DNA of 58,176 nucleotides, filler included, from Dimargaris cristalligena (taxonomy: Eukaryota), in assembly GCA_003614675.1 (NCBI GenBank). It is 3 parts of 3 records of this genome, joined end to end, with 100 filler letters (N's around TTAATTAATTAA, not from the genome) between each part and the next. Parts side by side here need not be neighbours in the genome. Positions count along the whole stretch, not along the records: positions 38,913 to 58,176 come from ML002731.1; 2 more parts are not named here. One strand, 5' to 3'. Shown one piece after another: positions 1 through 58,176 of this stretch. Each line of letters begins with the position of its first letter. The stretch's first letter is position 1. The notes under the pieces were generated by a model. That model did not search any database. It worked only from the letters and a program-made list of their open reading frames with translations, and was not told where the DNA came from. The translations under genes were made by a program, and so were the position numbers.

Positions 1-1667
1 GTGAAATATAATTGGCTAACATGAATGATCTCATGATAGCAGAATAAACTAACATAATTGGGTATAAATAGGATAGAATAAAGAACATGTAGGAACATAT
101 TCTTCAACATAGGTTAGTGCAATCATCAAGGCGATAGAGAAAATCGAAGCTCTTCATAATCTGACATCCCACTTGGGAAAATGAATTCTAATCTGAAAAC
201 AGGGCGGATCTGGACATGACTGTTTGAATCTACGAAGCTTAAGCCCCACTGGGTAGGTCTCTTACTTCCTACTTTGATGGACTTGTAGGTCCCGTTCTCG
301 CACATTACATTCATGCTTAGACCATCGAATGGCTGGCTAGTGGACGACTGCTTAGACGGATTCCCGTGGGCCGATGATCTAGCGGAGTTGATTGTTTTTC
401 TAGTGGGTTAACCGAAGGAATTGGGTGGCCCGGACGAAGTATGTTTGGGACCGGGTGTACATCAATAGACTGTAGGGAGAGAGAATGGGCATCAAGAGCG
501 TGATGAATGAATATTCGGAATAGGCGCGGATTAGGGCCCAATTTTATAGTTTACCCTACCAGTTATGGATTAAGCACCCCAACGGGAATATGGCCTATTT
601 TATTATTATTATTATTTGTTAACTATGGCTGTCCATACGAACCCCAAAGAAAAGGTATTTATGAGCATGGAGGTAAAAAAATATTCATCAGGGCGTCCCT
701 CATGACCTTGTGCATCGTGTTCATTACATGTCGCCTCATTAAGCTAGGCCCGATCACTCCAGTTACCTAACTAGGTATATCACCATCAGGCACACCTATA
801 TCTCTCCCATCAATCGAATTGGCCTTCGCTTTTCCCACCGGGGTAGTCCGGCTATTACGCCCAAATTGATGGATGCCTACTAGTGTTTGAAAATACCATT
901 CATTGGGCAATTAAATACGTGACCAATGATGGTTACAAGGCCGACTGGTACGAGATTGCGGCAGTGGCTCATTCTGACTGCGAAATGAAATCCGGTTGGT
1001 ATGTGGGAGGGGACTTCTCTTTAGCTGACCATCATCATCACATTAGCCTGCTTATCAGCAGTGCATTATGGATATTCGAAAGTAAAGTTGAAATTTTTTC
1101 GCTGAAGGACAATTAATTGGATTTGACCTGATTCTGTTTTCCCCCATTCATTAAAGCGGAAAAATAACGAATTCGATCATTCCCGTTAGCCATCTTCCCT
1201 GGGAACCGCACATTATTACCACACGGTGGGAATAAAGCAAAGTAGTCTGAAGAGGTGATACTGAATATAAAATATATACGTGCATATCATTAGGATCATA
1301 AAATATATATGGTTAGGCGTAACTACAGTTAACAATGATAGTAAATGGAGGCGATAGAAGCCATCATGGTAAAAGGATTCAGAATAGGATCATTAAAGTA
1401 AGTGTGAATACTGGCATTCATATATGAACAATAGCGGGGCTACTTTATTTGGACGTATATAGGTAGAGCCAAGTCGTATACGCCTATGACCCAAAAACAA
1501 GATAAAGAATGCACCTGTAGCATCAGATACATTTAGTCAAGTTGGGTAATGCACCGTATTTTCACAACCCCTCGCAGAATACCGTAAACCGGGAAATACC
1601 ATCCTACGGGCCTGGAATGTTAAACTAAGGCTATAAACTATACTACAATATGCTATATTATATTATA

Positions 1668-2657
1668 CTATTGTTTATGCAATTCCGCATACAGGTGGAG
1701 AATAAGCTCTTGGGTGGCCGAGGTTTGCAAATAAAATTCATACTGCAGAGTATTATCATTGAGCAGACGCATGACGCGACGGAACGCCGTTGTGACTGGT
1801 TTCTTGGCAGTAGCGGAATGGCCAATGGCCGAATACATGGGCGACAGATCCATTTCCTTCTGACGTTGTTGATGACTGGCGAAATAATCGCTACTCAAAC
1901 TGGCGCAACTACTGTTCCGGCCATTATTAGGAAGGGACGCCAACGACGTGGTCGATAAGGAAGCCACACCACCACCTCCCGCTCCACCGGCAGTGGACGA
2001 AGCCGGGACCGGTTCAAAACTGGACGGGTGGACGGCCCAAGTATCGACCAACAGGGAGCGGTTACCTTCGGATTGTAAATCGGTCGTCCACCCCACTTCG
2101 ACGGCCCCCATACCGAACGGGTAGGCCATGGCCATTTCGGTATAGGCGTGCACGGGATTGAATTCGGTACGGATGTAATGGGTATCAATCGGATTTTCAT
2201 CCGCCGGGGTGGCGCTGGGGCTGCTGTACAAATAGGTGTAGTTACGCACCAAATTCCAGGGCGAGCGCGAGCCGTGGCGAACGGCCGGCGGCAGCAAATC
2301 GTGGAACTTGAGAGGCGGCTGATGACTCAGAGCGGCAGCAGTAGGCAACGGTTTGGGGAACATGGCTGAACCACTGCCCCCACTACCACCGAAACCGCCG
2401 ACACGACTTTGCGGAGCCGTGGCAAGGGTTTGCAACGGCGGGGTTGGTGGGTTACGAATGAACCCCGCCTCGGAATGCAGCGGAGCCCCCGTATCAAGCC
2501 GGAAGGTGCGCTGGGAAAAGGCCAGAATCGGCTTGTCAGGGAACATAAGGCCGTCAATGACCAGTTCTTCCCGGTACTCAATGTCGCGGTGGACGATTTT
2601 ACCTTGGCCGCGCCAAGTCCCGACCAAGGGGGCTAGCTGTCGCTTGGGAGACGACAT
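1668..2657 (-). CDS. Nitrobindin/THAP4-like (DUF1794) heme-binding beta-barrel protein with long low-complexity insertions
   Basis: First true ATG at 2657 (MSSPKRQ). N-terminal LAPLVGTWRGQG..IEYREEL..PILAFSQRTF..PLHSEAGFIR and C-terminal RRVMRL..LQYEF..HLYAELHK match the nitrobindin pattern. Single exon. Confidence 0.8.
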   Translation of the reverse strand: MSSPKRQLAPLVGTWRGQGKIVHRDIEYREELVIDGLMFPDKPILAFSQRTFRLDTGAPLHSEAGFIRNPPTPPLQTLATAPQSRVGGFGGSGGSGSAMFPKPLPTAAALSHQPPLKFHDLLPPAVRHGSRSPWNLVRNYTYLYSSPSATPADENPIDTHYIRTEFNPVHAYTEMAMAYPFGMGAVEVGWTTDLQSEGNRSLLVDTWAVHPSSFEPVPASSTAGGAGGGGVASLSTTSLASLPNNGRNSSCASLSSDYFASHQQRQKEMDLSPMYSAIGHSATAKKPVTTAFRRVMRLLNDNTLQYEFYLQTSATQELILHLYAELHKQ

Positions 2658-3560
2658 GGCGGAGACAGGGGATAGGAGGTACACACAACGGTGGTGTATG
2701 GGAGAGCTACAAAATAGGTAATATGGGGTGGGGGATAGTGCAAGTGGGTAGGAAACGAGTGGATAGTTTTCCCTGCAAAGCCGGCGTAGGAATTAATAGG
2801 CTGAAGATAGAGGTCGAGATGTGTATAAGAAGCTAAAGTCAAGCCGAACAAGACATTAATGAAATTAAGTGAGAGATAGAAGCAGGAAGCGAGGGGAGGT
2901 CTTAGTTGCTAGAGAGGGAGGAGAGCTCTGTTACTGTGACGACATCCATGGGAAACACAGCTCCCAAACCTTGCATACCACCATACTCAGGTGTTCATGT
3001 CCGCTAGTGGGAGGATGTCAAAAATATAGTGTGTCCTTTTAATTGGTCATCAAGACCTCATAAACGATTTAGATACTGGCACTCATTGTGACTGGTTTAA
3101 GAGACGCATTGGGTAAAACCTCTCCAATCTACCACTACCTCAACCAGCATTGCGTAGTAGTACTATTAGCCCCAACTGAGACACGATCGATTGATACGGT
3201 TTGATTTTAGTACCCAGCAGTGTGGCCGCTAGGGCGGAAAGTTCTATATCCCGCTGGGTTCCAGGTACTACTGTACCAATGGTGTCGGCTCTGAAACCCT
3301 CTGACTAATGGCAACTGGCCACGGCAAACACCTCCCCCCTTCACAAAAGTGACGCTTATCGTGTTAAACCGGAAGGGATGTCGTCGTATCGGTCACTGAC
3401 ATTCGTAAAGAGCAATAAATGTCCATCATCAAATTTAAATATTTATAATCCAAGCGTAACATTGGGCACGGAAGAGGGAGGAAAGGGAAGGAAAGGAGAG
3501 GAGAGGAGAGGAAAAGCAACAAATCTCAGCAATACCCTTCAAACATATCTGCTGGCCCAA

Positions 3561-6402
3561 TTAGGGGTTGGCCAAGCCGAGTTTGGCCAGTACCACCAAA
3601 GCCGCCGCCCGGGACGCCCAAGTAGCACTATAGACCATATTGACCAACGCCATGGCAAAGTCACCCGCCGCCCGGTCGCTCCGGGTGGGGTATTGCAGCA
3701 CCGCCGGAATGGACGTCCGGATCCAGGCCGGAAAGCGGTCGCGCGTGATGGCCCGGGTCAGACATACCCCACGGATACCTTCGTAGCCGGCCAGCCGCCC
3801 GAACCCGGACTGCCCCACCCCGCCAAAAGGCAGGGACTGGCATATGTAATTCACCCCGAAATCGTTGATATTACACATCCCCGTACGTAGCCGGCGGGCC
3901 AGGGCATCGTACCCCTGCGCCGGGTTGGCCGTGAAGACACTGCTGCCCAGGCCGAAGGAGCACTGGTTGGCGGCCGCAATGAGTTCCGCGTCCGTGGCGT
4001 AGGGCCCCATAAGCACGGCTACGGGCCCGAAATGTTCGTCGGTTCGGGCGATGCGCATGGCCGGGGTCACGCCCGTCAGCACCGTCGGAGCGAAATACGA
4101 TCCAGCCGGGAACCGGGGGTGCTTCACAACGTGCCCCCCGTGGCGCACCCGGGCCCCTTGGGCGACGGCATCTTCCACCAAGGCCGTTAATTTTTGGAGG
4201 TGCACCTCGCCCATCGTCATGGCACCCTGGTCGATGTTGGGCTCGTCCAATGGGGCCCCCTGTTTAAACTGGCGGACCCGTTCCAGTAGGCGGTCCACCA
4301 AAGTGTCGTAGACGGCCTCATGCGCCAGAATCCGCTCGATCCCGATACAGTTTTGGCCACAGTTTTGGAATACGCCACGGAGGACAAGGGGCAGCGTCTG
4401 ATCCACGTTGCAGTCGCTCCGTAGAATCAAACAGTCTTTACCACCTAGTTCTAGAACGCAAGGTGTGAGATTATCGGCGGCCGCGGCCATGATTTCCTTA
4501 CCCACCGCTGTCGATCTACGAAATCGGCATATACAAGAGAAGGGTATGGATAGAGTAATTAATATTTAGGCCAGCTACCTCTCCCTCTCTCTCTCGGGGA
4601 ATAAGGCGGTAACCCATTCGAGTAGCTTCCCGTGTCCGCAAAGATTCACGAGACTGTCTAAATATTACTTATACAACTTCAAGTACTAAGGCGGCCGATT
4701 ATATAAACATAAATTAGTAAACACCTACCCAATAAAAGTAATGTGGTCGACCGGAGCCTTCACTAGAGCCTTGCCGGATTCCTTGAAACCAATCACTAGC
4801 TGGACGATATCCGGATTGTTACCGGTCGCAGCGATAATATCCCGAATGTACTTGAGATAGATGGATGCCGACCATGAGGCATACTCAGAGGCCTTGACCA
4901 TAATACCGTTACCAGCGAAGAGGGCCGTAATGATCGGACCCACTATGTTATGGAATGGGTAGTTCCACGATACTATAGCTGCCTGTACACCGATAGGTTC
5001 ATACACAACCATGGCATACTTGTATCTTTTAATTCCACATGTAAAACGACCCCCCCCCCCAAGACCAAAGAGAGAAGTAAATAATAGACAGTACAGTAAA
5101 ATAGGGTAAGATTAGTATGCGGAACATTGCCTAAATTAGGAGGGGGTCGACAGCGAAAATGTCTCCAATGAAGGCGATCTATACGGACTATTAGAGCGAT
5201 TAGCGGGGGTCCGGCGAACTTACTTAAGGACCGTGCCCGCCTCGCGGTACTCCGTACGTAACGCCTTTTCACCGTGCTGCAGCGTCCATTTAATTTTCTC
5301 GCATGTAGTCAGAATTTCGCCCAATTGAGCATCGAGGACTATAGTAAGCCAATTGAAATGGTATTAAAATGATACCAGGAGGATGGGGTAGGTTAGCTGT
5401 TGTAAAAGTGTTAACCTAATCCATATAGATATGCGGCAATATACCAAACCAACCTATTCATCGGTATGCTTATTCTGATGGTATTGACGCCAATGGGCTT
5501 CCAATATGAAAGGACGGGTGGGGAAAGGCTCCCGGACAGCATCTAAACCACCCTTTACCTACATGTTTTACCGGTATCCCGGGCGGAGATTTTGCAAATG
5601 GTCTCTTGATTAGTAACCACAAAATCCAGCAAAGATCGGAGGACTTGCTTACGGACCGTCAGCGAGGTTTGGGCCCACTGCGTTTGGGCTTCCCGGCATC
5701 GATTCAACAAAACGGGGATTTCCTCCGGTGGGGTGATGGGGACCGTCCCCAAATTTCGACCGGTGGCTGGGTCGTAGCACTGGATCCGATTCCAATCAGC
5801 CGTCTAAGAGTTTAGCAAGAGGAGTTATATGTATATATATTTTTTAAGACGAAGAAGCATAATAATAATAGTATGTAACAATTGGAGCTATAGTTAGGCC
5901 CGGTCCAATAGCAATACCATTCGATGGGAACAATTTAGCCAAACCTTACTAGTAAATGGGCGAAGAGGAGCATTCCCAAAATCACCGAGTAAATATTTAG
6001 ACATTTACCTGCAATGTCGGCTTTTCCATAAGTAGAGCGTCAGGTCCACAGGGATCGCATTGTTCTATCACATATAACAAGGTACAATGGCGGTAAAAAA
6101 TATTAGGACGGGATCATATACTATACACCAAAATCACTAGGAGTCGCTCCTTTCTAATATATGTATGTACATAACATATATTGTGGCTTCTTGAAATACA
6201 TTATGGCTGTTACCGGGCGTTTACCTTTAGGGTACTCCATAGGCACTCGCACACTGGGCAGCTCTTTCGATCGAGTAATGAGCCAAGCGCAGCCGATGGC
6301 CACGACAGCCAGAACGACCGGAACGACTACCGACTCGGTCTCGGACAGTGCGGCACTCCATCGGGGAGCAATTTGTTCGATAAAAGGGTTCAACCAACTC
6401 AT
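3561..6402 (-). CDS. MSC7: Membrane-anchored aldehyde dehydrogenase, Msc7/ALDH22-like; 6 exons (6402-6225, 6064-6009, 5803-5563, 5338-5224, 5025-4729, 4515-3561)
   Basis: Hand-spliced with GT..AG introns in consistent phase. N-terminal hydrophobic anchor, then IQCYDPATG, SWNYPFHN, FIGST, catalytic LELGGKD and GQNCIG, EHFGPV, LPFGGVGQSGFGR. Confidence 0.9.
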
Positions 6403-7439
6403 GAGGGAGGAAAAGGGAATGAAAGCAGCCACTACAACGAGTAACGGAATGGGGGGCCAAATCGCCAAAAGGGTGGTTGTTGTAAGAAGAACGGGGCAGG
6501 TCGAGCAGAGTGGCTAAAGGCCACTCAGTATTATTATTATTATTCGTCTCGCCACTTCGAAGGCAGTGGGTTTTTTGGGTGGGGAATGAGAGAGTGGAAA
6601 ATAAAGTCAGGCCATTTATATTGAAAGGCAGATTGGCTAGCCAAAGTGGTCCATTTCATAGTAGTGTCTCTCGGCCAACGGTTGAGGTATATTACCCTAA
6701 TTCAATTGGGCTTGAGCCCCCCCCCCCTCTCCACACATACACGCCCCTAAACATTAAATAACTGTAGTTCTAGTATCCACTTATTAGTTGACCTAACCGT
6801 ACTCAACCAACTGACCCTGATGCTCTCTACCCCCTTCATAATAGATACAACTATTTGATATATATCCTGAAAATAGCGACCAAGGCCAGGCCATACCTCG
6901 GCTTCTAGGGAATATAATATATATGGGTATGGATTCAGTGGTTAATGCCAACTGCATCAAACCTAAGAGATTAGGGGGAACCGGTTAAAATAGGTTGGAT
7001 ATAAATACCACAACGGCCAAAAAGTCAGTGGATCTATTGGTTTCGGGGTTTAGTCACGACATGCTCCCAATTATACTAGGAGAATGCTCCCCCAACTGAA
7101 CTACCGATGCATTACTTTCACATGCTTTTCTCCGTGGACTATTTTTGTTGACCTAGAAAAACGGTTAATAAACCAACGGCTCCCAAACACGGACTACAAC
7201 TATACTCGACAATCATCTATAAACAACTATCCACTATAATATTGGGCATATGAAGGGGAAATGGCAAAACAACTCGATGGGTGTTTAATGGCTAGGTTAT
7301 ATGTATATGTATATTTATCAACTAAAGTTAGATCGAAAGCACGCGGATTTTGGATATGCAAACGAGGAGATCCAAAGGGAAGGGTGGATCATATTCAATA
7401 TTAGCTCAACCATTTGGTAACAAACTAATATATATATTT

Positions 7440-9001
7440 TTAGGCCGTCACCGTCTCGTCCACCTTGGCCTTCTTATTAGCCTCGCCGTTGGTGGCAGCC
7501 TCAGCAGACTCGTCGGCTTCATTCGTCTCTGACGTCCGCTTAGCCTGTGGGGAACCGGGGGTCGATTCGCCGTGGATCTCGGCATGGAACTCACGCAGTA
7601 GCTGATCAACAGCATCGATGGAACGGGGCCGGATGTCGGCGAGGGCCTTGATTTCGGCAGTGACCTTCTTGACCTCCTCGTCGGTGAGCGTCAGGCCCAG
7701 TTGCTGCACACGGTTCTTCACGGCGTTCCAGCCGGTCAGACGGTGACCAATGGACACGTACCGGGTCATGCCAAAGTCCTCGGGCTTCAGGATTTCGTAG
7801 GTGCTGGGGTTGTTGAGGATGGCCTTGGCGTGGATACCGGCCTTGTGGGTGAAGGCACAGTAGCCCGTCACGTAGTTGTTAAAGGGCACCTGGACCTCAA
7901 CGGCGTCGGCGATCAGATTCTCCACGTCGCGCAGCTTATGAAGCTTGTACTTGCCCATGACGTACTCGCGGTCGGTAGCGTACATGCGAGCCACCAGACC
8001 ACCCAAGGGAGTGATACCGTTGCGCTCACCGATACCAAGCACGGAAGTGTCAATGTGGGTGGCACCGGCCTCGAGGGCAGCGTGGGCATTGGCAATAGCG
8101 CAACCGGTATCGTTATGGAAATGGCACTCAATGTCGCAGGATACGACGCCGCGCAGGGTGCGGACCAGCTCAAATACCTGGTTGGGGGTGGCGCAGCCGA
8201 CGGTGTCGGCAATACCCACACGGTTCACACCCAGCTTGTCCACGGTCTTGTAGATACTGAGCAAATCGACCAGGTCAGACCGGAAGGAATCCTCGGTCGA
8301 AAAGCGGACTTCGAGACCCTTGGACTTGATAAAGTTAATGACTTCGGTGGCCTGTTTGGCAATATAGTCCATGTCCTTGCCATGGGAGAATTCGCGGAGC
8401 AGCGACGAGGTACCGATCACCACGTCGAGGCCGTCCACACCGGTTTCGACGGCGATGCGAGCGTCGTCCATATGGCAGCGGGTGTGGGTAAGGATCTTGG
8501 CCTTCAGACCGAGGTTGGCAATGGCGATACAGTCCAGGCGGGACTGCTCGGAAGCGGCCGGGGAGGTCAGCTCAAGGTATTCCACGCCAAAGTCGTCCAG
8601 GGCCTTGGCGATCTCGATCTTCTTGGCGGTATCAAAGAAGGCATTGGCAAACTGCTCGCCCTCTAATAATCAAAAAGGGGGGAGAAACCAAGGGGGAGAG
8701 GGGAACACGTGAAACCACGAAAAGAGAGGTTAATTAGGGAGGGTTTAGGAAACGGGGGGAGGGGCATATAGTCCAACTCTAAGTCGAGGAGAGGGCCACA
8801 ATCAGGTGGGTCTGGGTGGAGAGGATCGGAGACCTGGATTGAACTGCAGCCAGAGTAGGAGTTGGTCTGCGGAACTCACGGGGGAGCATACTTACCGCGC
8901 AGGGTGGACTCGATAATGGAGAAGTTGCTCACCCGACTGAGGAATTCGGAAGGAACATAGTGGGGGTTGAAGCTATGGGGTCCGCCGTTGGATTTGGTCA
9001 T
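7440..9001 (-). CDS. LYS20: Homocitrate synthase (first step of alpha-aminoadipate lysine synthesis); 2 exons (9001-8896, 8662-7440)
   Basis: Spliced [18 protein letters not shown], plus [50 protein letters not shown]. Confidence 0.97.
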
Positions 9002-9271
9002 GGTGACAGTTAGGGGGTTGGTTGGGAGGGGGGAATAAAAGATAGATAGAGGTAGTGGTTTATCACACAACACAGTCACACCAAGGAAACGCAGATAAAG
9101 AAGAAACGAAGGTCAATAGTATGTATAGCTTAATATGGAAGTATAATTAAGGGAGCCAACACATATACTAAAGATACGATGATGCAAGGAATGTAGAGTA
9201 GAGTATAGCGCGTATGGAACAAGAGAAAGGAGAGGAGGGCTGAGCACCAATATCCGTAGCGGCTGGGGTGG

Positions 9272-9628
9272 TTTTATATATTGGCGTATCGAGTGATTGG
9301 AAAGCAAAGGGAGAGAAAATAAAAGGAGAGGGTTGGTTGCTGCTATGACGCCGAATGGGTCACTAACCAAGCCGCTTCCCTTACTAATAAAGACCACTTT
9401 CCTCTTTTAAACATAGATAAATAAATGTATGCGCATACAGGGCGAATAGGCGTGGCTGCTCTACCAGAGAGAACTGCCACCGTAGAGGGGAATATAGATG
9501 AGATTATTGGTGGACACGGCTCTCGCGAAAAAAAAACTATATGCGCATATAAACTGCAAACTTACCCGCATAGACGGTGGTAGTGGCAAGGGATCCACTC
9601 AAAAGTACGTACAGTGTATGCGCATACA
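9272..9628 (-). promoter_or_regulatory. LYS20 promoter: TATA-like element (9272-9280), CCAAT (9296-9300) and three 14-bp palindromes with core TATGCGCATA (9426-9439, 9538-9551, 9615-9628)
   Basis: Seen directly: TGTATGCGCATACA twice and TATATGCGCATATA once within ~200 bp, upstream of a minus-strand TATATAAAA. Function is inferred. Confidence 0.55.
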
Positions 9629-11213
9629 AAGACTACTCCCGCCAAATGGAACTTTCGCTGAGATGGTAGTAGTAGTGGTGACCACTGATGGGTCACCAGC
9701 GGAACTCAGCCAATCGTGGCCGACTTCCCCTGTTCTTTGCCCTCCAGAGTAAAACCAGGCCTAAAAGAACAGAGATGGTGGATATTATAATAATAATCAT
9801 AATATAATACCAACGGGTTGAGGGAGATGAATCGATGTGCTCTCTACTATGTTACTCGACAACCTCCTCTGTTGGCTTAACGCATCGGGCGCTTTTATTT
9901 AATAAATACTTCAATCTCAACTCAGCTCAACTCAACTCACCGCACCGGCTTACCCCACGCTATGGTACATCTTCACTTATCAACCAACCCCACATACTGT
10001 AGGCATCTCATACGTAATATAATCTATACATCGCAGAGCCACACACACCCAGCCCGCTTATCACCTAATTCACCTACTGTACCTGGCGCTCCAATGCACG
10101 TGCACTCTAGTGTCTCCGGAAATGAAATGAAGTGCGTGAAATTAGATCATTGCCTTTCTCGGCCAGCCATTCCAATTGCCCGCCTTGCTTAGATGGGGAA
10201 ATACACTGGCGCTTTACCCCATCTCCCTTTATAGGCCCCTACGAACAATCCTGTACAAGGTCAGAAATGTAAAATGGATGGGCAAGTACGTAGTATAATT
10301 ACTTCTCGCTTACACAATTGGCTGCTTCAAACGGACGGACGGTATGTCATACAAGCTAGATTGAATTCTTCACGTTATTATTGTAAAAAATACACAGACA
10401 ATAGCGACTGACTAGGTTACATTTAATACGGCCAAAGTTTCTTGGCTCTTTCCACGGGGGTGTTCTTTGGTTCGCCTACATTGTATTCCCCCGTCCGCTG
10501 TACCTCTCGGGCGAGTTGAACCACCCGCCGCCCTTCTCCATATATCTCTGGGCTGTGAATGGTACTTGCTAATAATAGGAATTTCCGCCTCTTGCTGTCC
10601 TTTTCCTTCCCTCCTTCGGATGTATTATTTATACCTGTATGCATCGCTACGGCTATTATTGATCTACCCCCTCTTTGTCCTCCTTGCCCTTCGTTCGCCT
10701 GCTGTGCTCCAGTCGCCATTTTCTAATCGAGCAGACATTGGTCAAAGCTCCGCTAAAGAGGGCAACGTCATGCTTGCAAACCTACTAATCGACCAACCAT
10801 TTATAGTGTGGATCGTCACAATCGACCAAACCCCTGTTGGCATGTATGTCCTTTGCTCTCTCGCTTCGTAAAAATGCCAGCCTACCTAATTATCCGATTT
10901 CCGCACTACATCTTGGCTACCGAAAGTATACTCCCCAACCGTACCATGCGATACATCGCCAATAGTAACTAAAGCAATAACGATATTGTAATTTGTGGGC
11001 CGCTGGGGTGTGGCCAAAGATATCTTAAATCAATAGATACGTGTGACGAATCCGCTTTTTATATGTTTACATCCACAGCGTATGCGCATGCATAAGTTTT
11101 ATCTATGCGGGGACCCTCTCTCTCCTCACTGATTTGTCCGGCCGGTGTTACTTACTAAAACCCGTTTGCCACCTAATGTAGCCGCCACCATGCTTGGTAA
11201 TTTCTTGTTCATC

Positions 11214-11245
11214 TACTACTACTACTACTACTACTTACTACTACT
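11214..11245. repeat. (CTA)n microsatellite
   Basis: ctactactactactactactac-ttactactact. Confidence 0.85.
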
Positions 11246-12300
11246 CTATACTACTTAATATTTTCATTATATAGCTGTGGCTGGGTCTCCTCCGCTTCGC
11301 CATACTATACAATACTATGCTACAGTATACTGCCGTGACGCCCATTATTTATTTGCCTTGTTATACTTAACCACGCGCCGTGCTCTTCCTTTCACTTCTT
11401 ATCCCCCCACCTAACCAGCCAGCCCTTCCTTCCTTCCTTCCTTTACACTTATTATTATTATTATTATTACGTGCATTGGCGAACCATTGTTACGCCCGAA
11501 TGGTCGGATTTCTTCGTTGCCATAATTGTTGTTCTGTTATACTCCCCCGTTTGTCCTCGCCGCGACCAAAAATATATGCGTTCTACCCCCCCCTCTCTCT
11601 CCCCATAGCGCCGGTTAAATAGAACACCCTTTCCCCCCTGTTTTCGCTATGCAGCTATCCTTGTACTACACATACGCTACTTTTATTTTCTGTCCTACTC
11701 TTCTCCGTTTTTTTTCGGTGCTTGTACCTATATTGTGTCTTTTGCCATAACAAAATTCCTTTCCGTCCCTAAACTCCTGTTTTAGTCAGCTTGTACCTGC
11801 CGGTCGCTCACTCCCATTTCGAACCCATTTACCCATCCCTCATTCCTTTTCGCCCTCCACCTACCTCATCGTGTCGACATAGACCATTGCCCTTTCGGCG
11901 GCTACCTACAGTCGATGCCCTGCGACCAGCTTTGTCGATATTGCCTAGGCTCTCGCTTATCTACCCACTGAGGCTACACTGCCTCATAGCTTATAGGTAT
12001 ACCACTCGTGCTGTTTACACTTTAGAGCGCCCCTTTACTCAACGGCGGTTTTTTTTTAATATTCCAAAAGCAGCCTTTTAAAAGTCAGCCTGCTTTCCCC
12101 TTTAGGACTTCCCACGCCAAGTGCACTCTCTCCCTTTCCTCTGCATACGGCGAAAAGTAGGGTCATATTGATACCCTAATTATAGCGCTATTGCCATTCA
12201 CTCCCCTTATTGTTTAATCTGCCCCAGCCGCCATTGCCACGTGAGCTCGGCTGTTTCAAAAGGGGACTACTACTAAGCTCGCCACAAACAAATTGCCACC

Positions 12301-13597
12301 ATGACCATCATTTCCCGCTGGTTTGTCGCCAAAAGTCGCAAAGTGACTTTTAAGGTGCATATCGAGCTTCTCGAACTCATCAATATCCCTTTAGTTAGCG
12401 GTATCTTCTATGCCAAGTGGAAACTCAAGAACGGTGTTTCTGCCAGTGGCTGCACTTCCAGGTAGGTTGGTCATTTCTACTAACTATTATTTAATATCCA
12501 CCATTGCCCTTTCCTCAGGTGTTCTGTGCCATTTCCTTCCTACCACCTTTCCTTAGCGGCGGTTGTCTGTCCCCGCCGCACCCCGGCCCCGGTCCCTATG
12601 GGCCCAGCTGAAATGGGGTGGTTTTTTGCTGACCTACAGTAATGGCAGGAGTGGAGGAGGGAGGGGGCCGTGGCCCGGTCCTCGATTCATGGAATTGAGG
12701 ATTCCTTCTTATCTCACCCATCATACTTAACCCCTCCCCTATTAAGTCTCCCACTAATACTAACCACCCTGTTTCTCTTTTTCTTTATCTTTTCCAGGGC
12801 CCCGATTTCCGAGCACCGCGTCGAGTGGGACCATATCATATCCAAGCAAATGGAACTGGTCGTTGGTAAGGACGGTGTATTAAGTCCCTGTGAACTACAC
12901 CTTGCCATCAAGCAAGTTATGAACCAAGAAAAGCCGCGTAACCTAGGCGTGCTGGTCCTTAACCTGGCCGAGTACGCCAAGGAAGGCGAAGTAACGCGGC
13001 GTTACTTACTCCAGGAATCCAAATCCAACTCCACCCTGAAAATTACCATCCGGATGGACCAAATAGAGGGCGACGTGCCTTTCAAAACCCCATGTCTAAA
13101 GAAGCCCCAGTTGCCCACCACCCTGGCCGATCTTTCGCCTTCCTGCGAGTCCACCAAACTAAACTCCAAAAATCGGTCCATCTACGATAATATTCATTAC
13201 CCGTCCGACCCTCTGGGTCCCATCAAAAATCCGTCAAACTCTTATCTGGTAGGTATCCCATTTTACCCTAAATGCTCGCTATCCTTGTTTTGTTATAACT
13301 AGAGTGACCCTTACGTTTCATTCACTGTCTAGGGGGTTCCTAATGTGACAGCAGCCGCTCCGCCATATATATATATATATATAATACCATTACTAACTTG
13401 CCTTGTCACCTCTACTTATATATTCGTTTTAATCGGATATCTATTTCTTATCACCATTGGTCATACACCAGCCTTTGGCCGCTGATGGAACCCTCATCGA
13501 TCCCAATGAAGAGCCCACCTTGGATATAATGAATGAGATATTTTTCCCCTCGTCTAATCATGCCCACGCGCCGTCTCCCTCCCCAACAGTAATCTGA
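12301..13597 (+). CDS. NT-C2 domain (EEIG1/FAM102/YBL086C-like) protein; 3 exons (12301-12461, 12798-13248, 13472-13597)
   Basis: MTIISRWFVAKSRKVTFKVHIELLELINIPLVSGIFYAKWKLK..SR|APISEHRVEW..LGVLVLNLAEYA..RRYLLQESKSNSTLKITI. Canonical splice sites in phase. Confidence 0.85.
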
Positions 13598-14202
13598 CCC
13601 TCGTTAGCAGTGGTTCTTAACTATTGATACCTCTACCAGAGTGCGACTGCAATAATAGTTTAATGGCGCTTCGCCACCCAGTCCCCTGAAAACGCGCCTC
13701 CGTCCCCCACTTTTAAAACTTGGGTACCCCATTTCTTAGCTGATCAATTTCGTGCTGATTTGGGTCGGGCGGTAAATTTACCATCCCTATGAATGGGGTG
13801 TTAGTCCGCCGAACAGCTCACTGTTCGCCTAACCTCTGTAGCCCGTGCCCATCTCCAGCTGCCCAACCCACTTCTAAATATGCGTCACTCCTCCGAAGAT
13901 CCCTTATATAGCCAACAACTCTGGCCCATCTCGGCCAGCCCTTTTCGGCTCTTTCGAGCCATAAGGAATGTATTTCTAATTAGTTATTATATCAATATCC
14001 ACCCATCTGTTTATAGTCATTCCAGTTTAATGTAACTAGTCCATTTTCTTTCGTAATACCCGTGAACAGTTTTATACCTCTAAATGGTTAGTAAATATTC
14101 ACTTCATTTATCCAAAATTATGGGAGAAGGGAGTAAGTAGTATTCAGACCCGCTCAAAGTACACCAAAAATGCCAAGAACCCACCAATGCGAGATAACCA
14201 AT

Positions 14203-14643
14203 CTATTGTTGCTGTTGCCCCAGTTCCTGTAACTGTTTGGCTTGATTATCATAGGCATCACACAAATGTCCCAACCGGTACTTTAGTTTCCCGTTTTCGG
14301 TTTTCAAGTCGACAATTTCCTGGCGGAGCTGGGCCACCACTTCCGAATTCTCCGAGTCCTCGGTAGTTGAGTTAGTAGCAGTCGGGATACCTTCAGTGGG
14401 CGTGTTAGCCTGGGAGGAGGAGGAGGCGGAGGGGTTCTTCGTCTCCGTCGCTTCCTCAGCCGAGTCCACTTCCATGGCCGTTGAGGTGGGGTTGTTGGGA
14501 ACGGTGGTATCGGCGGCAACGGCTGTGGGGGCGGTGGACGAGGAGGTCCGGTGGACGTTAATCAGGTCAACGATACCCTGGAGTTCTAGAACTTGGGCCC
14601 GAAGGCCGGAAATGGCAGTCTCGATCTCAGGAACCTGGGTCAT
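14203..14643 (-). CDS. Small two-coiled-coil protein (146 aa) with an ENxKLKYRLxxL motif, resembling the ArgRS N-terminal leucine zipper
   Basis: ATG at 14643 in ACCATG context. Heptad-pattern segments at both ends flank an S/T/E-rich linker. Confidence 0.75.
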   Translation of the reverse strand: MTQVPEIETAISGLRAQVLELQGIVDLINVHRTSSSTAPTAVAADTTVPNNPTSTAMEVDSAEEATETKNPSASSSSQANTPTEGIPTATNSTTEDSENSEVVAQLRQEIVDLKTENGKLKYRLGHLCDAYDNQAKQLQELGQQQQ

Positions 14644-15343
14644 GGTGGTGGGTGGGGAGATAGCAATGTATAATAAAAGAGCAAAATGTAGGTAAATGTA
14701 AGAGACGATGAGCACACACACACTTGACGAAAAAATATGAAGTGGAAGGAGCGTGGGGTGAGGACTACTCAAGAAGCGGCCTAGGCTAGGTGGCATAGTG
14801 TCAATACTAGCGGAAGTTGCTATTGGTTGGAATCATCGCTGGGCTTTAGTGTTAGGTTGATTGATGGTAGAAATGGTAGGAAATAGCAGGACAGTGTAAA
14901 AAATGGAGGCAGTCGAATTTCCCACCGCCATTGGATAAAAGAATGCCACTGTTAAAGCAGCATGTAACTAATTCAATCTCCGCTATTATTGATATTTGAC
15001 GTCATGTATGTGGACTAGCGAGTGTAGCAAGCAAATCAAACGCTTGATCTCAGTTTTAAGTTACCAAGCAAATATCTGTTATTCCGCCTCATTAACCTCT
15101 CTCTACTCTTCACAAATATCCGAATTGAACAAACATTATTAGGAGGTGATAACATTATGATATACAAGTATATTTCCCGAGTTTGACATACATGTCAGGT
15201 CGACTAGAGGCGTTGAATGCGAAAAACAAGTAAATGCGATATACTGTAGCGACCCATTAAATAATGAAATGTGCGTTGGTTATTGACAAAATCAGTTGTC
15301 AGCTGCCCGATATCCAAACCCGGACGAAAGCCCACTAAACACA

Positions 15344-17566
15344 TTAGATGTCACACCCGGACGGCACAGCGTAACTATTGATCCGAATGCCCAACGCATT
15401 CGTAGCCCGGGTTCCCAGTCCCCGTTTCGCAAACCCGCGCCAAATGGCACACCTATATTTCCCACCATCAATTGCCTCCTCTGCCTGCACCAGCGCGTCC
15501 CGCGCGGTTAAAAACGTTGGCGCACACGGCTGAATTTTCAGTCCGCCCAAAATATACTTAAACATCAGCACGTTCCCTTTTACCGACGCCACTTGATTCA
15601 AATTGGATTCAAACCCCGCGGCCTCCACCACATTCCACAGCACCTCATAGAGCATGGTGGCCCACACTTCGCCCGCCAAATGTTCTTCCCACCACGCCGG
15701 GTAGTTGAGGTAGCTGTAGCGGTGGGGGTTCATTTCATCCGAGGTGGAATACAGTTTGGACCGGATGCCTTCGCTAGACCCCGAGGCGTACGCCCCAATG
15801 GGATAATTGGTGAACCGGGTGTCCGAGGCTTTGAGCTTGAACAGGAGGGCGAAGAAATCGCTCCAGCCTTCGCCCAGACCTTTGGCTTCGCCGACGGCGA
15901 GACAGTTGCTGTTGTCTGCGCCGCCCGTCAGACGCGTCGTGACGCCGTGGCTGTACTCGTGGATGATGAGGTCCGAGTCGAAGTCGCCGTCGCGTTTGGG
16001 GTTGGTGCGGGTGTAGGGGTCGATTTTCATCATGGGATGAACGCCGTCGGGTGGGCAGTAGAAGGACGAGTTATTGGTCCTAAATCAGGGGGGAAACAGG
16101 GGATGTAGTATAGACCATGGGAGAGATGACCAGGTCGAAAGGAAATACTAGTATCAAAAAGGGTTAGTCTTTCGTGATTCTGCGGGCACAGGGTCCTTCA
16201 TCCCATTCAATCTCCAACCACGGTCCAGCCAATTATCTGTTAAGCTACACCAGATCAAGCACATCAGAATATACATATAAAAAGCCGTTTCACACACACA
16301 TACTTACTTATCTCCGCTCTGGGCCATCGCAATCATCGCGTCACTCCTCTTACCCCCCTTATCGAAATTATTATCCTGGAAATTACCGGCCGTTTACGTA
16401 AACCCGTAGTGGTAAAATACATCATGGGCCATGTTAGTCCAATAGAACAAATTCACCACTGCCGCGTCCTGGTACCCCGTCGGATGCTTGGCCAAATCCA
16501 CGGGAAAGTCAAATACGCGGTTACCGCCACCGGACGGTCGTTTCTTAGCGGCCCAATTTCCGTCGCCCGCGACATCCGCTTGGGCGTACACGTTATTGCC
16601 CCGGGTTTCATTGATGGCCTTTTCGAACTGATTGTCGTGCTAGCCGTAGGGGGACGCGGTGCGGCTATAGGGGTCAACTAGCCGGCTGCGGGTGCCGGCG
16701 AGGGGACTGCCGTAGCCCAAAGGGAAGACGTGGTACGTGGCGTGCGATTTCCAACTGACGAGCGCGATGAGTTGGCCGGTTCGGCGGGAGACGTGGCCGT
16801 TGACCCAGTCGTTGGGGGTACGCACGGAAATTTCCCAGACCGCTTCGAGGTCGCCGGATGGGCTGATGATATGGGTGCGAAGGGCTTGGGTCTCGCCGAG
16901 GGTACCGGGGATACGGTGGAATACGTGGGAAGGGGAAGGACCAGCTAGCCTATCCGACCCAGGCTTATTACCGAAGTTTCGGTCCCTGGTCGTGGAAGCA
17001 TTCCCCAGAAATGATGAACCACCCCTATTCGCCTTGGGGGGATGGCCCAAATGAGTTAGCACCGTATAGACGGCATCCAGGGGATTAACCTCCGCTGATA
17101 TAAAGCCCAGCTCCGCTTCGCTGGAAGTTTCCGTATCGGTAATCGGGTGCTGGCCACTGGGAGCATTTAGGAATATCGAGCCGTAGGACAGGATACTGCC
17201 GTCGGGTCCGATATTGACATTCATGTTGGCATTACTAATTTCCTCCCCATGGTGCAGCTGGCGCAGGTAAACGTGGGTGAGTCCCGTATTGGTGTCAGTA
17301 TGGTGACTCTTGACCACCACCTCGTCTTGCGGTAGTCTGTACTGGTCTGCAGCAAATTGGATGGCCCGGGTCATGAGCTCAACGGGTACGAACGAGCCGC
17401 CGGGGGAAGTGGTGACCAGGGAGTCAATTTCGGGTGGGTTGATGATAAATACCGCATGCTGTAGGGTAGGGGTAAAATACAGGTTGGTGGAATTAGTTGC
17501 CCGAGCGACAGGCGCTACTGCACCCATAGCCAGACAGGCAAGAGCTAGAATTCCGATGGCCCGCAT
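15344..17566 (-). pseudogene. Fungalysin (peptidase M36) with two in-frame stops; 2 exons (17566-16308, 16079-15344)
   Basis: Signal peptide, FTP propeptide (TGLTHVYLRQLHHGEEISNANMNVNI), TRGNNVYAQ, NLFYWTN, HEYSHG zinc motif, GEGWSDFFA. TAG at 16640-16642 falls in SPYG[W]H and TAA at 16394-16396 falls in YGFT[E]xAGNFQ. The frame is otherwise preserved. Confidence 0.85.
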
Positions 17567-18846
17567 TATCTAAACCACTTTATGGTTGGATTTCACGAGT
17601 GGGAGGATGCACTAGGATGACTAGTGTAGCCTAAAAATATATATAGCTTCGCAGAATTATAAAAGAGCAAATAAATAGGACCCTTTGGATTCAAGGGTAT
17701 AAAGGTTTCAATCCGGTTTTCTTTCAGCGACATGGTAGGCTTAAATATACGGGGGCTGGGCGCATCTCAGGAGCTACTACCCCCCGGATATTAAATGACG
17801 GAAACATGTCAACACCATTCGAAGCGCATATGATACTCATCCACAAATGAATATAAAAAATTACGATCCCCCAGTATCCTTGCTTTATGAATTGTTGGGG
17901 GGGGGGGGAAGCACCTGTCGGGTGTTTAAGGGATATCTCCTAACATTCCAACTAAAACCACGACGCTTGGCGTTCTGGTGTATTATCCCATGCCATTAAA
18001 GTTCATAGGCATAGCATGTAGGAGTTACGATCTTATTCTTCACAGCTTAAGGGATGGACATAATCCTCCATCCTTACTTCCAGTCCCTTGACGGGACCCA
18101 TTGCCCCTACACTTTTTGCCCTATTAATGGGACTGTCGAAAATCTAATACTAGTAAGCATCAATGTCACTCTTAATAGCGTTTCGGTAGTCTATTTTCGG
18201 AAGAACACACATCCATATGAGTTATTTTAAAAAGCACAGGAGCGCTTTCATACTATTGGTGCTTGCATTGGCTCGCTAGCATTAGCACTACGCCTTTATA
18301 TACATTGGGTTTGCTTTTGTTTTTTTATTATTATTGCCTATAAATTGGCTATTTGGCGGAACACGGGCAAGGATAATGCCGAGTCCAATCCAATTGTTGA
18401 CAGCGCTCATGGGTTGCTTGTATCCACGACTACGGTTGCATTGGCACGGTTGATCAGGTGGTTTAAAATCATGGAATGCTCAGGTCTAAGGGGAGAAGGT
18501 AAGGCACGTGTGAGGTCTCGTATAATGGGCTACCATCTGAACCTTAAGCACAGACCCTAATGACCAACTGAATGCTACCGACAGTGTCCCAAAACCGCCC
18601 GGGCTTTGCCGGTCATAATGATGACCCAGAAATACCTGTCATGCTATAAATAAAGTCGCAAGATCTCGGGAATAGACATTCAAAAATTTATTATAAAAAC
18701 TCTAATTAAAATATCCGTAGCCAATGTATGGCTAGGCCAGCTAACTAATAGGTGAGTGTGCGAGCAAAAGTGCCCTAGCCCCATAGATGAAGTGATAAAA
18801 AGCAAGAATGGTCGAATAGAAAGAGTATATTAATGGCTTAAGCCTT

Positions 18847-19358
18847 CTAACACTCGCTGGGGATGCTCGAGCTGTTGAAGCGGAAGCCCAGAATCTTGGC
18901 CGCACGCGTACCCAAGCCCCGCTTAGCGAACGCCTTCCAGATGGGGCACATGTATTTGCCGTTAGTAATGGCCTTCTCCGCCTGCAAAATGGCGTCCCGC
19001 GCACTCAAGAAAGTGGGATTACAGGGCTGCAACTTAAAACCATTCACAATGTATTTCATGGCCAGGGTGTTTCCGGCAATGGCATCCGCATTATACAGGT
19101 CCTTCTCGAAGCCCGCGGCGTCAATCAAATTCCACAGCACTTCGTACAGCATTTCGGCCCACACTTCACCGACATCATGCACTTCGGACGTGTCGGGATT
19201 GTTGAGGGTGTTGTACATGTAGGGGTTTTCGGTGAGGGAGGTGGAGTACAGGTGGGTGCGGATACCCCGGGGACTGCCGGACACGTAGGTACCAATGGCG
19301 TAGTTGGTGGCCCGGGTATCGGTGGTCTTGAGCTGGAAAATAATGGCGAGGATGTCAC
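18847..19358 (-). CDS. Second fungalysin (M36), 3' fragment truncated by the contig end
   Basis: EVHDVGEVWAEMLYEVLWNL, GFKLQPCNPTFLSARDAILQAE, IWKAFAKRGLG. Colinear paralog of the 15344-16033 segment. Confidence 0.9.
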
Positions 19359-19359
19359 T

Positions 19360-19459
19360 NNNNNNNNNNNNNNNNNNNNNNNNNNNNNNNNNNNNNNNNN
19401 NNNTTAATTAATTAANNNNNNNNNNNNNNNNNNNNNNNNNNNNNNNNNNNNNNNNNNNN
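19360..19459. other. Artificial contig spacer (44 N + TTAATTAATTAA + 44 N)
   Basis: Six-frame-stop linker inside Ns, exactly 100 bp. Confidence 0.97.
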
Positions 19460-20230
19460 TTCGGTATGTTCCACCTAGGTTCCTCGAGCCCTCCAAACCC
19501 GACGTCCGGTGACCTATCCACTCCTGAGCATAGCGCGGGGCTCAGCCCCAGCCCTAGTCCCGGGAGAGGGGTTCCTCAAACCACCGGCCCAACAACTGGC
19601 AGGATATTGGCTACTCTAGACCTGCCCTTGTATAATATGAGAAACAAGAATAGAGTCGGATAATCTTTGGCTACTGCTATGGTGCGGGATTTTCCCGGCA
19701 GGTAATTAGTTAGTTAACTGCCGGCTATAATGCGCTGGTCAACTATTATAATAAATCCGCTCATTAAAACGGACCTGTTGCTGTGGACCATTGAACTATG
19801 CTACCCTCTGCCAAGACTTCCACGCCAAGCCATCTCTTGTTTCCAATGGAGGGATTTATTTACCCGCCCTTGGTATAATGGAATGGTCGATGATATAGTA
19901 TCTGACTATTCATTTGTGGGTGGGGGAGGGGGCTAAACACCATGGCAGGGCCCCTATGTATTGCCGAATATTGAGAATCAATTTATACAAAAACAAGGCA
20001 GTAATAGAAGACAACCTCAATAATGAAATGATAAGATAGGAGGGAGGGGACACATCCAATGATGCAGTTTATCTAGATATAGGAAATCTAGAATAGGCTG
20101 GTGTAATACTCCCACTGCTCCCTCGTTCTAGAGTTCCAGGCCTTTCAACCATGTATCGGTTGCTCCACACCTACATTTCTTTGCTGAGTTTTATTTTTTA
20201 TATAAACTTTTTATACTATTCACCTGACGC

Positions 20231-21550
20231 ATGCTCGAACATTTCGAACTTATTTTGCCCGCCGGGGTGCTGGCACAAACGTTCCACCCCCAGGGCCAGC
20301 TATCGGGCCAAGTCTCCCTAACCGTTTCCAAACCCCTGAAGGTCCAGCGCATTCGGCTACAATTAGAGGCCGAGGAAACGGTGGCCATTCGCGAAACCCG
20401 TCGGGGAACCCCCATCACCCTCACTACCAAGGAGAAGCAGGCGTTTCTTCTGTGCGGGGTGTTGGTTTTCGGCAGTCAGGAGGACCTCCCCAGTAAGCAG
20501 TGGGAAACGGTACCGCCGGGCACCCACCAGTTTGGCTTTACCCTACGCTTCCCAGCGGTGAACTTCCCGCCGTCTCTGAATAAGCCCAATGGCTGCCGCA
20601 TTAGCTATACCCTTAGGGCCACTTTGGAGCGGCCCCAAAAACTGCAAAACGCACTTGTATTCACTGACCCTGTGGAGGTGCGTGTTGCCCCCCGGTACGA
20701 GGCGCCCTCTCTTCAACAGCACTCGGTCCAGTCCGAGACGGTGGAGGACCCGGCCGCTGCTCTTTCGGCCCGTTTTACGGGCACCATATCGCTGACCACT
20801 GTGTGCCCGGGGGAGATTAGCAGTGCGGCTTTTCAAGTCGATAGTTTGTGTGAGGTTCCTATGCAAACCATCCAGTGCGAGTTATTAGAGCAGGTGGAGT
20901 GTTTTGCCACCGTACGCGGTCAGACCCGCACGTCCATGCATGAAACGGTACTACGCACCTACGAAGCGGACCCGAGCATTGCGGATCCCCCTGCACTCAC
21001 TCGCCGGGGCCATATCCATATACCTCTACCTTACGAACTTACTCCATTATCCACTCGCCAAATGGCCATCAGGTACCTCCTACAGTTCGTGATTAAATTC
21101 AGTACTGCGCGTGGGCCGGCAGGTATCCGCAAACTCTACTTGACTGTTCCCTTGACGGTGGTGCATCGGAAAACCCCGCAACCTGCATCATTCCCCAGCT
21201 ATCTCGAAGCCGGGGCGGTGCCTGAATTCGAGATGGATCTATTGCCGGAGTTCCGGCCCTGGGACCCCAACAATCCGTTTTGGCCCAAACCAGCTGGCCA
21301 GGGCAGCAGTTCATTTGACCCCAGCCAAATTCCCGACGTTCCGACCCCACCGGACACTGGGCGGGGCAACCCCGGAGGGCTATTCAAAAAATGGGCCAGC
21401 ATGGCCTCGATTCCAGCTCCGCCCAAATTGCCTCCGCGGAAACCCGATAATACACCCCCGCTCCCCCCTCGAGCCACCACCACCAATCCGGTGCCTACAG
21501 GGTCCCTGCGACTGCCTCGATTCTTTGGGCTAGGGACCTCACCCCGCTAG
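20231..21550 (+). CDS. Alpha-arrestin-like protein (Arrestin_N/C) with Pro-rich tail
   Basis: FHPQGQLSGQVSLTVSKPLKVQRIRLQL, VPPGTHQFGFTLRFP..FPPSL..CRISYTLRATLERP, IRYLLQFVI. Confidence 0.82.
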   Translation: MLEHFELILPAGVLAQTFHPQGQLSGQVSLTVSKPLKVQRIRLQLEAEETVAIRETRRGTPITLTTKEKQAFLLCGVLVFGSQEDLPSKQWETVPPGTHQFGFTLRFPAVNFPPSLNKPNGCRISYTLRATLERPQKLQNALVFTDPVEVRVAPRYEAPSLQQHSVQSETVEDPAAALSARFTGTISLTTVCPGEISSAAFQVDSLCEVPMQTIQCELLEQVECFATVRGQTRTSMHETVLRTYEADPSIADPPALTRRGHIHIPLPYELTPLSTRQMAIRYLLQFVIKFSTARGPAGIRKLYLTVPLTVVHRKTPQPASFPSYLEAGAVPEFEMDLLPEFRPWDPNNPFWPKPAGQGSSSFDPSQIPDVPTPPDTGRGNPGGLFKKWASMASIPAPPKLPPRKPDNTPPLPPRATTTNPVPTGSLRLPRFFGLGTSPR

Positions 21551-21922
21551 GAGCAGCTTGTAGATATAAATAAATATATGTATAGGGGCATACCTGTGAC
21601 CAAAGTGCCGGGCCAACTTAGTCAAGTAAAATGTCCCCTGCTTATACGTTCAAACGTCAGTGAGACGAGACAAAGAAGCACGGGTGTCTGTGGAACTCCC
21701 AGTGCAAACTAAAAAAGGCAGTCGCTTAACATAGGCTGTGGCACCTCTCCCCCTAGCGTGTATTTCCTGGGGAAAGGAACCCCCCGGTTGCCAGGGCCCA
21801 ACCGTCGCTTGACCCGTCTCATCTCTTCTACCAGCCGACCTTGCATACACCCCCCTCCCATCTATTTTCCTGTCACTTCCCCCATTTGTTCTATTTTACC
21901 CGATGCCTTTGTTTCTTTGACC

Positions 21923-22678
21923 ATGTCCGCGCCCAGGTCAGTAGCACATGGGGCACTTTAGGCCCTATACTTCCTATGCCCACTGGCTGGCCTCACCATG
22001 TATACACCTCAATAAATGTAGCCAACCTTAGCGGGGACCTAAGCCTAACATTCGTCTTCTATGGCCATTGCCCTGCATTCCTCGTTCCCTGGCGGCGGTG
22101 CTACTAGATCCTTCACCCAACGGTCCGTTTCCCGCCAACCCGGCCCTTCCGCGTCGTTTGCGTCGAGTAGCCGGACCAACGGTGGCCAAGAAGCTCGGGT
22201 GCTCGAAAACCAAAATGACGTGCGCATGGAAGAGCTGGCCAGTAAAGTGTCGGCCTTACACAAGGTACTTGAGTCCTCCTCCGTCTGTGTCCCATTTCCG
22301 CACCCTTCCACCTGTTCCACTTTCCATGCGACGAAGGTGTAGCTCATGAAGGCTTTATTAACTATACTCGACTATTCTATTGACCTGGGCTGTATATTGG
22401 ATTGGATTGGATTGGATTGAAATGTATTTCTCTGAATACGGTGGTAGGTGACCATTGATATCCATGACGAGGTCCAAGACCAGCACGGCCTTCTGGACCA
22501 GACCGACCGAACCATGGGGGTATTCGGGGGGCGGCTTCAGTCCACTACCCGCCGATTCCAAACGGTCATGGCCCAGGCCAGCACACGCCAAACCTGCTAT
22601 CTGATCCTAGGACTCTTGCTTGGCCTCTGGGTTATTTTCTATCTGTTCCGAATGATGCGACAATCGCCCGAGGTGTAA
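21923..22678 (+). CDS. BET1: Qc-SNARE Bet1/Sft1-like; 3 exons (21923-21936, 22108-22264, 22448-22678)
   Basis: Spliced LENQND..MEELASKVSALHK|VTIDIHDEVQDQHGLLD, with a C-terminal TM helix YLILGLLLGLWVIFYLF. Confidence 0.9.
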
Positions 22679-23842
22679 ATAATAAACCGAACTCCCAGTG
22701 ATGATAATGGGTATTGCCACTCTCTATCTAGACGGGGAGGTCAGAATTGACTATTTTTATTTGAGAGAAACTTGGCTTAAATGGATCAACCATTAGAATG
22801 GGATTTTTTCGGGTCGCGGGACATTTGTTTCCGCAGTTAGTTGGCCCCTCTAACCCTCTCATTCATTCAACGGTTGGTCAGCGGAGCACCTCACTTGACA
22901 CATCTAACTAAATTGAATAATCCAATAATAGTAGGCGCGATCTAACCCTAACTACTATTATTCATGTATACTCCACCCCCCCCCCCCCCCTCCAACTGCT
23001 CTAAAGAGCCATTTTAGCTTGGTGAACTATATACCCCATTAGACCAAAGCCAGGGCCCCGGAATCAGGCGCCCGGCCGCGTGACTTGCTGGGCCCACTGC
23101 GAGGAAGGCAAAGTTCCTACGGTACCAAGGGTGGAGGTTGTTTTGTCTGACCGCTGGAAAGCGGTTGTTGTTGCTGCTGTTGTTGAACGGGCCGGGCGAC
23201 GAATAAGGGGAGTGGTATAAAGCGATACTGAGGCCCAACAACACGGTGCGTGTGATACCCTCGCGGGCCAAGCCAATCACCTACTAAATGGGCACAAGGC
23301 AAGGCCTTTGGCCTGGAGGAAGGCTGACGTATAGCACAAGCAGGTACCACCATGTTTCGGCCGGGGACATCTTCCTCTGGTGGTGTGGAATGGCGCTAGG
23401 AGACTACGAGAAGCTCAAACCCGGCCCGATTGGAGGAGGAGCCGGCTGTCCCCTGTTGCGCAGGACTTGGCATGATTATCTTCTTTCTCCCCCTAGCTAG
23501 TCAGCCGGCAAAGCGATCAAGGTGTTGTGTGTATCACCAAACCCTGTCGCGACCCTCGACCCTTACAGCCTCGGTGACGGCTAGGTCGCCGTGTGCAGAA
23601 CCGGTTTCAAAGTGCTTCCGGCCGTGCTTTACGACCCAGCCCAGCCCAGCCCAGCCCAGGGCGAAAGGACGGGAGGGAAGGGTCACGTTTTGGGCCAATC
23701 CCCCCGTTCTATTAAGAAAGCCAGGCATTATACATTTATTACTCAGACCCAATTAAACCAGCCTTTCCCTTCCAACTCCGCCGCCCATTGACTACTATTT
23801 ATAATCGAGCGCCTTTCCCTCCCGCTGGTCTCCGCTAAACCT

Positions 23843-23897
23843 GACTTGACTTGACTTGACTTAACTTGGCTTGGCTTGGCTTGGCTTGACTTGGCTT
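23843..23897. repeat. Compound pentanucleotide microsatellite (GACTT)n/(GGCTT)n
   Basis: gacttgacttgacttgacttaacttggcttggcttggcttggcttgacttggctt. Confidence 0.85.
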
Positions 23898-24323
23898 AGT
23901 AGTTAGTTGTATTGTGAATCTTTCCTTCTGTTATTTAATCACAGTATTCTACTATATTGATTGGCTGCACTCTCTTAGTTTTGACGTTGACCCTGCGTTC
24001 CCCCCCGCCTGTCCACTTGACTCTGCGCTCTAACCACTTCCACCCCTTGCCCAGCCTGACACTTCCCCACTGCAGATCTCTTTCTTACTCTCTTTCCCCA
24101 CAAACGAGCTCTTCCCGGAATCCCCCCTCCACTTATCTACTCCCTCACCTTAAAGCCGCCATCTGCTCTTTTACTTTACTTTACTTTACTTGAAACCCCC
24201 AGTGGTGCTGCTACTCACATTATTTCTAACCGAGCGTCGGAGTGGGTTTCTTTGCCCACTTTCCCCTTTATCCCTTCCTTCCTCCAACTCCTCAATTGAT
24301 AGCTTTCTCCCCAACCTTCCACT

Positions 24324-26299
24324 ATGCCACCGAAAATCGGCACCCTCCAAATCTACGTGGCCGAGGGACGCAACCTCCCCAACCGTGACTTCTTCGGTAA
24401 ACAGGACCCCTTTCTCGAATTCACCCTCGGCAACATTTCCAAGCGCACCCGGGTCGACAAAAAGGGCGGCTGCAACCCCAAATGGAAGGAGGATGTATTC
24501 CTCGACGTGCCCCAGGGCGTTCAGAACCTGGCCATGAAATGCTGCGACCGCGATGTCTCCAGTAACGACGACATTGGCTCCAGCTCCATCGACCTGTTCC
24601 GTATCTTTGAAGAGGAAGAGGTCCACTCATGGTACAAAATGCAGCGCAAGGGCAAGTTCGCCGGTGAAATTTATCTCGAATTCACCTACACGCCTACCGT
24701 AAGTAACCCCCTTCGTCGGCATGCTTAGTCTGCTCCGACTTCCAAGGCCAGCCTTTTTTTAATTTGGTCTGGGTGGTCCCAGTTGGATGCTAGTAGGTCG
24801 TTCTACTGCTTTGTTTTATATGGTGTGTCATGCAGGCCCCTGGACCGGGTTGTTCCAGTGGTATCCACCGGTTTAGCTTTATGTTTCACCCTGTCAGTGG
24901 GTATTATTACCAAGGCCGGGCCGGGTCTATATTCAGCCTAGCCTGGGCCACGGTGTAGGCAGACTGATGAACGCCTCGCCGCGGTAAACGTTTTGTTGTT
25001 GTCACTATTGCTGTCGTTGTCGGTGGTGTTTATACATTTGTTTTTTTATTTACTCAATACAAACTGGTGTATAGTCGTGTTTGTATAATTGCATTTGGCG
25101 GGCATTCTTGCTACAGCTTCCAATGGTTAATTTGGCCTTTAATAAGTTGACTACAAGCCCCAACTCGGGGAGGGGCGTATGGCCCAGATATAGATTGCAT
25201 AGTATCCAGCTGATAGTCTAACTAAGGGCTACAATCAGTTTGGCTAAACCCGACATTCCCGAGCCCCTCCTCCCCGACCCACAGACACCCTTACCATCTC
25301 CTGGGACACCCCTTCCCAAATCTTTCAATTGATCTTTTAAATTGCCCAGTCCTTGTCGGAAGCGGGAGCTAATAGCTGCTCCTGGCCAAAACTAACCCTA
25401 ACTGCATCTCCATGCTGATTCCATACTAGTATACTAACCCTTGCATATATGGCCCCTTTTGCTAATGTTAACCCTTCGACCGTACCCAGACCGGGCGTAA
25501 AAAACCGTCACTGCATAAACTCCACGGCCCCATGGCGTCCATGGCGACCCTCAACGCAGTTCCCTACGCGGCCCACTCAAGCACAACGGGTATGGTGAAT
25601 AACCCCGTAGCCCCACCGACCGGGTCCGTTCGGCCGTTTGCTAGCACTGCACCAGCGGCTTCCCGTCCCCCCTACCAACCACCCGTGGCAACATCCAAAC
25701 CCCCCGCGCTGGCTCCCGCTGCCTCCATGCTCTCCCTCCCAGGGTCCTATCCATCCGAAAACTTCTCCCAAATTTCATTACCTCCCGATAACTATTCTAA
25801 TGCAAGCATGTCCACTTTAGGGCCCTATCCCCTACCCCATACCAACAGCTTTTCCCAGGCAAACTTGTCACCCACCACCAGCTACCCGATGCACCACTAC
25901 TCCACCCCGGGATCCGTCGCACCCATGGCCTATCCCCCCGCCCCAGGTCCTTACGGCGACCCAAATCCGTCGAGTTACTCCCACTTTGGCCCAACCTATT
26001 GCTCCCCACCGCCTGCCCAGCCCCAATATCCGTCGTCCAGTATGGGCTCGGCCGATTTCGTCGGGGGCTTCGTCGCACCCCCACTGGCTACCAGCCCATA
26101 CCCGCCCAACTCGTCACCCCCCCTTCATCAGGGCTATCCACCCATGGGACCCCCTCCAACCAGTCTTCCTCCGTCCGGGATGGTAAATGTATACCCGCCC
26201 GGGTTTTCCCCCAACAACCTTCCCCAACCCACGGCGCCTCCGATTTACGACCCCCACCAGGACTACACCCCCGGAGGGTTTACCTTCACTCCGTATTAA
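24324..26299 (+). CDS. C2-domain protein with Pro/Tyr-rich tail (Inn1/Fic1-like architecture); 2 exons (24324-24698, 25490-26299)
   Basis: IGTLQIYVAEGRNLPNRDFFGKQDPF..KRTRVDKKGGCNPKW..GKFAGEIYLEFTY. GTAAGT donor and CAG acceptor join in frame to the P/S/Y-rich ORF. Confidence 0.82.
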
Positions 26300-26710
26300 A
26301 TAGGGTATATTTATCCCTAACCTGAAGTGGTCCATGTAACGCCTCGCTCGTCTATATATTATCTGCTACATTATCCATATCATTGCCGGATGCCTCACTA
26401 TTCGATAAGTCCCGAACTGTTATAAAAATACCTTTCATTAAAATTATTAGAAACACGCCGGGTTTTTGTAAACGAACTAATTGGGTCCCAGTCCAACACT
26501 ATAAGACCTTAACCGACCAGGAAACGTGCGTCTTCTAGAATAGAAAATGGTGGAGATGCGAGCTAAGTTTGGAATGGGCCTGGGTATACGGAATCCAGAG
26601 TTAATTGGTATTTCACCCTGGCTCCGAATTTCCGCTTGGCATCATTTTTATTTCCCAGTATGGCTAGAATTGTAGGCTACACTACCGCTCATCTGGCCAA
26701 CGTAAGGTGC

Positions 26711-26854
26711 ATATGGGTGGAATTCAAACCAGCTGTATAAGGGTTTACATAATACATGCATGGGTGAATAGATGTAAGAATAGCTTTTAACCAGTAATCT
26801 TGGTCTCATCCAATGGATTTTTCGTTATACAGCCTGAATGAACTTCTCTCATAT
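26711..26854. mobile_element. 144-bp MITE-like element, copy 1, with ~30-bp imperfect terminal inverted repeats
   Basis: Left end ATATGGGTGGAATTCAAACCAGCTGTATAA; right end read on the minus strand ATATGAGAGAAGTTCATTCAGGCTGTATAA. Colinear with 40153-40296. Confidence 0.6.
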
Positions 26855-27326
26855 TCTAAGCGAAACACCGCGATATAACTGAAGTATTGCATTCCAAAGA
26901 GACCAGGCCAACCGGACCAGTACTAGACCCACGTATAAATCAAGAACCAGGCAGTTTTTCTAGATAGAAATGTAATACATAATGCTAGATGCCATTAAAT
27001 AAGAAAATGGGCATTGATTGGTTGCTGGCTGAATTATCCAAACGTCTTTTTTTTTAATATATATTTGCATGGCTTTTGACCTCGGAATCCCCTTAGCACC
27101 TCTCCCATTCTAACCTCGAAAGTGGCCACCTGCCTTAATCCTCCGCATTCCTTGCTCTGAGCTAGTGGGCAATCTCCACTTCATTTCCATTACCAAGCCA
27201 TTTTTATTCGGCCCATTGGCTAGCATTCCCTCCTCGTTTTTGCCCATACACTTCTATCTTTTTTTTTTCATTATATCTTACTTGTCATACTCACATTACC
27301 CTTCCCACTGTACCCGCTCAACCACC

Positions 27327-28341
27327 ATGCCCAAGATAAAACGCCAGCGGACAAGCTTACATGCCCGCGCGGTCCCTGTGACTACTCGAGCCTTCGCCGT
27401 TGAAAAAGACGTGGAAACCTTTATCAGGCCAGCGGACCAACCCGCTCCTGAGCTGATCGATCCCTCCGCCTACATCAAGAGTCTCACAGCAACTGTTCCC
27501 AAGGCCCACCCCGTTGCCAAGCAATCTGTCACTGTTGAGTCTCCCTCAGCGGCCCCAACCGCGTCTGGGCGCGAACCCACCACTGGCCCGCGCAGTAAAA
27601 AGGAAAAACAGTACTTGCGCCGTAAGCAGTTTATGAAAAGTAAGTAGTCCCATATGACGATGGGCAGTTAATACTGTGGTTATGTTGCAAAAGAAGCCTT
27701 TATGGAATCCATCGCCCTCTCCGGGTGGTTTTTTCGGGATCCCACGGGATATGAGACCACTGGCACTAACTAATCTAACCCCGAAATCCGGGTATCTCTA
27801 ATCCATTAATCCTTCACTGACGGTATGGCTGAATATAGAGCTCAACCACGCCTACTCCACAATGAAGGAAAGTCAGAAGCCCAAGTCAAGTAAAAAAGGG
27901 ACCGCTCTGACCTCGGGGCTACAAGAATTAAGGCCGTTATTGAAGGCCATCCAGCAGTCCTCCAAGCCGACCACGGCTGAAGCGGCGACCGGTCGCATTA
28001 AGCCGGCCAAGAAAGTTACGGCCAAGAACCGCCAAAACCAACTGTAAGTCGCCATACTATGATAAAGAATTACTCGGCATTCCAGACCCCGGACCAAAGA
28101 GTAATAGGGGGGAGGCGTCCAAATTAACCAACCATCATGCTGATATAATTGCTCACTTTTATCTAACCCCGCATGCCCCTTTCCCAAATGGTATAATGCC
28201 TTGATAATAATGTACAGGCTCGAAGAGTCCCGTCGATTCCAACTCGTGCTTAACCACAATGCTTTTAAAGCAGACCCACTGAAGGCCGTTACCGCCCATC
28301 TCAAAAACTCACTGGGAGGAAATCAGGCGCACTCGTCTTAA
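27327..28341 (+). CDS. SLX9: Ribosome biogenesis protein SLX9/FAM207A family; 3 exons (27327-27639, 27839-28043, 28218-28341)
   Basis: MPKIKRQRTSLH start, SKKEKQYLRRKQFMKKL, and spliced C-terminal EESRRFQLVLNHNAFKADPLKAVTAHLKNSL. Confidence 0.85.
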
Positions 28342-29003
28342 ATTCTACTGCAACGGCTGCCTGGGTCCACCAACTCCTATTTTACCAATGTCAATTGAAA
28401 GGGGCGTTATTTCCGCCCTCCATCCTTGGCAACCACATCCCGAACAGTGGTATTATTTGTATTTCCCGTTGGTTGGAGGATAAACTAGCTAGTTAATTAT
28501 TTACTTATGTATTTAGTTATTGAATAGTGTGTATGAAGACATAAAAAGAGACTACGACCATTGGCCCGATCGGCTAGTCTGGGCTAAATCGGACTTCAAC
28601 CGGGGGAATGTGTGGGGCGCACACTCGTGGCAAATCCGCACACGTGACGAAGCCGGACTTTGGGTGGTGCAATTTCAACAACTGGCTGTGGATGTGTGTG
28701 AATAAGTAAATGCCTGAGAATAATAATAATACACTGTTTTAATAGTTTGTATGGAAGAGAGGGGTGGCCTATAATTCCCCCCCATGCCAACCTCATTACG
28801 GTGGATAATGAAAAAAAGCCCAAACATCCTCATAGTCACTAGACAGTGGTTTAGTGGGCCATTCAGTCGGGGACAGTCAGGGCAACGACTAGAAAGGCCC
28901 TCCCAGTTCCCTAGCCCTTAGAGGAGCCTCCCAATCCCGTTCTGATTCTCTCTGTTCCCTTGTCCCATTCCTTAGGTAAGCGCCTCATCGACTAACCACC
29001 TAC

Positions 29004-29032
29004 CCATCCATCCATCCATCCATCCATCCATC
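29004..29032. repeat. (CATC)n microsatellite; a (GA)n tract follows at ~29147-29166
   Basis: ccatccatccatccatccatccatccatc. Confidence 0.85.
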
Positions 29033-29750
29033 ACCCGTCTGTCCGTTCGACTATAACCTATCCTTCCTCACCCCGCCGACCATCCGCCAATGATCGACGG
29101 GCAACCGGTCCGACTTGAATCATCCCCGAGGCAAAGGAAGCGCAGATAGAGAGAGAGAGAGAGAGACCGGGTAGCTAGCCACCAGCGAGCGAAGTACCCG
29201 CATGCGAAGAGGAGGAAAGGAAAGGACATGCGATTCAAGTAGACCCACTGCATCTAACGTACATTAGATGCTCGGGCCCGCCAATGCCCCCACCCCGTTC
29301 CCAACTGACCGGATGCCTGGTTGCTCTACCCCTTCTTTTTGCTGGGTTGGCCCCGCAAGTCCAAGTCCAAGTCCAAGCGGGAGTCGGTGCTCCAGCGACC
29401 CCTATCCGAAACGCCGGACTTTCCCCTACCCATTCTATATCCGTCAGAAAAGACCCTCGGAAAATATGGCATTAATTTCCGAAATTAACCGATTATTGAC
29501 TAATATTTATGCTTATTACCCTATTCCTATGTTGTATATTCCTGACTCGATACTATATTATACTATAATTTAGCCCCTTTCCCCCTCCCCGTGCTTTGGC
29601 AGCTTCTAACGAAAGTGAGCGAGTGTGAGTTTAATCCTGCCCACCTCCAACCCGTTCGTCCCCCTTCATCCGCAGCCCTTTGATTCTATTCCCTTTAAAA
29701 GAACTCTCCCCTCCCCCCCTCCTACGGTCCTTACCCCCTTTCATTTAACC

Positions 29751-30722
29751 ATGGCTAGCGTGTCTGTTGATAACCAAAAGGTCGAATCGGTGGCGGCTGC
29801 CCCCGCAGTTGACTCCACTCCTGTCCCTAAGGCCAACGTCGAGGACCTGCCCAACAAGGTCTTCGTTGGCAACCTCGCCTTCCGCACCACCAACGAGGAA
29901 CTCGACTCGTTCTTCTCCCCCTCGGGCAAGATTGTTCTGTCCAACGTCATTACCCGTGGCTCCCGTTCCCTCGGCTACGGCTTCATCGCCTTCGAAACCC
30001 CCGAGGCCGCCGAAGCCGCAGTGGCCTCCTGCAACAAGAAGGAGCTGAACGGCCGCACCGTCAACGTGGAGCTGGCCCGCCCCAAGGGTGACTCCCCCGC
30101 CCACGAGGGTCGTCCCCCGCGTCGTTCGGAGGGCCGCGTCCGCATTCGCGGCGCCGCCGCCACCGCCGCTGCCGGTGGCAAGCGTCGCTTCGCCCGCCGG
30201 GATCAGGCCGAAGGCGAGTCGGATGAGACCGCTGGCCCCCAGGACCATCAGGCTTCTTCCCCCCAAGCCGAGGCCGCTGGTGAAGATGCCGATGGCACCC
30301 AGGGTCACTCTCGTCCCCGCGGTCGCGGCCGTGGTCGTCGTCAACCCGCCAACCCCCGTCGCTTCCCCCGTCGCAGCCGCACCAACGTGGAAGAGGAAGG
30401 CACCCCCTCCACCAACACCGTCTTCGTCGCTAACCTCGCCTTCGAAACCACCGAGGATATGCTGGCCACCGTCTTCAAGGACTACAAGGTCGCCTCCATT
30501 CACATCATCACCCGCCGCCCCGGAGGACGCTCCAAGGGTTTCGGCTTTGTGGTCTTCGAGGACGAGTCTGAGCAGAAGCGTGCCCTGGCCAATGCCGAGA
30601 CCTTCGAAATCGACGGCCGTGGTCTGGTGATCCGCATCGCCATGAGCGAGCCCCATAAGCCCGCTCCCCGGGAAACCTCCGAGGAGGAGGAGGCTGCCGC
30701 CGCCCCTGCCCCCGAGCAGTAA
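29751..30722 (+). CDS. Two-RRM RNA-binding protein with Arg/Gly-rich linker (Sbp1/Rnp24-like)
   Basis: RNP2/RNP1 pairs VFVGNL/LGYGFIAF and VFVANL/KGFGFVVF. Strong C-ending codon bias. ACCATGG start at 29751. Confidence 0.88.
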   Translation: MASVSVDNQKVESVAAAPAVDSTPVPKANVEDLPNKVFVGNLAFRTTNEELDSFFSPSGKIVLSNVITRGSRSLGYGFIAFETPEAAEAAVASCNKKELNGRTVNVELARPKGDSPAHEGRPPRRSEGRVRIRGAAATAAAGGKRRFARRDQAEGESDETAGPQDHQASSPQAEAAGEDADGTQGHSRPRGRGRGRRQPANPRRFPRRSRTNVEEEGTPSTNTVFVANLAFETTEDMLATVFKDYKVASIHIITRRPGGRSKGFGFVVFEDESEQKRALANAETFEIDGRGLVIRIAMSEPHKPAPRETSEEEEAAAAPAPEQ

Positions 30723-31770
30723 TTTTATTGCTCCCCCACCCAACACCTACAACACCACGCAGCCTGTTCGTGGTAGCGTATAGCTGTTAATTCAGGTCGA
30801 TACTCCTAATATCCGGAATGTTATGACCATGTCCCCTATCCGGGCATAGTTCTGGTAGACCTACCTTCTCCTATAGAGGGTTTTTTTATATAAATATTTC
30901 GGATGCCATGGTAGCACACGACTTGATTTAACATCATTTCCACTCTTCGCGGTTATTTACCCCAAAACCTTTGCCACCCCCCTCCTCGCCTCTTTCCCTC
31001 CAGCACTATTCCTGTCTTTGGGTTGAGTGGAATGGTGTGCCGGTGACTAAAACCAAAACCGCCGAACCCCTTACCACTCTCCCCCTCACTTGTTTTACTG
31101 CTCGCCACAGTATTCTCCCCTCTGCCCTTTGTTTTTTAAGGTCGTAAATGTGCGCCCTGACTAAGATCGGGTATGGGATGTTTTATTACATTGTCCTACT
31201 GGACACGCAATCGTTATATACAATATTATAAAAGTGCTATATTTTTATGTACCTTCAGGATCAAATTATCGGATGTGTGAAATGTAAGGTTATAAGGAGG
31301 AAGCCCATGGCCCTGGTCCCGATAGCTAATTATCTAGAATTAGACCCGTTATAGCACCCCACATTTGAAAGTAAGCGGTATGATACGTGAATGAGGGTCA
31401 CGTGCCTATTCTTGGCCTGTGCCCTTTAACCTACTCCCCCCCTCTAATGATAACTATATTTCGCCGCCCTTTATGGCGAACCTCCTCCACACTACCGTTA
31501 GCTATAGTAGCTAGCTAGGTGAGGATATCTACTTAGAACTAAGGAGGTTTTCCTCAGCTGGACTCATAGCCCGTTCTCGACACTTGACTGGTATTGGGGC
31601 TGATCGTAAGTAAACTGTATACTTTCCCCCCTTCCCTTGGTGAATCTACAACACCAAGTGGCCAATCTCCAGCTCTTTGATTAATGCAATCTCCCAGCGT
31701 TTCTTAATTCACGACTTCTGAGTCCATTACTATTATTTTTTTACTTTCGGCACAGTCCTAGATCCACACC

Positions 31771-32472
31771 ATGCGTGCTCTCATTTCGTCCCTCCGTTGG
31801 GCCCAGGCCCCCTCCCTGGCCACTCTCGCCCCAGTGGGTCCCTCCGTGTCTCTGCTGCGCGGGAATGCCACCCGCTCCCTCCTTTTCTCCACGTCGCTGA
31901 GCCGCCGTGACGAAGGCAGTCCTCCCGAAGCACCCTCCTCCACTTCAGCTCTTTTCAGCTCCCAGCCGACCTCCAATGGGCCGGCCCACCACCACACCGG
32001 ACCCCCACCGGGTATCGGTACCAACCAGCCGGCCTTCCGCAATCTCCAGCGCGAGCTCCGGCCGGCCGTCAACCGCTATTCCATCGACATGCTTGATTCC
32101 ACCGTAGCCCCTGGTGAAATCACCCCCTACGTACTTAACGTCCACGCCGGGCTGAACAACACCATCATATCCCTGACCAATGCTAGTGGGGCTGTGCTGA
32201 TCAACACATCCGGGGGCTCCGTGGGGTTCAAAAAGGCCCAGCGCGCGGGGTACGAAGCGGCCTACCAGGCCATGGAGCAGTTGATCAAGAAGGCCCAGGA
32301 GAAGGGTATCGTTGTACAGAACGTCCACATTAAATTCAAGGGCTTTGGTATGGGTCGGGATGCTAGCTTCAAGGCCCTCCGATCACTAACCAACTGGCGG
32401 GTCGTTCGTTTGAGTGACTGTACCCCAATACCCTTTAACGGCTGCCGGCCCCGCAAGCAACGCCGCCTTTGA
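31771..32472 (+). CDS. MRPS18: Mitochondrial ribosomal protein uS11m (yeast MRPS18 family)
   Basis: Arg/Ser-rich presequence, then NNTIISLTN, SGGSVGFKKAQRAGYEAA, FKGFGMGR, DCTPIPFNGCRPRKQRRL. Confidence 0.92.
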   Translation: MRALISSLRWAQAPSLATLAPVGPSVSLLRGNATRSLLFSTSLSRRDEGSPPEAPSSTSALFSSQPTSNGPAHHHTGPPPGIGTNQPAFRNLQRELRPAVNRYSIDMLDSTVAPGEITPYVLNVHAGLNNTIISLTNASGAVLINTSGGSVGFKKAQRAGYEAAYQAMEQLIKKAQEKGIVVQNVHIKFKGFGMGRDASFKALRSLTNWRVVRLSDCTPIPFNGCRPRKQRRL

Positions 32473-33535
32473 TCCGGCACCCCACCTGCTTTTTCCCTCC
32501 GTATCTATTTTTTTATTGTTATTATTTCGGTTCATCAAGATTTCGTGGTTCGAAATAAAGAGAAACATACCTCATGGCTGCCATGTCTCTTTGTGACTAT
32601 ACCATTCGAGGCGGTATCTACTGGGTTGATGTTTCTAGAGCCAACCCCGCTATTTTGATCCAATAAACATTACGTCATATTTATTCCTACCATTTAAGCA
32701 ATAGCGGTACCTGTATCGATTACCCCCTCCTCTCCGGAACGATGGACCATGCCATTCGATCTACCATCGCCATCGCTCGATGGTATATTAGAGGAATGTA
32801 GCTTAGCCCTGGAATCGAGATACACGAATGATTGGAGCCACTAATACAACATTTATGGTAGATGATAGTTAAACTAAGATGAAATTGCACGCTGTATGCC
32901 AATGATAAACCCACCCAGGTATTGAATGTGAAGGAATGAGTTGTGGGTATGTAAATCGGTAGCAAAATACGCAAGGGGAAAGGGGATTGGTTTAGGACAC
33001 TATGGTAATTAAATGAGAGTAATACTGCTCAATCGAGCATTATCGAGGATGTACCCCTGGCAAGAATCAACATCCAAATATAATTGGGCCAGTGGCTCAA
33101 GAGTGGGGGTAAACCAACCGCCCGGTATAGTATCCCCTCAATAGCCATACTTTGTGGCAAGGGGCCATGTACGGATAGAATGAGTGGACTGATCAAGGCG
33201 AACGGGACAGTAGGATATACAGGTAGCGTGGCAAGTCAGATATGTTTCCCTCCCAAATGGGTTGACCTAGAAACGGAGAATGAATGGTGCTCGATGGATA
33301 GGGCTAAGAATGGCGGCGAATCAGTAGATGACTCGATCACAGCAGCACCCTCGTCAGCTTTTACTGAGTACTTCCAAAACAGGCATCTTTGGAGTGATCT
33401 AATCTTGAATACCGGAGCCGAGTCTATATAGATTAATTAAATAGTGCGAAGTGCCGAATACTGGACCAGAAGGGGTGATATGGCTCTATTCTCTGACTAC
33501 ATTGGGTAAATAGTGCAGGAGGGTGGAACCTAGTG

Positions 33536-34343
33536 TTACTTGAGGTCGTGGCCACAGTGGGGACAGTAGCGGAAGCCAGTCCCCTGGATTCCTTGGCTAC
33601 AGCTGGGGCATTGGGTGGTTACCATGCCTAGGGAGTTGGGATCTAGACACAACATCGGATGATGAGGTGGTTCAATGAGAAGGAGGATACATTAAGGATG
33701 AATGGCTCACGGGGAGACCGGATATAATGGCATTAGTGCCATTGTCGGAATATTTCGGGTATAGTAAGTAATATGGAGGTAAACTGGTAGCTGAAGAGGC
33801 CTGGTAAAGCTAACCCCAATCATCACTGATTGAACAGGAGGCGCTGGTGCAAAGGCCAAGGACTTACCGACGGCTGTGGCCACTTCGTAGCCCGGAGGAG
33901 GCTGGGGCCGAGCCACTAATTGTGGAGGGCCCGTGTAGGAGGCCCAGTTACAGCGCTCGCACAGGTAAAGGACCTTGCCCTTGGTGACGGGGAACAGGGG
34001 GATGCAGAAGAAGGAGAACTTGGTGCGCAACTTCACGTAGTAGACGGCCATGGTGTAGCAGTTGGGGCACATGTAGGCCTCCGTCGACAGGTATTTCTTG
34101 GAGTCCTCCAGACCACCTGGTTAAGGCATTTGATTAGGTAGGTGGAGTACGGGGTGATAATGTGCACGGACGTGGTTGGAACCGGTTATATTTAAACCTG
34201 AGTGTTAGTACAATGACCCCCTGGAGGAGGAAGGAACGGCACTGCAATATGCCGTTCAGGAGAAGGGAGTATCAGTCGAACAGAGGGGATATTTGTATAA
34301 ACTGGTGCAACTTACATATTAGGCAAAGGAAAAAATCGAGCAT
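33536..34343 (-). CDS. Small double zinc-ribbon protein (zinc_ribbon_15/UPF0768-like); 3 exons (34343-34316, 34116-33868, 33642-33536)
   Basis: Spliced MLDFFLCLICGLE..CPNC..RTKFSFFCIPLFP..CERCNW..PPPGY..CPSC..FRYCPHCGHDLK*. Confidence 0.8.
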
Positions 34344-36008
34344 AGTGATGGTTGCTTTAGGGGCAGTAGAGGGGTACTGGGCGGGGGGTCGTGTGCGGTA
34401 GAGAATGAGGGGGTTAGGGCTGAGGAACAGGACAGAAAGGCTGGTTACGTAGTCAAGTCGAGTCCAAGGAAACAGGATAGAATGAGCAGAGGGGTAAGTC
34501 CTAAAAAGACGGCTAAAGAAGGGGGAAATAAGTGGGGAACAAACCGGAATGCAAATAATACAGAAGTGGGAAACAACCAAGAAGAGAATGAATGCCTTCG
34601 CTTGTAGTCTGGGAAGGGTAAGGGTGGCGGCCGAAGGAGAGAACCCCACTGTAGGGCAGGGCGGGGGACTGGGCTGAGAAGGGGAGGAGGTACCAGTATA
34701 GGTTTTACCTGGAAGGCGGGGTCAATTGCTTGGGTATTGCGCACCCCGCCAACTCCAACAACAACAACTCTCCACTACTTGGGTTAGTCATGAAACATCA
34801 TAGATGTAATTATAATCATGGCCAAGGTCATAGAAAGGAAGCCTCTATGACTATGACTAACACCTTGGAGGGTTTTTGAGCCATCTATCCTTTCATATGT
34901 TCCCTGTGGATGGCAAATTATGACCAAAAGGTCGCCTGCCTTAGATTATTCACTTTAAATAAAACTCTACTTCATCTGACTATGACTAACTAGGGTGACG
35001 GCCGCATTCAGTCTGGCCACAACTTAGCTATTCCGAGGTTTGGTCGGTCATGTGACCTATGCTATCGCCACGGCCTTCCCAGGCAGAATGGGTAAGTAGA
35101 TAGGGATAAGCCCCCTTACTTTTCTAGATCAAGGGTTAGGGTTAGGCCAACTAACCGCGGCGACTTGCAAATACCAAGCCCGACGGACCGTCCGTCAACT
35201 CCCGCCTGCGAGATAGCTGCCGGGTGCATTCGACGGGGCCAGGGAGAGAAACTTACTTAATATTCCTCCTCCCTTCTGTTGATCGACCGCACGCAATGGT
35301 CCAGCAGCAGCCGTGGATTTTCCACCCGCCCCAGCGGGGTTGGCAGTAAAGCAGAAGGAGGAGGAAGTGTCATAAGAGCATATAGCATAGAGCCAGAATG
35401 GCAATGTTAATGCATGCATACAGCCGGACGGGAGGTATCCCCCCCATATCACTCACAGGGCTTGTACGACGGTTCCCTCGGGCCTTTCCGCTTACACTTC
35501 AGCAACTCCCACCCTCACACTTCTGAACCGCCCGGCTGCGTCGGCCTCAAATACCCTTGGCCTCCTCTTCCTCCCTCCTCTTCTCCTCCTCTTTCTTTCC
35601 TTTCCTTTGCTTTGCTTTGCTTTCCTTTCCGTTCCGTTCCTTTCGTTCGCTCGTTTGCTCGCTTCTTCTTCGCGCGCGCCTTTTTATTCCGGTTTAGTCC
35701 GCCCTTTACTTCTTATTAACTATAGTAGTCTCCGCTTCACTCCCCTGTGGCTTCAGCTTCTCCCTTGGCTCACTCAACTCCCGATCCCCCACCAATTCAG
35801 CATAAGCTCCCCTCATAGCACACCCCACCCCTTGGCCTGCTATCCACACCACTCCTTGCTGATTTTTTTCACCCCTCAACTTTTAATAACCCTCATACGT
35901 TGACGTGTGGCCGCCCATAGCCCCTTTTTTTCACTCCCAGCCCGGCTTTTTTATTTTTACCACTCCCCCTAACCCCTCCTTTCTCTTGCCCGGTATCTAT
36001 TTATTAAT

Positions 36009-37277
36009 ATGGCCACTTTCGCTTACCCCGAACAAACCCAGGGCGCCGCCCCCGTGTCTGCCCCCTCTCCCGCCGCCGGTGCCTCCCCCGTGGCCGAGAG
36101 CAACCCCAAGGCCACCCTGTGGATGGGTGATCTGGAGCCCTGGATGGATCAAAACTACCTGCGCACCACCTGGTACAACATGGGCGAACAGGTCAATGTC
36201 AAGACCATCTTCAACCGCTCCACCGGTACCCCCGCCAACTACTGCTTCATCGAGTTCCCCGAGGTGAACGCCTGCTCCAAGGCCCTGGCCACGTACAACG
36301 GCACCTATATCCCCGCCACCCAGAAGATCTTCCGCCTTAACTGGGCCACCGGTAACCAGCCCGGGGGAAGCCCCACCGCCGGCCCCGTCGATGCCCACGT
36401 TGCCCCCGAGAAGCCCACCGACTTCCCCATCTTCGTGGGCGATCTGGCCCCCGAGGTTAACGACTATCTGCTCCTGACCACTATCCAGGCCCGTTTCCCC
36501 TCGTGCCACACCGCCAACGTCAAGGTCGACACCCGCACCGGCGTGTCCCGTGGCTACGGATTCGCCCGTCTCACCGACGAGGGCGAGTACCAGCGTGCCC
36601 TGATTGAACTCGGCGGCCTCCAGATCGGCTCCCGGGCTATCCGCGTGTCCACCGTGACCCCGTCCGCCCGTCGCGGTCCCCCCAACGGCTACTACCCTCC
36701 CGCCGGCCCTTACGGCCACTACCAGGCCCAGGGTATGCCCAACGGTGCTATGGATCCCAGCAACACCACCGTCTTCGTTGGTGGTCTGGTTCAGCCTGTC
36801 ACTGAAAATGATCTCCGCCAACACTTCCAGAGCTTTGGCGTGATCACTCACATCAAAATCCCCCAGGGCAAGGGCTGCGCCTTTGTCCAGTTCCAGCAGC
36901 ACCCCCAGGCCGAAATGGCCATTGCCCAACTGAACGGTACCCAGCTCGCTTCCTCCACCATCCGCCTCTCGTGGGGCCGTGGCCACAACGGTAACCATAA
37001 TGCCGGTGCCCAGCCCTACCATCCCCACCCTCACCACCACCATCAGCAGCAGCAGCCCCCCCACTACGGCCGCATGAATGGCAACGGCTACTACCAGCAG
37101 CACCGGGGTGGTCATTACCCTAATGCCAATGGCGGTGGCTTCCGTCCCCCCCACCGGGAGCCCGGCCAGCATATGCCCATGGATGGCTCGAACCAGCCCT
37201 ACCCCCAGGAAAAGGATAAGAATATGGAGGCCATGAAAAACGGCAACGGATTCAACTCCTACGGCGTGCAGGCCTAA
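36009..37277 (+). CDS. Three-RRM RNA-binding protein of the Nam8/Ngr1/Csx1 (SECp43-related) family
   Basis: TLWMGDLEPWMD, YCFIEF, FRLNWA, IFVGDLAPEVND, SRGYGF, DPSNTTVFVGGL, GKGCAFVQF, IRLSWGR. Confidence 0.92.
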   Translation: MATFAYPEQTQGAAPVSAPSPAAGASPVAESNPKATLWMGDLEPWMDQNYLRTTWYNMGEQVNVKTIFNRSTGTPANYCFIEFPEVNACSKALATYNGTYIPATQKIFRLNWATGNQPGGSPTAGPVDAHVAPEKPTDFPIFVGDLAPEVNDYLLLTTIQARFPSCHTANVKVDTRTGVSRGYGFARLTDEGEYQRALIELGGLQIGSRAIRVSTVTPSARRGPPNGYYPPAGPYGHYQAQGMPNGAMDPSNTTVFVGGLVQPVTENDLRQHFQSFGVITHIKIPQGKGCAFVQFQQHPQAEMAIAQLNGTQLASSTIRLSWGRGHNGNHNAGAQPYHPHPHHHHQQQQPPHYGRMNGNGYYQQHRGGHYPNANGGGFRPPHREPGQHMPMDGSNQPYPQEKDKNMEAMKNGNGFNSYGVQA

Positions 37278-38812
37278 AGACTCGCTCTTTCTCGCATCCT
37301 TCCCTGATCTGTAAAAATGATTGTCCCTAGTGTCCCCTTCTCTTTTATTTACCCTCCGCTCCGCTTTCCTACCATGTACTGCAGGCAGTGTCAATATCTT
37401 ATCCACCTCCCGTTTGCCTTTACTCTTTCCTCTCAACAATTTTTTTTCGGCATTCTTTCTCAACTTCCCCTCCTCCCAATCCTTCCCGCTTCATTCCATT
37501 ACCTTTGGAACTGCTGGCTGGCTGCTTGTGTGGATCAGGCAGGCCCCCCGCCTCTGTTGCACTCCCCTCTCCCCTAATCAGGTGAATAATCATTCTCTTT
37601 CAGATCAGATCCTACTTCAACCCTATCATTTCCCCGACCGCTCCCCACATCATCAGACGTTTCCTCATGTCCAGCCCCCCTATTTCAGTGTTTTTTTATA
37701 TATATTATATATTCTACGAACTCGTATACTTCTAAAAGCGTGCCCCTTGACTCGGCCAGCATCATATCTGGCTTGATCTCCCGTAACTTTAGATCATCGT
37801 TGAATATTGTGGATCAAGTCATCTTAATTCACCGCTAGGCTATCGGGACATGCACTCCAATCATGAGCCGATCCTTAACCAGGCTCTTCCGAATCGACTC
37901 TTCCTTTTTTTGAACTTACCATTTGAACATACTTTCCGCTTCCTCGTTGAAATATTTCCGTGTGTATTTTCGGCTTCTCTTGCCCTCTTTAATCGTATAC
38001 ACTTAATATTATTTTATTCCACTGGGATACACTATTATTCACGGGACCCCCCCCCTGTCGATTGCCCCCAGACGTGTTAATCCCTGGAACATAATGTTGG
38101 GACTTGCCTTCTGAAATATCCCAGTCAGGACAAGTTAGGTAGATCAATTGGGGCAGGCAAACTGGAACTGCCCCCATTTCGTCCAAGGAACAAATATATT
38201 ACACAGACTACCCCAGTTAGATCATCAAAACTGGGCCTATATTAGGCGAATTCTACAGGCAAGAGGGCTCAGTGATGCCCATTTGCTGGAGGCTTGGTTG
38301 TTGAGGAAACCGATTAAAATAGCCAAGAACGTCCATTAAAAACACCAATAGCTTTAGGGATGTATAGCAGTCGACCAATTAAAGAGAACTGAACAACCCC
38401 TGTCCATCTCAAGAATATATAAATAGCGCACTAGGATGCCCTTTTTTCTATGGTTATCAATTGTAGCGGGGTGAAAGAATAATGATTGCCACAGTGGTTT
38501 AACATCTTATTATTAACTCCTATTATATGAAAAGAGTTCAGCCAATCGAGCTGCATATTTATCATGATTTATTTATATAAAGAAGGGGTACAAAACAAGG
38601 CCAAAAAGCATCTACGACAACGGATTAAATAAAACTGAAAATTAAATAAAAGGGAATGGGGCACTATAATAACCAAAATGCATTAGTTTACTAACAAAAA
38701 AAGGACGGGTGGATTTGGCTGTCAAACGCAAACCAAAAACCACTGAGAGGGGGCGCGTAACAAAAGGGGATGGCTAAAAAGCCCGCAAACAACTACATAC
38801 CCCCAAAATAAA

Positions 38813-38912
38813 NNNNNNNNNNNNNNNNNNNNNNNNNNNNNNNNNNNNNNNNNNNNTTAATTAATTAANNNNNNNNNNNNNNNNNNNNNNNNNNNNNNNN
38901 NNNNNNNNNNNN
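38813..38912. other. Artificial contig spacer (44 N + TTAATTAATTAA + 44 N)
   Basis: Identical in structure to the first spacer. Confidence 0.97.
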
Positions 38913-39640
38913 GTCTATCATCACCTTTCCCTTTTATCATCTATCTTTTCAAATAAAGTTCAGTTTTCAAGGATTTGATTTCAGTTCTTTACACCCTTAA
39001 TTCAAACAAGGAATACCCAATACCACCCTACTGGGGGTGGTTAAGGTTAATTTTATCCTGCATTGTTGCAGGGAGAGGCCTAGGTATGGCCATTGTAAGG
39101 GGGGAGGAGGGGGGGCAGGGAGAGAGAGGGGTGAGGGTGGAAAGTCTAGGGATGAAAATTAGAGTGACTAGGGAGGAATTGTGGTAATGTAAATGGTGCC
39201 CAGCTTATGAAACTAATGAGTGGATGTTAAGAAGCTAATGTGTCTGGCTATTTATAGTGATATCTACTGGTGATTTTATTAATCAGATACTACATTGGTA
39301 CCTAACTACCTCTTCAATATGGTCTACAATCAGGTGTCTATTCCAATACCTTAATGGGTCAACAGTACCCTTGTTGGTGGTGTATATTAAGAATTGGCCA
39401 AGGAATGGCTATCATACCTCATTATTCCCTTTGTTGTATTTTGCAAATGGCTTCATGAACATATACAATTGGTGTGTCTGTATTAAAATATACATTGTAA
39501 TATGGCCAGGAATAATGAATAGGTGTCTTATAGCCTATGGCTCCTAATCCTGGGATAGGGTTATGGCCAAGGCTTTGGACTGGAGGCTTCTGAAAAATAA
39601 GATTTTCATAATAACAATGCAGAAAGGCTTCTTTATTTAC
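38913..39640. repeat. CpG-free, stop-riddled tract at the contig end; probable decayed repeat/TE remnant
   Basis: No CG dinucleotide seen by eye over ~730 bp. No recognisable ORF or family. Confidence 0.45.
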
Positions 39641-40152
39641 CCGGTCTGTTTTATTTTTTTTCGAGGATGACCAGACCAGCTTTGATGGCTTAACCCTTCA
39701 TTGTGCCACAGCCTTGGTGTCTACCTTGACTGTGGGGTACTTAAAAATCCGATGGTTTGGTGTTTGCCTGTTAATAGTATGAACTTAATGGTGGAAGAGT
39801 ATATCATTATTATGAAGATATTATAGATGGTTTAGAATAATTGGGCCTAAATTACCAGGATAGCTCATTTGGCATCTGTAATCCAGAAGGGCATTACAGG
39901 CCGTGTTATCATAGCATGGTTTCATACCCATTATCATAGAAAAGAAATTCAGCCCATTTCCATCCAGTTTTAAGTGACATGTGTATGGTTAAATCAATAG
40001 GATATGCACATATTACGTTATACGTTCTGCAGCAGTAGTACAGCCACCATGCAAGGAATCCAGACCCCCTGGGTATGTGGGTTGTTGTGCTTTTTTTTTG
40101 TCTGCCTAATAGTGATTATTGCATTCAGAAGGGGAATGATGATGGCTGTATT

Positions 40153-40296
40153 ATATGGGTGAAATTCGGCTCAGCTGTATAAGGTTTTAACTAATGTGTA
40201 TATGGGAAAATTGGCGGGATGTTAATTATCAACCAGTAGTATTTGCCTCATCAGATGGATTTTTCGTTATACAGCCTTGTTGAACTACTCCCATAT
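40153..40296. mobile_element. 144-bp MITE-like element, copy 2
   Basis: Left end ATATGGGTGAAATTCGGCTCAGCTGTATAA; right end (minus) ATATGGGAGTAGTTCAACAAGGCTGTATAA. Shares ATGGATTTTTCGTTATACAGCCT exactly with copy 1. Confidence 0.6.
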
Positions 40297-42377
40297 GTAC
40301 ATGTAGGTGCTGGTTTATCCCATTTCGAATGGCCGTGTTTATTAGAAGAGCAGTTGGGCAGAGTCCTAACATTTGTAAAGATTCAAGGTGGGCATTGTTT
40401 CAGAAGGCATGGGAACAAGATAGGTCCTTGGGATTATCCATAACAGAAAGGAATGCCAAATGGGATAACGTCTGGGATTTTTTTTTGAATGGAGATGTAG
40501 TCGTCAGCCTAAGCCTGGGAGATGTGACTGCTGCCCGGTGGAATTAAATTCATCGTATTTGATTTATTGGATTTTTAAGTACATCTGGTATGGTGTGGTG
40601 GTAATTTTTGGCCAAATTGGGAAACCCCAGTCCCTTCCCCATCAGCTTATCTAGAACTTACTTTTAATCCTGGGCGGTTGAGTAAACGAAGCATAGAGGG
40701 CAGCCGTCACCAAGTGTGAAGATCTCCAGTAAAATCTCATCCACTTGAGGTGGACTGTGTTAGTCAGGAGTAGAGAGGTAAAGCGTCTTCAACCCACCCA
40801 TTAAACGGCGCCCATTTTGCGATGCTTTGTTTAACTGTAAACTGGTGTAAGTGAAAAGTGGGGTTCGAAGTAGCATTCGGTATTACAGTCAATGCCCGTC
40901 AAAACAATACGTGCAATAAATGGGTCAAGTTTTTTTTATAGAAGAAAGGCCAGCCTTAAAGACACCGGCACAAGCCGGCCCACGGAGAAGTCCGGAGGTA
41001 CCTGGTTTATTTTATCACTGGGGCTTTAAATTCCACGAATATCCATATATTGCAGAGAGCGGAGCAGGCCACCTTGGGCATATTATAAACATACGCGCGG
41101 CACTATTGCGTCAGTGGCGATACTGGTTGTTTCCTCCGAGATTTAAAGAGGTGAAATATCCGTACGTTGTAACGTCCACTGGCATAATCCAGCCGAAATT
41201 AAAGAACGGATCTATTGAACCTGGCATTAATACAAACCGGATGTAGCGGCCCCACTTCCAGTGGATTAGGGGGGTGGTTGACAACTTTATTCCGCTGGGG
41301 GTCGGGTCATTTATTGCTAATTGTCGGATAAATGTGAGGGGCAGAACTTTATGTCCAATTCCCCAGGTATTGCCTAGTGGTAAAAGTACATGCTATACCC
41401 TCGGTTAGAGAGGGGATCCCAAATGACTACATTGGGCCATTCAGTAGAGATGGGGTGACCACGAGACTCTCTATCTACTTTATTTTCCCCAAAGGGTCGA
41501 TCCAGCTCGATGGTAGGGAAGAGTCACAGTTAAATATATATATATCGTCCGCCTTGCTCGACTCCCCTGAGGCTAGCTCGTTCTTATCTTATAGATGGTA
41601 TTGTATACGTGCCTTTTATTACCCCTCCGAACTTCAAGGTAAGTCAGTTATCTACTTTGAATTCAGTACAGTTCGTCTTAATATTGGTTACTGGTGACCA
41701 CTCCTTTCTGCCCCCCGGGCGTGGTCGTGGGGGATTACGGAGTGAGACTTCACCGGCTGTTTTGCTGCTAAATCAAACCTACTTCATCTGAAATGGTATC
41801 CTGCGGACAAACTGCACTCCTTCGGCCAGGAACCCGGAGGAGCTTCGTGGTGAGTCATGCTGGGAGGGACTGTCCTTGGGGTTGTGGCCAGTGTATACCT
41901 CTGCGTAAGACTATTGGGCAGCTACTGTGGTTGGTGGCCTCTTTTTCATTTCAGCCTCTAGCATTCTTTTCGCCTGACCAGCAGCGGCCGCTTATTACCA
42001 AGCTCACCGTCGACGAGAGAATAGCTAACAGGTTTATCCGAGGAATATATTATCTAGCCTAATATACAAGCGAGAGAGTGTTCACAGATAGAGCTCTCTA
42101 CACCCCCCGCTCAACGGCCCTTTTCCTATTTTCTTCTACTTTTACTTTTATCAACTTACTTGGGTCCTTAACTATAACCACTTCCACCTTTCTGCTAATT
42201 ACCCCTGCCGTTATTCTCTATCGTCTATATCTCCTCCATTGGTAAAGCCCTGCTTGCTATCCTAACCCACCTACCTGTATTTTGGCACTAGGTTTAACCA
42301 ACTCCAGCTCCCCAGAAACAGTCACACCTCCTATATCCCCCCCTCCACGTTCCCACTCGTGTGTATCGCCCTGAACA

Positions 42378-43808
42378 ATGACCGTGACTTCCCCCACCAA
42401 GGCCCAGACTTCGGCCTCAGCTGCCTGGTCCACCATTCCCACTTCCTCTATTGCCCGTAACACCCTCAATCCCATCCGAGTCGTGGTCGAGAAAATGCAA
42501 GCTAGCCGTGCTGCCCACACCAAAGGCGGCTCCTCCTCTTTAGATGGTCCGACCCAAACTCCCATCAGTCTGTCCATTGGCGACCCTACCGTCTTTGGCA
42601 ATTTCAATACCCATCCCGAAGTCACCAAGGCCGTCCGCAAGCAACTGGACAGTTACCGGGCCAATGGCTACGGTCCGTCCTACGGCCTACCCGTGGCCCG
42701 CGAAGCCCTGGCCCTCAAATATTCGACCCCGGAAGCCCCGCTCTCGGCCAACGATGTGATTCTAACTAGCTCCTGCTCCAGCGCACTCGAAATGACCGTG
42801 AGCTGCCTGGCCGACGTTGGTCAAAACATTCTAATCCCCCGCCCTGGTTTCTCCATGTACAAGACCCTGGCCCTGTCGAAACAACTAGAGGCCCGTGAGT
42901 ACCGCCTGTTGCCGGAGCGCCAGTGGGAAATTGATTTAGATCACTTCGCCTCGCTGATTGACGACCGTACCGCTGCCGTGATCTTGAACAACCCGTCCAA
43001 TCCCTGTGGATCCGTGTTTTCGCGCTCCCATTTGGAGGCTATTTTGGCCATCTGTGAACACAAACGCGTACCCATCATTTCAGATGAAATCTACGCCGAT
43101 ATGGTCTTCGATTGCCCCAGTACCGAAGGGGTTGAGAGCGAAGATACCCACAGCCCTAGAACAACAGGAACTACTACCACTGCCAACAATACTACGGTCA
43201 ACAACACAAGAACAGCTGCTACTACTACCACCACCACCGACACCAGCAACCAGTTCCATGCCCTGGCCCAGCTGACCCACACGGTGCCGATTTTGACGGT
43301 GGGTGGACTGGCCAAACAGTGGCTCGTCCCCGGCTGGCGGGTCGGTTGGATTCTTATCCACGACCGCCAGCAGCTATTCAGCCAAGTCCGCCGCGGTCTT
43401 GAAGCGCTGTCCACCCTCATTCTCGGCCCCAACACCGTCATCCAGGCCGCGATTCCGGATATCATGACCAAAGTCCCCCCCAGTTTCCTAGCGGATACCA
43501 TCCGCCGCCTGTCCATCCACGCCCGCGCTTGCGAGCGCCGACTCAGCCAAATCCCCGGTCTGCAGGTTGTGGTTCCCCAGGGCGCCATGTACATGATGAT
43601 TGGGTTGGATATCCCGAATTTCACCGGCATTCAAGACGATGTGGACTTCGCGTCCCGACTCAACTTGGAGGAATCGGTCGAGGTGCTCCCCGGCCAGTGT
43701 TTTAACTACCCCAACTTCTTCCGGATTGTGCTGACCCCGCCGGTCGACAAGCTCGAAGAAGCGTGTAATCGAATTGCCCGGTTCTGTAACCGGTACTACA
43801 TGCAATAA
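42378..43808 (+). CDS. TAT: Tyrosine aminotransferase (class I PLP, TAT family)
   Basis: ISLSIGDPTVFGN, NGYGPSYG, NILIPRPGF, NNPSNPCGSVFS, IISDEIY, PLP-Lys motif GGLAKQWLVPGWRVGW, PQGAMYMM, LPGQCF..PNFFRIV. Confidence 0.94.
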   Translation: MTVTSPTKAQTSASAAWSTIPTSSIARNTLNPIRVVVEKMQASRAAHTKGGSSSLDGPTQTPISLSIGDPTVFGNFNTHPEVTKAVRKQLDSYRANGYGPSYGLPVAREALALKYSTPEAPLSANDVILTSSCSSALEMTVSCLADVGQNILIPRPGFSMYKTLALSKQLEAREYRLLPERQWEIDLDHFASLIDDRTAAVILNNPSNPCGSVFSRSHLEAILAICEHKRVPIISDEIYADMVFDCPSTEGVESEDTHSPRTTGTTTTANNTTVNNTRTAATTTTTTDTSNQFHALAQLTHTVPILTVGGLAKQWLVPGWRVGWILIHDRQQLFSQVRRGLEALSTLILGPNTVIQAAIPDIMTKVPPSFLADTIRRLSIHARACERRLSQIPGLQVVVPQGAMYMMIGLDIPNFTGIQDDVDFASRLNLEESVEVLPGQCFNYPNFFRIVLTPPVDKLEEACNRIARFCNRYYMQ

Positions 43809-44295
43809 CTTTCTGGTTGCTTGGGCTTTATTTATGTATGGCATGGTTCCAACCTTTCAACTTTGCCTTTACCTTTACCTTTATACGCCTATTCTTCCCC
43901 CACGATGTCGGTTCCCTTTACGCTCTATTCATTTGCATGTGCGAATAAGCCCCCAGGATAATTCTTAAACATAGTTGCTAACGCTGATATTGCCGGAGCT
44001 ATACTTATATATAATCTAATCAATTCATATATCCCCTTGTTACATACATACTCCATTTACTATCGATACTGCTGTGAGTTCAATTAGAAGTTAAATGATG
44101 CGGAAATGAATAATCCATCCCTAGAATCTAGTTCCACCGTGGGGGGGGGGGTGTTCTCCTTGGCTCTTTTAGATATTAGTCGATCGTCCCAGCTGAAATA
44201 GTTGGTAACGAGTTTTTCAAAAATATTCATTCACTTCTCTGTTTCTTCCACATTTCACATACTGCGGGGTTCTTTTTTCACTTTATGTAATAGGC

Positions 44296-46344
44296 ATGCC
44301 TCAATCCAGGTAAGCGCCATTCCAAATCGCGGTTCCCTTGGGCTTGTTGAGGATTACCTTCCCCAGCCAACACTTGACCCATGGTCCTTTGGCATCCCTG
44401 TAGGGCTCGGCATACTAGGTTTATAAGGAGCTCTACCGTGTCCTCTATTTATATATATATATTCCGTCACGCTAATGACCCATTGTCACTCCTCTCCCTT
44501 TTTATGCCCATCGAACCCAGCCCGACTCAGCAATGGACCACTCTGCTATGCGGCTATTTAAAGTCGCCTCTCGTCATAGTTCCCAGTGAGACTTTAGGCC
44601 AATCCGGCTCATCGCCCAACCCTCGTAAGTCCCAATAGAAGTCCAAGCCTCTTTTACCCGCCCTCTCGCTGTTGTAAGCGGACTTCCCCCACAGCAGTTC
44701 AATGTAAATCCCCTGTAAGAGGTATTTCTCATGCTTACTTCATGTTATATGCCGAAGCCTGCTTTAGGCTACACGTACTTCATGATGGAAATTTAATATA
44801 ACTGTATATGATCTCTATTGCTGATCGTATCGAATGATCGTTGACGCGTAACCCTGTTGGTGCATTTGGGCAAATGTATTGGCCTCGGTACTAGCCTCAC
44901 CCTTGCCTCAGGTCGTGTCTTGTCTTGGGTTTATAGCTCGCACAAAAGTACCAGTGCTGTGCGCGAAATATAACTACCGACTTCATGTCCCTGATGCTCT
45001 ATCTTCCAAGGTAAGGCATCGCTCCAGAAATCCCTGAATAACGGCATCATCCTATTATGTCAAGTATCGAGGCTGAGTTGATAACACTTGGGCACCTATT
45101 GGAGTGGGTTGCTTAACCAGTATCGCCCCACCCCCACGGCCAGGTGGGAACCGGTCAATTATACCATGTATTAATAGGGTGATCACTGTCTTGTACCTTT
45201 CATAACCGCTTAATTTAATCCAGAGCACTTTATTTTCGACGATCCGTGATAGCATGTATGAATCAGACCTAGTTGGTATTGTTTCTTTACAGACGAACTG
45301 GTATGGGGTATTAGCCCTAGCTCCCGAAACAGCTACCGGTAAGTTCACATAGTCAAAGGCCGCGCGGTCGCTTTATTGGATTTATATTAGCCAGAATTCC
45401 GGCGTTCCATCCTTTGCCCAACTCAATTCAACGATGCGTTTCATCTAATTCCCCTCAATACACCTACACCCAAATATACATGCACATTTACACTCGTTGA
45501 TATACCGCCATGCTCTTGTATTGGTGGTCTTCAAATACCAATTCCATATAGAACTGCGGCTAATGGCCTTCCCCTTCGATACCACCATCGGGGACGCTCT
45601 ACCCTACCTTGAAGTCTATGACCCCAATATTACGCTGGCCACACCATTATCACCTGCACATACTCGCCCGACCGACTACCTTCTTGACCCCGACTCGGCT
45701 GTAAGTAACATTAATAGTGAATAGCGGGTGCTCCTACCTGTAGCACCAATATATATATATATTGTAAATAGAGTACCGGAGACCGCAGCATAGGAGGTTC
45801 CCACACCTCTCTCGTTTCTAATTCAGACACAATTTCCTTGATACTGCGTTATCATTGCCATGTCAATTTTACTTTGACTTGGTTGGTGTTCTACAGATCC
45901 CCACCGTAAATCGTTTAACTGAATTGCTTCCAGTTAGCCTGGGTGAACTGGAATCGGTCCTAACCGATTTACAGGAGGCCGTGGTAGCCCATCGGTATGG
46001 TCAGCTTGTAAAATACGTCAACACTCAATTAAAAACTAAGATACGGTAAGTGGGGTTCCAAAGGTTATACTAATTTAATTATGATGGGGTATTTTACAAC
46101 GGCTAACATTAGCCCGAATCGCTAATAATACATAAATGTGTGCTAGTTTCTCCCTATATTACCCATGCCACTCGCCTCTAGCTCACTCTCTTCTCTACCC
46201 GAGCAATGCCATTCCATTGAAGCGCTTCGCCAACGATTTCTCAGCCAATGTGGGGAAATGGCCAAAGGGATCGAAGATGAAGAACAGCCGCAGCCCATTC
46301 AGACGAGATCATCCCGAGTGTCGCTCAGCAGCCTGCTCAATTAG
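44296..46344 (+). CDS. Putative divergent Integrator subunit 14 (INTS14/VWA9)-like protein, 269 aa; 7 exons (44296-44309, 44521-44624, 44895-45010, 45224-45338, 45552-45700, 45897-46045, 46182-46344)
   Basis: All six donors are GTAAG, all acceptors YAG, and phases close to 810 nt. Colinear motifs LLCGYLKSPLVIVP, CLGFIA..PVL, DSMYESDLVGIVSLQTNWYGVL, LRLMAF..LPYL, LTDLQEAVVAHRYGQLVKYV resemble INTS14 as I recall it. Confidence 0.65.
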
Positions 46345-46709
46345 TTGGGGTTAGTATGTTATACCCCCAACTCTTTATGTGAAATCAGACTCTCCATGGC
46401 CATCCAAGCCAATGCATTGCCATTTACGGGGGACAATATATATATATATATATATTTGCGATTTATTTACAAGACACAAATTTTAAGAAGATTTCTCAAT
46501 AAAATCCATTGGATGAACAATATATAAATAAACTGGGGAACTCCATAATGGGCTAACCAAAGACTCGGGCAATAGCCCAGCTAGAGCTAACGTATACCAG
46601 TGTCCTATTTTAGAGGTTAGTCTTTGGTAGAACTAAAGACATCCATCATATTCAACCGGTAAAACGTCCAAATAATGATAGCTAGCGGTGGCGACTCGCA
46701 TGGATAGAC

Positions 46710-46940
46710 TTAATGACTGTACTTCTTGTCGGCAGCATGGCCGATAAGAGCACCCCCAAGGGCACCAGTCTTGCCTAAAGTGAAACCGCCAGCAGCAGCT
46801 CCCCCGAGGGCGAACTTGTTTCTGGTAAAGATATTGCGGCGGTGAAGGGTGGCCTGGGTCTCAGCGGGGTTCTGGGCAGTAGCGGCCGAGGCAGCGAGAA
46901 CGACGGCGAGAAGGGCAATGGGGGTCAGGAAACGGGCCAT
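46710..46940 (-). CDS. Secreted prepro-peptide (76 aa): signal peptide, LHRR Kex2-type site, cationic glycine-zipper mature peptide
   Basis: ACCATGG start; hydrophobic IALLAVVLAASAATA; dibasic RR; GGAAAGG..GALGGALIG. Minus-strand TATAAA at 47071-47076. Confidence 0.8.
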   Translation of the reverse strand: MARFLTPIALLAVVLAASAATAQNPAETQATLHRRNIFTRNKFALGGAAAGGFTLGKTGALGGALIGHAADKKYSH

Positions 46941-49115
46941 GGTAGATTGCTGGGTGGTAAGGAGAGGGTTGGTGAAAGGAATGGTGGATGATGGTGGTAG
47001 AGATACTCGGAGGGGGATTGTAGTGGAATGTGGATGATGGTTAGAAATATAGAGAGCACGAGCGGATGTATTTATATCAATTGGAATGTTGGGAGTGTGG
47101 CCGACTTGTGGCGGTATTCGATGCGCTGGTTCTCCAAATGGATGAGCGTAAACAACAGGAAAATTGGCCAGTATCTGGGCTCACTGCGCCTACTTTCCCT
47201 TTGGCCTAATAATAGTATGTGATATTGGAATTCTGGATGACGACTTCCCCCTCCCCTGTTCTCTTAGAGATGGCTGACGAAAAGAATGCCAAGACGTGCC
47301 ACCAGGGCCAGCGCAGTAACAGTGGTCGGAGATACAGAAGGCCTATGTGCGGCATACGGAAACTTGGCAGAGAACGTATAAGGGTGGCCGCCCACGCGGT
47401 CCACCAGGTGGGCTTAAGAGAGTTGGCAAGGCCCATGCGGTTCGGTAATAAAAGATGCCAAGGGAAGCGTAGTTCTCTACTATACCGTCGGGTAGTAAAA
47501 AAATATCCGACCCAAATGGGGCTTGGCGAGTTACACAGCAAGAGTACAGATGCGAAGCACAGGAAGGTTTAACTGCCGAATCATCCGACTAGGCTGAACG
47601 AATGCTAAAGATTTTTGGTCCGGGATAATGCTGGTCCAGCTGGTAGGACTTTTTCTTAAAAATGGAAGCAGTGAGTATACTAAAAATAGGGAGTAGATCC
47701 CTTCCCATATCAACATCTTCACCATGAAAGGGAAGTGATTACATTCCATCTCATTAAATTCCTAACCACTGCGGTTTATCTAATACAGCCAATCGAGGTT
47801 ATGGGTTGAAAAACGCACCTATCCCCCCCCCAGGTCAATAGATTTCACTCTCTTGATATTTCAACCGGCCCGTACCAGCAATGACTTAAGGCTGGCCGAT
47901 ATAGTCTCAGCAGTCGTTTAGATGCAGCATTTGAAGCTAAACCGGCGCACTTCTCGTATGGTGCCCAAGGCCTGAATTATTTCGGATATATTCCACTAAC
48001 TAATGAAATCAGTTCTCTGTAAACTATAGATCCCCCAATTAACACAGTCAGCCCACATAGCCCACTTCTTCCCCCATAGCACGCTGTAAACCATCACACT
48101 CCTAGACTGGTATATTTCGAATAATGTTTAATGAAGGTGCCCTGGATCTTGAGTTTGGGCTTGACTCGCGTGGGTTATTTTATACAGATTGTAATTGCTT
48201 GCTATTCTAATTACGGCTACGGACTGGTGGCGATGAATCAGTTAATCGGTCCACGATATTAATATTTCGGATGTCGCGCTTAATAATCAAGTCCTAATTG
48301 ATAGCTCAATTTTAGGTCGGGGCAGGTCGATTCAACAAGTGGCCAGGGATGGAGTCCCCGACCCTGTGTTCTCGGGGCAATATCTCATGACACGGTTTTC
48401 AAGGCATCCGGTGCGATTTACTAGGGTACAGCAGTTTCCATCGGGGATGTTATACTGATACCGCGCAGAACCATTAGCAGCTGCGGTAACATAATGGCAA
48501 GGGACAGACATAAAATAAATGCCACCGGAATAGCGAAGATCTATAGATGCCAGGGACGAGGGGTAGACGAGGATGTCGGATAGTGTGGTATATAGTGCTT
48601 GGTTTGCGTTAGATTCCGCGGACCGCTATAAATAATTTTGAACCGCCTTAAGGTACCAGTTATTGGGGCGGCGCCGTTTTTTTTTTAAAAAAAATAGCCT
48701 ACCTTATTAGTGAGTCCATCGACCTTGGGCGAAAACGCTATCCGCTCACTTAGGTTTTCCATGTCGGTTTCGAGCAAGAGTGCCTCCCTGTCGAGGTGAG
48801 CCACAATCTGCTGCTTGGCTGCACAGATCGATTTTTGATTCTCAAGTTCCAACATTTCTAGGGATGGACCAAAATGGTACCGTGATAAAATCGCATCCCG
48901 TGGGGGTTAATAATTGGGGGACCATGCCTTTTGGGATGGCCGGTTACAGGGATAGAGCCAGCATAGAGAGAGGAGGATATGTATAGTTTCGGTACGTTAC
49001 GGTAAAATGAGCTCGCTAGGTGGAAGTTGGCCGCACCTGGTCGCTCAATGGGCAGCCTCTATTACGGACACTGCTTAATACAGTACGTGGCCACCACAGA
49101 AGCTGAATGACTTAC

Positions 49116-49692
49116 TTTTGATGTTAACCGCTTCCATCGCCTGGGCCTTGGTGGATAAATTGAGGGCCTGGTACTGAAGTCCTAGCCGGGACAGGTTATT
49201 GGATTGGATTGCCTGGTTTAATCATTGAGAATTGCCCATAGGGGAGTTAAAGGTTAGTGTATAAGTATGGTTGGATCATCTTTGGGAGCCTTAAGCTTGG
49301 ACCACTGCCTAAGGTTCACTGAATCGGGGGGGGGGGGTTAATAAAGGAGGACATAAGCGACCAACACCCCCCTTAAGTACTCTAAAGACGCTCACTACTT
49401 TGACGTGGGAATGCCCATCAATTGTATATATTACCTTAGCAAGGGTTTGCCAGCGCATGTAATCCAGGCGGAGTCGGGCCAGCTGGGCAGTGGCTATTTG
49501 GGTTTGGTCCTGAAGAGTCGTTAACTGGCGGTGCAAGTCACGCTCCTGAAGCGTCGCCAAGGGGTACTGGAGTTTGGTCTGTAGAGAGGCAAGGGCCTCC
49601 CTTATTTTGGGCAGGTCGGCGTGGTCGGAAGTCAGGAAAGACGGGTCGGCGCGCTGACCCATGGTTGCATTAAACGGCGAGCCGGGCAACAT
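49116..49692 (-). CDS. Hypothetical coiled-coil protein; exons ~49692-49435 and ~49212-49116, 3' end uncertain
   Basis: Leu/Gln heptad-rich ORF (IREALASLQTKL..LTTLQDQTQIATAQLARLRLDY). GTAATA donor and CAG acceptor are in phase; a GTAAGT donor follows. No family recognised. Confidence 0.45.
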
Positions 49693-50358
49693 GAAGAAGC
49701 GGACGGGGTGGGGATACTAATAAGGACAGTGGCAATAATAAGAGGGGTAAATACAAGCCAGTGAAGCCAAGGTGGCTTGGACATGGAACGGGCGGGAAAG
49801 GAAACATGGGCAAGCCAAATGAAACTTTAGCAGCGAAGGAAAAGAAACCGGAGGGGTTTCGCCTGGGCAGGAGCGCGGAAGCCAGGTCTCTCACTATTCG
49901 CGCCCTGGCGGTGGTACACTATGGTCCCAAATACCGCTAATTCGCTTTTCAATGCAAGGCTATTTTACCATGCAGCTTACCAACAGTTAGCAGGAAGTAG
50001 GTTTGGTTAAATATAAATATGTAGTTAATGGTGGACTGCCCAAGGCCTGCTCACTGTGGAGAGGGCTGCTATAGGAAGGGGCAATAGATTCAAGCGGGTA
50101 TTCCCCCCATCTAACACAGCAGCCACCCTGGGCATAGTGGACATGGCCTTACTAAGAGTGGAAAAGGTTGCGTAGGTAGGGAGGGGGCTTCTGCCCACAT
50201 TCCCTGGTCAGCGCTGAAACTAGGCTGAGGGTGAATGGGGGGTTCAGACCCACACCAGGTTACAATTAGACATTCCCACTTCATCCTTAGTTCCTTTACC
50301 ATATACTCACTCCTCTTCTTCCGTTGATTGCTCCGCTCGGCCATCCCCAGACTCACCC

Positions 50359-52102
50359 ATGCAGCTTTCCCCCGCCGAATACTCCCAGTACCAAACAATA
50401 TTCCAGAATGCCGGCCCGGTTAATGGCGTACTATCAGGTAGGTTTCCGCCCCGTCAGCCACCGCGGACTGCCTTTACGGAGGGAAACCCGAGGTCGGCCT
50501 ACTAAAAAAGAGTAGTTGAGTATGAATAACCACTCTATCCCCCGTACACCGCTATACATACCGCCGTCTATAATAGAGAAGCAGCCGCAATACCCATATA
50601 TTTAGCCTGGTTTCTAATCCCCCCCCCCCATTATTCGGCTATCCCCATAAACTGCTGTATGTAAATACCCCACCATACCCTCCTACTTTTAGGTGAGCGG
50701 GCCAGGAACATCCTGGTTCAGTCCAACCTACCCCACAACCAGCTGGCCTCGGTCTGGAATCTAGCGGATATCGATAAGGACGGCGCCCTCGACTTGGACG
50801 AATTCTGCGTCGCCATGAAGCTCGTCTACGCTATTCTAGGGGGACAGGTCAGCCAGCTACCCCCTCAACTTCCCCCGGCTCTGGTTCCGGCCTCCAAGGC
50901 CCATTTACTAGGTGGTGGCGGCCACCACCACCACCCCAACACTCTAACTCAAACTCCCACCCCCGCTGTCCCCTCGGCCGAGCCATTTACCTGGTATATC
51001 CCGCCTCCGGACCGAGTGGCCTATGAAGCCCGATTCAACCTGTTACGCAAGGGGGAGGATTCCGTGTCCCTCCTATTCCTCAACGACTTTTTGCGCAGTT
51101 TAGGCCTACCCTGGGACCAGATAACCCAGTGCTGGAGTTTGGTAGATATCAAGAAAATGCAGGTTCTCAATAAGGAGCAGTTCATTCTGCTCATGCATCT
51201 GCTGACTCGGATGGCCCAAGGTGTCCGAATTCCCGCGTCCCTGCCCGCCAGTGTGCAGGATATCATCCATAATTCGCTTAAGCTCAGCTCGTCCCTTCGG
51301 TTTACCGCTACTCAATCGGGATCGGGTACGGGGGGAGGGTCCAGTCCGAGCCAGGCCCGGGATTCCCCGGGACTCTTTGGCAAGAACTCCAAAAATGTGG
51401 CCCTGGCCGATAGCTACATCTCGAAACTGACCAGTGGCTATACCGCCAAGTCAACCTATGGTATGTATAGAACGATGACCTGGCCGTCTACACACATAAA
51501 CCCACTCCCCTTCTCCACCTGATTGTGCATTTATCTGTTCTTGAGGGGCCAGAGCTAGATCAATTTTCTTGCAAATAATATAACTGCGTATAAACCCCCA
51601 CACACCATACTTGGACTAATCCGGACTACTATCTCTTACACCCCCCCCCACTCTACACCTGCTTGCCTGAATCTGTGCCGCCCTTCCCTTCTATTGTTCA
51701 GAATCCAACAAATCCTCGTTCCCATCCAGTGCCGCCGCCATTCTCGATGAAGAGCAAAAACTACGGGAAGAGCTAAAAACCCTCGAGGCCGAAGTGGCCG
51801 CTGCAGAACGAGAAGCCGACAAGGCCGAATCCCAGCAAGCTCAAGCGACACCGTCGGCTACGCTGCAGGAACTGGAACAATTATTAGAGTACCAGGAACG
51901 CCGCAAAGCGGATATTGTCACTACCCCCTACCAGCTGCGCGACCAAGTGCGTCAGCGGGAAGGTGAACTCCAGCGCCACCAACAGGTGCTGCGGGATATC
52001 CGGGATGCCGTGGCTGCGCTGAACGAGGATAAGGCCTTTGTCACTAATTACCTGGCCGAGGGCCGGGAAAAGCTGCGTGACTTGGAGTCGCGGGTCAAAT
52101 AA
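50359..52102 (+). CDS. END3: EH-domain endocytosis/actin-regulatory protein End3; 3 exons (50359-50437, 50693-51460, 51702-52102)
   Basis: YQTIF..PVNGVLSG|ERARNILVQSNLP..LASVWNLADIDKDGALDLDEFCVAMKL..LPPALVPASKAHL, a second EH-like repeat, and a C-terminal coiled coil (EEQKLREEL, LEQLLEYQ). Confidence 0.88.
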
Positions 52103-53342
52103 GTCCAGGGGGGTGGTCGGATGATGCCATTCTAGACCCCATGGTTTGCAACTTACCCCTGATTCCACGGTCTGTTTTACCATTATTACTACTATTATTA
52201 CTATTATCATTACTATTATTGGCCCTATTACTTGCGTACACCATGCCATATCCATAAATTCAATGATTGTTGTCTATCGGGGTGGTTCCTGAAACTGAAG
52301 GCCGATTATAAGTTTGATATGTGAAGTAGAAAGGTATTGGGACTCCAAGTAGAACCTCACCTTAAGTTGTTTTTGGTGCTGCGTGTAGACAAGTGCTACG
52401 CTGAAGGTGAGGCCTTCCCAGGAGGTCTCTTTCCATAATATCATTTGGGCCTTGCTCAGCATCCCGCCCCAGTCCAAAACACCGGATACGCAGGGTAATA
52501 TGCCAGATCGGAAACCCAAATCCGGGCGGGCTTGCATGATTTCTACTCTAATTTGCTTTATCATTAGCTCACTGTCTATTGTCTATTAGGCAAAAGTTTG
52601 CTAAATGGCAGTTACCCCACGGCCCCACATGGACTGGATTGACTGCCGAAAATAGGATTCAGACTGCTCATTGTTTGCTGGATTTTTCTCCTGCTTGGAC
52701 TCCCACCAACCCATTTATCCAAGCAACATTGCAGAGAAAAAAAAGTAGGTATAATCAAAGCCTTTCCAATGCCCAACTGACGACCCCATCATCCCCACTC
52801 GAATCCACAGGCCTATAAAAGTCACCTTGTCATCGGGCTCAGATCCATGGCTACTAACCCTACCCTTCCAGCTGCTCTGTCGATAGAGTATTGTACCTCC
52901 CATTTTTCGGGATTATCTCTTCTGTCTGCTTGTTGCTATGCAATAACCAATCCCCCCATTGACAACTATAGCTCGCCCTACCCCACAGGCACCGTGTGTA
53001 TCCCTTTTTGGCCTGGCTCGTGAATGGCCCAGGCATATTCTCTTAATCGCACCAGTTTTATAGCACGTGGTTTGTGACTTTTTTTCGGCCTTGTTTACAC
53101 TAGCCTGATCCATACAGCTCTTCGCATTGTTTACACTTTACTCCGTGACCCTCCTCCCCTCTCCACCAACGGCCCCTCGAAAGCCGTTAACGCTGTTCCG
53201 TTCTAATATAGCCTACACCACCCACGGCTCCTCGACTAGCCAACGTATCCCAGTATTGCTCGCATTTTTACTCTACCCGTGCCTCCCCGCCTTCCTTCCC
53301 AATCGGCCATATTCTTAAACAACCGCAGCGGTTTACTGGGCC

Positions 53343-54547
53343 ATGTCTGTATCTGCTGAGAAACGCAGTCTGCCTTCTCAGACCTCTCCCACTGCGCTAC
53401 GCTGCAAACGGGTCCAGCTACCCAAGGACAGCCCAGCCGTGGAACCGACCGACTCCTCGCTATGGGGGGGCTTGTCCAATGTACCAGTGGGTAGTCTGCC
53501 CCCGCAGTCCCCCCTTAAGGAACTGCCCCTGGTACCGGTCACCGGCATTCCTTTACTCGACCCCATTACACAGGAATGCGAACCCATGGCTTTACAGAGC
53601 TTTTCTGGCCGTAGGCTGGTCCTGGTATTCTATCCGCACGACTTGTAAGTATTTGGTATAACAGTGGTTGGTCACCAGTGCTAGCCTTTTCTGACTAGAC
53701 GCAGGGAGCCCTACAATGTTACCACGCCCGGCCTCCATTTGTCGGGCAAGGGTTGATTATAATATTGCAACTTAGTTCCTAATCATGATTATGGTTTCTG
53801 TCCCTATCCAACTTGAACCGTGCGCTCCCCTAAGCGAACCCACCGCCATGCATTCTCTCATGGGCTATAAGTAAGTTTATCACCCCGCCATCCCGTAAGC
53901 CCCTAACCTCCCTTACACTCTCCCATACCAGTTCGCATATTAGATTATACCCACACCATCTTCAGGTCTTTTTATCCACTCCGCCAACGGCTCTTTTCCT
54001 TCTCTGATTTGATTTCCAAATCCACTTGTGAAATCAATCCCAACAGCGAGTATCTGGGTCATTTCACCCAACTCAATTGTGCGGTGGTGGGCTGTTCCAG
54101 TGATTCCGAATTCGCCCACCGGGCCTGGCTCAACACAAGTGCGGACTATCATGGGGTGTTTGGCCTTCGGTTCCCTTTGGCCTCCGACATGCTTCATAAA
54201 CTAGCCCGGTCCGTCGGGGTATTCGACGTGGCCAGGCAGTTCACGCACCGGTAAGTGTCGATTATCCCCCGTCCCCCCGTATAATTACCGTCTTGTCTTG
54301 TATCCGCCCCCCCTTTACTTCTTATTATTGGGCAACCGATGGGGTGGAGGCGACTGTCTCTTGTTTAAGATAACATTAACTCCCCCCCTTTTTTTGAAGC
54401 AATGTTATGGTTTTGGATATTAGGGCGGCTGTGGTTATCGACGAGCACCAGCGTATCCGTTACAGGATCTCCTTCCTTGGCTCCGCACGCCTCGAGGTGC
54501 AGCAAGTTCTCTCTGCTGTTACAGAATTGGCCCACTGCAACGCATAA
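53343..54547 (+). CDS. AhpC/TSA peroxiredoxin-fold protein apparently lacking the peroxidatic Cys; 3 exons (53343-53644, 53966-54250, 54424-54547)
   Basis: LQSFSGRRLVLVFYPHDL|SFYPLRQRLFSFSD..FTQLNCAVVGCSSDSEFAHRAWL..LRFPLASDMLHKLARSVGV..R|AAVVID..IR. Confidence 0.8.
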
Positions 54548-55122
54548 GTGTGGTTCTTTCCCGATATAATAGGGTGTCCGGTTTGGTTCCTATTTATAGG
54601 TATCCCTATTTACGGAAGACGTCCCATATGTACAAATTATTCATTTGCCGATAAATTAGCGAGCTCCAGATCCGGCGTTTTTAATACACACCTCCATAAT
54701 ACATTCAGATACACCTTGCGAACTTACACTGCCTGTAGGCGGTGGCCGTAATGCAATAAACAGTCGCTCTTAAAGGCACTTTAGAATTTTACACGTTCGT
54801 TTAAAGTAGATAATCACTAAAGGATCAAGTAAATTAATTCCGGTTGACAATAGACATCGTTATCGCAACCGCAGTTGTTCCATCTATTAAAAAAAATTGA
54901 GTGTATTCGGTATTTTTAAATTACATATGTGCACTTAGTGCCAGCAAGCTGCCAAACATCCGCATACATATTTGGCGGGAACTGCCCATCGATGTTGAAT
55001 ATAGCACGACTTTGTCAATTAAAACCAAAGGATTAAAAGGACCGACTCAAGACTTAAACTATAACGAAGGTGTCTTGGAAAATAAAGGTAGCGGCAAAAG
55101 ATGGGGGCAGGGCAGGGCAGCT

Positions 55123-55800
55123 CTAGTCCGACATAGTATCGTCGGAATGGGGGGAATCCCGCTGGAGGTTTTCCTGGGCCTGCACCGCGTCAGCCAAGTT
55201 AAGGGACTCACTGTCGTTGGCTTGATTATCAGCGCGGGCAGTACTCGAAGGCGACCTAGACGTAGTGGAGGAGGACCCCGCCGATGCTATATTTACACCT
55301 TCCTCCGCCGACTGGGAAGGAGGCGGCTGTACCCGCTGCCGAATTAATTCAGCCAGAGCCGCCTGGGTTTTCGGTTCCAATTTATCGAGTTTCTTTTGTA
55401 AATCGCGTTTCAAATCCCAATTGGGTTTCTGGGGTGCGAGCTGCTGTAGGTCAATCGCGCCGGCATTCGCGGCCGATTGGGATTGCTGATGCTGTTTGCG
55501 GGCGTTTTCGGCGGCCAAGGTACGCTCTGCTACTCCGGTGGTGGCTTGTTCGACCGTGGCGCCCGTAAGAACAGAGGGTTTGGGCCAGGCTGTGGATGGG
55601 GATGGATGAGGGGAACTACCTTGCGATGCTACGCCGGGCTGGGCTAAACCATCGCGATTAGCCAAAGTATGGTCATCGGACGGATCCAGCGGCCGTTTAG
55701 TTCCCGCCGAATGGGAAGCGTCGGAAGCATTGGTTTGTCGCTGGCGTGCCTGGGCTAGGGCCTTCAGGCGCTCACGCCTATTCTGAGCTTCCGAATCCAT
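55123..55800 (-). CDS. CWF18: Spliceosome-associated Cwf18/CCDC12
   Basis: EAQNRRERLKAL at the N-terminus; IDLQQLAPQKPNWDLKRDLQKKLDKLEPKTQAALAELIRQR. ATG at 55800. Confidence 0.92.
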   Translation of the reverse strand: MDSEAQNRRERLKALAQARQRQTNASDASHSAGTKRPLDPSDDHTLANRDGLAQPGVASQGSSPHPSPSTAWPKPSVLTGATVEQATTGVAERTLAAENARKQHQQSQSAANAGAIDLQQLAPQKPNWDLKRDLQKKLDKLEPKTQAALAELIRQRVQPPPSQSAEEGVNIASAGSSSTTSRSPSSTARADNQANDSESLNLADAVQAQENLQRDSPHSDDTMSD

Positions 55801-56219
55801 AGCATAAAATATAGGGGCACAAGGTAGAAGTAAATAATAGTAGCTGAATGGGATTGTAAATGTTAACAATTAACGTTTAAATGTAGACCAGTATGATAGG
55901 CAAATGCCAAAACAGAGAAACCTGTTTCATAGCGAAACCTATTCACAGTAAAATGGTATTTGCTGTGGAAGTAAAGTTACCCGAGGTTTACTGGTAAATC
56001 CTTTAGGATTGGTAGGATTCTGCAAAAATACCATTCACTTTAATTTAACCGTATGCTGGTTTTACTCAGAGTCGATCTCATGCAAATTCTACTACAGTAA
56101 GTTGGTGTTTATTTCAGAGACGGTGTTATCTCTTAATAAAAACCTGGCTTCTGGGCGGAGATTTAAAGATAAAAATAGTGCGTCTCTATATATATGGTAT
56201 AATTATATATTGGACGGAC

Positions 56220-58040
56220 TAGTTCATACAGTCAGGATATCAACTACAATAGTCATTGTATAGAATTTACATTGCCATAAGTTAAAAAAGGGAGAAAAAT
56301 GCACTTGTATATGAAACAGCAAGAATTGTGTAGTGGTGATACATCAACTAAGTAAAATTAAATTATGGGCATAAACCTCACTAGCAGTAAAGGCTGGCAT
56401 CATTAGGACACTTAAGAAAACAATAAGGCTTAAATTTCTCAAGCCAGTTGGTCTATAAGGCAATCTATTAAAATGTACCCACACCAACACTAAATTGAAT
56501 TGAGCATCATTTGTTTCCACCGAGGTATTGCATGATGAGAAAAATATGCCAATTTTGGCTAAGAATGGCTAAGGGACCAAATAGGAGTCAATGGTTAAAA
56601 CTACTGTCTTGTTTAACTACATTTATCCAAAGTAAAGTTATAGCAATAGGAGTGACAATAGGAAATGGTGCAGCAGCCCCAAAAGAGCAAGCCCATAAAG
56701 GAATGCTATACACCCTCCCAATTGAAACCACCAAAGCAAATATGTATTTTATAATGAATTCAAAGCGGATAAAATAAAAATAGTACAATATTAGGCAAAT
56801 TAAAACCAAGTGGCTCTGGGATTTAAATGAGCTGCAACTACTAGGTATGAAATTGTCTCTGTTCAACTAATCAGGCCTTCAAACAGAGGGGGTGGGGTGA
56901 TATTATTGTTAATAGATGCTGTCGATGTTTGTTATTTTATTGGCAATACTTATTTCACACAATGGACAAGTCCACAGTCTACAATAAATGAAAGTCATCA
57001 TGCACGTGTATAAAGAAACACAGCAGGAATAAATTTTGATTGTAAAAATGAATAAACTAATAGGGTTGGCTGGTAGGAAGGAATAAAAGGAGAAAGATAG
57101 AGAAACAAATTTTCGCATGAAAATTTTTCCTTTCTACTATGGGGAAAGTAATATTTTTATGGATTTTTTTTTCTTTCACCTCTATTAACATAATAAGTTT
57201 TTTAAAATAAATTATATGAATGTAGCTACAAAGGGGCTGCAGTCTACTCAGGCCTATATTATATTTGGCCAACTGAGAGCTCCTCTAGAAAGCAGGGAAG
57301 AGGGAGGACACTCTTTTTCATAGTATAGGGAAATATCATAAGCTTCTCCTCCTAGAGGCATTTCACTGTCTTTCCTAACTACAGAAAAATGAAATGCCAC
57401 TAAAATGGGAGAAGGGGTGTATTACCATTCAATCATTCAATGAGCTGGAGTGCTTTGGGCCATCTAAGCATAAATGGAACCAGTTTGGAACCCCATTTGT
57501 GAATAATAGTATCACCTCATCAAATCCTCCTAAACCATCCCCTTATTACTCTCTAATCCCCCCTCTCTACTATCAATGTCAAATTCACAGATAGTTGAGT
57601 AATACCCACTGCATCTTAGCATCTTTGCCTATGTCTTTTTATTGGACCTCCTTCCACACTATCCTTGGCAAAGGGCCCTTGTCCATCCACTAGTAGGTTT
57701 ATGGCCCACTTGGGACCATTGGTCCCACAGGGTTCACCAGTGTACCATTCTTAGCAGCCTGCCTACCCTTCATTTACTGACCCCCTCACCCTACTATCCC
57801 CCCAATTGAACTTTCACTTTGGTCATCCCCTGCTAGATGTCCACTCCACCACCTAGTACCACATTAAGTGAAACCACTAAGACATCTGCAAATCAATGTT
57901 ACACACTGGGCCTTGCTGACTGACCTAGATTGGAAATAATAAAATAGGCCTTTACAAGTATTAACTTTTGTCACAATTTATTGAGGAATATGTTCCTATG
58001 GATTCTTTATCCTATCCTGTTTGTCACCCCTCCTAATCCG
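56220..58040. repeat. AT-rich, strongly CpG-depleted tract; probable decayed transposon/repeat
   Basis: No CG seen between ~57116 and ~58038 and very few from 56220. Only broken ORFs. Family not identifiable by eye. Confidence 0.5.
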
Positions 58041-58176
58041 TCCTAATCCAACTGATATGACCACCGTCATATCAGGCCGTATAGCACCATATTGTACCCC
58101 CCTGGCCCTAACCAGGCCGAACATCAGTGATATCCCCTTAACCGGCCAGGCCTCCCGGAGTTCGCACTAATCACTC

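Follow-up and report, generated by a model that had tools for sequence, protein, structure and literature searches.

An intron-rich gene of the mycoparasite Dimargaris cristalligena encodes a vWA-less protein with a predicted INTS14-like fold

The region 44296-46344 (+) of a 58,176-nucleotide stretch of Dimargaris cristalligena DNA (hereafter the window) is, judged from sequence comparison, a genuine, intron-rich, protein-coding gene. The best explanation of its product, which we favor on balance, is a protein, known from sequence searches in the Dimargaritaceae only, that has the architecture of the Integrator subunit INTS14 downstream of its vWA domain, with INTS14 as the nearest relative. 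Beyond this architecture, we infer homology proper to INTS14, formation of a dimer and a link to Integrator. D. cristalligena is a mycoparasite of the order Dimargaritales (Kickxellomycotina), and Dispira, the genus of the orthologs discussed below, belongs to the same family, Dimargaritaceae.

The stop-to-stop ORFs in this region are all short, with a maximum of 91 aa, and the gene is recovered when seven exons are joined. These sum to 810 nt and encode 269 aa followed by TAG, the phase being kept throughout; all six donors read GTAAG and all six acceptors AG, the introns measure 136-270 bp, and the GC content is 50.4% in exons versus 43.7% in introns. The most informative comparison is with KAJ1968114.1 from Dispira parvispora, a protein of 263 aa and the sole full-length ortholog. 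Residues 12-269 of the Dimargaris product are collinear with residues 7-263 of this ortholog (84 of 265 positions identical, 32%, E 4e-32), and exons 2 to 7 all contribute to the alignment.

Exon 1 (44296..44309, +) consists of the ATG and a further 11 nt in front of a GTAAGC donor and is used by the JGI model RKP36026.1, but one of its four residues aligns with the ortholog, which lends it no support. An alternative in-frame ATG at 44504, within 'intron 1', is used by a second public model, KAJ1979858.1, which begins MPIEPS; the start lies either in exon 1 or at 44504. Exon 2 (44521..44624, +), present in both public models, carries the conserved N-terminal motif TLLxGYLxSPxxxVP, which corresponds to the first barrel strand in the model of the ortholog, and 13 of its 30 aligned residues are identical. 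Exon 3 (44895..45010, +) follows the acceptor tactag|CC and contains VVSxLG (8 of 38 aligned residues identical), and the long form of exon 4 (45224..45338, +) is supported by the ortholog alignment. Exon 5 (45552..45700, +) covers the final strand of the barrel, then the motif LPxxTxxGDAxxYL, and reaches into the linker; its translation matches RKP36026.1 at 100% and the ortholog at 17 of 43 aligned residues. The first helices of the C-terminal domain, together with the motif HxYGQLV, are encoded by exon 6 (45897..46045, +; 17 of 49 identical). Exon 7 (46182..46344, +) runs to the stop TAG at 46342-46344, contains FLSxCGE and, at the C-terminus, the invariant decapeptide SRVSLSSLLN, and aligns with the ortholog free of gaps at 22 of 53 identical positions; the same exon is found in KAJ1979858.1. 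Also, (TA)n microsatellites occur at 44450-44462 (intron 1), 45750-45762 (intron 5) and 46436-46456 (just 3' of the stop), and a run of 10 G at about 44144-44153 lies in the putative promoter.

Both public models of this Dimargaris gene, RKP36026.1 (196 aa) and KAJ1979858.1 (247 aa), are annotated as 'hypothetical protein', and both look mis-spliced when set against the ortholog. They place the exon-4 acceptor at 45293, later than 45224, and thereby lose 23 aa. Compared with the corresponding part of KAJ1968114.1, 6 positions of this extension are identical and 14 are positive, and its BLOSUM score of 32 was reached by 0 of 10000 shuffles. In addition, RKP36026.1 uses the acceptor 46113 in place of 46182 and ends after PNR at a stop at 46123-46125. 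A consensus-like branch point, CTAAC, is found in 46102-46112, 6 nt ahead of the AG of the JGI model (46111-46112); the AG at 46145-46146 would break the phase, and it is from the third AG, 46180-46181, that the conserved frame is read. The alignment to the ortholog reaches 106 bits with 15 gaps for the seven-exon model, 91.7 bits with 38 gaps for KAJ1979858.1, and 63.2 bits with 36 gaps for RKP36026.1. Given this higher score, the fewer gaps and the conservation of exons 4 and 7, the seven-exon model is the best available, its junctions resting on conservation. Two Dispira simplex models (208 aa) end exactly at the boundary of Dimargaris exons 6 and 7, which suggests a conserved intron and a shared annotation error. 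Truncation or mis-splicing appears to affect four of the family's five public models, the one from Dispira parvispora seeming full-length.

The earlier note on this DNA had described a hidden gene of seven in-phase exons and 269 aa, and this structure was reproduced with GTAAG donors, AG acceptors and the ortholog match. Its choice of the exon-3 acceptor agrees with both public Dimargaris models, in which exon 3 is identical, and its choice of the exon-4 acceptor is borne out by the 23-aa extension and the shuffling result. The word hidden fits in so far as only short ORF pieces are visible; the gene is not unannotated, given that RKP36026.1 and KAJ1979858.1 are already in public databases.

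Sequence-level searches did not reveal the relationship of this protein, and no Pfam family could be assigned to it. Pfam hmmscan at E up to 10 was applied to six exon translations, RKP36026.1, KAJ1968114.1, KAJ1979858.1 and one Dispira simplex protein, and neither the exon translations nor the family proteins matched the INTS14 models PF19435 and PF20504, INTS13, Ku (PF02735) or vWA. Phmmer and two profile searches against PDB sequences, human INTS14 included, returned unrelated weak matches (best E 0.085) with neither INTS14 nor Ku among them, and NCBIfam assigned KAJ1968114.1 to 0 families. Dimargaris is characterized by rapid sequence evolution, seen in its rRNA genes (PMC6784888, in the accessible part of that article), and it is plausible that this has made sequence methods blind to the relationship.

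The evidence for the fold comes from language-model features and predicted structures. In the feature comparison of the ESM Atlas, the top match of KAJ1968114.1 is the INTS14 cluster (PF19435 + PF20504) at 0.95, with 207 of 256 features in common, a score that shuffled proteins reach in about 1 of 100 cases; INTS13 clusters follow at 0.89 and 0.88, and Ku at 0.86-0.77. In the structural comparison of the Atlas, the INTS14 cluster has a TM of 0.59 over 216 residues and the Ku rows have 0.40-0.45. For KAJ1979858.1, without the 23 aa, the features again place INTS14 first (0.88, 170 features in common, a value of low recognition power), followed by Ku at 0.85 and INTS13 at 0.84. The shared-clan heuristic of the Atlas is unfavourable for KAJ1968114.1, the 'other' families being INTS13 and Ku; the INTS13 and Ku folds are treated as homologous in structural papers (accessible portions of PMC7347597 and PMC11377751).

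The AF2 model of KAJ1968114.1 is of low confidence (pLDDT 57.7, pTM 0.44). It has strands between residues 17 and 117 and helices at 155-247, of which those at 155-208 fall in blocks of mean pLDDT 61-91; the intervening segment 130-153 has pLDDT below 50 and, except for a single bridge residue and a helix that begins there, no secondary structure. The predicted layout begins with a Ku-type beta-barrel at about residues 15-120, continues through roughly 30 residues of unstructured linker and closes with a C-terminal domain of five helices. A barrel of the type found in INTS14 (PF19435) and in Ku is present at the level of the predicted fold. At an E threshold of 0.001, Foldseek with this model against the PDB matched exactly three chains, each of them INTS14: 6sn1_B (6.6e-6), 9eoc_B (2.6e-5) and 8pk5_B (3.3e-5). 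Ranks 4 to 50, among the matches listed, are Ku chains except for one row, starting from 2e-3. The Foldseek alignments of this model have TM-scores of 0.22-0.25 and an rmsd of about 22 A, which we attribute to mis-oriented domains or to a poor AF2 model. The INTS14 range aligned with the family is 222-492, and it starts just past the published vWA boundary at 210/211. The AF2 model of KAJ1979858.1 is poorer (pLDDT 48.8, residues 1-139 unfolded); its best Foldseek match is also 6sn1_B, at E 0.15, with 0 matches at E up to 0.001. A wide search with VIA-align was dominated by generic helical repeats.

A resemblance to INTS14, proposed in the earlier note from human sequence blocks, is supported by the fold and feature tests, in four of which INTS14 ranks first, and finds no counterpart in Pfam, phmmer or hmmsearch. 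The check by AlphaFold and Foldseek that it had suggested was similarly divided, since INTS14 occupies ranks 1-3 for the low-confidence ortholog model, whereas the model of KAJ1979858.1 reaches an E of 0.15. Since INTS14 always comes first, with three predictors that are partly independent and for two orthologs that have diverged, the protein probably belongs to the Ku/INTS13/INTS14 fold group. That INTS14 is its true nearest relative is the better-than-even reading of the same predictions.

The closest competitor to this assignment is a Ku-superfamily protein unrelated to Integrator, namely a stripped-down, lineage-specific paralog of Ku70/Ku80 or M1AP that has lost the vWA and works in the manner of prokaryotic Ku, which consists of the barrel only; it might homodimerise at DNA ends or serve some other function involving nucleic acids. 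We regard such an origin as unlikely. INTS14 stands above every Ku in all four ranking tests (INTS14 versus Ku: features 0.95/0.86, TM 0.59/0.45, Foldseek 6.6e-6/2.0e-3, and features of KAJ1979858.1 0.88/0.85), INTS13 also ranks above Ku for KAJ1968114.1, and the Pfam Ku model is silent.

Slightly less probable again is a spurious likeness, in which the protein would be a Dimargaritaceae orphan with a beta-then-alpha arrangement and low-confidence predictors and a language model would have been drawn to the nearest known architecture. Against this, ESM features, the ESMFold model of the Atlas and AF2 with Foldseek converge, and they do so for two orthologs that are 34% identical. The lower matches listed are INTS13 and Ku (in Foldseek, bar one row) and not scattered folds, and the predicted domain order, the linker and the starting point all coincide with INTS14 after its vWA domain.

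The Dimargaris protein lacks an N-terminal vWA/MIDAS domain. Upstream of the gene, the ORF 42375-43808 contains a complete Aminotran_1_2 profile (positions 4-361 of 361) and is a tyrosine transaminase, with TIGR01264 scoring 497.4 bits versus an equivalog cut-off of 474.25. From the stop of this gene (43806-43808) to the ATG, the intergenic stretch 43809..44295 (+) measures 487 bp; with the tyrosine transaminase gene complete, a vWA domain, which takes about 200 aa, would not fit. The eight ORF pieces within 43809..44295 gave neither a vWA match nor any other credible one in Pfam at E up to 10. Furthermore, three Dispira models begin at the residue homologous to the Dimargaris start. The earlier statements that fewer than 500 bp precede the start and that the vWA is lacking were both correct, the former in view of the 487 bp measured after the transaminase stop at 43808, the latter on account of the short gap, the eight ORF pieces without vWA and the homologous starts in Dispira.

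The place at which the protein begins, where the vWA of INTS14 ends, would also suit a split gene, with the vWA half of an ordinary INTS14 encoded elsewhere and joined non-covalently. We consider this very improbable: no data point toward a separate vWA half, the start is conserved in the three Dispira models, and fused longer forms are absent among the 8000 candidates scored. Finally, chance splice-like signals and open frames in place of a real gene can be dismissed almost entirely, as the end-to-end ortholog match spans all six junctions, including the invariant C-terminal decapeptide, and two independent public annotations place a gene here.

According to sequence searches, the family is confined to the Dimargaritaceae and is fast-evolving. 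Phmmer of RKP36026.1 against 1.84 billion representative proteins returned the query itself and one Dispira simplex protein (E 2.2e-11), whose 90% cluster includes KAJ1968114.1 and a second Dispira simplex copy. KAJ1979858.1 and KAJ1968114.1 are 34% identical. A profile search near the query length in a set of 5.8 billion proteins recovered family members only, the family profile found no longer or fused relatives among the 8000 candidates scored, and in a metagenome scan with this profile 0 of 195 pattern matches were confirmed by tblastn. The two 208-aa Dispira simplex copies are near-identical and lie on separate contigs (24,384 and 52,348 bp); they may represent a recent duplication or two haplotypes.

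What this protein does can be approached through the human complex. According to the accessible text of one structural study, human INTS14 without the vWA (residues 211-518) still binds INTS13 but no longer INTS10, whose docking site is the MIDAS pocket of the INTS14 vWA domain (PMC7347597). In the helical domain of INTS14, a basic patch forms part of a composite peptide-binding site with the INTS13 barrel, as described in the available part of a preprint (bioRxiv 10.1101/2024.01.24.576984). Given that residues 211-518 suffice for INTS13 binding in human, the Dimargaris protein would most likely pair with an INTS13-like partner to give an entwined, Ku-like dimer. Nucleic acid or peptide ligands could then bind a composite surface of this dimer, which would be unable to recruit an INTS10-like arm. 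A candidate docking motif is SRVSLSSLLN, invariant at the C-terminus. An Integrator role for the Dimargaris protein is plausible as a hypothesis.

Integrator is described as absent from yeasts in the portion of PMC7347597 that was available. For Zoopagomycota, Kickxellomycota and other early-diverging fungi, we found no statement on Integrator subunits in the literature searched. The word Integrator does not occur in PMC10406608 or in the preprint 10.64898/2026.10.14.759114 according to term look-ups, and the accessible sections of PMC8091971 and PMC7471841 do not address Integrator in early-diverging fungi. In the window, no Integrator families were detected in the 19 ORFs scanned out of 30 with at least 150 aa.

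A tentative and rather doubtful extension of the dimer proposal is that the vWA-less INTS14 and a putative, equally diverged INTS13-like partner make up a stripped-down Integrator arm without INTS10 docking or, alternatively, that the protein forms a homodimer similar to prokaryotic Ku. A homodimer prediction with two copies of KAJ1968114.1, carried out without an alignment or controls, scored 0.00 against a mark of 0.32, a result that counts neither for nor against a homodimer. If a stripped-down arm exists, Integrator-type control of RNA polymerase II termination would have outlasted the Dikarya loss in a fungal lineage, and fungal Integrator would have been overlooked there owing to extreme sequence divergence; a homodimer, if real, would mean that a eukaryotic protein had reverted to the minimal architecture of Ku. 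The family would offer a handle on how the Integrator arm was dismantled or repurposed in Fungi and on what the barrel and helical core of INTS14 does alone. The gene also illustrates that genes with short exons and long introns are systematically under-annotated in these genomes.

The remainder of the window is unexceptional. The ORFs scanned (19, between 1668 and 58176) represent ordinary housekeeping genes, including a THAP4-like heme-binding domain, an aldehyde dehydrogenase, a homocitrate synthase, an NT-C2 protein, an arrestin-fold protein, two RRM proteins, a mitochondrial-type ribosomal protein S11, an EH-domain protein and the splicing factor cwf18. A fungalysin M36 metallopeptidase (E 4.9e-88) with an FTP propeptide (3.1e-10) is encoded at 15344-17569 (-), and a secreted protease of this type could matter to a mycoparasite. 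Downstream of the seven-exon gene, a small convergent ORF at 46710-46940 (-) starts with MARFLTPIALLAVVLAASAATAQ, which resembles a signal peptide, and continues into a Gly/Ala-rich tail; it may encode a small secreted protein. Two pairs of long ORFs overlap on opposite strands, at 7440-8669 and at 35973-37490, and in each pair one strand has a Pfam match. The minus-strand ORF of the pair at 35973-37490 was scanned and had none, and at 7440-8669 one strand is matched and its plus-strand partner, 7602-8666, fell outside the scan. Rfam and tRNA scans of the window gave 0 matches.

Among known systems, INTS14 (INTS14/VWA9; human structures 6SN1, 8PK5 and 9EOC, chain B) is the closest, with the barrel at the level of the predicted fold and, less surely, a long linker and C-terminal helices in the same order. 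The two differ in that INTS14 has a vWA/MIDAS domain and the Dimargaris protein does not, and because of this absence the latter has no INTS10 docking site. Barrel and linker together take up about 134 residues in the Dimargaris family versus about 180 in INTS14, and the family has no match to the INTS14 Pfam models PF19435 (IntS14_b-barrel) and PF20504 (IntS14_C). INTS13/Asunder (PF10221, Mat89Bb) follows the same three-domain Ku-like plan but is much longer, with a vWA and, at its C-terminus, a motif for binding the cleavage module (PMC7347597, accessible part), and INTS14 outscores it in every test. Ku70/Ku80 (PF02735) and the barrel-only prokaryotic Ku score more weakly than INTS14 throughout, and no Pfam Ku match was obtained for the family. 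M1AP (meiosis 1 arresting protein), proposed as a fourth human Ku-like paralog and carrying a vWA (PMC11377751, in the part available), appears in none of the match lists for the Dimargaris family. Given the missing vWA and the unmatched INTS14 Pfam models, we do not file the protein as a bona fide INTS14; the description that suits it best is a new form of the predicted Ku/INTS13/INTS14 fold that lacks the vWA, so far found in Dimargaritaceae only.
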